A stretch of DNA of 64,000 nt. Origin: Heptranchias perlo. Taxonomy: Eukaryota. The stretch spans positions 86,986,001-87,050,000 of the forward strand of contig NC_090327.1 of assembly GCF_035084215.1 (NCBI RefSeq), given 5' to 3'. How positions within the stretch are numbered: position 1 is the stretch's first letter; every line of letters begins with the position of its first letter. Below are positions 1 through 64,000 of the stretch, one piece after another. The notes below the pieces were generated by a model. That model was given only the letters and a program-made list of their open reading frames with translations. It was not told the origin of the DNA and did not search any database. The translations under genes were made by a program, and so were the position numbers.

Positions 1-33
1 CCCACATCCTGTGAATGAATAAATAAAAAAAAA
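1..33 (+). mobile_element. 3' end of an HE1-SINE/HER1-LINE-type element
   Basis: CCCACATCCTGTGAATGAATAAATAAAA resembles the 3' ends at ~16870, ~49880 and ~63440. Confidence 0.55.
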
Positions 34-430
34 GCCATGTGGCTCTGCCAAAATCCTCTACTCCTCTGACTCCAGATTACTGCTTATTCACTGCTTCCTT
101 TACTTCACCATGAGAGGTCTTTCCTTCAGCTACTACACCCATGGCCTCTGAAACACTCTCCCAATATGACTTTGCTGTACTATTTCCCTCACTGCCTTCA
201 AAAGCCTCCGAAAAACTCATCTCTTCAATTGTACCTTTGGTTCCCTTCCCTTTCCTGTCACAAGTCAAGAATCTTGTTTAGATCATTTACCTATTTGAAC
301 ACTTTGAAAGCTGAAATGCTCGGTGGGAATCACAATTAAGATAACCTGCATTTCTTTCAAAGAAGCGTTTAGCAAATGCCAACAATATCTGAGGATCTTA
401 TTTAAGTGAGTAATTTAAAGGTTCACATTG

Positions 431-3400
431 TAGAAACATAGAAAATAGGATCAAGAGCAGGCCATTCGGCCCTTCGGGCCTGATCGTCTAGCTCAGTACC
501 CTGTTCCAGCTTTTTCCCCATATCTCTTGATCCCTTTAGCATTAAGAAATATATCTATCTCCTCCTTGAATACATCTAATGACTTGGCCTCCACTGCATT
601 CTGTGGTAGAGAATTCCACAGGTTCACCACCCTCTGAGTGAAGAAATTTCTCCTCATCTCGGTTCTAAATGGCATACCCCATATCCTGAGACTGTGACCC
701 CTGGTTCTGGACTCCCCAGCCAACGGGAACATCCTCCCTGCATCTAGTCTGTCTAGTCCTGTTAGAATTTTATATGTTTCGATGAGATCACCTCTCATTC
801 TTCTAAACTCTCGTGAATATAGGCCTAGTCGACCCAATCTCCTCATACGTCAGTTTTGCCATCCCAGGAATCAATCTGGTAAACCTTCGTTGCACTCCCT
901 CCATGGCAAGGACATCCTTCCTCAGATAAGGAGACCAAAACTGCACACAATACTCCAGATGTGGTCTCACCAAGGCCCTGTATAACTGCAGTAAGACATC
1001 CCTGCTCCTGTACTCAAATCCTCTTGCAATGAAGGCCAACATAACATTCGCCTTCCTAACTGCTTGCTGCACCTGAATGCTCGCTTTCAGCGACTGGTGT
1101 ACAAGGACATCCAGGTCTTGTTGCACCTCCCCTTTTCCCAATCTATCACCATTCAGATGATAATCCGCCTTTCTGTTTTTACAACCAAAGTGGATAATCT
1201 CACATTTATCCACGTTATACTGCATCTGCCATGTTCTTGCCCACTCACCCAACTTGTCTAAATCACATTGGAGCCTCTTTGCATCCTCCTCACAGCTCAC
1301 ATTCCACCCCAGTTTTGTGTCGTCTGCAAACTTGGAAATGTTACATTTAGTTCCCTCATCCAAATCATTGATATATATTGTGAATAGCTGGGGCCCAAGC
1401 ACTGATCCCTGCGGTACCCCACTAGTCACTGCCTGCCACCCGGGAAAAGACCCGTTTATTCCTACTCTCTGTTTCCTGTCTGTCAACCAATTCTCAATCC
1501 ATGCCAGTATATTCCCCCCAATCCCATGTGCTTTAATTTTGCACACTAACCTCTTGTGTGGGACCTTATCAAAAGCCTTCTGAAAATCCAAATACACCAC
1601 ATCCACTGGTTCTCCCCTATCTATTCTACTAGTTACATCCTTAAAAAGCTCCAGTAGATTTGTTAAGCATGATTTCCCTTTCACAAACCCATGCTGACTT
1701 TGTCCAATCCCGTTAATGCCCTCCAAGTGTTCTGTTATCACATCTTTTATAATAGACTCGAGCATTTTCCCCACTACTGATGTTAGGCTAACTGGTCTGT
1801 AATTCCCTGTTTTTTGTCTCCCTCCCTTTTTAAATAGTGGGGTTACATTTACCACCCTCCAATCTGTAGGAACTGTTACAGAGTCTATCGAATTTTGGAA
1901 GATGATCACCAATGCATGCATTATTTCCAGGGCCACTTCCTTTAGTACTCTGGGACGTAGATTATCAGGCCCTGGGGATTTGTCAGCCTTTAGCCCCATT
2001 AATTTCCCTAGCACTATTTTTTTTACTAATACTGGTTTCCTTCAGTTCCTCCCTCTCACCATACCCTTGGTTCCCTAACATTTCTGGGAGGTTATTTGTG
2101 TCCTCCTTTGTGAAGACAGAACCAAAGTATGTGTTTAATGGTTCTGCCATTTCTTTGTTCCCCATTATAATTTCCCCCATTTCTGACTATAAGGGACCTA
2201 CATTTGTCTTCACTAATCTTTTTCTCTTAACATATTTATTGAAGCTTTTACAGTCAGTTTTTATGTTCCCTGCTAGTTTACTCTCATACTTTATTTTTCC
2301 CCTCTTAATCAATCTTTTTGTCCTCCTTTGTTGAATTCTGAACTGCTCCCAATCCTCAGGCTTGCCGCTTTTTCTGGCAATTTTATATGCCTCCTCTTTG
2401 GATCTAATACTATCCCTAATTTCTTTTGTAAGCCACGGTTGAGCCACCTTTCCTGTTTTATTTTTGCGCCAGACAGGAATGAATAATTGTTGTAATTCCT
2501 GCACACGTTCTTCAAATATTAGCCATTGCCTATCCATCGTTATCCCTTTTAGTAAAGTTCCCCAATCTATCATAGCCAACTCGCACCTCATACTTTCGTA
2601 ATTTCCTTTATTTAGTTTCAGGACCCTAGTTTCGGATTCAACTACTTCACTCTCCATCTTAATGAGGAATTCTATCATGTTATGGTCGCTCTTTCCTAAG
2701 GGAGCCCGCACAACAAGATTGTTAATTAATCCTTTCTCATTGCACAATACCCAGTCTAGGATCGCCTGTTCTCTAGTTGGTTCCTCAAAATATTGGTCTA
2801 GAAAACCATCACGTACACACTCCAGGAATTCCTCCCCCACAGTATTGTTGCTAATTTGGATTGACCAATCTATATGTATATTGAAGTCACCCATGATTAC
2901 AGTTGTACCCTTCTTGCATGCGTCTCTAATTTCCTGTTTAATGCCCTCCCCTACATCTCCATTACTGTTTGGGGGCCTATAGACAACCCCAACAACGTTT
3001 TCTGCCCCTTGGTATTTCTTAGCTCCACCCATACAGATTCCACATCATGATTTTCCGAGCCAATATCCTTCCTCATGATTGCATTGATTTCCTCCTTTAC
3101 TAACAATGCTACCTCACCTCCTTTCCCTTTTTGCCTGTCCTTCCTAAATATTGAATACCCCTGGATGTTCAGTTCCCATCCTTGGTCACCCTGCAGCCGT
3201 GTCTCCGTAATCGCAACTATATCATAACCGTTAATATCTATCTGCGCTGTTAATTCATCTACCTTCTTGCGAATACTCCGCGCATTTGGACACAATGCCT
3301 TTAGACTTGTCTTTTTAAGATTGCTAGTCATCTTAGTTTTATTTTGCACTATGGCCCTATTTGTTTTTCGCCCTTGTTTTCTCTGCTTTCCACTATTGCT

Positions 3401-3857
3401 CCTTCTCTTTCTGTCTTATTTTTCTATCCTTGTTTCCCCCTCCTCTGTCTCCCTACTCAGGTTCCCATCCTCCTGCCATTCTAGTTTAACCTTCCCCAAC
3501 AGCACTAGCAAACACCCCCGCGAGGACATCGGTCCCGGTCCTGCTCGGGTGTAACCCGTCCCGCTTGTGCAGGTCCCACCTTCCCCAGAACCGGTCCCAA
3601 TGTCCCAGGAATCTAAATCCCTCCCTCCTACACCATCCCTGCAGCCATGCATTCATCTGGTCTATTTTCCTGTTCCTATACTCACTAGCATGTGGCACTG
3701 GTAGTAATCCTGAGATCACTACCTTTGAGGTCCTGCTTTTTAATTTATTTCCTAACTCTTAAATTCACCCTGAAGGAACTCATCCCTTTTTTTACCTATG
3801 TCGTTGGTACCGATATGGACCACGACTACTGGCTGTTCACCCTCCCCCTCCAGAATG
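431..3857 (-). mobile_element. CR1-clade LINE, 5'-truncated within ORF1, with a frameshifted ORF2
   Basis: ORF1 SGNH/esterase-like C-terminus (3486-3719, ...FLGHWDRFWGRWDLHKRDGLH...). APE endonuclease (2951-3349 DIVAITET; 2187-3032 MGDFN, SDH). RT (803-2014 YLDFQKAFDKV, GVPQGSVLGP, FADD). C-terminus at 493-846. (ATAGAAAC)-type tail at ~431-445. Confidence 0.95.
803..2014 (-). pseudogene. CR1 ORF2 reverse transcriptase domain, the longest open segment (403 aa)
   Basis: Canonical non-LTR RT motifs including FADD. Frameshifts on both sides mean it is not an intact ORF2. Confidence 0.9.
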
Positions 3858-4469
3858 TAAAGCATTTAATTGTTGAGCAATTTTTTTTTGTGCTTTGGTG
3901 TTAATCTATGTTTAATTTTCTCAGCTTTAGAGCCAATTTTTTTAAATATATAGTTATTTCTTCAACTGAGCTGAATTCAAATGTCAGCACATTAGCATTC
4001 ATAGCAAGCATTTGGAGTCCAATTTACACACAGAAGGCCGTAAAAGGCAGTGAGCGGCATGGATAACTGAAGATAAATTTGCTTTTTGAGTGATCATCCC
4101 ATTTTACAGGCAGGGTAGGTCACGTAGGTGAAGTGTAAAGCCTACTATCTATGGCATTTTAAAGATAAATACACTTTTAATAGAGATTAAGATGAAGTGG
4201 TAATATATTTATGTACTATCAGTTATCATTTTGTCATTTTGAACCTGCCAGAGAGAAACTTGTTGTGCCTGAAGCTATTTTGACAGTAAATATCAAAAGA
4301 ATTGTGATTGTGTGGTTAAGCACTGTACATATCTGATGAGTGACAAAGCCTCCATCACTTATTAGAAGATAACAACAGTATATCCATGATTTCCTCCATT
4401 ATGTTTTTCTATGTAAGTTCTCATTAATTATTTAAAAGATAATGGAAAATTGGATTATTTCATATTAAT

Positions 4470-4970
4470 TTATTTCATTTTATTGGAATGCAGGTGATAC
4501 TGGTGAGGCTAGATTTATTGCCCATCCCTAGTTACCCTGAAAGGCATTGATAATCTTCCTAAACTGCTACAGTCCTTGTGGGGATGGTGCTTAATTGTAG
4601 CAATTGTTTGTACATCTAAGTGGCTTGCTAGGCCACTTCAAAGGGCATTAAGATTCAATCATGTAGTGTGGACTCGAGTCACATGTAAGCCAGACTAGGT
4701 AGAGGTCTGGCCTAGGTTAAGCACCTTGGGACGTTTTACTATGTTAAAGGTTCTATATAAAGGCAAGGCGTTATTGTTGTTGTTGAGGTAGCAGGTTCTT
4801 TTTCCTGAGAGCATTAGTGAACCACTTGGGTTTTTACAACAAACTGCAACCTTCATGGTCATCTATTTTTTGTGGCCTGATTTATTGACTTCAGTTTTAC
4901 AACTTGCCATGGTGGGGTTTGAACTCAGAACCTCTAAGTTGCTCATACCATAACCATTACATCAGTATAT
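4470..4970 (-). mobile_element. Degenerate HE1-type tRNA-derived SINE with a short inserted SINE/L2 tail (~4720-4785)
   Basis: Reverse-complement similarity to the SINE at 16412-16895 (ATTTATTGCCCATCCCTAG, GGCTTGCTAGGCCAC, CATTAGTGAACC, GGGTTTGAACTC B-box). Confidence 0.65.
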
Positions 4971-5524
4971 CCCATTTTTTTAGCCCCTCACTGTTGCCCC
5001 AAGATGGAACTTCCTGTTCCTTTCTTCATAATGATGAATAAATTAAACAAAACAAAAAAAAGGTAAAATTGTTTATTTTGCAGTTACAATATTTGATAAG
5101 TATTTGGAATGAAATTGCTTTCACTCTTTATTTGTTCAATTTAATTAATATTTCACCTGTTATGAACATTTTTAAATCTTTATACATAAGTTATTTTTGA
5201 AACCAAAAAAAATGCTGACCTTTTTGGGTTTGAAAGGATTAAGGATTACTTTGTTTAATGAGTCCTTTCTCTATCCTTCCTTTCTTGTTCCTCTGGGCAT
5301 GGTATTATACCTCATTTATTTCCCACACTCTGGGCTGGAATACTGTATGTGCTATCCCATCTCTACATTTCAGGAATCAGTTGCTATGGTGCTCCTCATT
5401 TATGGGTAGGAATTCTTCTTTGGTAGTGCTCATAAGACATTAGCAGAAAAATTGTCTTTTGGTAAATCAAAATAGCTGCTCTCCAAATATCTCTTTGTTG
5501 GTGGGAATAGAGGACACAACAGAA

Positions 5525-6190
5525 AGAATGCAGTTTACATAGCACATTATTACGTCTATCAGAAACATCAAAAGCACCTCACATACAACGAGAGACTTTT
5601 TGAAGTGCACTGACAATTGTTATAGGGGCGAACATGGAGGCCATTTTGTGCACAACAAGATCCCACAAACAGAAATTAGATGAGTAACCAATTAATCAAT
5701 TTTTGGTAGTGCTGGTTGAGGAGAGAATATTGGCCAGGTCAAGAGGAGACTCCCTGCTTTTCTTCAAATAATGCCATAGGATTTTTTTTAAGCTTTTGTT
5801 TCTTTTTCCCCCTCCTAAAATCTTTTCAAGATAAGGTATGTTTCCCATTTCAAGCAACCACTGTCAGCATCATGCACTCCTATGGCAGGTATAGCACAGT
5901 CAGATGCAGAATAAAGCTTGGTCTTTTCTGCCCCCATGACATGCCTCAGCCACAACCTCGGGAGATCACCTACACTGTATAACATTTCCCCATACCAACC
6001 ATCCTCTGGTCTTCCTGAGTAATATTGCCAATTTGACCAAATTAGAAATCTTTTTGTGCTGTAGGCCCATGCCCAATACAAATTAAATTGAGTCTGCTCA
6101 AACTCATACAGGGCCTCATTTTAATCTCATATCTGAAGAACAGCATCTCTGACACTGCAGCACTCCCTCAGTACTGCATTAAAATGTAGG
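5525..6190 (-). mobile_element. Deu-domain SINE (SacSINE1/AmnSINE-like), interrupted at ~5790-6105
   Basis: TTTTGAAGTG..GCCATTTTGTGCACA..AAGATCCCACAAAC..CTCCCTGCT..CTTCAAATA and CATCTCTGACACTGCAGCACTCCCTCAGTACTGCA. A similar copy lies at 52135-52500. Confidence 0.6.
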
Positions 6191-6272
6191 CCAGACTTGT
6201 TTGTGCAATGGACCTTTACTTTAAAAATAACAGTGGGATAACTCTCTAGAGAGCAATAATACAATAAATGTT

Positions 6273-6481
6273 AGGAATCTTACAACACCAGGTTATAGTC
6301 CAACAGTTTTATTTGAAAATCACAAGCTTTCGGAGCTTACCTCCTTCGTCAGGTGAGTGAGTGAAGGAGGTAAGCTCCGAAAGCTTGTGATTTTCAAATA
6401 AAACTGTTGGATTATAACCTGGTGTTGTAAGATTCCTTACATTTGTCCACCCCAGTCCATCACCGGCATCTCCACATCATG
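6273..6481 (+). mobile_element. Penelope-like foldback insertion (inverted arm, direct arm, ~40-nt tail), copy 1
   Basis: 75-bp inverted arms at 6273-6347 and 6363-6437 (1 mismatch). Tail ...GTCCACCCCAGTCCATCACCGGCATCTCCACATCATG. 12-bp TSD ACAATAAATGTT at 6261-6272 and 6482-6493. Confidence 0.85.
6320..6356 (-). ncRNA. Minimal type I hammerhead ribozyme motif
   Basis: Minus strand reads TCAC-CTGACGA-A-GGAG(GTAAG)CTCC-GAAA-GC-TT-GTGA: stem I, CUGANGA core, stem II, GAAA, palindromic mini stem III (AAGCTT), UH, stem I'. Confidence 0.8.
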
Positions 6482-7677
6482 ACAATAAATGTTGGCATGG
6501 AATCATAAAGATCTTCCACCAGTTCAGGCTGTTTTGCATAAATGCACAATACTGTTCTGCTGAAGAACAAATCTGCTTCTTTTGTAATAATAACTTGTTA
6601 GAAACTGTTGCTTGATTTACCTATTTTCTTTTCCTGTCTGCACCTCTCACTTCCCTGTGCCCTTGGTATTTGTGTCCTGGAAACTGGAATTTTTTCACGA
6701 TTTAGAATCCCAGATGATCGGCCAAGGCTCATGTGCAGGACATTGCCAAGGTTGAAAAGAGGAGAGAATAAAAGATAAATCAATAAGTTGTGGTTAGGTG
6801 ACGCCAACCTTGAGTTTTAAAAGCCCAGGAGGAAGGAAAGACTGAGAAATAGAATGAAAACTCTCTCTTCTAAAAAGGGCTGAAAAACAGTTGGGCAGCA
6901 GTATTATCATTATAATAGATGGATGGTATAATGGAATATTCTATCAGACAAAAGATGAATTGCACAGCGGCCCCATTTGGATTCTTGTGGTCAGGTTTAA
7001 AGCTCAAGAATCTGGTCCATGAGGTGAACAATGATTGTGGTTTTTGATTGACAGGCCAAGAGCACCTCCAAAATGCACTTGATCTTCATCCACTCTCTTC
7101 TTTCTCTTGGCTTTCTTTATTTTGTCTTTTTTTTCTCTATCCCTTTATAACTATACAGGTAGGAAAATTGGGTAGAACTGTTATAATTTAATTGTACAGG
7201 ACTATAGGAATGATCTTTGTCTATGGTGTACTGGAACTGTACGATTTTAGGTCATGTGTTCAAGTAAGTGCTGCTCTGCTGCTGTTGTGTTGCTTTATTT
7301 GCTGCTTTGCTGTAATACTTATCTTTTCATTAGGAAAAGAAAACCTTTTCCCTAGTTGACAGAGCACTTAAAACAGCCCGCACAATGAGTTCCCAATTTC
7401 TGCCGAGCCATTTGGATGAGGCATTTTCACGAAGGGCTGAAGGGAAAATTAAAGGCCAAATTAATCAGCCATTTCTTCATGGTGAATTATAGATTGCTGT
7501 TGGCAGCACCTGCAATCAGGTTGCAAACCTTTCCCCATCGTGATCAGCGAACAGGGAATGGAAAGGTTGGGAACATCAATAGGATGAGAAAATACTTAGA
7601 AGTGGGGGTGGATAATTAATATAATAGTATAATTTTTATTTATACTAGTAAATATCAACACCGAGTATCAACAATAT

Positions 7678-8045
7678 CAACAACAACTTGCATTTATATA
7701 GCGCCTTTAACATAGTAAAATGTCTCAGGAGCGTAATCAGACAAAAATTGACACCGAACCATAGAAGGAGATCTTAGGACAGGTGATTAAAATCTTGGTA
7801 AAAGAGGAGAGAAAGGTAAAGAGGAGGAGGTTATTAGGGAGGGAATTCCAGAGTTTATGGGCCTAGACTGCCGAGGGCACAGGCATCAATGGTGGGGTGA
7901 AGGAAGTGGAGGATGCACAAGAAGCCAGAGTTGGAAGAATGCGGAGTTCTTGGAGGATTGTAGAGTTGGAGGAGGTTACAGAGATAGGGTAGGGTGAAGC
8001 CATGGAGGACTTTGAACACAAAGTTAGAACTTTAAAATCGAGGTG
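7678..8045 (-). mobile_element. L2-clade LINE 3' fragment
   Basis: (CAA)n tail followed by CTTGCATTTATATAGCGCCTTTAAC. Same family as 30501, 39655 and 49235. Confidence 0.75.
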
Positions 8046-10945
8046 TAAATCAATAAAATAATGTTCAATTTGCCTCAATTTGATGAACAGTAAAATAAAA
8101 CAAAAACATATAAAGGTGAGGGAATTCCAAACTGAGGGAACTTTCCCCTTGTGATTAATTATCTTGTGGTGTCTGTGAGTGAGATTGCTAATACAGTATC
8201 AATTTGTGCAGAATTAAGGGGACTTTTATTTTACGGTAGGCTAGCAACTGGATTGTGATTGTCCAAACTCACTATGTGTAGAGAAGAGAGAGTTTCAACC
8301 TATCAGTTTGTGCTGGATTCTAACCAAAATTCCAGAGGTGAAATGTCTGAAATTAATGACTGGAAAGCCATGCGCCACACATAACCAAATTTATAATGTG
8401 TACTTCCAGTGGGCAAGACTCCCTGACAGGGGCTCAAGGTCAGAAATTCATTCCTTATATTTAAAAAGTGTTCCTTTTACAAATTCACCTGGAATATAAA
8501 TTTTTTTAAAGGCTTAAACTGCAGAAGAATCTGTGGCTTAGTTCATCCCACCCTCCTGGATGAAAGAAGAAGCCTGGCAGTGAGTGATAACAGTGGTGAT
8601 CTGGCAGGAGGAAAGCAATTGGAAAATAAGAACTCCAATCTGGAACTTTGAAAAAAATCCTTTAAAGCACATCCTCTTTATGAATAAATGTTTGGCATAA
8701 TTTTTTTAACTTGTACGCAAGCACGTGATGGGATAACTTAAATTTCACTAAAATATGTCACCACTTCACCTGCAAATGATGTCATTATAATAGAAATGCT
8801 TCATGGCTCTTCTGGCTTTTCTCTCATACAAAACAAAAGGTTTGATGTGTTTTTACCCGATTAGGGTAAACACTATTTTTTTACCCTATTTTAACCTTTG
8901 CATGTCCTTCCACTGAGGCAAAGGCCAAAAAGAATGTGACAGGCAGTCTCCTCCCAGCTGATACACTCCTAGCCATCCACTAGGACAACATTGTCCAGTA
9001 GAAATTTCTGACTAGCTACAGGTGTGGTTATGGTGTCACTGTTATAGCCACATGCACTAATTTTAGTAGAAAACACCTTACATACACTTACACAATGCAG
9101 GTCAATGTACTTCATGTGCATATTTACTTAATAAACATCTACCACCATTCAATAGCCAAGGAAGTAAAGCACTCAAAACGACCAAAATACACTCGCAGTT
9201 TTTTGTCTAACCATTTTACCAAGAAACACGCAAAAAGGTTAAAGTACACATGTATTAGCCATGTGAATACAAATATTGAGTTCGCATGCCCAATGACGCT
9301 GTCTAGTACTCATTTTTTAATTTACTGATCAAAAATGCAGTTAGTCTCATCTGGATTCCCAATTATCCACATGTGGTTAATAGCTAATGTATTTGACAAC
9401 ACTGCACTAGGAGAGACCCAACAGCAGCACACTGAGCATTATGGGTCTGATTTTCTATCCCCCTCATGAGCACAAAGGTAGTTGAAATCAAGGGTCCACC
9501 TTTGGTCTATGGCATTGCATCGAAATGCTCTGGTGCACAGTGCAACCAGCCAAATTGTTTTCCCTAAAAACATGCACCTATTAAGAAAAATGTTTTAGTC
9601 CTCAGCAGAGGCAGCAGTATAAGGGTTAAAAGAATTGGTTCCTTAATTGGTCTCAGAAAATATAGGTTCGACAGTGGCATCAACCAGTGAAAGTGAAAGC
9701 ATTACCAGCAGTTCCCACATGTCTCTAATACTTGCACCTTTCTAACATTCTTTCCTGACAACCACCTCCTTTAATGTGATCCAGACATTTACCAGAAAAT
9801 GCATGTTGACCCCAAGAGTGCTTAAAGCAAGAATGCCTAGTTCACTGAAGTAAGATAGGTTACAGATCTGCCTTTAGTACTGCTAGAATTCAGACTCATT
9901 GCTTCATGACAGCTTTAGGAACAGATTTGCCTTTGTTGTTTTTAGTGACATTTTTAATTAGTTCAAACTCTTTACAAAAACACAAACCTGATTAATGACT
10001 ATTATAAATAACAGCCGCTACATGCTCCTTGCACCTGCAGAAAATCAAGCTCATTGTTCTATTTTTCTCTTTCAAATGATATCATGTTAAGCAATAAAAC
10101 ATTTTATTATCTTCTGTATGGCACACTTTTCCAACTGACATCTGTCTGAGCCTTCATAGATTTAAAATATTTTCTCCAGTAGCCTCTTTAAAACATTTAG
10201 GTTATAGTCTAACAATCATTACATTACAGATACACCTAACATGCAGGTTTGATCTGTTGAGGATATTTTGAAAAACTTATAACAATATGTTTGGCTTCAC
10301 TCGGCCTGGAAACCTGTCATTGATTTATAGCAGAGCTGCCCATGTGAATCAACAGTGTCACAAAGACAATGGAGCATGAAAGGAAATGTTTCAATAAAGA
10401 CAGCACAATAAACACACCTATCGATAATCTGACAGCAATAATGAGCTCAAAGGTATGTGTTCTTGCATATTTTGTTAAAGTGAGCTCTCTTTAAATACTT
10501 GTTTTCTCCCTGTGCCCAAACGGCACTGACATCATAAAACTCATGTGTTGTTTGTGATGTAAGTTATTGCCTAAGTGGCAGGGGTAAATGAAGAACTGAA
10601 TGTCTTACTCGAAGTGTTCCAGAACAATTTCAGTTTATTTGCTAAGTATCCAAATGATAGCTCAACGTATTCTTGCTAATAAAGTGATGGAGCCATATAC
10701 AAAAGAACAAAATGACACTGTACCATCAAAATGCAACTACACACTGGATTGCAGGCAACATTGCAATTATAAATCTTTCTGGAAATTTACAAGGCAAAAA
10801 AAAATCTATATTAGTAGCAAAATCTCAACTGGAATGAATGTATCGTCCCTAAATTGAAATAGTAAGTACAAAATGGAGCTTCGAACAGCATCACCTATTG
10901 TAACTGACACCAGCAATATTTCAGTCCCAAGAGCTACAGGTGAAA

Positions 10946-11563
10946 ATCATAGAATCATAGAATCAGAATGATACAGCACAGAAGGAGGCCATTTGGCCCA
11001 TCATGCCTGTGCTGGCACTTTGAAAGAGCTATCCAATTAGTCCCATTCCCCTGCCCTTTCCCAATAGCCCTGAAAATGTTTCCCTTTCAAGTATTTATCC
11101 AATTCCCTTTTGAAAGTTATTATTGAATCTGCTTCCACCAACCTTTCAGGCAGTGCATTCCAGATCTTGCTGCATCAAAAAATTTCTCCTCATCTCGCCT
11201 CTGGTTCTTTTGCCAATTACCTTAAATCTGTGTCCTCTGGTTACCGACCCTTTTACCCACAGTCCTTATTTACTCTATCAAAAACATGATTTTGAATGCC
11301 TCTATTAAATCTCCCCGTCTCCTTCTCTGTTCTAAGGAGAACAACCCCAGCTTCTCTAATCTCTCCACGTAACTGAAGTCCAGCATCCCTGGTACCATTC
11401 TAGTAAATCTCCTCTGCACCCTTTCCAAGGCCTTTTAAAGTGTGGTGCCCAGAATTGGAAACAATACTTCAGCTGAAGCCTTACCTGTGATTTATAAAGG
11501 TTTAGCATAACTTCCTTGCTTTTGTACTCTATGCCTCTGTTTATAAAGCCATGGATCCCGTAT
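10946..11563 (-). mobile_element. CR1 3' fragment
   Basis: (ATAGAATC)n tail; ORF 11356-11595 GFINRGIEYKSKEVMLNLYK. Confidence 0.85.
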
Positions 11564-12967
11564 TGGGTCTCTTCAGAAAATGATACCATGGTCAAATAAA
11601 TAGGAAAACCATGTTTATTTGACTGATGCGTGGTTTAGAAAATTTCATGCTAAAAGTCCCACTGGATCTTCATCTGCGCGTTTTTTAGGACTTGCTGCTG
11701 GTGTCGGTTACAATGTGAGATACTGCTTAAATCTTCACTCTGTACTTATCACTTTGATGTACTGGAGTGGAGTTATGGTCATTCATTCATTCCAACTCAG
11801 ACATGTTTGTTTACCTGTTTCGCCAATATTTATTTTTTAAGATATTGCACATGTAGTTTCAGTGTAAATTAAATTAAATCCATGCACCTACCAGGATGAC
11901 CTGACAGAGCTCAAAAAGATACCAGGCAAGGAGCAAAAGCATGGCTTAAAGACATAACAGATCACGGAGAGGGATATAAGGGAAATGGGGGGGAGGGCAG
12001 ATATGACAGGAAAGAGACCATTAAAAACTATTAACCTATTTTTAAGAAGTCTACTCCAAAATGCTGGAAAATGCACCAAAAGAAGTGTCAAAAATCAAGG
12101 TTTTCTGATTGTGATGCTCCCAGATATCACAAGAGATACACCCTGAACTTCAACTCTTGTGTCCCCTTTCATAAATGTCTATATCGGCTACTGAATAAGG
12201 TACAAGAATTTTTTGGTGGTGCCTACAGTAACATTTGTTAGTTACTGGGTTATTTAACAGTTGTGTAATTATATTAAATAATAAAGGTCTAATATTTGAG
12301 ATCGACTTAGATTGTTAATCTAATGAAGAGTTTTGAATTCACTAAGACTTTGACCGTTATATAAGTTAAAAATGGTAGCTTTACAATGAACGTTTGCACT
12401 GCCAGACAAAATGAAAATCTAGGCCAATGTCTTATGATCATTTTCTTAAAACGTACTTTGCATTGTCGCCAGTAGATCCTATTCCAAATAGATCGTTGCA
12501 ACTTAACACATTTATCTCTGACAAACTGTTATGACAAATGGATTCTTTTGAGTCCTTTCATTTTCCTGACTGGGGGTCTGCTAAGCACTGTCTTGGGCTC
12601 TGCCAGCCACAGCTGCTTTATTACCAGAAGTCAGACTGTCTCTTCCCAGCTCTTCCAGGCACACGTCAGAAATAACACAGCAGGGAATTGGGGGCAATCA
12701 CTCACAATCACCTTTCAACTGTAAGTAAAACCATGCAAATGAACACAACAATCATTCCCTCTAGCATGACTTTATCAAATAGCATGTGTCACATACGTGC
12801 ACCAAAATACATAGTCGCACAATTACGTTCTCTTCCTTAAGTGATGGAGAACATTGCCTTTTCAAAGTCACTTGTCAAAGATTTCATATGACATTGTGAA
12901 TAATATATGATACATTTTAATGTAAATACTTTTTTCTTTACTGTGATCGATATTACAAAAAGTATTA

Positions 12968-13240
12968 GGCCCAGAATTTCCTTGTAATTTTTGTCGCAAC
13001 AATGGCACCAAGTTTTTCTGAGGAAATATAGGTGTAAGTGACTAATGCTAGTTTTAGGTCAGAACCTCGCTATCCTCCAATTTCCTCAATCATTTGCACC
13101 GCTCCTGAGTTCTGTCTGCTGAAACCCCACCTAACTCACTAACATAGCTCTGTCCCCATGCAAAACACTAGAGAACTCGAGTTTCCTACATTTACCCGAG
13201 TTCTGTATGGGTGTAAATTTACAGCTAAAATTTTAGGCAC
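12968..13240. mobile_element. Left end of a Harbinger-type non-autonomous element (degenerate)
   Basis: Starts GGCCCAGAATTT, which matches the reverse complement of the terminus AAATTCTGGGCC at ~44263-44274. Confidence 0.35.
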
Positions 13241-14394
13241 AGCAGGACCTGAAGTTACTATTTCTGGTGGTTTATAGCGATATTATTTATTTCTCCTTAC
13301 TGAGACCTATATTTTCTATATATTTGATTGCGTTTGTATGGCATCAGAATCTGTTGTGTTAAAGAGAGAAAAACTTCCACAATTGCATTTTCTTAAACAA
13401 GCTGTGCTTAATGTGCATAAACGATGGTTTGAGGGCTTCAAACTACAATTTTCATATCATCAATAAAATAAAGAGGGACGTAAAGAAGGAAAATGGCATA
13501 TGTTCTGTGGGTTTTCAAGTCAGGTCATCGTTAAGATTAGTAACATAAATCACTCCAGCATAATATTATCCTTGGCTTTTATTAACAGATTTTTTTTATT
13601 ACTATTGTGGTGGTGTGGGGCCGACTTAATGGTTTTCTCAACACAACAGTGAGGTGAAAGGTCACAGAACTACTTCAAAAAATTCTTAAAATAGCAAGTT
13701 GACAGTAATATTCATCATATATACCGTATATGGAAATATACTGTATGTCAGATTTTCTTCCATCCTATATACTTTATAAGGAACTGCAAACCATTTGGTT
13801 GTAAGCCTGAAGTATTAACATTACAAAGGTGTACAGCTCTTTTTTGTGACTGTCAATCAGCGCTGTATTCAGACTCTGCAAACCTGCTCTAAATGGCAAG
13901 AACTTATGATACTCTTCCCAAATATGGTAAAATTTTATTACATGTTAAATGCAAGACCAATAAATACCATATTACGTGATATGATGGAGAAGTCAAAGAC
14001 TTTACCCTATTCTTGAGGTTCAGATGATGTTCAAAAACTACTCAAGCTTTGTTCTTGCACTTTATGGAATCTTTGATTAAGTTACAACTTTTTACTCACC
14101 ATCAGATATTTATTGTTGTATCTTTTGCAACTTATGTGGCCGATCAGACCATGGAATACAAACACCTTATTTTAGTGCAAGAGCGGTGGATTCTTGTGGA
14201 TGATGTAGGGGCCAATGATCACAAATTTGTAGATCTAGTATCTAAAATGATGGCTGTAGCGGAATGCAACAAGATTGAAGTTATGTCTGTTTGATATTAG
14301 TAATGAATGCATCATGGTGTTGTATGAAATTCCTTTGTTCATCATCAGTTCTTCCAAAACCTTTCTCTTGCACAGGATACAAGAAGGAACTGAC

Positions 14395-14846
14395 ATCATA
14401 GAAACATAGAACGTTATAGCACAGAAGCAGACCATTTGGCCCATCAAGTCTGCACCAGTGTTTTTCTGCACATAAGCCACCTAGTCTATTCCTACACTCC
14501 TGCTCGGTCCCAATACCCTTTAAGATAGAACTATGGAAATTCACAGCACAGAAGGAGATCAATCATTGTGCCTGTGCCTGCTAGAGTAATCCAAAACTAA
14601 TCCCATTGCCTTGCTTTCTCTCCATAACCTTGTATCTTCCCCTGCTTCAAATATTTATCCAAGTTTCCCTTAGGAAAATGTAATAATCACTGCTTCAACC
14701 ATTCCTTGCGGCAAAACATTCCGTACTATAACAACCCTCTGCCTAAAGAAATTCGTCCTAGCATTGATCTTCACTCTTTTAGTAATTTTAAATTAATGAT
14801 TCCTGTCACTTACTCCCAACTAGAGGAAATAATCTTTCTTTATTCC
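14395..14846 (-). mobile_element. Two degenerate CR1 3' ends
   Basis: CATAGAAACATAGAA..AGCACAGAAG..CCATTTGGCCCATCAAG, then a second CACAGCACAGAAGGAG start. Confidence 0.55.
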
Positions 14847-14869
14847 ATCAAAGTGCTTCATGTGACCTA

Positions 14870-15090
14870 AGTGATGGGTGAGCAGGACTTAGTATGGGAC
14901 AGGATGCATGCAGTAGAGATTTGGATAAGTTGGACTTTGTGGAAGATGGCAAGCCACCAAGGAGTCTATTAGAATAGTTGATTCTGAAGATGACAAAATC
15001 ATGTATGAGGGTTTCAGAGGCAAATGGGTTTTGGTGGGGTAGAGGGGGCAGTTTTCCTGAGGTGGAAATAGGGATTCTTTGTAATGTAGA
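14870..15090 (-). mobile_element. L2 fragment
   Basis: Decayed translation ETLIHDFVIFRINYSNRLLGGLPSS resembles the L2 motif ETLIHAFVTSRLDYSNALLAGLP. Confidence 0.6.
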
Positions 15091-15117
15091 GGATATTGTA
15101 GGTACGGTAGTGTAGTA

Positions 15118-16408
15118 ATTACATAGAATTACATAGAATGTACAGCACAGAAACAGGCCATTTGTCCCAACTGGTCTATACCAGTGTTTATGCTCCACAC
15201 GAGCCTCCTTCCACCCTTCTTCATCTAACCCCATCAACATATCCTTCTATTCCTTTCTCCCTCATGTGCTTATCTAGCTTCCCCTTAAATCCATCTATGT
15301 TAGTTGTGTCAACTACTCCGTGTGGTAGTGAGTTCCACATTCTAACCACTCTCTGGGTAAAGAAGTTTCTCCTAAATTTTCTATTGGATTTATTATTGAC
15401 TATCTTATATTTATGGCCCCTAATTCTGGTTTCCCCCGCAAGTGGAAACATCTTCTCTACGTCTACCCTATCAAACCCTTTCATATTCTTAAAGACCTCT
15501 ATTAGGTCAGCCCTTGGTCTTATCTTTTCTAGAGAAAAGAGCCCCAGCCTGCTCAATCTTTCCTGAGAGGTATAACCTCTCAGTTCTGGTATCATCCGTG
15601 TGAATCTTTTTTGCACCTTCTCCAGTGCATCTATATCTTTTAATAATATGGAGACCAGAACTGTGCATAGTACTCCAAGTGTGGTCTAACCAAGGTTCTA
15701 CACAAGTTTAACATAACTTCTCTGCTTTTCAATTCTATCCCTCTAGAAATGAACCCCAGTGCTTTGTTTGCTTTTTTTATGGTCTTATTAATCTGCGTCG
15801 CTACTTTTAGTGATTTGTGTATCTGTGCCCCCAGATCCCTCTGCTCCTCCACCCCATTTAGACTTTTATTATCCAAGGAGTATGTGGCCTCCTTATTCTT
15901 CTTACCAAAATGTACCACCTCATGCTTATCTATATTGGAATTCATTTGCCAATTACATGCCCATTCTGCAAATTTATTAATGTCTTCCTGTATTTTGTCA
16001 CAGTTCTCCTCAGTATTAACTATACCACTCAATTTGGTGTCGTCCGCAAATTTTGAAATTGTACTTCCCATTCCCGAGTCCAAATCGTTTATGTAAATGA
16101 TGAACAACAGTGGTCCCAGCACCGATCCTTGAGGAACACCACTTCCCACCTTTTGCCAGTCTGAGTAGATACCCTTAACCTCTACTTTCTGTTTTTTGTT
16201 TTGTAGCCAGCTTGCTATCCATTTTGTACTTGTCCCCTGACTCCACATGATCTGACTTTAGTCATGAGTCTACTATGCGGCATCTTATTGAAGGCTTTTT
16301 GAAAATCCAAATATATTACATCAACTATATTACTCTTGTCTACCCTTTCTGTTACTTCTTCAAAGAATTCAATAAGGTTGATCAAGCATGACCTTCCCTT
16401 TTGAAATT
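15118..16408 (-). mobile_element. CR1 3' half (RT and C-terminus)
   Basis: ORFs 15640-16248 (GVPQGSVLGP..FADD) and 15221-15616; (TTACATAGAA) tail. Confidence 0.92.
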
Positions 16409-16411
16409 TGT

Positions 16412-16895
16412 TACGTTACTGGACTAGTAATCCAGAGACCTAAATTAATAATCAAATGATCGTGAGTTCAACTCCTACCACATCAACTTGAGAATTTGAA
16501 TTCAGTTAAAAAAAAGCTTGAAATAAAAAGCTGGTATCAGTAAAAGGGTCCATGAAGCTGTCGGATTGTTGTAAAAATCCAACTGATTCACTAATGTCCT
16601 TTAGGGAAGGAAACCTGTTGCCCTTACCCAGTCTGGCCTATATGTGACTCCAATCCCACACTAACAGGGTTGACTCTTACCTGCCCACTGTAGAGGCCTA
16701 GCAAGTCACTCAGTTGTATCAAGCCGCTAATGTCCTGCAATCCCCTACCTATTAGCATTGTGGGAGCACCTTCACCATGTGGACTGCAGCGATTCAAGAA
16801 GATGACCCACCACCAACATCTCAGGGTAGCTAGCGATGGGAAATAAATGTTGTCCTTGCCAGCAAGGCCCACATCCCGAAAATTTATATTTTTTT
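16412..16895 (+). mobile_element. HE1-type elasmobranch SINE
   Basis: tRNA-like head (GGACTAGTAATCCAGAG..GAGTTCAACTCC), body TCACTAATGTCCTTTAGGGAAGGAAA, and a 3' part shared with the LINE end at 63060-63460. Confidence 0.8.
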
Positions 16896-16904
16896 GAAAA
16901 AAGG

Positions 16905-17180
16905 TCAAAAACTCAGTGGAGGGTGAAACAGAATGTCAAGGTTGTGAACAGTTTGGTTCAGTCTGAGACAGTGGCAAGGAAGGGAACGGAATCAGTAGCA
17001 AGGGAGTTAAGTTTGTGTAGGAGCTGAAGATGATGGATTTGACCTTCCCAACAGTGAGGTGGAGGAAGCTCATCCAGGGCTGGGTGTTGGACAAAAAGTC
17101 TGACAGCGTAAAGATAATTGAGGGATTCAGAAAAGTGGTGAAAAGGTGGAGTTGGTTGTTGTAGGCACTCATGTAGAACT
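16905..17180 (-). mobile_element. L2 RT fragment
   Basis: Decayed HKLNSLATDSVP..LNQTVHNL, matching the element at 49235-51567. Confidence 0.6.
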
Positions 17181-17224
17181 TTCAACTCCTTTCCTATTGA
17201 ACAGCAACAGCTGCATGGCAGGCT

Positions 17225-17590
17225 GCCCAATTTCATGGCATTACTGGATTCTCCCAAGTACAGGGGGTCCTTGATGGCACTGATGTGCTCCCTTGGAACA
17301 ACAAAATGGCTTATATGAAAAGAAAGGGTTCTACTCCATCATTGCACAGCTGATCTTATACTGTCAACACTGTATCATGCAAGTCAACATCTGTTTTCCA
17401 GGCAGTGTACACAGTGCTCTCATTTTGCAGCAATCATCTGTGACAGACTTATTTCAAGATGAAGGGAAATTAGAATGACGGCTTCTGAGGGACCAGAACT
17501 AGTGCAGATACAACAAAAGCAATTCAACCACTTGGATCACTGTTGAGCATACCAATGGCATCTTGAAGCAGCACTTCAGCTATCCAACAA
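17225..17590 (+). pseudogene. Harbinger (HARBI1-like DDE) transposase remnant
   Basis: GFSQVQGVLDGTDV /frameshift/ KKGFYSIIAQL..IMQVNICFPGSVHSALILQQSSV matches the family pattern GFPxVQGAIDCTH..RKGFHS..FPGSxHD. Confidence 0.8.
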
Positions 17591-17649
17591 ATCAGGGTAC
17601 CGGACAGAACTATTCCTTTAAAGGAACCCTGCTGTCCATGTGTAACTGA

Positions 17650-17854
17650 GATGTGGAGATGCCGGTGATAGACTGGGGTGGACAAATGTAAGGAATCTTA
17701 CAACACCAGGTTATAGTCCAACAGTTTTATTTGAAATCACAAGCTTTCGGAGTTTACCTCCTGTGTCACCTGACGAAGGAGGTAAACTCCGAAAGCTTGT
17801 GATTTTCAAATAAAACTGTTGGACTATAACCTGGTGTTGTAAGATTCCTTACAT
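17650..17854 (-). mobile_element. Penelope-like foldback insertion, copy 2
   Basis: Tail at 17650-17685. Inverted arms at 17686-17762 and 17777-17854 (1 indel). 15-bp direct repeat CATGTGTAACTGAGA at 17637-17651 and 17852-17866. Confidence 0.85.
17766..17802 (+). ncRNA. Minimal type I hammerhead ribozyme motif
   Basis: TCAC-CTGACGA-A-GGAG(GTAAA)CTCC-GAAA-GC-TT-GTGA. Confidence 0.8.
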
Positions 17855-19772
17855 GTGTAACTGAGAAAGTGACTAAGAGCATCTTCTGCAACACTGTTCT
17901 GCATTTCCTCAGCTACCATATAGGGCCATTGTTTCATGTGCTGTTTCCTTATCCTGAACAATCAAAATCAAAAAATATTCTGGACAAAGTTCAAATGCAG
18001 TACAAACAATGTATTATACTATTTTGTGTCATGAGTGATGTTTCTGCTTTCCCATGGTGCTTTTCCTTCGTGCTAGGCATTGTGTGTACCGTCTAACCTC
18101 TAATCTTCCTCTAAGTGATTGCCCTGTGGAAAGCATAAGTGCGTTGGCTACCTGCAGGGTTCCAGTGAAACTTGGATGAGATTCAGGTGGCCTTGTACCT
18201 CATTGTGCTGGTTCCTGAAATGGCCTTGCAACTGATTCAGCCATGTCGGCTGCTGCTTTTGCTATGCCTGCTTTCTGGCAGATCTACTGTCACTTGTGCA
18301 GGGGTGTTAAGTGGATAAGATCCAGCATCACCCTCGGAAACAACACCCCAACGTGTATCTACTCCACAAATATCCCTGATGCTGGGCGATCCCTCAGCAG
18401 ATCCATTAATCTGCATAGGAACATACCTAATGGCAACAGTAACGTCTGTGAAATCCTGTCTCATCCAATCTCCCAGTATGCTAAACTGGATAAGAGAACC
18501 TTTTATAAATTGGAAACCACGGTCTCTATAGCAGCAATCTGAGCATTCCCAAGAGATATTCTGACATGGGATTTAGCATCTGCACCTCTGAAGGTTCCCC
18601 TACAGATGTCTCTGGAGATGTCAAATGCTGCCAGGTAGACGGCAGTGCAGACAACTGTTCATCCACAATTGCATAGATGCAGCTAATGGATTCCTCCACA
18701 TTCTTTGTCAACCTTGCAGGATACTCCAGTGATTGCAATCTCCATTTAAACACAAGCCCTGTACTGCAGCTGAGAAAGGAACAAAGCTGGCCTGCTGGGC
18801 GGTAGGTGACCTCTCCTCATCTGCTACCATCACTTGCTCCTCCTTACCCATGCCCTGTAATGCATCCAGCACTACCTCCTCAAGCTAACTATCTACATCC
18901 TCTGAGGTACGCGTAGCTATGCTGGTAATTGCAAAGGGTGGTGAGAGTGAGTCAGGATGCTGTGAGGTCTTGGCTTGCTTAGGAACATTGAAGTGCTGGC
19001 AGGCTGTTCTTCCAGGCCTACAAAATCAGAAGAGGAACATATTTCACAATGCTGTTCCAAGAAGCATCTTTAAACAGCGCTTGCATAACAATACACTGTG
19101 TGATCTTTTTTAATGACTGAATGTATTCCAGTGTGTCAGTTAGTGAGTAAGGGGACAACATATAACAAGAAGGGAATGCACTAGTTCTAAGCTTAGGATG
19201 GTCTCCATGCTCTTATCATGTCCAGAGTGGCCTTCTCAAAAGCAGTCAAGAGTTTGTAGTTTCTGGGCCCTCCTCCAATTTGTGTCTGTGGTATGGAACA
19301 AATGCAAGTAGCAATTTGAAACTGAAACTCCTGTCACATTGAAATCCTAAAGGAGTTAGTTGCAGCAAATCCAGTTTGGGTCTGTTTCCGGCAATGAAGT
19401 ACCATCTTGTTCTGCAAACAAGGTGTTGAGATGTTGCAAATTTTGACAGCACATAAAACGATAGAAGTCACCCATCTTGTGTGATAAGAAATGAGTGTGC
19501 ATTATGCAACTAAGTTGTCACACAAGGATTTGCTGCATTTAAGATCTCAGTGCAACAGAGGTTTCAGATTGGAATTGCTGCTTGTATCTATGACATGCCA
19601 CAGTATGGCCATGCATGGTAAGCATGTAATGGGTTGATTCTGCCCAGCAGGACTGAACAGAATAAGCTTTGAAGGGAGCAGCAGTAATTGAGTTACAAGT
19701 TATCAGGAAACACTTTTTTCCATGTGTACTAGGAGCAGCTATTTGGCATAGAAAGCTATTCTTTAGCCTTAC

Positions 19773-19985
19773 CTTGGCAGCTTTCTTCAGATCTGCCATC
19801 TTCTTTCTGGATCCAGATGCTCTGGGTCATACAGGCAGCATTGACCCTGTTTGCTATCTTCTGCCAGGTGCACAAGTCTTTTATTTCTGGAGGGTGTCCT
19901 TCTGTCCCATATGGGAAAGTACCCACTTCCTGCACTTTTGTGTGAGCAGTTCCAGTACTGCATTGTCAGAGTAGTCACTTTGTGG
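19773..19985 (-). pseudogene. Myb/SANT-like DNA-binding exon of Harbinger ORF2 (frameshifted)
   Basis: YSDNAVLELL.. /fs/ FPYGTEGHPPEIKDLCTWQKIANRVNAACMTQSIWIQ /fs/ RKKMADLKKAAK, followed by the splice donor GTAAGG. Confidence 0.7.
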
Positions 19986-20077
19986 ATGAGATGCCTTCTT
20001 TTTAAAAATAGTTCTCAATGCAAACCCCTGCCTGCTTTCCCATGTGATAATTTCTGTGTCTGAAATTGGGTTTGAAA

Positions 20078-20435
20078 ATGCCTGAAGAGAAGAAACCAGC
20101 ACCCAACAAGGGTACCAAGAAAATTGTGAGTACAATCACAGCAAAGGGCGGCAAGAAGAGAAGAAGGTCGAGGAAGGAAAGTTACTCAATCTACATCTAC
20201 AAAGTGATGAAGCAAGTTCACCCACGGCACCGACATCTCCTCCAAGACCATGAGCATCATGAGCTCCTTTGTGAATGATATTTTCGAGCACATCATGGGT
20301 GAAGTTCCCACTTGGCACATTACAACAAGTGCTCAACCTTCAGGTTCCAGAAGATCCGGACTGCTACGCTACCTGGCCAAGCACGGCATGTCGGAAGGGA
20401 CAAAGGCTTTGATCAAGTACATCAGCTCCAAGTAA
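20078..20435 (+). pseudogene. H2B: Histone H2B pseudogene
   Basis: [39 protein letters not shown] /fs/ ..[15 protein letters not shown].. /fs and deletion/ LAKHGMSEGTKALIKYISSK*. CpG decay is visible, and there is no histone stem-loop downstream. Confidence 0.93.
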
Positions 20436-21050
20436 AACTTCATAAGTGCTGAAAAAAACAAACCCATGAGATAATGGTGCTGTTTAAATAGTTGCTAAAG
20501 CCACTTAAATGCTATTCAATTGCTTAACAAGTGCAACTGCTCCATTAGCTAATTCACTGTGGGGGCAGCAGCTTCCATGAATTACACTTGACTTCATAAT
20601 TAAGAATATTGGGGGCTAACGGCCAAGTAAGCCTACTCTTGAAAATTAATCTAAATTCACGTTATCCTTCCTGCCCAAAGTGTACTCCTCCTGACATGAT
20701 CTGAACCTGCCTGGAGTTCTAGGTTCAGGACATCTGCATAGGCCCAATGCTGTCCAGGCATAGGCCCACCCCTTGGTAGGGTGGAAAAGGCTACTGGATT
20801 TGGGGCCTTCTGGCTGTTGTCCAAAAACAGCAGCCAAAAGGCATCCAACCCTGAAGATTTAATGAAGCAATTGAGGAAAAAAGGCCACTTACCTTTTTAG
20901 GCTCCTCTCAGATCCTCCAAACAGAGAAAGGATGACAGGCACAAGGCCTACAGCTAACCTCTTCTTGTACCCCAGCACTTGGGTGTCCTAACAACATGCT
21001 TGCAGCAAAATGAGATGGAAATCCTGTTAGCGCCCTCTCACTTCATTTGC

Positions 21051-24000
21051 AAGGTTCTGCTGAGAGAGTTTGAGCAGCTAGGGACTAAATTAAAAAGCAG
21101 AACCACAAAGGTAATAATCTCTGGATTATTACATGAGCCACGAACAAATTGGCATAAGGTCAATAGGATCAGGGAGATAAATGCATGGCTCAAAGATTGG
21201 TGTGGGAGAAGTTGGGTTTCGATTCATGGGGCACTGGCACCAGTACCGGGAAAGAGAGAGCTGTTCCATTAGGACGGACTAGACCTGAACCATGCTGGGA
21301 CCAGAGTTCTAGTGAATCAAATAAATAGGGAGGTAGATAGGGCTTTAAACTAAATAAGGGGTGGGGGAGGGTCCCAGTGGAGAGAAATCTAGAATGCTAA
21401 AGAGAAAAGACAAAGAAGCAGTGCAGGAAAGTGACTGGGGTAAGGATAACCAGATTGTGTCAGGAAGGGACAGAGCATACAAACAAAAGAGTGCACTAAC
21501 ATTTAGGGTCCGGGTAAGAAAAAAACTGGTAATAAGACAAATAGGGCCATAGTACAAAAAAATGTTAAGATGTCTAAAAATGTTAAAAAGACAAATCTAA
21601 AGGCACTGTATCTGAACGCACAACGCATTCGTAATAAGGTAGATGAATTAACAGCACAAATAGATGTAAACGGATATGATACAAGTGCAATTACGGAGAC
21701 ATGGCTGCAGGGTGACCAAAGCTGGGAGCTGAATATGCAAGGGTATTCAATATTTAGGAAGGACAGGCAAAAAGGAAAAGGAGGTGGGGTGACATTGTTA
21801 GTAAAGGATGAAATCAGCAATAGTGAGAAAGGATATTGGCTCAGAAAATCAAGATGTAGAATCAGTTTGGATGGAATTAAGAAGCACTAAGGGCCAGAAA
21901 ACACTGATGGGAGTTGTCTATAGGCCTCCAAACAGTAGTGGTAATGTAGGGGATGACATCAAACAGGAAATTAGAGATGCATGTAACAAGGGTTCTACAG
22001 TAATCATGGGTGACTTTAATCTACATATAGACTGGCCAAACCAAATTAGCAATAATACTGTAGAGGATGAATTCCTGGAGTGTGTACGAGATGGTTTTTT
22101 AGACCAGTACATTGAGAAGCCAACCAGGGAACAGGCTATCCTAGATTGGGTATTGTGCAATGAGAAGGGGTCAATTAATAATCTTGTTGTGCGGGGTCCT
22201 TTAGGGAAGAGTGACCATGACATGATAGAATTCTTCATTAAGATGGAAAGTGAAGTAGTCCAATCCGAAACTAGGGTCCTAAATCTAAACAAAGGAAACT
22301 ACGAAGGTATGAGGAGTGAGTTGGCTATGATAGATTGGGGAGCATCATTAAAAGGCATGACGGTGGATAGGCAATGGCTAACTTTTAAGGAACAAATGCA
22401 TGAATTGCAACAATTATACATTCCTTTCTGGCACAAAAACACAAAAGGAAAAGTGGCCCAACAATGGCTAACAAAAGAAATTAAGAATAGTATTAGATCC
22501 AAAGAGGAGACATATAAAGTTGTCAGAAAAAGTAGCAAGCCTGAGGATTGGGAGTAGTTTAGAGTTCAGCAAAAAAGGACTAAGAGATTGATTAAGAGGG
22601 GAAAAAGAGAGTAAAATTGATTAAGAGAGTAAACTTGCAAGGAACATAAAAGTGGACTGTAAAAGCTTCTACAAGTATGTAAAAAGAAAAAGATTAGTGA
22701 AGGCAAATGTAGGTCCCTTACAGTCAGAAACGGGAGAATTTATAATGGGGAACAAGGAAATGGCAGAGCAATTAAACAAATACTTTGGTTCTGTCTTCAC
22801 GGAAGAAGACACAAATAACTTCCCAGAAATGCTAGGGAACCAGGGGACTAGTGAGAAGGAGGAATTAAAGGAAATTAGTATTAGTAAAAAAATAATGCTG
22901 GAGAAGTTAATAAATCCCCAGGGCCTGATCATCTGCATCCCAGAATACTAAAAGAGGTAGCCATGGAAATAATGGATGCATTGGTTGTCATCTTCCAAAA
23001 TTCTATAGATTATGGAACAGTTCCTGCAGATTGGAGGGTGGCCAATGTAACCCCACTATTTATAAAAGGAGGGAGAGAGAAAACAGGGAACTACGGACTG
23101 GTTAGTCTTTCATCAGTTGTACGGAAAATGCTAGAGTCTATTATAAAGGATGTGATAACAGGACACTTAGAAAATATCAACGGGATTAGACAAAGTCAAC
23201 ATGGATTTATGAAAGGGAGATCATGTTTGACAAACCTACTGGAGTTTTTTGAGGATGTAACTGGTTGAATAGATAAGGGAGAACCAGTGGATGTGGTTTA
23301 TTTGGATTTTCAGAAGGCCTTTGATAAAGTCCCACATAAGAGGTTAGTGTGCAAAATTAAAGCACATGGGATTGGGGGTAATATACTGGCATGGATTGAA
23401 AATTGGTTGACAGACAGGAAACAGAGAGTAGGAATAAATGGGTATTTTTCAGGGTGGCAGGCAGTGACTAGTGGGGTACTGCAGGGATCAGTGCTTGGGC
23501 CCCAGCTATTCACAATATATATCAATGATTTGGATGAGGGAACCAAATGTAATATTTCCAAGTTTGCTGTCAACACAAAACTAGGTGGGATTGTGAGTTG
23601 TGAGGAGGATGCAAAGAGGCTTCAAGGCAATTTAGACAAGTTGAGTGAATGGGCAAATACATGGCAGATGCAGTATAATGTGGATAAATGTGAAATTATC
23701 CACTTCAGAAGGAAAAACAGAAAGGCAGAGTATTATTTAAATGTCGATAGATTGGGAAATGTTGATGTACAAAGGGACCTGGGTGTCCTTGTACACCAAT
23801 CCCTGAAAGCAAACATGCAGGTGCAGCAAGCAGTTAGGAAGGCAAATGGCATGTTGGCCTTCATTGCAAGAGGATTTGAGTACAGGAGCAAGGATGTCTC
23901 ACTGCAGTTATACAGGGCCTTGGTGAGACCACACCTGGAGTATTGTGTGCAGTTTTGGTTTCCTTAGCTAAGAAAGGATATACTTGCCATAGAAGGAGTG

Positions 24001-24503
24001 CAGCGAAGGTTCACCAGACTGATTCCTGGGATGGCAGGACTGTCGCATGAGGAGAGATTGGGTCAACTTGGCCTGTATTCACTCGAGTTTAGAAGAATGA
24101 GAGGGGCTCTCATTGAAACATATAAAATTCTGATAGGGCTAGACAGACTGGATGCAGGGAGGATGTTTCCCCTGGCTGGGGGGGTCTAGAACGAGGGTTC
24201 ACAGTCTCAGGATACGGGGTAGGATATTTAGGACTGAGATGAGCAGAAATTTCTTCACTCAGAGGGTGGTGAACCTGTGGAATTCTCTACCACAGAAGGC
24301 TGTGGCGGCCAAGTCATTGAATATATTTAAGAAGGAGCTAGATAGATTTCTAGACACAAAAGGCATCAAGGGGTATGGGGAGAGAGTGGGAATATGGTAT
24401 CGAGATAGAGGATCAGCCATGATCATATTGAATGGCGGAGCAGGCTCGAAGGGCCGAATGGCCTACTCCTGCTCCTATTTTCTATGTATGTTTCTATCTA
24501 TGT
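21051..24503 (+). mobile_element. CR1 LINE from the ORF1 3' end through the EN-RT ORF2 (frameshifted, with stops)
   Basis: Esterase remnant (VIISGLL..INAWLKDWC), EN at 21570-22557, RT at 22963-23967, tail TTTCTATGTATGTTTCTATCTATGT. ORF2 is very similar to the copy at 431-3857. Confidence 0.95.
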
Positions 24504-24696
24504 AAGGCACCTGCTCCACACACAATGCACTGTGCACCACCGCCCCCCCCCCCCCCCCGCCCCCGCCTCACCCTTTTACCATAGGAAATCCCTCGGCAGC
24601 GTAAAGGTGGCGGAAAGTGTTCTCCAAGCGCTGTGTGGAGGCAAAAACCCTGGAATCATTTAAGAAACAATTGAATGCTACAATTAGGGGGAAGAT

Positions 24697-25248
24697 AAGA
24701 ACATAAAAACATAAGAAATAGGAACAGGATTGGCCATAAGGCCCCTTGAGCCTGCTCCGCCATTCAATCAGATCATCGCTGATCTTCAACCTCAGCTCCA
24801 CTTTCCTGCCTGATCCCCATATCTCTTGATTCCACTGGAGTGTAAAAATCTATCAATCTCAGCCTTGAATATACTCAACGACTCAGCATCCACAGCCCTC
24901 TGGAGTAAAGAATTCCAAAGTTGCACAACCCTTTGAGTGAAGAAATTTCTCCTCATCTCAGTATTAAATGGCTTACCCTTTATCCTGTGACTATGCCTCC
25001 TAGTTCAAGACTCTCCAGCCAGGGGAAACAACCTTTTAGTATCTACCCTGTCAAGCCCTCTCAGAATATCATACGTTTCAATGAGATCACCTTGCATTCT
25101 TCTAAACTCCAGAAAGTATAGGCCCCTTCTACTCAATCTCTCCTCATAGAATAACCCTCTCATCCCAGGAATTAATCTAGTGAACTTCCGTTGCACTGCC
25201 TCTAAGGCAGATATATCTTTCCTTAGTCAAAGAGACCTAAACTGTACA
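24697..25248 (-). mobile_element. CR1 3' fragment
   Basis: AAGAACATAAAAACATAAGAAATAGGA tail; ORF 25005-25196 QRKFTRLIPGM. Confidence 0.88.
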
Positions 25249-26859
25249 AACTTGTAAGTTTACAAATCTGCCCAATTTTCCTCAGTGCACATTCATTATA
25301 CATTCATAGTGAGCTTTAGGTGCTATTATTGCTCTCTACAGGCAACCCGGGTCGGGGTGGGGGGGAAGGAAAATCCAGTCCTTCTGTAGCAGCTGAAACG
25401 GTCAGAGCAACCATTTTGTGTCTGTAAAAATGTGGCTTATTGCAGTGTATGAGACTGGTACTTCTTCAGGGCACCAAGCCCACAAATTTAAAGGCTCTTC
25501 AGATGGGGTGTTACTGTCTGTAATCCAACGAAGTAGGAAAAATGCCAGACCTTAATGTAAATGCCATCACTTTGTTGGCAAGATAGTAATATAATTTTCT
25601 TTGTACCATATCTTATAGATAAATAAATTAGTTATTTATTTTAACATGTTATAGGCATAATTTGTGGTAAGAATGGTGGGCAACTGATTAGCATCTTTAT
25701 TCTACTTGTGAAGATCACATGTGCCTTTGTCATCCATAAGTTACACAGTATTCTCACTGGTGAGGTAAACATACTGACACATACTGAGTGCCCTTTAATA
25801 TAAATCTTTTTTCAACTGCAATTTGAATACTGGCTGATATTAATTTTAATATTAATTTGCCCAACAAGAGCTGTTCTCAAAAACATCTAAACATTTACTC
25901 AATATATCTTTAAAGTTATTTTAAAACTATAAATATGTTGCTGCATTAAATATTACTTTTGGTTCAGAGTTGTATAAAAAATATCTTATCTATTCTAAAC
26001 AAAGGGTTATTTATGAAATTGTTCAAACTACAAAGGTTACTTTTCTACCTACCTTTACAGCTTAATTATCTACCACCTTCAAACATTGCAAGTTAACAGC
26101 CCTCTGACAATACCATGCATAAGCTTCATAGTTTTATGATTTGACCTGCTTGAACACGATTTCTCTCAAACACAGTTGGTAGGAAGTTAATTTTATATTT
26201 CACAAGATTTAATTCCAGAGACTACCAAGACTATTTGTACAGAATCCTTGGCTAACAGAACTTGTTAAATTTGAATTTTCACTCTTGTCTGTTGATTGCC
26301 TGCCTTTGTGTTGCTGGTGTGAAGTATTTGTATTCTTTCACCATTTCATATACAACAACATATTCACAGATTTGTACATAAATGGGAATAGCCACATATA
26401 ACTCACGTGAGACCTGACTGTCTATCTTTTAATGTAGCCCTGCTACTCTGGAGCACCCAGAGGAGCTGATTTATTTCATGTAATTAAAAAAAAATCTTCA
26501 AGCAGGTCAAACCTGTTAGTTTAAAACTCAGGTAATTTATACTTTGATTACAATATATATTTAACATATCACCCCTGTATTTCTGGGGTGAGTGGCTGAA
26601 GATTAATGTATCATTCAATGTACAATGGGTTGCATGCTGTAGTAGGTAGAAGACAGATCTCTGACTATAGCAAGAGGTGATACCTTACCCTAGTACAAAA
26701 CCTGCTGGAGAAATTGCACTATAATTATTAGTGAACACAATTCTTACAATGTACCATGCAAATTTAAACAATGTTCACTGGATATATGTGACTGTAACCA
26801 TTAGCTGCAAATGTAAGTGCAAAATCATTAACCATCTGAAAAAGATCAATTTTCTCTTC

Positions 26860-27145
26860 TTGGTCCAACGCTTGTTAATGATGTTAACTGGCCCCCTTCC
26901 TCAGGTACTGTTCCCCAGGGCCTTTAAAACTAATGTCATCACTCCCTTCCTTAAATAGCCTATCATCAATCCCTCTATGCTCACCAGCTTCCTCCCCATT
27001 TCCAACCTCACATTTTTCTCTAAGGGCCTTGAACTTGCCATTGCAACCCAACTTTGCATCCACCGATTCCACCACTTCCTGCCTGAATCCCTTCAGTTTA
27101 TCTTCTATCTTATCCACCGCATCAAAAATACTCGTCAAAGTCATC
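26860..27145 (+). mobile_element. Degenerate L2 RT fragment
   Basis: ..FPRAFKTNVITPFLK and PISNLTFFSKGLE resemble L2 FKxAVITPLLKK..RPISNLPFLSKVLE. Confidence 0.6.
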
Positions 27146-27560
27146 TAAGTGTAGTACTGTCTAATAAACACTTAAACCATAACCACCGGACCCACATTTT
27201 TGAAAGAAACACAGGTCCTGACGGTGGCAAAAAACAGTGTTATTTTTGTTATTGATTCAAGTCTCTGCATTATTTAATGATTAATAAAATCAATGATATT
27301 AGCTTCAAAGTACAGACAAGTTGTCTCCTTTACCACATGCAATAGTTTTTTCATGTTCTGCATTAACTGATAACAGAGTGTGTAAAGGGGGTTCATATTA
27401 CAGTGATCACAGAATACATTATGGCTTATTATTTTGTATCCATTTGATAATATTTTGGCAGTCATTCATTTATTTTTTCTTTTCAAAGTCAAGCAAATTC
27501 ACAAAAGTTCTGTACATTTGGTAAACACATGTTGCTTGAAATCCTATAACTGCACACATG

Positions 27561-27757
27561 AAGCTAGAAATTGCTGTTGCTGTATAAGCAGATGAAAGCT
27601 TAACAACCTCCTGCGACATTCCTCTGTCCACTATTTTAATTCAATTAACTTACTTATTTTAAATGGGTTAAAGCATCTGCTAAAATAATGGACAGAGGAA
27701 AGTCATAAAAACATGTTAAATATTCCTCTGCTGATATTACATAGTAATTTCTAGGTT
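27561..27757. repeat. Old foldback (MITE-like) palindrome
   Basis: CTAGAAATTGCT..AGCAGATGAA..TTCCTCTGTCCACTATTTTA is mirrored by TAAAATAATGGACAGAGGAA..TTCCTCTGCT..AGTAATTTCTAG. Confidence 0.65.
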
Positions 27758-28559
27758 GATACGTGTTTGGAGTTCAGATGTTGTTCAGAATTCAGATGCT
27801 GTTCGCCTGGAAAATAATGTGCAGGTGTATCTAAAGAAAATAATCTGACAAAAACATGTTTTGAATGGGCTGTGGACTATATATTTGTTTTTAAAATGTC
27901 CTACATGTGTCTCCTTGGTATCTTTAATGAGTGAACTCTTGTGAGAGTTGACATTGCTGACATTACCTCTTTGTAATCAAACAGGTGATTCTGAGCTAGT
28001 CTGAGTGTGTGAGAGAATGAATGATTGATTACATATAAATAACATTGCTAGATAATGTAGGTAGACCTAGCTTTGTTAGAGTATGTTCATGCATAGACTA
28101 TAGCTGGGATTCTTTTCTTAACACAAAGAAAAAATAAGTGCTGCTGATATTACTGATGTTATGGTACAATATGTTACGAGATAATACTACATGCATAAAT
28201 GAAATGAAATGGAGTGAAAACTAGGGATCTTCCAGCCCATGTCCCATTTTGACCATTCTGGCGAACTAGGGCTTTTGTATTGAATAAAAGAACCTAAACT
28301 TTCCACCTACCCTTATAATTCCTTCTTTATTTCTAAATGACGCATCTATTGGGTCAATCTGAACATCAACCAGAAAATGGCAATTTTCCTGGAAGTAAAA
28401 TGCTTTAATTACCATTTCAAAAGGGGACACAACTCCAATAAAGTAGCATAATGGTCCATTCATACTGCACACAATCTGCAAAATAACTGCAGCATAACTG
28501 TAATGATTTCAGGGGGATTTGGTTTAACAAAAGTGGTGTGATATAGTCCCACAACACCT

Positions 28560-30499
28560 TGACGTCACTGCTCAAGCATAATTGTAACCAGCACAAAGCA
28601 AATTTTAAAAATTTTCAAACTTTACCTTTAAACGTTGCAATGTTAGTGAACAGTTGATTGAGGGTCAGCTCATCAGCAATGTTAAAAGTTTTACTGGCAT
28701 TTGGTGATGTTGGTGGTGGTGGTTGTTCCAAGCGGTTGGAGTAGTTCATTTCTTCAGTTTGCAGATCTCCTTGTGAGAACCTGTTAGGTGTGAGAGGCTC
28801 CCTGGCATCACGAGCAGCCATGTGTGCACCACTGCTCTGGTGATGAGTTGCCCACCTTTGTCCTCCTCCTCCTCCTCATCGTCTTCTTCAATGTTGCTGG
28901 CAGACAAGGATGCTTCATGAGCCCATTCGAGCTCCTTCACCTGTAACCCTCTCTGCTGAGCGGTGTTGTGCAGGATGCAACAGACCACTATCATTCTGCG
29001 CACCCTCGCTGGTGAGTACTGAAGGGATCCCCAAATCGATCCAGGCACCTGAAGCACACCTTCAGCATTCCTATGACTTGTTCAGTGACAGACCTGGTGG
29101 TGATGTGGCTCTGGTTGTACCTCTGCTGTGCCTCGTTGATGGGGTTTCTCACAGGTGTCATGAGTCACATCTGCAGGGCATATCCCTGTCTCCAAGGAGC
29201 CAGCCTTCAAATCTGTCTTGCGCGTGGAAGAGGTCCGGGATGTTGGACTCGGGCAAAAGGAATCATGGTAACTGCCAGGGAATCTGGCACACACCTGAAG
29301 AAATCTCTTCCGGTGGTCACAAACCAGCTGTGCACTGATGGAGTGATATCCCTTTTGGTTGATGAACAGTCCTGGCTGATATGGAGGTCCTCGGATTGCC
29401 ACGTGAGTGCAATCAGTTGTGCCCTGCACCAATGGGAAGCCAGCGAGAGAGTTGAAACCCACTGCCCTCTCAGTCTGGCTGATGTCGTCGCAGGAGAAGT
29501 TGACGTAGTCGGATGCCCTGGCAAACAAGCCATCTGTGACCTGTCATATACACTTAGGTGCAGATGACTGAGAGACCCTGGAGATGTCACCAGTGGTGCC
29601 CTGGATGGATTTGGAGGCGTAGAAATTGAGGGCAGTGGTTACTTTGAGTGCGACGGGCAATGCATGGCCACTACGCCCAGCAGCTGTGCATGAAGGAGCG
29701 TGCAGGTATCTGTGACCACCTAGCGACTCAATCTGAGCCTCCTCAGAGAAGTCCAGGAAGCTCAGCCTCTGCCTGTACACCCACTCACGAGAGTAGTGCC
29801 TCCTGCGACATCAGCCCTCCGTTGGTCCCATCTCTGCTCTTCTGCAGGTCCTTGTGGTGTACCTCTGTCTTGTGCACCTGCAACTCCCAGAACAGCATGC
29901 CATGTTTTCTGGGGAAGATGATGTGCCTTCTCCTCAGATATACCATTGAATAAATTCAATGCGCCCCACCATCCTGATGTTGTCAGTTTGAGGGGGCCCA
30001 AAATGTAGGTAAATATGTCTGAACACAAGAATTCTGAGTGTGAACAAAGAAATCTCAGTCTAAGCTCAAAGAACTCCCAGCCAAAGGTTTGTCTGAGAGA
30101 ACTGATTGCCTTGCTGCAAAAACTCAGCTTTTAGTCACATGTATCAATCATTGGTTTAAAGGTCCAAATGAGCTTCAGCTGCAACTCGCCTCCGTTTTCA
30201 TGGCATGTTTCAGAGGCAACGGGAGACATGTTCAGGAGAAGTTCAAATGGTTTGTGTAACTCAATACACAAAAAGTTAATCATATTAAGTGCTTTAAATA
30301 CCTAAATTGGCTCTTTAAATATCGGCCCGCCGACTTTAAGTGCCAGTGGGACTTCTGGGAGCCAGAAGCGCGTGGACTTCTAGGTCAAACCTGGAAGTAG
30401 CCGCATTGGAGCTGGGATGCGATCCCACTCCGATAACTTAGTATTTTCACTGCCCACCCACCCCCACCGTACCCATTCTTGGGGGTTAAAATTTATCCC
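28560..30499 (-). mobile_element. PIF/Harbinger transposon 5' half with a decayed transposase
   Basis: ORF pieces 29544-29780 (ALPVALKVTTALNFYAS), 29082-29528 (GFPLVQGTTDCTHV..KGYHS..RFPGSYHDSF) and 28746-29057 (LQYSP..IVVCCILHN..acidic tract). Terminus GGGGGTTAAAATTTATCCC at 30481-30499. Confidence 0.88.
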
Positions 30500-30500
30500 A

Positions 30501-30937
30501 TTAGGTGACCAAAAGCTTGGTCAAAGGGATAGATTTTATGGGGCAACTTAAAGGAGGAGAGGTAGAGAGGTGGTGAGGTTTAGGGAGGGAATTCCAAAGC
30601 TTAGGGCCTAGGCAGCTGAAGGTACGGCCACCAATGGTGGAGGGAAGGAAATTGGGTATGTGCAAGAGGCCAGAATTGGAGGAGTGCAGAGATCTCAGAG
30701 GGTTGCAGGCCTGGAGGAGGTTACAGAGATGGGGAGGGGCGAGGTCATGGAGGGATTTGAACACAAGGATGAGAATTTTAAAATCAAGGCTTTGCCACTC
30801 CGGGAGCCAATGTAGGTCAGCAAGTACAGGGGTGATGGGCGACTGGGACGTGGTGCGAGTTAGGATATGGGCAGCAAAGGGTTAGTTGAGCATAAACTTA
30901 CAGAGGGTGGTAGGTGGGATGCCAGCCAGGAGAGCTT
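30501..30937 (-). mobile_element. L2 3' fragment
   Basis: ORF 30501-30764 FKSLHDLAPPHLCNLL..IGGRTFSCLGPKLWNSLP. Confidence 0.85.
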
Positions 30938-32644
30938 TTCTTAGAAGGACAGTGTTGTCCTAATTGGCAATGTGTTCAATATGATACCATTATCAAACCA
31001 TTAGTTGCAGTATAACTGGGGCATAAGTTTCAATGGGGTTCTCCTTAACATCATCCTCATCCCTGTGTACTGGACTGCATGAAGTAATGTGAATGTAATT
31101 TGTTACACTGCATTTTTTAACCCCACAGACAATCACAAAGGTCTTCTTCCTACTAACTTCAAGTGATGAAATTTCCTTAAATTCCAACCCTGACAGGGAA
31201 GACACATCATTGATTGAAGTAGTACTTTGCAACCCAGTATCCTGGATAATATATACCATTTGGGATTCTTTTGGCTAGCAAACCTGCCCACAATGAAGTT
31301 AGCAGCCAAGCAGGAAGAAAGTAGAGTATCACAACCCAAGTAGAAAAATAAATAAAAGCTGGATTTCATTACAATGTAACTGCACACAATTCTGAACTGT
31401 GTGACAAGTTTCTGTTTAGGAGAAATTTATTTGAAATTTATAATTAAAAAAAAATCAGATCAAGCATCTTTTTTAAAGTAGCATTTAAGAAAATAATATT
31501 TCAGTATAAATATGAGTCATTAAAATTAAAAGTTTAAAAAATGATCATGTATTAAATATTTAAAACATCAATTTATGTAGAAAAATAATAAAAAATTAAA
31601 TGAATAAATTGTGAACATAAGTTTCTCCTAGTTGCACAGTGAGGGAAATGTTTTGACTCGTCTTCTTTCAGTATAGCAGTGAACTATATATTCTTCCTAT
31701 CTATTGTCCTCTGTAAAATTACCATTGTGCTTATTCTTTTCTAGTAGTGTATATGGTATAAAATGGGTCAAAACTGTTCTCCTATAAAGAATTCTAACTA
31801 CTGCCTACTGGAAATGGAAATGACTATCACATTATATCTGATTATTAGAATAAAGATTTAATATATTTACAGTGTGATAGAGTTTCCTGTTTTTGTTGTA
31901 ATTTTAAAATTTGCTAAAATTTAAACAAGTTTTAAAGGCTTTTCCCTGAAGGACAGTGTTGTCCTAATTGGCAATGTATTCAACATGATTAAAAAGAAAT
32001 GGGCTGCATCATAGACCTTGACACGTTATCTCTTGAAGGCAAAATACCCTGTGTTACAAAATTCAGTTAATATGTTGCTTCTGCAGTTGCAGTCTTGGAG
32101 TGTTTTGTATCAAATTAGCCCTCAATTCCTTGCATACTTGAGCAAAAAATCTGCACTTGTGTTTCAATATCTCAAGGCTGAGAATGGCCATGCGAACATA
32201 ATGAGCGCATTATTAGGAGAGCAATGTTCTTTGTGAACCTTGTAAATTTTAAATGATAGGATGTTTCACAAGATAAGACACAAAAATTTTGCAAATGTAA
32301 GTAAAAAGCAGGTACCAGTTAAAACATTACTCGATGATCCCTGATATAAAATCTATTGACGTTGTAATGTCCCAATTTTAATCATATAGTCTAGTCTCAT
32401 AATTTAAAATGGTAATTTTTCATGTTAATTATTCTGCTGTAAAATCAGCAGATTAAAAGAGTTATAAATACAGCCTTACTAAGTCCATTTTAAATGAAGG
32501 AATGAACGGAATACTTACTCTTATTATTATCCAACAGCAGCACCTGTTTTCAGAAAATGTATAAACCATGATCTGTCACTCAAAGTACAGATTACTGCTG
32601 GCTATACTAAATGCATAATCATAGGGCCCGGAGGCTTGGATCAT

Positions 32645-32886
32645 TATTCCTGCCCTCCACCCTATCACAGACCTTTCCCTTTTGTTCTTTTCCTGTCCCC
32701 TTTACCCTGGCTCTGCACTTGCTTAAAAGTTATTCATCGTTAACATCTTCCAGTTCTGATGAAAGGTCATCGATCTGAAACGTTAACTCTGTTTCTCTCT
32801 CCGTAGATGCTGCCTGACCTCGTGAGTGTTTCCAGCATTTTCTGTTTTTATTTCAGATTTCCAGCATCCGCAGTATTTTGTTTTTG
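32645..32886 (+). mobile_element. Penelope-like element 3' end, second family
   Basis: Pyrimidine-rich segment, then a hammerhead motif, then GATGCTGCCTGACC..GAGTGTTTCCAGCATTTTCTGTTTTTATTTCAGATTTCCAGCATCCGCAGT. Confidence 0.7.
32752..32788 (+). ncRNA. Minimal type I hammerhead ribozyme motif
   Basis: AGTT-CTGATGA-A-AGGTC(ATC)GATCT-GAAA-CG-TT-AACT; stem III is the palindrome AACGTT. Confidence 0.75.
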
Positions 32887-35577
32887 ATTAATTATTTATG
32901 CTATGTGATATTAGTAATGTACATGTTAATACATTCATATGTATGTTATTTTCCTTAAGACAATGTGCATATACTTTATGAAGGCACTGTACAGTTTGTC
33001 ACATGGTACTTACAAAGATATACATTGGTGCACCAGGGTAGTTGGCATGTTGTGCGCACATTGGGAACAGCATTCAGTTTGTGGGGGGGGGGAGGTTAAG
33101 GATGATTTAATGATAGTCCATAAGGTTTGACTAAGGAAGGTTCAAGGACCTTGCAGGTATCATGGTGGGCCTTGCTCTTTGTGGAGTACATGGAGGGGGT
33201 TTGTTACTAGTTTGTAATCCCCCTTTGACAGGTGGCCAGAGCCTATGTGAGAGGACCCTAGTTTATGTAGGTTTCCAGGAATAGGTTAAAGACTGACTCT
33301 ATTTTCTGAGTTTCAGGCAGAGTCCATACATCCCCCTTTCTGACTGGCATATATCCCCTAGATGGTTCATCCACATGTTTGTTGTAGGGAGGGTAGTGTT
33401 CTGCGATAATGGGATGATGCATCATCTTCCAGCTAGAAGTGGCAGGTGTGCTAGTCTGTGTGTTATGAGGGTGGGGGTTCACTTCCTAATGGGTAAGCAC
33501 AGTAGTCATCTGCAGAGGCTTGTCATACTCTTTGTGGCCTTCTGGAGTGTTGCTCAGAAATGTTGAATGGGGGAGGAGGAAGTGACAGCAGGACCAGAAT
33601 GTGCACACCAGTGTACACCTCTGGCCACAGCCCTCTAGTATTTAACCCCAGGGAGGGCTGGAATTTGTGTGGGGTGAGGTACACTCGATATGTTTTCTTG
33701 AGCTGGCCCTATGCATTCTGCTGCAGGTGATGATTATGAGGATCTGCTTCCACACTTCTTCTTATTCTTTCCCTGTTATCTGGCAGCCAAGGTCTCACTG
33801 CCAAGCCACTTTCAGGTTTTTTGTGTTGTCTTTTGATCTGGAAGCAATCATGGTAGAAAGGATGGAGATACATTTGTGGAAATATATCAGGGAGGGGAAG
33901 TACAGTTCCAGGGAGCTTGGCTCATGTTGGAGTTATTCAAGTATGGCTGGATGTGGGAGGAAATTTTTTATTTGGAGGTGGAGGAATGGGTCATGCTGGG
34001 TGAAGTGGAATTTATCTGCTTTCTGTCTACCAGTTGTTGCAAGATACAATGTGGCCTCTGGCAAGGAGTTGACCTAGTCTGGTTTTGCAGGTTCAGGTCC
34101 TCACCGCCACCACCTCCACCCCAGCTGCTGGTCAACATGGCAAGTGCTCATGCGAGCTCTCTATTCTGCTAGATTGGAAAAAGAACAATAAGCCTTGAGG
34201 GATTCTCATCTATTCAGGTTGACATGTCTGCTGGGCAGGGTGAATGGGAATTTTATTTTGTATAAGATGGTGAGTTTGGGCATTACCTTCGCCCCTGAAG
34301 CTGGATTTTGAACATGCAAGGGAATAGGTTGTGTGGATATGTTCCACAAGAGCATTGCCCTCAATTTTGGAAAGCTTAAGCTTGTAACCAATCTCCTTGA
34401 TTATTGGAAGATATTGGGGAGTGTGGTGGAGGGGTTAGTTGCCTCAAGTAGGATGTCATCAGCATGCTGTGACATTTTATGTTTGGTTCCTCCACCCACT
34501 ATTCCATTGATGACTGAGCTCAATCTGATGATTGCTGCCAAGGGCTCTATAGCCAGTGTAAAAAGGTCCCCTAGTCTGTTCCTCCCTTGAAGGGGGAAAA
34601 TCAGAAACTGGTGGCCACTGGATGTGAGGCTGTAATATGGGATTTTGATCCACTTTTGAAAAGTGTCATTGAAGTCTGAGTACAATGAGCATGGATTCCC
34701 ACTCCACTCGGTCAAATGATATTTCTGCATCTAGAGAAAGTATTAGGACGGAGGTCTGATGATGTCACAGTGCTTCTTAATGTTAAATAGGTATCTGGTG
34801 TTGTTGCCTGAATGGCAGTCCTGTAGGAAACATGATTAGTCAGGACGAACTAGAGCAGGGGCAAATGTGTGCAACGTAGAGGCTGGGGATTTACCAAATG
34901 TTTTGTAGTCAGTGTTGGGTATGATATGGAAGGAGCAAAGGCTGAGTTCTTTGCTTTTTTTGTGCATTCATGTGATTAAGCTGTCTTGAAGGTGACTGGG
35001 AGGGTGCCCATCTCCTCAAGGTGTGAAGGAGTTTCAGTTGCACAGGTGTCTGTTCTGGGACCAGAGCTTTGAGAAACTCGGCTGGATTGCCATTGGGTCC
35101 TGACACTTTCATGATTGGAGGCTTTCTATTGGGGTGAGATTTGAGAGGGAGAGGTTTCTTGTGGGGTTGTTTGAGACTCTGGGGTGTATAGTGCAGTAAA
35201 AAAGATTGCAAATTCCTTGTTGATTTTAGTGGGATCAGAGGTTAGCTTACCATCTGCTTTCCTAACTGATGTGATGTTCCGTTCTGTATGTGCTGTTGCA
35301 GTGTATGATAAAAGTTTTCCTGGCTTGTCCCCCTGCTCATAATATTTAGCCTTGGTGTTTCTAAGGAGGTTTTCTGCTCCAGTTGATAACAGATTATTAG
35401 TTCATCTCTGTTCTGTATCAGGGCTCATTCCTTGTTCTATGATCAGTGATAGCTTTATGTCCAAGTACCGGGGGTGGGGTGGCGAGGGGTGAGTTTAATA
35501 GTGACTAGTGCATGGAAAGAGATGACTGTGGGCTCAATCTGTTATCTTGAGGTTGGTGTGTTGGCTTCAGAAACAAG

Positions 35578-35749
35578 TGGGTAGAGCTTGACTTTATGAG
35601 ATAGTGTAAAATGGGTGATGACGAGTCGGTAGCCCATTTTACATCTCTCCCGATTTTTCTAATGCAATAAAAATCGGGAGTATTGGAAAACGGGCTGCCA
35701 ACTCACTATCACCCATTTTACACTATTGTACAAAGTCAAGATCTACCCC
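35578..35749. mobile_element. Foldback MITE (Harbinger-like) inserted in the L1
   Basis: GGGTAGAGCTTGACTTT..TAGTGTAAAATGGGTGAT pairs with ATCACCCATTTTACACTA..AAAGTCAAGATCTACCC; flanked by AAG at 35575-77 and 35750-52. Confidence 0.8.
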
Positions 35750-38700
35750 AAGTGGTTGATTCTGGAATGTGTTTTATGTGGGTTTTAGCAGAAGGTTAAT
35801 CTCTTCACTGGGGTTGCTTGGTTTTCCAGATATCTATGAGGACAAGATCGTTACATTCTTCACAGATTGTTCTGGCAATTTGCCCTAAGTTGCCGGGTAG
35901 CTTGTCCACCTGTGAATGGAGGGCACAGTTGAAGCCTTCTCCCATGATTATCGTGTCTTCCGTATGGGAGGCAAGTGAGAGGAATTCTAAAGTGGGGAAT
36001 GTGGGAGGAGTCCTTGTTTGAGGCATAGATAGTGATCTCCCACTACCTACCCCTTTACTAGGTTAGAACAGGATGGACAACTCCAAGCGCTTGTTAATCA
36101 ATATGTCCAGCTCTCTGGTCCTGCATGAACAGATGGCTTTCATTGCTTGTCTTATGCAGCCCCTTATGAGTTTATCATACTCTGAGCTGGTGAGATGGGT
36201 CCCCTCCAGAGATTACATCTCTGCCTCCTCTTTCATGAGGTTAGTCAGGATTTTCTTCCATTTGGGTGATTCAGGCCTTAAATATTTAGGGAGATCATTT
36301 TGATTTCAGCCAAGGGGGCTGGGCTGCTGTGTTCTGGACACAAGGGCCTGGAACTGCCCAGAGTTGTGGCTTGTTGTAAACGCTGTCTGCAGGTAGAGGG
36401 GTTGTTCCTGTCGGTTGTGGGACCCCAGGTATTAGGGTAGCCCTTTCCTCCTCACCCTGTTGTGTTACCCTAAGGAAGTATTTTCCCTGAGCTTTATCAC
36501 CCTGTGTATATCTACAACATTGTGTATACCTTTTCCCTGGTACTGTGTTTAAGGCAGGTTCCCATTCACCTTCCTATTCCTACCATTCATTCACAGATTA
36601 ATTGCCCTGTAGGGAGTGGGGCAGGGTAGTTCAGTTGGTCTTTGCCTGGTCCCCATACTTGCACCCGATCCCATGTGAATGGCTGGTCACAGCATGTATG
36701 AGTTTACTGGGTGATTGGTGGGGCTGGCAGTCCCTGTCTGTCAATTCCTGCATGTCCCTGGGCTTGTGACCCCATGTGTTGCCATTGAATATTCAACAAT
36801 TGATTTCCCCCTCAGAGTTACTATATTTGAGCAGTGTTGGGTACTCAGCATCGTTCCAACAAAGCTAGAGCTATTGAATGTCTGTGATTATAAGCGACAA
36901 TTTTCCAATGGAGCACACAGGGAGTGGCCTCTGAGTGCTACACTGGGAAATCAACTCTTATAATCACAGCGTACTTGGTGCTAAACTTCTGATTACGCAA
37001 ATATCACAGTTTGTCCTGTTTTCTATTAGCAAACAGTGGTCTCATTGGTGACTCAGAAATTATGTAAATGCCTGACAATTGGTCCCATGAAGAATTCCCC
37101 ATGCTGTTCTACGATGCAGCTCTTGATTTGCTGAGGACCTGAATAAAGTGAATTCTGGGAGGTCTGCAAGCTGCTCAATGAAAACTCCATCACTGAAAGC
37201 CAAGTTGCCATATCTGTGAGAGTTGCATTTTGAACGCTGTTTTTGACGTGACAATCTGAAGTTTGTACATTAGAACTAGTGCATTCATTTTTTCTGCTGC
37301 TTCCTTCAGTTTTTCTGCAATTTAGCACTCCTTTGCTGCAAACGTCCAACAGCAGCATTCTTGCTTCCACCAGTTGATCCCTCACCTGCAAATAGAGAGG
37401 CTGAAATTTTGGTTTCAAGCATTGATGGCACGGACCCATGCCATGCACAGAGTGGGCGGAAGACCTGGTCCGATTTTAATTGCACAGTCTGCACTTTCTA
37501 ATGGGCTTGTGCTGGAGGATTAGCAGGTGTGTGCTGTTCCAAAGCGTAAGCCTCAAAAATAGCTCCAATTATATGTATATTAGACCATAAGCTTGTTGCC
37601 CAGTGATTTCTTATGTGTTGCCTGCTGGCACACAGCCATACTGGCTGGCTGACATTTCTTAATCCTCCTCAGTGTTTGCAGGCTGCATTGCAGATGTGGC
37701 AGCCGACTGTGGTCTGAGTGTTGGGTGAGGGTGTAGGCCGGCCATCTGCTTGCTTTGAGTGGGCACTCATTATTCTTCCCAACCTGGTACTCTTTCTTAG
37801 TCCAGAGATCTTTTTCCTCATTTGTTTCCCTCAGTGATGCACAAGGAGATAGTATTCAGGAGATTGGCCACCTCTTGCTGTCCAGTGGTGCTGTTAGAAG
37901 GGTTGACTCTGCCCCAAAAATGGTCATTTTCCTGAGTGCTACCTCCTCCAGCGGGATCTCCAAGCTTTCATCTGTAAAGGGCCAGATTTTGCAGCTCATC
38001 CAGCCATTCTCTTTGCCCAGCAGTTAGCCTCCATTAGAAAAAAAAACCATTTAAGTGCAGCAGCCCTTTTAGAACGCTTTGTGGGGGATCCTGCATGTGC
38101 ATCGCATTCTTCTTGGAGGCTGTCATTGCTATGAGGTTGCATGGTGAGAAGGTGGGGGAGGGTCTCTGGATGAAGGTGTATGCTTCGGCTTTGCATGAGG
38201 TCACGTGCTGCCTCTAGGTTTTATGGAGAGGTGAGGCATTCTTTATCAGATATTGAAGCTTGGCAGGGTGAATCATTCTTTATTGATGCTTTGGTTGCTC
38301 GGTGCAAGTTTGGTGCCATTTAAAAACATTGCATTTCTGTAGCAGCTTGGAGGTCAGGTCTGCAAATTTTGATATGCATTGGTTTTTGAAGTGTAGAGTA
38401 TCCTTGACACTAATCTGGTATATTATCATCTCCTTCACCTGGAAGTTGAAGAGCTGTACTACAAAGGCTCTGGGGCATTGTGGGTTTGTGACCCTGGGAA
38501 CTAGAGTTCTGTGGGCACAATCCAGTGTCAAGTCCACCCTATTGTCCAAGTTCAGGAAGAATCTAAGGGTTTCCTGGATAAAGGGGATTGGTCTGTTTCT
38601 CCCCTGACTTTCAGGGAGACTGAAGATCTGAATATTATTGCTGTGCCTCCCGTTACAGAGGCCACCCACTTTTGTGACTATTTTCTAGTCCCACTCTAGT

Positions 38701-39091
38701 AGATAGGTGATTTGAGCTTGGAACACTGCTGCTACCTTCTCACTTCCTTCAAAGACAAGGGTCTCTAGATTCTATAAGCGGCACTGTGTGTGGGCAGTTT
38801 GTGTTACAGAACTTGGGAAGCTCCGTGTGCATGGCTTGAATGATGGACTGAAAGTTGTGATGGAGTCTTTCTACTTCTGCCCTAAAGACTCCTGCAGCTG
38901 GCAAACAGACTGCACTGATTGTTGCTGTTTGGGGGTGTGACATTCTTGGGTGTTGGGTCTTGGTGCTCTGTGGATAATGTTGAGACTCGTGTTGCTGTGC
39001 ATTCTGGTCTAGACATTGGATAACTGCGGGCGTTGATTGCTCATGCAGAAGTTGCAGTGGAATCTTGATCGACCGTGTGTGATTTAGTGAG

Positions 39092-39152
39092 GAGTGGTAT
39101 CTTGGATTGAGTGGTATCTTGGATTGAGTGGTATCTTGGATTGAGTGGTATT
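39092..39152 (+). repeat. 17-bp tandem repeat (GAGTGGTATCTTGGATT) x ~3.5
   Basis: Three perfect units at 39092, 39109 and 39126 plus a partial fourth. Confidence 0.9.
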
Positions 39153-39544
39153 GGGATCCATCTCTCTGTCTTCCCTGGGGGAGATATTGCCAAAGTTGGG
39201 AGCAGTACGTCTGCTCTTGTCTTCTCTGGTTGGGTGGGGAAGGCATGTTCAGCCTTTGAATTATCAAGGTTCCTGGTGATCTGGTGGTACATCAGGTCTG
39301 CAGCTCCATTGGAGAAAAAGTTGCTAGAGCTGCCAGGAGGATCCTGAGAAGTGAGTGCATTTCAGCAAAAGTACTCACTTCTGTAGCTGGAGGGCTTGCA
39401 TTTTGAGCTACACAGCAGCACCAGAACAGGAAGCAGCAAGTGGGTAGCAGGCAGGATTAACATGTTAGTTAACATCACTGGTAGTTCTTTAAATCATTGA
39501 GGTGGCTCGGCTAGAGTTTAAGAAGCTAAGGATTGCCTATTTTT

Positions 39545-39613
39545 CAAGGCTCTGGAGTGGGACTTGAACCCACAACCTTCATGACTCAGAGGCAAGAGTG
39601 CTACCACTGAACC
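39545..39613 (-). mobile_element. tRNA-like SINE head fragment
   Basis: GTGGGACTTGAACCCACAACCTTC..GACTCAGAGGCAAGAGTGCTACCACTGA, i.e. reverse-complement A and B boxes. Confidence 0.6.
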
Positions 39614-39654
39614 AATCAGGAGGATATAAATAGTGAAATAGAAAGTATATTATA

Positions 39655-39992
39655 ACAACAACAATAACTTGCATTTATGTGGCATTTTTAACGTAGTAAA
39701 ACATCCCAAGGCACTTCACAGGGGCGTTATCAGACAAAATTTGACACCGAGCCAGATAAAGGGATATTAGGACAGGTGACCAAAAACTTGGTCAAAGAAC
39801 TAGGTTTTAAGGAGCAACTTAAAGGAGGAGAGAGAGGCGGAGAGATGCCGCCAATGGTAGAGCGAAAGAAATCAGGGATACGCACAAGGCCAGAATTGGA
39901 GGAGTGCAGAGATCTCGGGGGGTTGTAGGGCTGGAGGAGGTTACAGAGATAGGGAGAAGTGAGGAAATGGAGGGATTTCAACACGAGGTGAA
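39655..39992 (-). mobile_element. L2 3' fragment
   Basis: (ACA)n tail followed by CTTGCATTTAT; SPYLCNLLQPYNPPRSLHSSNSGL. Confidence 0.85.
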
Positions 39993-41004
39993 AACCAGTG
40001 AACAGGACAAGCTGGGGGTGGGGTGGGGATCTTGGGGAACCAGTCGTCTCTTCTGGAATTGGGATGGAGTAGAAATGACTGGCTTCAGCTGAGGACCCAG
40101 ATCCCAAGGGCACAGTCTATAAAAGGAATATGATTCAGGAGCATTGATCTCTTGTGAGGGCAGTGGAGACAGTCTCCGCTCATATGTGGCAGATAGTGGA
40201 TGAGTTTGAGAAGTCCAAGTAGACCATTAATCCAGCTGAGCCTGTACGCGGCGCAAATGTGCTGCAAGAAGTGAACGTAGTGGTCACTGTTTCTCACGAC
40301 AGTGACAATGCAGCTGCATCAATCTAGCCCTCTCCAATTCCAGCGCAGGGTGAGCTTCTGGCCTGCTTCAGGTAGGCATTGAACGCAAAAGCAACATGAA
40401 CTGGAAGCAGGTGCTGCAAGGACATCAGTATCGCTGAGTTGGTGTCACCTCAGTCCGAGTCACCAACCTCACAACCAACTAGCACTGAGGTAGCACCCTG
40501 TAGGAATTGGAGGTTAGATTCACATGTAAAAAGAGTTTTTGGCACAAGGGGTAGGAATAGTGATAAGGGATAGTAATAGCACTTAATGAAGAGATAATCA
40601 ATAAATGAGGAAGTCTTTGCCAGATTGGTGTGTTTAGAGATTATTTTTATCTAGGCTTTCGATTCTCTTTTTATTTATTGATGACAGTTTGTAAGTATCC
40701 TTTCTTTGAAAGGATAGGAAATGTATTGCTGGTTTAAACTCTGGTTATTTGTGAGCAATGCAAAGGCTCCTTAATGACATTATGGGGTCTGCAGGTGTGA
40801 TACGTTCTTTCTACTGGAAACAGTTTTCTGATGAATCTTATGTGGTGTTGGCAGTGAGTTGTCCTGTGCTACCTCTTCCCTCTCCTACATACGAACATAC
40901 CAAAATGACAGGCAGGAAAAGACCACCGAGTCACAATGAGGTGATCGATGGCCTTCACCTTCTTCCTTGTCATCTTCTGCACACGGCAGGTCCAATCCCT
41001 TCCT

Positions 41005-41255
41005 AACTGCAAAATAATGCAACATGCAGCATACCACTATAATTTTTGATACCCTTAATAGGTTGTACTGTGGAGCTCCCTCTGACCTTTTCAGGTAATG
41101 GAAGCGGGATTTCAGAATACCGATGGTCTGTTCGTCAGCAATGCATGTAGCACGAAAGGCTTCATTGAACCTATATTGTTCTTAGTCTTCAGATGATGGA
41201 GTGATCTCACATCCATGGTTGAAGTGGGCAACTCTGGTCTCCAAGCAACCATTCT
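41005..41255 (-). pseudogene. Harbinger transposase C-terminal remnant (third element; 40040-40900 is probably its convergent ORF2 remnant)
   Basis: WLLGDQSCPLQPWM /fs/ YRFNEAFRATCIADEQTIGILKSRFHYLKRSEGAPQYNLLRVSKIIVVCCMLH. Confidence 0.75.
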
Positions 41256-41367
41256 CACACATTGCTCTGACTAAACAATGCAGCTAATTTTAAATGTCGG
41301 AGATCATATCCAAATTCTTTCTGTGGAAAATAGTTGAAAATTCTGAAACGTAGCACAAAAACAGAAG

Positions 41368-42708
41368 ACATAGAAACATAGAAAATAGGAGCAGGAGTAG
41401 GCCATTCGGCCCTTTGAGCCTGATCTGCCATTCAATATGATCATGGCTGATCCTCTATCTCAATACCATATTCCCACTCTCTCCCCATACCCCTTGATGC
41501 CTTTTGTGTCTAGAAATCTATCTAGCTCCTTCTTAAATATATTCAGTGACTTGGCCTCCACAGCCTTCTGTGGTAGAGAATTCCACAAGTTCACCACCCT
41601 CTGAGTGAAGATATTTCTCCTCATCTCAGTCCTAAATGTTCTACCCCGTATCCTGAGACTGTGACCCATCGTTCTGGACCCCCCCAGCCAGGAGAAACAT
41701 CCTCCCTGCATCCAGTCTGTCTAGCCCTATCAGAATTTTATATGTTTCAATGAGATCCCCTCTCATTCTTCTAAACTCGAGTGAATACAGGCCAAGTGGA
41801 CCCAATCTCTCCTCATACGATAGTCCTGCCATCCCAGAGTTCAGTCTGGTGAACCTTCGCTGCACTCCCTCTATGGCAAGTATATCCTTTCTTAGGTAAG
41901 GAGACCAAAACTGCACACAATACTCCAGGTGTGGTCTCACCAAGGCCCTGTATAACTGCAGTAAGACATCCTTGCTCCTGTACTCAAATCCTCTTGCAAT
42001 GAAGGCCAACATGCCTTCCTAACTGCTTGCTGCACCTGCATGTTTGCTTTCAGGGACTGGTGTATAAGGACACCCAGGTCCCTTTGTACATCAACATCCC
42101 TCAATCTATCACCATTTAAATAATACTCTGCCTTTCTGTTTTTCCTTCCGAAGTGGATAACTTCACATTTATCCACATTATACTGCATCTGCCATGTATT
42201 TGCCCACTCACTCAACTTGTCTAAATCTCCTTGAAGCCTCTTTGCATCCTTCTCACAACTCACGATCCCACCTAGTTTTGTGTCGTCAGCAAACTCGGAA
42301 ATATTACATTTGGTTCCCTCATCCAAATCATTGATATATATTGTGAATAGCTGGTGCCCAAGCACTAATCCCTGCGGTACCCCACTAGTCACTGTCTGCC
42401 ACCCAAAAAAGACCCATTTATTCCTACTCTCTGTTTCCTGTCTGTTAATCAATTTTCAATCCATGCCAGTATATTACCCCCAATCCCATGTGCTTTAATT
42501 TTGCACACTAACCTCTTATGTGGGACTTTATCAAAGGCCTTCTGAAAATCCAAATAAACCACATCCACTGGTTCTCCCTTATCTATTCTACCAGTTACAT
42601 TCTCAAAAAACCCCATTAGGTTTGTCAAACATGATTTCCCTTTCATAAATCCATGTTGACTTTGTCTAATCCGTTGATATTTCCAAGTGCCCTGTTATCA
42701 CATCCTTC
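41368..42708 (-). mobile_element. CR1 3' 1.3 kb, same subfamily as 431-3857 and 21051-24503
   Basis: ORFs 42449-42646, 41937-42452, 41641-42012 and 41460-41711; ACATAGAAACATAGAAA tail. Confidence 0.93.
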
Positions 42709-42754
42709 ATGAATTCAAATTAATAAATAATAATTTCAAAGTAGTTATATTGAA

Positions 42755-42932
42755 ATGAATTTCTTTCCTCAAAGAGTGATAAATGTTGGAAGTAATCTAC
42801 CAGGTAGAGCAGTAAGTATTAAACATTAGGAGTATTCAACAAGAAGTTGGATGCTATAATGGGAGAGTTAGGATACTGGCGAGATGACCTTCCATGGGCT
42901 AAATTGTTTTTTCTCATCCTTGCCCTTTATGT
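42755..42932 (+). mobile_element. Very degenerate CR1 3' end
   Basis: AATTTCTTTCCTCAAAGAGTGATAAATGTTGGAAGTAATCTACC resembles NFFTQRVVNxWNSLP. Confidence 0.45.
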
Positions 42933-43351
42933 TCAGTAAATCTGGCCTTCTTTTTTTTGTGTATTATATTGGTTATTTTCCAATTAGCTCTGCCTTTGTA
43001 ATTTCTGCATGGTAACATTTATGGGTTAAGTATCTCATTTTCTGGCTGTTTAAGTACTTAACTGTGATTATGAATCGATTGCTAAAACTGCTCACTACTC
43101 CAGGATCATCCTGGAATGCAAAGATAACCCCTAGCTTTTTTTCTCCACTACAAACCATTTCCTTAAATCCCTCTCCCCTGCCCCCTCCACCCTTACCTCC
43201 GACAACAAGTGAGAGGAGCTCATGGACTTCTTTGTCACTGAGTTCGACACCATCCATTCAGCTGCCTCTGCTGCAAACCTCCCTTTCCCTTGCCCACCAA
43301 TTGTAAACAATTTTACAACACCAAGTTATAGTCCAACAATTTTATTTTAAA

Positions 43352-43392
43352 ATCCACAAGCTTTCGGAGGCTTCCTCCTTCCTCAGGTGAAT
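43352..43392 (-). ncRNA. Minimal type I hammerhead ribozyme motif (minus strand)
   Basis: ATTCAC-CTGAGGA-A-GGAGG(AAG)CCTCC-GAAA-GC-TT-GTGGAT. Confidence 0.78.
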
Positions 43393-43399
43393 TCCTCAC

Positions 43400-43440
43400 A
43401 TTCACCTGAGGAAGGAGGAAGCCTCCGAAAGCTTGTGGAT
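43400..43440 (+). ncRNA. Minimal type I hammerhead ribozyme motif (plus strand)
   Basis: Identical motif, ATTCAC-CTGAGGA-A-GGAGG(AAG)CCTCC-GAAA-GC-TT-GTGGAT. Confidence 0.78.
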
Positions 43441-44824
43441 TTTAAAATAAAATTGTTGGACTATAACTTGGTGTTGTAAAATTGTTTACAATTGTCAACC
43501 CCAGTCCATCACCGGCATCTCCACATCTTGCCCATCAAGCCAAGGTTTCCCCAAGGCTCTCCACTGTCCTAGCCCTAAAATCCTGGTAAGTTCATTAGAT
43601 GGATCAGTGAACCCACCCCCCTCCACTGCCCTTGTAATGAGTTTGTACAAACAACACGGAAACCAGATGCTTTTATTTGGTTGTTCAAGCAGTTTGCAAT
43701 TCCCGTGCTATTTCTGACTTGTAACTTGGATTGTAATAAGGTGCAAATAGGCACATTGTGATCACTGATGATCACATTCACAGCGCATAGAATTAACAAT
43801 CCGAATTCAGATGGTAGTTTAGGGCTAGGGATCGGCTACCTGCTCCCCCAGATATACATGTTATTTTGCATTTTGCATCATTGACCCTAGACAATATCAG
43901 ATCTGTACCACTCAATAATAAAAAAAGGCACCTACCAATGACAACACAATTATTTCTTAATTTAAATTATGATTCCTGCAATTGCACCAAACATACTGAG
44001 CTCACTAGCGCCATTCTGTAATGGCCTAAGTGGCTGTGGCAATCACAGGAAACTTGATCTCACCACTGATTTTAATGGAGGCCATGGTTATGATAATTAG
44101 CTGTTCACCTTTTTTGGCAAGGGAAGCAGCAAAAGTCTCATGAAATTACGGAGAGATGTAAGTAATGGCTAAAGTTACTCATGCCATAATTTCCTGGGGA
44201 CTTACGCGGCAAATCGGGTCCTGTGACGTAGATGCTTTGTTACAATAGTGCAAATCTCCAGCAAATTCTGGGCCATTTAACATAAAAAAAGTTTTTATTT
44301 GATAAATATTCAGACGCTGTGTGAATTAATGACATATTGAATTTTCCAGGGATCTTGAGATGACCATTGCATTCTCACTATTTCTGAAAAACAGTAATGA
44401 GATTCCAATAGGCTTGTCAGTAAGGATCTGGATTAATTTGTGACTTGTGAATTGCAATGTTGGGCTTTGTTCTTATCCTTTCACACCTTTTGTGAGGGAC
44501 AGTAGCTACAGCTTCATTTCTTTGCTGATTAATCCTGTTCCAGAACCCAGAACTCCTAACATAAAACAACTACAACACAGTGTATCTCTAGATACGTGTT
44601 ATAAAGAAAACTTTTTTGAGTTCTTGATAGAATGTTACTGATACCTAAATCTTTCAGATGGGAATGTTATAGCTGGGAGACTCATAAAGAACACAAAACA
44701 ATTTCATTGTATTTTTGTCTTAGACAATCTTGTATTGTCTCACTGAAGTGAGAGAAAGAAAGGTGTTAATAATGTCAGTGCAGATGTTTTGATATTTAAC
44801 ATTTTTTGCAATAAATATAGTAAC

Positions 44825-44950
44825 CATTTTATGCCTACATAACATTTCCTACATTTCAACAGTAACTATACTTCAAAAGTACTTTATTGTCTGTGAAGCG
44901 CTTTAGGGAGTGCTGAGGTCATGAAAACCACTATATAAACGCAAGTTTTT
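44825..44950 (+). mobile_element. Deu-SINE/L2-type 3' tail fragment
   Basis: CTTCAAAAGTACTT..TGTGAAGCGCTTT..CTGAGGTCATGAAA..CTATATAAACGCAAG; a more decayed copy lies at ~48070-48150. Confidence 0.6.
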
Positions 44951-45880
44951 TTTCCTTCTTTATACGGTATATTCGTTATATTAATTCACTGAACAATAAA
45001 TGTTATAAAGATATGACAGATATACATTATATAAAATTTAATTAAAATGTTCAAGGTTACGTATTTCTAAGTTGTTACTTTGCATTGCTTCTACACCTCT
45101 GTATATTACACTGATAGTGTTTTATTTAGTGACATTCTTATTATTCTTACTGATTTGCAAATTCAACACTTAGTTACGTGCACTGATTTACAGATTTCTA
45201 ACACTCAAGATCCTGTGCAGGACAAAATGTTAGGGATAATTTTTCTTAACTGGTATGTTGGGTGTTTGTGTGCACACAAGCTGTTCTTCTATAGAGTACA
45301 AAGATTTGTGGTTGCTGAGAAAGATAAACAAATCTATTATGGCAAGGAAAATGTTGCATTGTTTTCTTACAGGGAAAACCTGTGGTGCCCAAGCCAGAGA
45401 ATGTTTATGTAACACTTGTGGAAAAGATGAAGGAAACCACTGTCAGAATGGAGAACTCAACGACATATAGTTTTGAAACCTAAATAGGTCTTTCAGTTGT
45501 CACAAGTCCATTTTTACTTTTTTGCAAGTCGGTCGTTCATTTCTTCTCTGTCCAGAGGTGCCTGCCTTCTCCTCCTATCTTTGGGCAGGGAGTTAAATGA
45601 GGGAGTTCTGTTACTTGCTTGCATTCTACTAATGCCCTAGTGTCTCTCTAATTGTGTCCAGGTGAATAGTTATTTCAGATATGGTGTTGCTGATTGCCCA
45701 CTTCAGGAACAAATTTAAATGTCCTTTGAGGATATCTAAATGTTGATTGATGAAGTCAGTGCTCTCTATCCTATGTAAGCTCAGTGTCAATGATTAGAAA
45801 TGCCGCAAGCTTACATTTTGTCACACTTTCAGAGCTTGATGTGAAGTAAAAGATGAGCCTTGATAAGAGGATGACTCCTC

Positions 45881-46046
45881 GGGGTAATTTCAGCCTAACA
45901 CACTTGGCGGGAAACTGGCAGGATCGGATTGGCCGCCCATTTTACACCCCGCTCGATTCGGAAAGTAAAATTGGGCGAGGTGTAAACTGGGCAGCCAATC
46001 TGATCCAGTTAGTTTCCTGCTCGGTGGGTTGGGTTAATATGACCAC
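45881..46046. mobile_element. Foldback MITE
   Basis: GCGGGAAACTGGCAGGATCGGATTGGCCGCCCATTTACACCCCGCTCGATT is mirrored by AATTGGGCGAGGTGTAAACTGGGCAGCCAATCTGATCCAGTTAGTTTCCTGC. Confidence 0.75.
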
Positions 46047-49000
46047 TTTCATGTAAAGACCTTCATGCAGGACTGTATCTTCCAGAAGAAGATGGATTTT
46101 CCTGAGCTTGCCCCTACAGGGTTTGGTTGTTCTTCTGCCTACTGACCGGATCCTGCCATGCTCCTGGCCCAACATCCTGGGTTAGCGGTCATTAGACATT
46201 TATGGCAGCCCCCAGAAGAATTCCCACCAGCAAGTGGCAACTTGCCTGTGGCTGACAGGAATACCTGGCCGATGCTGCTGTGGAACTGCTACAGTAGCAG
46301 CAGAAGAGGTAGGAACCATATTAAAGGTACAGAAGATCCCTGAAGAACTTAATGCATCTCCCACTGTAGGCCTAATCTCTGGGCAGCATTAGAAGGGAGT
46401 CAGGCCTCCACCAAGCCCTTTACCTTCATTTGTCACATGGGTCGTTCCTGCCACTATACCAGGCCAACTTCCAGGCTTTACCTGGTGGTCCTGAGGAGTG
46501 GCAGAAACACTCAACAGCAGGGAAATAGGCTGGGAACCCGGGCGCTGCCCCCACCATCATTTGCATGTTGGGGTTGGTGAAAGAGATGCCCTGGCAGGGG
46601 TGCTGGGGAGCAAATTGAGGTCAGGGCGGTGAAGACGGTACGTCTTGTCATGCAATTTTGCCCACTTTTTTATTGGGCAGGATAGCTGCACTATGAAATG
46701 TGTTAGCTCTATGAATTAGATGCTTATTTACTCCAAGTTTAACTAATTTCTTTGTTTCATAATGACTGCCCATTTACTGTGGTAACAAACCATCTGTTCT
46801 TTTCAACTAATTGTTAAACTTTGGTACAGTGTGGATTATTTACATTGTATCAGATATATATAACATGGGATGAATCTATAGCAACTATGGTCAATTATTG
46901 ATGAAAAAGTCTAACTCCTGTGATTTATAACATCAACGGTAAATATGGTTAATGCCATTTGTATATCTTGAAAAATCCATTAAAATGCAAACTTTCAATT
47001 CTCTCCTATGTAAGGCTTTTAAAAAGATTCATCTTCTAATCAAAACATAAAGGTACTTTTCTGATTAACAATAACAGTATAATGTAATGTTGTATAAATT
47101 GTCAGTATTGGGCCCTCTCTTACATTTTGATCTGAATATTTTCCATGATCATTGTGTTAAAATCATTAAGCCTCTACAATTAGAGAATCCAAACACTGAT
47201 GTGCATAAATCCATAAATCCCTAGCTATGACACTTCGTTTAGGTTGGAAACTTTAAATGAAGAACTGATTTAATGACTTGACTGTGCTCTGTTCACAGAG
47301 AGATGAAAACCCAAAGCAGGCACCAGGTCGATGAGGAGGCGTTCACCTGCCCTGTTAAAGATTATCCAGCATTTAATACTGCTGGCCACATTCTCCTAAA
47401 TCCTGGCAGCCAGGCTGTAGTGAATCAATTCAATTCAAGCTAACCAAACCTCAGCAGAACCTTACAGATTCCACATGACTATCTCTCATACCAGCACCTT
47501 AGCAACAAAGGAATGAATCAAAAACAGAAGTAAGCTGTGCACTTTAAAATCAGAGCCCACTTTAAAATACTTCATTTGACACATCTATGTCTGTGCAGTA
47601 CTTTAGATCGGAAATTAATCGTATCTTTAAAATGTCACGGTTTCCCCCCTTCTTTTTTTCCAGTTCATCCTTCACATGCTTTTTCTTCAGCTGAACAGAC
47701 CACAGACTTCTCCAAAGCCTATAATGCCAATGATTTTGTGCAGTGAGTGAGTGTATGAGGTGGAAGAAGGTAACACTCTGAAATATGCATTGCTTTAGCG
47801 TTCAATACTTCAAGGCCCCTTAAGTGACTCAGCCCTCATCAGAATATAACTTTCTGTGAAACATTCTTCAATCAATCATGATCCTAGTCTTTAACAATCC
47901 ATCACTGAGAAGGTTTTGTATCCAGTTCTCCATGTCCTTTTACATTGTTTCTGTATTTTAATATTATTTTCAATAGTAATAAAGGTGCAAAAAATTCTGA
48001 GAAACTTGCACAATATGAATTTTAACATGTAGAAGGCAGAGAATGTGAAATGATAATTCTCAACAACATTTTGTGATTGACTGGTTGCAAAGTGCTTTGA
48101 GATGTCCTGAGAATGTGACATTGCATGATGTAAATCCAAATTCTTTCTTTTCTATTTTTCTTTATAATAATGTTTGTGATAAATAGGCCATTAATGAAGC
48201 CCAATGGACAATTCATAATGACAGTCATATGTGGATTATCTTGGGCCTCATATTGTGGTTTTTTAATCACACTGCCAGTCATGACATGCTCTGTTCCCAC
48301 CAGACAGCAAGTATTCAAAGGGGAGAAATTAATATGTTTGAAGGTTTTGTAGCCCAAAAATGAGCAGAAATTACTCTTTTGTCTTTTTGGGTGACGATTT
48401 TCTCTGTGCATTGGGTATAGTGAAATTGTAAATGTTTTGTTAGAAACGTGTTTATGATTTCACTACAATTAGTGCACAGAAGGAATCTTCCCTTTGTGTC
48501 ATACAACTCTTATGATTTATTAATTAAAAAAAAAATACTCGCTGGTATTTTTCCATGCAAAAATTGAACTGAAATCATGTTTCACAATATAAATAAAGCT
48601 GAAAATATTTTGTGATACAATTCAACACTCACTAATATGTGGTAAGATTTATTTTCTATTCCTAACATAACTGTATATAACAAAATGATTGTGCTTTAGA
48701 GTTTTAGGTGACCAATTTGCGGGTATTGTCTGTTAGGACCCCCAATGGAGGAATTCTTTGTATAAGCCGCACAACTTCTGAACATGTGGACCAATAAACA
48801 ACAATGTGAAACTATCCTTCCAAGAATTTAAGCCACTCAAGCAGAGCTTAATTCTGATCATCACTGTTGAGTATCTCAACAAGTAGGAAATGAGCTTCTT
48901 GACCCCTATAAGCAACATTTTACTGGTAATCCAAATGTCCTTATTGAAAACTTGTGAGTTTTAACTCAGAAAGAAGCAAGAAATCAATGTTTTAAGGACA

Positions 49001-49234
49001 CTAAAATGTTCACAATTGTCCAGAAGCCACTGTCCAAGAGGGTATAGGAACAAGCCCCCCATGTCCTCCTTCCACACACAAGGAACTAAGACTGGGTGGT
49101 GATAACAGGTTGGGTGAACATCATCTGTACCAAACAAAGACCCTGGCAAGAGATAAGAAAAAGGTTTGAAGATGAAAAGAAGATCAGCAAGGAAACACTT
49201 GCCTTCAACAACAAGATCAGAGAGACCGCAACAA

Positions 49235-51567
49235 GAACAACAGCAACAGCAACAACTTGTGTTTATATCTCACCTTTAACGTAGTAAAACATCCCAAGGT
49301 GCTTCACAGGAATGTTATCAAACAAAATTTGACACTGAGCCACATAAGAAGATATTAGGACAGGTGACCAAAAGCTTGCTCAAAGAGGTAGATTTTAAGG
49401 AGCATCTTAAAGGAGAAGAGAGAGGTAGAGAGTCAGAGAGGTTTAGGGAGTAAATTCCAGAGCTTAGGACCTAGGCAGGTGAAGGCATGGCCGCCAATGG
49501 TGGAGTGATTAAAATGGGGGACACGCAAAAGGCCAGAATTGGAGGAGCACAGAGATCTCAGAGGATTGCAGGGCTGGAGGAGGTTACAGAGATAGGGAGG
49601 GGCGAGGCCATGAGAATTTTAAAATCGAGGCATTCCTGGTCCGGGACCCAATGTAGGTCAGCGAGCATAGGGGCGATGGGTGAACGGGAATTGGTGCGAA
49701 TTAGGATATAGGCAGCAGAGTTTTGGATGAGTTCAAGTTTGTGGAGGGTGGAAAATGGGAGGCCGGCCAGGAGAGCATTGGAATAGTCAAATCTAGAGGT
49801 AACAAAGGCATGGATGAGGGTTTCAGCAACAAATCAGCTGAGGAAGGGATGGGCAATAAATGCTGGCCTCGCCAGCGACGCCCACATCCCGTGAACGAAT
49901 AAAACAAAAGACGGGTGATGTAACGGAGGTGGAAGCAGGCGGTCATGGTGATGGAGTGGATATGTGGTCGGAAGGTTATCTCAGGGTCAAATAGGACACC
50001 AAGGTTGCGAACGGTCTGGTTCAGCCTCAGACAATGGCCAGGGAGAGGGATGGAGTCGGTGGCTAAGGAATGGAGTTTGTGGTGGGGACCGAAGACAATG
50101 ACTTTGGTCTTCCCAATATATAGTTGGAGGAAATTTTTGCTCATTCTGTACTGGATGTCAGGCAAGCAGTGTGAAAAATCAGAGATAGTGGAAGGGTCGT
50201 GGGGGGTATGGTGAGGTAGAGCTGGGTGTCGTCAGTGTACATGTGGAATCTGACTTTATGTTTTCGGATGATGTTGCTGAGGGGCAGCATGTAGATGAAA
50301 AGTAGAAGGGGCCAAGAACAGATCCTTGGGGGACTCCAGAGGTAACGGTGCAGGAATGGGAAGAGAAACTATTGCAGGTGATTCTCTGGCTACGAGTGGA
50401 TTGATAAGAATGGAGCCAGGTGAGCGCAGTCCCTCCCAGTTGGACGACGGAGGAGAGGCTTTGGATGGGGATGGTGCGGTCAGCTGTGTCAAAGGCTGCA
50501 GACAGGTCAAGAAGGATGAGGAGGGATAGTTTACCACGGTCACAGTCACATAGGATGTCATTTGTGACTTTGATGAGGACTGTTTCAGTACTGTGGCAGG
50601 GCCAGAAACCTGATTGGAGGGACTCAAACATGGAATTGCGGGAAAGATGGATTAGGGATTTAGGAGGCAATAATACCTTCAAGGACTTGGAGAGGAAAGG
50701 GAGGTTGAAGATTGGGCGGTCGTTTGCAAGGGCAGAGGGGTCAAAGGTGGGTTTTTTGAGGAGGTGGTGATGACGGCAGATTTGAAGGGGAGTGGGGGAC
50801 AATACCTGAGGAGAGGGAACGGTTAACAATATCTGCTAACATGGGGGCCAGGAAGGGAAGTTGGGTGGCCAGCAGTTTGGTGGAAACAGTGTCGAAGGAG
50901 CAGAAGGTGGGTCTCATGGTCAAGATGAGCTCGGAGAAGGCATGAGGGGAGATAGGAGAGACACTAGAGAATGATGCAAGTTCAGGGCTGGGGCTGGGGG
51001 TAACTTCAGGGGAAGTTTGGCTTGATGGGCTAGGGGAAGGGAGGGAAGCAGCAGAGGCAGCTGACCGGGTGGCCTCAATCTTAGTGACAAAGATGTCCAT
51101 GAGCTCCTTGCTCTTGTTGTTGGAGGTGAGGGTGGGGGAGGCAGGGGAGAAGGGTTTAAGAAGACGGTTTGTAGTGGAGAAGGGAAGCTGGGGGTTATCT
51201 TTGCATTCCAGGATGATCCTAATGCCATAAATGTTCAAATCTGCGTCCTTTGGACTTAAGGGAGTGAAGATGAGGTCTGTACTGGGAGAATGATCAGGGT
51301 GAGAGAGAGTAATGGCTTTAATGGGGATAAGGGCATCGAAGGTGGAGGTGATGGTATGATTGAGCAGATCGGTATCTGCAGAAATGTCATGGTGAATGGA
51401 GGGCCAAAGGCTAGACATTTGGGAATTTGGAAGTGCCGTTGTAAGTGACTTGGAGGAGAGTTTTTTCCAGGGGTGAACACAGAAAGAAGTGGGTTTGGGA
51501 GGGGGAAGCGGATGTGGATGGAGAGGGATACAAGGAAGTGATCAAAGATGGCCTTATCCATGATTGA
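49235..51567 (-). mobile_element. L2 LINE, 2.3 kb (EN end, RT, 3' end), with a small HE1/HER1 3'-end insertion at ~49845-49908
   Basis: ORFs 50741-51418, 50179-50829 (LDLSAAFDT..GVPQGSVLGP) and 49701-50165; (ACA)n tail. Confidence 0.92.
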
Positions 51568-52134
51568 CACGATGGGAGACATGGCAACTAATAGAGTCAG
51601 ACCAACCTGTGATGGAACATTTGGCCTCAAGAGTTTGGAAAGGGTAACTGAATCCAATATGAATTTATCCACCACTGAATCCAGTAATTGTTTATCTATG
51701 ATTGCTTACTTTAGGAATAACACTACCTTTCTTTCCGTATCTACACATGAGCAATACATTTGACTGTGGCGTATCATCTCTGGGATAGCCTTCTAATATA
51801 TATTTTTACGCTCCACAGAAGAGCAAACTGCAGAGAACTCCTGCACTACACACAGCACCAGAAGTCACATACACTTGCATCAGTACTGCACCAAACAAGA
51901 GTATAGAGACTTACCCACCTCGATCTGGACAACTTGGTGAATTATCAGCACATTACGAATGAGCACTCACCAAACATGAAGGATGTATTACTCCCATTGG
52001 TTGAGGTGGAGAGGTCTCAGGTGGCCTAAACCAATATCCATCAGAAGGGCAATGAGGTACTGAGTTCAGTGGGATGCCTTCTCATTATGGCCACCATGCA
52101 CATTACAGTGGAGGATAGAGAGATGGAGAAAAAA

Positions 52135-52500
52135 ATACTTATATTTTTATGTAATTTATCATATTTTTCAGTAATGGCCCCAAGTGCTTCATGTACAATG
52201 AATTGCTTTTAAAGTGCAATGACTGTTGTTGTGTAGGCAGGTCCGGTAGCTATTTTGTGTAAAGCAAAATACCCATAACAGCAATGAGGTAAATGGCCAG
52301 CTAATCTGTTCTCAGTTGGTTGAGGAAGAAATGTTGTCCAGAGTAGTGGGAGAGTTCCCTGCTCTTCTCTGAATAGTGTAATATGTTCTTTAACATCCAC
52401 CTGAATAGGCATACAGGACATCAATTTCACACCTCATCCAAAGGACAGCATCTCTGACAATGTATTACATTGGAAAGTCATCCTGGATTATGTGCTGAAA
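52135..52500 (-). mobile_element. Deu-domain SINE
   Basis: Colinear with 5525-6190 (TCCCTGCTCTTC..CTTTAACATCCACCTGA..GGACAGCATCTCTGACAATG). Confidence 0.6.
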
Positions 52501-54229
52501 TCTATCTCCGACGTGCATAATGTCCTGGACCAAAATAGTTGCAATACAGTCCATCATGCGGGAAATTGTATCAAACAACTGACTGTAATACATCCTCCCT
52601 GACCCAGGGACTAAGCAACATAGGAACATTGCTCCAGAATGCGTTGACGCACATTCGGTCTACTATCTAAGGAGCTACGAATTCAGGATTTGGTATTCTT
52701 AGAGACAGGATGGAATTAATCATGAAAGAAGATTTCTCTGATTTTATAGATGTACACTGTTTTACCCAGATAGATCAGCCATACGCAGATGCTGACCATC
52801 AGTGGTGTAAGCAGGACACCACTCCAAAGGTAATACATTGGAACTTAGGTTAGCAGCCTATCACTGATGTCAGAGAACCCTAATCACATACATTTAATCA
52901 CTTCATGGTGACTGTTAGAGGCAATCTGTCACTGACCCCTCCACCAACCCCTTAAACCAAATTGTCCAGTCAGACAAAACCCTTTTCATTAGTGGTATTG
53001 CTATCAGAGAGCTGCACAGAGTGTACTTTCACAGATATATAGAGACAAGTGAGAAGAAATATGTGGGAGACATGGGGGAAGACCAATATCTACAGACTGT
53101 AGACATGCTTAGCACACATTCAAAGAAGTAAATAAATTGTTTTAAATAATTATATTTTCGTCTGACCCTCTGTTATATGAACTTTGGACTAGGTATAGAG
53201 ACAACAGTAAGGTTAAATAATAGAGATGGATGTTGGCATAACAAAGGGAGAAAGACAACCTGTCTTATTACAAATAATTAATTTTATCCTTCTAATGTTT
53301 CTTCTAGTTACAAGGTTGATAAAATGGGTCAGTGACCTGGTAACTGGTGAGTGATATTTATGGTGAAAGGGAAATTGTGGCAGGAAGGAAGGACTCCGGT
53401 CTACAAAAACTCATCACTGAGTATCCTAGAGGGGGAGTCGGCCACATGGTGGGCAAACTTCTTTACCAAACACCTCACACAAGGACCTGGATTAACCTGT
53501 TGTTGATGTAAGCCTGGTATTTGGTATTGGACTTAGATATGTTGACATGTCAGGAGATGTCCTTTCACCATAATGAAGGCAGAGATTGGTTATATATTGG
53601 GTGAGAAATCTCTGAGATTTGAGATAATTGCTGCTGGAAGAGGTTACCTGGAGGCTGATGAAGCCATTTGATGGGGTATGAGATGCCTCATTGTAGTGGC
53701 TTGGTGGTCCCTAACCTGTGATCAGGCGGATGTTGTCAATGCACTCACACATTTTATGGTGAACTGTGCTGCTTTCCATGTTGCTTGTGACGAACTCCGA
53801 GTACCTACTCCACCCAGTGAGGTCTCAAATCTGCACACGACAGTGTCCAATGACAATCATTCTTGGGAGAGTGGGAGTGTTGGGGGGTGGTGGGGAGGGG
53901 GGGTGCACAAGGTAACACATCTGACAGTGGAAGTTTGAAACAATGTCAGCTGTCTGTGGCAGACTCTGTCATCTGATACCTGAGACAGGCAGGCTCAGGG
54001 TGCTGCTGATGGTTGACCAGCATCCCTGGTTCACTAATGAAACCTGGAAGGCTGGGATTCTTCTCACTCAGCTCCAGATAAGACTACAAAACAATACATA
54101 ATAGGTAGGGTGATTCTGGTTGGACAAGCAATAGCAAATTTACCAACATTCTGTGTTAGTAGGCTGTGAAGTTTTAGCTGATCAAACACCATCAGTACCA
54201 TTGTACATATTTGGGCATCCCTACTCCTC

Positions 54230-56065
54230 GGCTCTTGTCAACAGCTATAGTGGAGTCGTAGCCTTCACGACCGATTCACACCTTAGCTTCTTTCCTTCAC
54301 TTTTCTGGCACCTTCTCCTCCTTTAAGCAGTCACTCTGTTCCATCTCTTCTACATCCCATTTAAATCTTTGTCATGTCCCATCCTCCCAAGCCGAATGCC
54401 AACTTCTTCACTGAGATGTTCTCTCTTCTCTCTTCCCTTAGCCTATGCGCTGTGTCTCCTTATCCTTGGTGACGTCCATCTTAACCCAAACACTACCTTA
54501 TTTTTCTCTCCTCCACATTTTCTGCCCTCCTATTTTCACTCAATCTCATCCTTCTCATAAACTTCCCCACACATATCTATGGTCACTCCCTCAAACTCAT
54601 CATCTTTTGTGGACTTTCTGACCCTAAGGTCTCAGTAGCCAGCAAGATTATTCCAAACTCTTCTTTGTTTCCTTCACAATCCACATTGGCTTACCTCTCC
54701 ACTTCTATTACCTTCACCATCTACATGTGGCAAACAATATCCTACACTTCTGTCACTACTTCAATCTCAAGATCCTAACTCTCCCTTCTATGGTTCTCCC
54801 TCCAGCAGAACATCTCTGCTGCTATGGACCTACTTAAGCTGTTAGAATGTCTTATCTGACATCAATTTACGAATGAGTCACAACTTCCTCCAATTGAACA
54901 TTGGGATGACTGAATCCATCATTTTCAGCCCCATTCCCTTGCCATTGATTCCATTCCCATTTGCTCAAGTTGCAACAGACCATACAAAATTTTGGCATCC
55001 TGTTTAGCCCTGGCCTGAGCATTAAAGCCCACATCATATCCATTACCTAGGACTGACTATTTCCACCGTTGCAACATTGCATAACTCTGCCCTACCTCTG
55101 CCATTGAAACTTTTATTCAAGCTTTTGTCACCTTTTGACTTGATGGCCTCGATATGAACCCCCCCTCGACGGGCAGAAGAGGATCGGGGGGCTTAAAAAT
55201 GGAAAAACGGAGAACGTGACCCCAACCCGCCGCTAACAAGCCTGCCACCATTTTTACGGTGGCGGGATTCGTGGTATGCAAGTGTCCCAGCGTGGCGAGG
55301 CGGGACACTTCATTAACATACTTAAATCAGGCTCCCACAGTGCAATTGGGAGCCTGATTTAAATTTAACAGTTGCCGCATGGATTTCCCAGGACTTGGGA
55401 AAGCCGGCAGTGAAAGGGAGACAGGAGCTGCTGGCTCAAGAAGGTAAATGCCTTTTACAGCACTCCTTGTGGGCTAGGATGAGCAACTGTCCCCAAGGGT
55501 CCCTGGCTGTGGCCTCCTGCCGCTGATTTTCCCATCCTGGTAGCTGGCCAGTCTGCCAATCTGGCCAGCAGGAAACGGATGAAAGAAATTAAAATGAGTC
55601 CTGCCGAACTCCGCGTCCCCAGCCTCAACGTGTTCCCCGGCTGTTTTCGCCTTCCCCTACAACCTGTCCGTAAATATCAGGGCCGATTAGTCCAAAGCCT
55701 CCTTTCTGGCTTCCTATCATTCACCTCCGTAAACTCCAGCTTATCCAAAATGCAGCCTGAGTAACCTGTCCTGCATTAAGTCCTATTCACCCAACATCTC
55801 AAACCTAGCTGACCTAACTCACTGTCCCCTAACGTTAAAATTTAATCTCCTTGCCCTGATCTTCAAATGCCTCCTTCCCTAAAGCCCTTTGCCTCTCCAC
55901 CTCTCCCTCCTCTCTTAAAAGCTTTCTCCAGGATTTTAACCAGGATTCACTCCCCCCCCCAGCTCCAAACTTTCCCTCCATGGCTTGCCATCTGTTTCCC
56001 TATCTTTTTCTACTTGTTAAGTTTCTTGGAATGTTTTGTAGGTTGAAAGCGCAGTATAAATGAAA
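54230..56065 (+). mobile_element. Old degenerate L2 interrupted by a MITE
   Basis: CLLILGDVHLN (EN GDFN-like), plus L2 RT and 3' remnants. The sequence rejoins across the MITE as CTTGAT|TAGTCCAA. Confidence 0.6.
55145..55684. mobile_element. Non-autonomous Harbinger-type DNA transposon (540 bp)
   Basis: Imperfect TIRs GGCCTCGATAT / ATATCAGGGCC and a 3-bp TSD GAT at 55142-44 and 55685-87; CpG-rich. Confidence 0.8.
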
Positions 56066-56386
56066 GAGAAGTAGCAGCTAATCTCATATGAGGAGAGAGT
56101 GTGTACTCCATGTTGAGCAGAAACAAATTTTCCTGTGTAGATTTTGCAGAGCGCAGTTCTGACACTCTTAAACACGGTGATGGGTTTCTGCACATGTCAG
56201 ACATCCTGCTGACTAAAAAACATAGGTATTCAGAATCTGCAGCGTGGCTAAAATGAACCCAGTAATGTCAATAATTGCTTTCATGACAGCTTCAGCAAAC
56301 CGTTGCTGTTCTTTGAAACGCACGTTGGTTCCTGGGAACCATTATCAACGGAAAATGAATGTTTTGTTGTGTGGCTTTGTTTTCTC

Positions 56387-57845
56387 CATAGAAACATAGG
56401 AACAGGAGTAGGCCATTCAGCCCCTCACGCCTATTCCCCCATTCAATTAGATCATGGCTGATCTATATCTTGATTCCATTTACCCATCTTGGTTCCATAT
56501 CCCTTAATACCCTTACCTAACATAAATCTATCAGTCTGAGATTTGAAATTTTCAATTGACCTAGCCTCAATAGCTTTTTGGGGAAAAATTCAAGATTTCC
56601 ACCACCTCTTGTGTGAAGAAGTGCTTCCTGACATCACCCTTGAATGGCTAGCTCTAGTTTTAAGGTTATGCTTGTTCTGGACTCCCCCACCCGAAGAAAT
56701 AGTTTCTCTCTACCCACCCTATCATCTCCTTTAATCATCTTAAACACCTCAATGAGATCACCCCCTAATCTTCTATACTCATGGAATACAAGCCTAGTCT
56801 ATGCAACCTGTCCTCATAATTTAATCTCTTTAACCCCAGTATCATTCAGGTGAATCTGCTCTGCACCACCTCCAAGGCCAATATATCCTTCCTGAGGTGC
56901 AGTGCCCAGAACTGAACGCAGTACTCCAGATGCAGTCTAACCAGAGCTTTATACAACTGTAGTATAACTTCCACCCCTTTATATTCCAGCCCCCTTGAGA
57001 TAAAGGCTAACATTCCATTAGCATTTTAAATTATTTCTGTACTTGTCCACTAGTTTTTGGTGATTTCTGTACATGGACCCCTAAACCTCTTTGCACCTCC
57101 ACAGTTCCTAACTTCTCATCATTTAGAAAATACTTTGATCTCTCTTTCTTAGGTCCAAAGTAGATGACCTCACATTTCCCCACATTTACTCCATCTGCCA
57201 CAGTTTTGCCCACTCACTTAACCTACCAATGCACCTTTGCAACTTTCTGCTCCCATCTGCACTACTTACTGTGGCACCTAACGTAGTGTCATCAGCAAAC
57301 TTGGTTATAAGGCTCTCTATTCCTTCATCTAAGTCATTTATAAATATAGTGAAAAGCTAAGGCCCCAGTACAGATCCCTGGGGGACATCACTAGTCACAT
57401 CCTACCAATTGGAGTACATACCCATTATCCCTATTCCCTGTTTCCTACCTCCTAACCAATTTCCTGCCCATGTCAATAGGCTGCCTCCAATTCCACGCAC
57501 TTCCATTTTTCCTAACAGCCTCTTGTATAGAACCTTATCGCATGCCTTCTGGAAGTCCATATAAATAACATTCATAGACACTCCCTTATCTACCACATTA
57601 GTGATCTCCTCAAAAAATTAATATAGGTCAGTTAGACATGACTTATCCGTTACAAGTCCATGCTGGCTCTCTCTGATCAGTTCATGTTTGTCCAAGAGCT
57701 CAGTCACTCTGTCCCTAATGTCAGATTCTAATAACTTCCCCACAACTGTCTTTAGACTAATAGATCTTTCATTTCCTGGTTTCTCTCTCCCACCCTTCTT
57801 AAATAATGGAGTGACAATGGAAATTTTCCAATCCAAGGAGACAAA
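56387..57845 (-). mobile_element. CR1 3' half, decayed
   Basis: ORFs 57618-57857 (VTPLFKKGGREKPGN) and 57402-57596 (YMDFQKACDKV); CATAGAAACATAGGAACAGG tail. Confidence 0.88.
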
Positions 57846-58254
57846 TCCTGGTCTCAAGATGTTACTAGCAAAATTACTGAAATCCTGAAACTCACCTCCT
57901 CACTTATTTTCATTACATGTTTATGTCAAAATTGCTTTTGCTCTCGATACAGCCTATGGGTTTATCAGGATGCTACTGTTAAAATAGTCATAACTGATTT
58001 TTTTCAAAGCATTAAGCTATAATAAAACCATTATAGTTCTGGGACATCTGACAGATATTTCCACAGAAGTATTGTTTTAGAAAAGGCAGTTTTTGCCTAA
58101 AATGTACATGCTTATCTCCTACTTGTTCCACAGTTGGAGTTTGTCATTAACTACTTTTATCCACATTCATCAAATTGCAGTGGTTAAAGTGCAATTTATC
58201 AAGAACGGCTATTCACCACTCCTTTGCTGCTTGTGTATCTTTGACCTCACTGCT

Positions 58255-59097
58255 CCAATGACAGGCTGGTGGAATGGTCGGACACTTGGCAGATGAAATT
58301 TAACGCAGAGAAGTGTGAAGTGATACATTTTGACAGGAAGAATGAGGAGAGGCAATATAAATTAAATGGTACAATTTTAAAGGGGGTGTAGGAACAGAGA
58401 GACCTGGGGTATATGTGCACAAGTCTTTGACGGTGACAGGCCAGGATGAGAAAGCAGTTTAAAAAATGTACAGAATCCTGGGCTTTATAAATAGAGGCAT
58501 AGGGGACAAAATCAAGGAAGTTATGTTGAACTTTTATGAAACACTGGTTCGGCCACAACTGGAGTATTGTGTCCAATTCTGGGCACCGCACTTTAGGAAG
58601 GATGTGAAGGCCTTAGAGAGGGTGCAGAAGAGATTTACTAGAATGGTTCTAGGGTTGAGGTTCTTCAGTTACGTGGATAGACTGGAGAAATTGGGGTTGT
58701 TTTCCTTAGAGCAGAGAAGGTTAAGAAGAGATTTAGATTTAGATTTAGATAAAGTAAAGAGAAACTGTTTCCGTTGGCGGAAGGGTCAATAACCAGAGGA
58801 CACAGATTTAAGGTGATTGGCAAAAGAACCAAAGGTGACATGAGGATAAACTTTTTTACGCAGCGAGTAGTTATGATCTGGAATACGCTGTCTGAAAGGG
58901 TGGTGGAAGCAGATTCAACTGTGACTTTCAAAAAGGAATTGGATAAATACTTTAAGGGAATACAATTTGTAGGGCTAAGGGGAAAGAGCGGGGGAATGGG
59001 ACTAACTGGATTGCTCTTTCAAAGAGCCGGCACGGGCTCGATGGGCCGAATGGCATACTTCTGTGCTGTAACCATTCTATGAATCTATGATTCTATG
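58255..59097 (+). mobile_element. CR1 3' fragment
   Basis: ORFs 58466-58792 and 58774-59082; (TTCTATGA)n tail. Confidence 0.9.
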
Positions 59098-60271
59098 GTT
59101 GACCCTGAACAGAAGTGTAACATTTGCAATCCTCCAGTCCTCTGGCACCATCCCCATATCTGAGGATTGAAAGATCAGAACCTCCACAATTTCCACCCTT
59201 ACTTCCCTCAGTAACCTAGGATGCATCCCATCTGGACTGGGTGACTTTTCTACTGTAAGTACTGCCAATCTTTTAAGTATCTCCTCTTTATCTATTTTTA
59301 ACCTATACAATATCGCTACTACCTCCTCCCTTACTGCTACAATGGCAGCATCCTCTTTTCTAGTGAAGGTGGATGCAAAGTATTCATTTAGTGCCTCAGC
59401 CATGCCCTCTGCCTCCACAAGAAGATCTAGTTTTTTGTCCCTAATTGGCCCCATGCTTCGTTTTACTACCCTTTTACTATTTATATGTTTATAAAAGACT
59501 TTTGGGTTCTCTTTTATGTTAGCAGAGTTATGTTAGCATTAGTTTATGTATTCATCCTGGTTCTCTACTGTATTATGAACCTTACATTCATCATTAGCCT
59601 CCTTTTCCTGTTTTATTTTAATCTCTATATCTTTAGTTATCCAGGGAGCTTTAGCTTTGGATGCCTTTCCTTTCCCCCTCGTAGGGATGTGTCTATTCTG
59701 TACACAAACCATCTCCTCCTTGAAGGCCTTCCATTGTTCAATTACTTTTTTGCCTACAAATTTTTAATTCCAATTCACCTGGGCAAAATCCCTTTATATC
59801 TCACTCCAGTTAAGCATTTTCACATTTGATTATTCCTTGTCCTTTTCCAAAACTATTCTAAACCTAATGATATTATGATCACTGTTTCCCAAATGCTCCC
59901 CCACTGAAACATGCTCCACCTGTCCCACTTCATTCCCCAGAACTAGATCCAGCACTGTTTCCTTCCTGGTTGGGCTGGAAACACACGGTTAAAGAAAGTT
60001 CTCTCGAATACATTTCAGGAATTCCTCCCCCTCTTTGCCCTTTACACTGTTACTGTCCCAGCCTATATTGGGATAAGTGAAATCCCCATTATCACTACTC
60101 TATAGTTCTTGCATCTCTCTATAATTTGCCTGAAAATGTTCTCCTCTATCTCCTTCCCACTATTTGGTGGCCGATAGTATACACCCAGTAGCGTAATAGC
60201 CCTCTATTGTTCATTACTTCTAAACAAATAGATTCTGTCTTGGATCCCAAAACTACATCACCCCCTTTTTT

Positions 60272-61200
60272 GAAAGGTTTCAGCACGGAAGGAGGCCATT
60301 CGGCCCATCGAGTCCATGCCAGCTCTATGCAACAGCAATCCAGCTAGTCCCACTCCCTTGTTCTATCCCCATAGCCCTGCATTTTTTTTCCTTTCAAGTA
60401 CTTATCCAGTTCTCTTTTGAAGGCCATGATTGAATCTGCCTCCACCACCCCCTCAGGCAGTGCATTCCAGATCCCAACCATTCGCTGTGTAAAAAAGTTT
60501 TTCCTCATGTCACCTTTGGTTCTTTTGCCAATCATCTTAAATCTATGTCCTCTGGTTCTTGACCCTTCCACCAACGGGAACAGTTTCTCTCTATCTACTC
60601 TATCTAGACCCTTCACGATTTTAAATACCTCTATTAAATCTCCTCGCAACCATCTCTGTTCCAAGGAGAACAACCCCAGCTTCTCCAGTCTATCCACGTA
60701 ACTGAAATCCCTCATCCCTGGAATTATTCTAGTAAATCTCTTCTGCACACATCTTTCCTAAGGTGCGATGCCCAGAACAGGTCACAATACTCCAATTGTG
60801 GCCGAACGAGTGTTTTATAAAGATTCATCATGACATCCATACTTCTGTATTCTATGCCTCTATTTATAAAGCCCAGGATCCCGTATGCTTTTTTAACCTC
60901 TTTCTCAACCTGCCCTGCCACCTTCAACGATTTGTGCACATAAACCCCCAGATCTCTCTGTTCCTATACCTTTTTTAGAGTTGTGCCCTCTGGTTTATAT
61001 TGCCTCTCCTTGTTCTTCCTACCGAAATGTATTATTTTGTATTTTTCTGCGTTAAATTTCATCTGCCATGTGTCCGCCCATGCCACCAGCCTGTCTATAT
61101 CCTCTTGAAATCTATCACTATCCTCCTCACTGTTTACTACCCTTCCAAGTTTTGTGCCATCTGCAAATTTTGAATTTGTGCCCTGTACACCCAAGTCCAG
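60272..61200 (-). mobile_element. Nested CR1 3' fragment
   Basis: ORFs 60964-61200 (SKFADGTKLG), 60724-60939 and 60344-60748 interrupt the EN of the surrounding CR1. Confidence 0.85.
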
Positions 61201-61371
61201 TACTATAATAATTTCTTTGATCAATACTGCCACTCCCTCCTTTCTTTCCTTCCCTATCTTTCCTGAACACCTTGCAGCCAGGAATATTAAGTAGCCAATC
61301 CTCCCCGTCTTTGAGCCAGGTCTCCGTTATTGCCACTATATCATAGTCCCATTTGGTGACTTGAGCCTGCA

Positions 61372-61389
61372 TTAGGGTTAGGGTTAGGG
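61372..61389 (+). repeat. Interstitial telomeric repeat (TTAGGG)3
   Basis: GCCTGCA-TTAGGGTTAGGGTTAGGG-TCACCAACC. Confidence 0.85.
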
Positions 61390-63059
61390 TCACCAACCTT
61401 ATTTATCACGCTATGTGCATTTACGCAAATACACTCCAATCTCATTTTAGACTGCCTCACATTTGCCTCCCTCCTATTTCTGAACTATTCTTTACTCTAG
61501 TGGTACTTGTTCCTCCCAGCCCTCTGTGCACCTTGTTTCTCCTCTCTAATGTTTCATCCTGGTGCCCATCCCCCCGCCAAATTAGTTTAAATCCTCCCCC
61601 ACAGCACTAGTTAATCTGTCCGCGAGGACATCGGTCCCAGTTCTGTTGAGGTGCAGCCTATCCATCCTGCCCCAGAACTGGTCCCAATGTCCCAGGAATC
61701 TGAAGCCCTCCCTCCTGCACCATTGCTGTAGCCACGCACTAACCAATCTTATCCTACTATTCCTATACTCACTAATGTGTGGCACTGGGAGTAATCCAGA
61801 GATTACTACCTTTGAGGACCTGCTTTTTAACTTCCTCCCTAGTTCCTGAAACTCTGACTGCAGGATCTCAAGCCTTTTCCTTCCTATGTCATTGGTTCCA
61901 CATGGACCATAACTTCTGGCTGTTCCCCTTCTCCCCTCAAAATGTTCTGCACCCTCTCAGTGATGTCCTTTACCGTGGCACCAGGGAGGCAACACACCAT
62001 GTGGGTCTCACATTGGCGGTTGCAGAAATGCCTGTCTATCCCCCCAGACTACCGAATCCCCTTTAACAACTGCATTTCTTTTGCTCCCCACTGTGCAGCC
62101 GAGTCTCCCATGGTGCTGTGGATTTGCTCCTAACTGCATCCCCCCGAGGTGTCAACACCCTCACTGGTATTCAACACTGAATACCAGTTTGTGAGTGCCA
62201 CAGTCCCAGGGAACTCCTGCATCACCTGCCTGTTCCTTCTAGTCTGCCTGGTGATCACCCACTCCCTGTCGGCCTGAACGCTCTGTAGCTGCAGGGTGAC
62301 CACCTCCTGGAACGTGCGAGCCAGGAAACTCTCAGCTTTCCGTATGCATTGCAATGACGCCAGCCACCCCTCAAGCTCAGAAACTCTGAGCTCGAGCTCG
62401 AGCAGTTGGCGGCACTTCCTGCACATGTGATTTTCCAGGTTGCACAAAGTGTTCTGGAGTTCCCACATGGCACAGGATGTGCATGCGACAGACCCCAGCT
62501 GTCCTGTCATGTTAGTTAACAGTTATTTAAACTGTTTGATTAGCTTTAAGACACTTTACTGTTTAATTGACACTAAAACACTAACCACTAAAAAACACTA
62601 AACACAATATCCACTAAAAACACTTACCAATAACTAAATACTTACACTGACCTACTCTTGGTGCTAAAGGATATTATGCTCTTAATACTTAAGATAAATG
62701 ATAAATTAAACAATTAGGACTAATTCTTTGGCTTCGCCGCTGCTCGCTCGGTGCTTACTATGATGTCACTTTTTGAGTTTTCCCCTGTTTGTTTTCTCTC
62801 TGGGTTAGGGGCTGGGTCTCCTGATTGGCTCTGCTACTGCTCTCGGGCTCGGTTTAAATCTGCTGCTATGGGCCTCCCCATATATGGCATGAAGTTTGAA
62901 GAACCAGGAATAAAGCAGGTGAAAACAAAATTTCTTAATCTCACAAAAGCCAAAAGCAAACTTTGGAAATCTCTTGAGAAAATCAAAACCAGTTCTATAA
63001 GTACCAATGAGACAAGAACCAAAATAGCATCCCGGGCCGTCCTGACCCATTTGAACCCT

Positions 63060-63460
63060 TATCAACTTGATCGGCACCCCATCCACCAGCTTAAATATCC
63101 ACTCCCTCGACCATTGGCATGCCATAGCAACAGTGTGTACTATTCATAGGATGCACTGCAGCAACTCGCCAAGGCTTCTTCACAGTGTCTCCCGAACCTG
63201 CGACTTCCACCACCTAGAAGGACAAGGGTGTATGGGAACACCATCATCTCCAACCCGACCTAGACATATATCGCCATTCCGTCATTGTCGCTGGGTCACA
63301 ATCCTGGAACTCTCTACCTAACAGCATTGTGGGAGCACCTTCATCACATGGACTGCAACGATTTTAGAAGAAGGCTCACCACCATCTTCTCAAAGGCATG
63401 TAGGGATGGATAATAAATGTCGGCCTTGCCAGCGACACCCATATGCTGAGAATGATTTTT
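63060..63460 (+). mobile_element. HER1-type LINE 3' end (partner of the HE1 SINE)
   Basis: AGGATGCACTGCAGCAACTCGCCAAGG..TCCTGGAACTC..AACAGCATTGTGGGAGCACC..TAAATGTCGGCCTTGCCAGCGAC; the 3' end is shared with the SINE at 16412-16895. Confidence 0.75.
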
Positions 63461-63567
63461 TTAAAATGTCATTTCTAATTATTTTTTATTATCTCTCATT
63501 TAATGAAATTCAAATTTCAGCAAATTACCAAGGATGGCTTTGTATATTTTTATTTCATTTTATTCGT

Positions 63568-64000
63568 AAGAACATAGGAACAGGAGTAGGCCATTTAGCC
63601 CCTCAAGCCTGTTCTGCCATTCAATAAGATCATGGTTGATCTGTGACCTTACTCCATATATCAGCCTTAACCCCATATCCCTTAATAGCTTTGGTTAACA
63701 AAACTCTATTAATCTCAGATTTAAAATTAACAATTGAGCTAGTATCAACTGCCTTTTACGGAAGAGAGTTCCAAACTTCTACCACCCTTTGCGTGTAGAA
63801 GTGTTTCCTAACTTCACTCCTGAAAGTACTGGGTCTAGCTTTTAGGTTATATCCTATAGTCCCAGACTCCCCAACCAGCAGAAATAGTTTCTCTCTATCT
63901 ACCATATCAGTTCCCCTTAATACCTTAAACATTTCGATCATATCACCCCATAATTTTCTAAATTCCAGGGAATACAACCCGAGTTTGTGTCATCTCTCCT
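63568..64000 (-). mobile_element. CR1 3' fragment running off the window
   Basis: ORF 63756-63977 (YSLEFRKL..FYTQRVVEVWNSLP); AAGAACATAGGAACAGG tail. Confidence 0.88.

Follow-up and report, generated by a model that had tools for sequence, protein, structure and literature searches.

A palindrome at 43289-43538 of the 64,000-nt stretch of Heptranchias perlo NC_090327.1 analysed here (the window, within which positions are counted unless prefixed) is probably a promoter-less insertion of the 5' leader of an abundant Penelope-like element (PLE), made by twin priming and head-to-head joining. The first-pass annotation had read the locus as a Penelope-like inverted pseudo-LTR (pLTR) with a minimal type I hammerhead, a tail and a TSD, all of which our analysis bears out, and also as a switch whose transcript either cleaves itself or folds into a hairpin, for which we find no support. 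The window palindrome is one of thousands of like copies, and nothing singles it out.

Structure of the insertion

The 95-bp palindrome is as perfect as had been claimed: the arm at 43298-43392 is the exact reverse complement of that at 43400-43494, 7 nt separate the two, and neither can be lengthened by one base, outward or inward. On either strand the antisense motif comes first, a tail of 33 nt follows on one side only (43495-43527, + strand), and the flanking 12-nt repeats (43289-43300 and 43527-43538) are the same at 11 of their 12 positions, each in agreement with the earlier description. The left TSD copy ends with 3 nt that already belong to the start of the arm (43298-43300, a microhomology) and position 43527 is common to the tail and the right TSD copy, so the insert between the copies is 43301-43526; the tail, which we read as the last part of the 5' UTR, measures 35-36 nt if the three shared bases go to the TSD. 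The right copy is typical of the family, whose matched repeats mostly span 11-15 nt when one mismatch is allowed. The host sequence is a decayed LINE-like coding fragment (43102-43297, + strand, resuming after 43538), which we take to be of L2/CR1 type and which is 84% identical to 51022-51220, a segment adjoining an RVT_1 frame at 50179-50835. This paralogue is uninterrupted across the site, and the flanking repeat is thus a real TSD; at the mismatched TSD position it has the letter of the right copy (a single paralogue, 82% identical).

Leader positions are counted from C3 of the hammerhead core (43406 on the + strand). The tailed arm (43397-43527, + strand) comprises 131 nt of leader, from C3-9 to the base before the ORF ATG, and is present verbatim in a longer element copy (L034), which makes the window insertion a young copy of the 5' leader. 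Its start lies 32 nt past the first T of the TATA-like box of its subfamily; the box itself sits 41 nt upstream of C3 there and is missing from the window copy. The untailed arm (43298-43392, - strand) runs from C3-6 to a short 3' end at about C3+85. Between the arms, the 7-nt spacer consists of 3 nt of the element and a 4-nt junction filler (43393-43396) that is missing from L034; the filler and the next two bases repeat 43380-43385, a direct repeat read in the sequence, and the filler is likely a templated insertion.

The fold z of the palindrome is -27, well beyond what chance would give. We rejected an assembly artefact in view of the TSD, the thousands of copies with differing centres and the right junction (43503-43900), which is spanned by DNA contigs of one sample (runs X1 and X2). 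No DNA contig spanning the left junction or the whole palindrome was found among the matches listed for one sample, nor was an empty allele among the 15 of 101 contig joints listed at the locus.

The window holds two further palindrome and tail insertions with TSDs, at ~6266-6490 and ~17640-17866, which share 87-89% identity with the 43289-43538 palindrome, belong to an older sister subfamily and have both lost the start of the core from the tailed arm. Another minimal hammerhead-like motif, with a CUGAUGA core and different stems, lies in an unrelated repeat at 32756-32784 (+ strand). Two other inverted repeats are a degenerate, MITE-like one of 170 bp (35579-35748, 79%), in which no hammerhead motif was found, and an old AT-rich one of 200 bp (27558-27760, 68%). 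A fragment at 29082-29543 (- strand) matches DDE_Tnp_4 (E 2e-9) and is presumably a PIF/Harbinger-type transposase, and related LINE copies with RT- or endonuclease-like frames, 66-95% identical and presumably of CR1 type, occupy 436-3367, 21534-24487, 41371-42710 and 56387-57833.

The hammerhead motif

Each arm carries the type I core previously described for it: stem I, CUGAGGA, an extra A, stem II (GGAGG-aag-CCUCC), GAAA-GC-UU and stem I'. In a motif scan the minimal type I motif occupies 43400-43440 on the + strand (C3 at 43406), with a palindromic stem III region and a predicted cut between 43434 and 43435, after GCUU as had been proposed, and 43352-43392 on the - strand (C3 at 43386), where the NUH rule predicts a cut at 43358/43357. 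The proposed comparison of the core and of stem II pairing across genomic copies supports the assignment. In 18 recurrent haplotypes (those seen at least three times, which cover 176 of 250 arms and leave out 63 rarer haplotypes) none of the 11 core positions varies and 13 other positions do, pairing being kept in 90 of 90 cells in stem II and 103 of 108 in stem I, with the compensatory series G-C/G-U/A-U and C-G/U-G/U-A in the stems. The invariant core and compensatory stem changes imply that selection acts on the motif in source elements, and it is to this selection, as read from these haplotypes, and not to any at the window copy, that we ascribe its conservation.

The Rfam hammerhead model, also put forward as a check, returned no hammerhead match at E <= 5 or <= 10, and the window palindrome drew only hairpin-type matches under the gathering score; these are generic hairpins, and a miRNA identity was rejected. 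The identification as a hammerhead is made from sequence and covariation, the Rfam models not having scored the minimal form. When two copies were cofolded, the predicted intermolecular structure ran via stems I and II and did not take the form of a stem III dimer.

The parent element

Longer copies of the arm continue into an RT frame. The tail followed by ATG gave 1,306 matches genome-wide, and 12 of 30 such loci that were read are open through all 503 codons in view. Two loci, L246 (G000:C1:4459500-4468900, minus strand) and L262 (G000:C1:188729500-188739400), are tandem arrays of units of ~3,081 bp arranged head to tail; their 902-aa ORFs are intact, and each unit carries one ribozyme with 121 nt from C3 to an ATG that directly follows the tail. 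The ORFs of the two arrays differ at a few residues, their stem II has the A-U form of the compensatory pair, and their sequences mark them as likely recent source elements. By comparison with these units, we identify the window arm as the 5' leader of the parent element, its tail ending at the ORF ATG. Contigs of four putative RNA runs from one sample covered the repeat and left the unique flanks (42900-43069 and 43546-43900, two runs checked) uncovered, and none of the 15 of 90 contig joints listed was a GT..AG joint on the full-length unit.

The 902-aa protein matches RVT_1 (E 3e-10). Pfam GIY-YIG gave no match to the protein itself and scored above cut-off in a relative (P0011, 45-46% identical), and GIY-YIG-like blocks align with the 902-aa protein, which also contains a DKG motif, a CCHH motif with two cysteines between GIY and YIG (sequence, alignment A1) and, ahead of the endonuclease, a CX4CxxC linker conserved in the same alignment. 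Among named homologues the closest come from sharks (93%, 87% and 80%) and turtles, and a PDB sequence search gave one weak RT match (E 0.84). The family has the features of EN+ PLEs, namely a single ORF with RT and C-terminal GIY-YIG, DKG and CCHH, and tandem pLTRs with a hammerhead, whilst the window locus has their insertion layout: an inverted 5'-truncated copy, a one-sided 30-40 bp tail and a TSD. On published criteria, which include DKG, CCHH and the CX2-5CxxC linker of Neptune and Nematis (PMC8557442), we classify the parent from its sequence as a canonical EN+ PLE of Neptune/Nematis type (either clade).

Arm ends across copies and a proposed mechanism

Pattern matches in the 3.25-Gb genome returned 12,412 exact copies of the 35-nt ribozyme, at least 2,645 palindromes that share the core of the window palindrome and whose motifs lie <=30 nt apart, and, as a count of arms, 68,428 exact copies of a downstream 19-mer; reversed-pattern controls gave no matches. 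The insertions, present in thousands of copies, are commonly about 220-240 bp. In 864 kb of unselected sequence we counted 46 arms, 34 in head-to-head pairs and 12 unpaired, the unpaired arms showing both types of 3' end (8 tail, 4 short). Across 330 catalogued arms these ends were bimodal (174 tail, 148 short, 8 other), the short class having its mode at +84 to +88 and the tail class lying at +121 in 161 of 174 arms, a position that is bounded by the last base of the query; the arms thus have two fixed 3' ends ~35 nt apart. A TSD was present in 120 of 125 head-to-head pairs and 117 of these 120 joined a tailed to an untailed arm, two of the three exceptions having partial tails, and three tail-to-tail neighbours occurred among the catalogued arms. 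The tailed arm reached further 5' in 40 of the 117 pairs and the untailed arm in 45, with a tie within 2 nt in 32, so that either arm may be the longer, as expected of two independent cDNAs. In several pairs the untailed arm was longer by >1 kb, and copies of this layout range continuously in size up to 3.7 kb, where they contain the ORF.

At the other end of the arms, the 5' ends of short arms cluster ~30 nt past the TATA-like box and not at the ribozyme cut. Of 120 arms unselected for the ribozyme, 57 start at C3-20 to 0, 32 are long, 13 start at +1 to +26, one at +27 to +31, 10 at +32 to +50 and seven elsewhere, and a single arm starts within 2 nt of the predicted cut. In subfamily A the box lies at -46 to -48 and the 5' mode at -17 to -15; in subfamily B the box lies at -38 to -40 and the mode at -10, where the peak partly coincides with a 3-nt microhomology. 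Both modes equal box+29 to +31, and starts at box+28 to +32 account for 21 of 41 arms (A) and 36 of 64 (B), the reference for each arm being the longest match, which can add 1-2 nt to the 5' end. The shift between the subfamilies has P = 8e-8 over all arms and P = 0.08 if the loci that had been selected for a tight centre are excluded (36 vs 14 arms); a 2x2 comparison of windows (15/3 vs 3/26) has P = 7e-7, the windows having been picked after seeing the data. It is the spacing that suggests a transcription start here and a role for the TATA-like box. A splice-acceptor origin of these ends was rejected, as no AG was found ahead of the clustered 5' ends.

Eight of the 120 unselected arms start at +31 to +39, just behind the predicted cut at +29, as BLAST starts in AT-rich sequence, and cleaved RNA may have been the template for some arms. 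Three arms (G000:C1:1370967, 1401949 and 2084951) start at C3+31, two bases behind the predicted cut, with microhomology at each junction.

We propose that the endonuclease of the element would cut both target strands ~12 nt apart, and that reverse transcription would start at the two boundaries of the tail, one start being primed by each 3'-OH. With the protein on the 5' pLTR of an uncleaved transcript, both cDNAs would run off at the transcription start, which would lie 8-17 nt before the core of the ribozyme. Their free ends would then be joined head to head via microhomology or a short filler and each cDNA would template the second strand of the other. The template would be uncleaved RNA because both arms span the cut site, and every palindrome centre would hold two whole hammerheads because the ribozyme sits 8-17 nt inside the 5' end of the RNA. 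The window palindrome fits this scheme, with a tailed arm from -9 (box+32), an untailed arm from -6 and 4 nt of filler. Published work describes PLE transcripts that start in the upstream pLTR (PMC6765202), and a Poseidon protein that in vitro cuts and extends both strands, with two internal start sites bounding the tail (PMC11167929), this protein belonging to a different clade from the shark element; against our reading of the TATA-like box, the Drosophila Penelope promoter is described as TATA-less and internal (PMC2377424). A literature search, with most subscription papers outside its reach, found no twin-priming and run-off account for PLEs.

Alternative explanations

The reading that survives best beside twin priming, although we consider it unlikely, is fold-back or self-priming, in which a tail-end cDNA would fold back at its 3' end and serve as its own template, or an antisense transcript would prime its own copying; self-priming on an antisense transcript has been proposed for PLE inverted junctions (PMC3846280). 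Several results count against twin priming in that they also fit fold-back on a single template. In the 84 of 125 pairs that could be aligned (with a TSD, one short and one tail end, and both cores present) the arms were identical from C3 to about +77 in 43, and 73 showed no difference at a common family variant, as against 12% of random cross-locus pairs. Long and short arms were also concordant in 45 of 47 pairs (7 both long, 38 both short, 2 mixed; P = 6e-7). Fold-back would also suit the short palindromes and microhomology found at 33 of 74 centres. A fold-back copy could not, however, outreach its tailed template in the 5' direction, yet the untailed arm is the longer in 45 of 117 pairs, and an untailed first strand would be unable to template a tail. 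The short end also terminates unpaired arms, and in 11 of the 84 pairs the arms differ at a common family variant, two of them at linked sites, a difference not obtainable from DNA fold-back. The shared variants and concordant lengths point to one leader or one source locus in the usual case, and the 11 pairs with different variants suggest that a minority of insertions drew on two templates, unless gene conversion is the cause. The linked differences are at G000:C1:2766136 and 5625350, which are candidates for two-RNA insertions.

We think it improbable that the palindrome is a non-autonomous element in its own right (MITE- or retrozyme-like), copied as a unit with the hairpin and ribozymes as its working parts. 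The thousands of ~220-240 bp copies would suit such an element, as would one centre that recurs many times in subfamily B. The centres vary between loci, however, in length, filler and microhomology (of 74 short pairs, 33 have microhomology, 33 filler and eight are blunt), and even with the recurrent B centre it depends on the locus whether the longer side belongs to the tailed or to the untailed arm. The same layout moreover extends up to the 3.7-kb copies that enclose the ORF, the unit contains no TATA-like box, and retrozymes are described as tandem, not inverted (bioRxiv 10.64898/2026.07.22.740005); a retrozyme identity was rejected, the two motifs being inverted with variable centres and not arranged in head-to-tail tandem units.

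A switch at the level of the locus, whereby a transcript would self-cleave or else form dsRNA feeding Dicer or ADAR, seems very improbable. It could draw on the intact, family-conserved core, on a computed hairpin of -176 kcal/mol and on small RNAs reported from PLE copies in a rotifer (PMC3846280). A lone arm is predicted to fold into stems I and II (probabilities 0.33 and 0.94, equilibrium folding). In five read-through models, also of equilibrium folding and including transcripts that end just past the ribozyme, the probability of stems I and II was 0.0000 on both strands, because the antisense arm is transcribed first, and the either-or choice is therefore unsupported: the hairpin is predicted to block both hammerheads of the window palindrome. 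Minimal hammerheads are described as inactive as monomers and weak as dimers (PMC4209133), and the Anolis ribozyme as requiring protein (PMC11167929). The conservation of the core speaks for source elements and not for the window copy, and the recognisable window frames of >=150 aa are transposon debris. A Dicer or ADAR substrate role is plausible for any palindromic copy that is transcribed.

It is barely credible that the ribozyme structure, through polymerase stalling or cleavage, fixed the 5' ends in place of a transcript start, since although these ends lie near stem I and 13 and 10 of the 120 unselected arms start at +1 to +26 and +32 to +50, the RT would come upon the structure from its 3' side, yet the mode lies beyond the 5' side and shifts with the box-to-ribozyme spacing, with just one arm in 120 within 2 nt of the cut.

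Returning to twin priming, we lean towards a version in which a dimeric RT-endonuclease would prime both strands at the tail boundaries, with run-off at the capped start, usually on one leader and sometimes on two RNAs (possibly paired via the palindromic hammerhead). The insertion in the window is probably inert, as it has no promoter box and no ORF and its read-through product would be a 95-bp hairpin that blocks the ribozyme.

Significance and comparison with known systems

The locus itself carries little weight, being one among thousands of dead insertions, and its layout is already published for PLEs, of which the shark family is a further member. The origin of PLE inverted repeats and one-sided tails has been described as undefined (PMC8557442), and the in vitro system of PMC11167929 makes it testable. 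The copies lead to three predictions, namely that each insertion should pair a tailed arm with an untailed one, that the lengths of the two should be independent, and that 5' ends should lie at the transcription start and not at the ribozyme cut; the intact, near-identical tandem ORFs of the family suit insertion assays. If the proposed mechanism is true, dual-strand priming would take the place of self-priming as the account of PLE inverted repeats and explain the asymmetry of the tail, the genome would contain thousands of hairpins of hammerhead and antisense directed against the leader of the element itself, and the shark palindromes would be a genome-wide footprint of PLE integration.

An inverted 5'-truncated copy with a one-sided 30-40 bp tail and a TSD is the standard PLE layout (PMC8557442; Pen2a_Av in PMC3846280). 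The window locus resembles EN+ PLE units in its head-to-head inverted pLTR, 33-nt one-sided tail, TSD and pLTR hammerhead, but differs from the published units in that the shark copies are minimal (~230 bp, without an ORF) and number thousands, and in that both arms stop just upstream of the ribozyme. The self-priming account of such junctions in PMC3846280 does not fit the shark arm lengths.

Minimal hammerheads have been described in PLE pLTRs, with dual opposite-strand motifs 100-700 bp apart in Schistosoma (PMC4209133). The shark motif, known here as a predicted variant, is like the metazoan PLE hammerheads of that paper in its CUGANGA and GAAA core, the unpaired base between positions 9 and 10.1, the G10.1-C11.1 pair and the palindromic stem III region; the available part of the paper names no sharks. 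In the Poseidon element PAc of Anolis carolinensis a dimer is predicted and uncleaved RNA is the dominant template (PMC11167929). By genomic inference the shark element would share with PAc two internal RT starts bounding the tail, extension of both strands and an uncleaved template, whereas the PAc ORF starts inside the ribozyme, with the tail within the ORF, and the ribozyme and tail of the shark element lie wholly in the 5' UTR. The portion of PMC11167929 available to us draws no link from two-strand priming to inverted copies.

The shark protein further differs from Penelope and Poseidon in its CX4CxxC linker, which they do not possess. In L1 twin priming both cut strands prime cDNA, the inversion junction shows microhomology and the TSD is kept, and in L1 inversions a single RNA is divided between two parts that do not overlap. 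Unlike these, the two shark arms are both copies of the same leader, each begun at a fixed site of its own.
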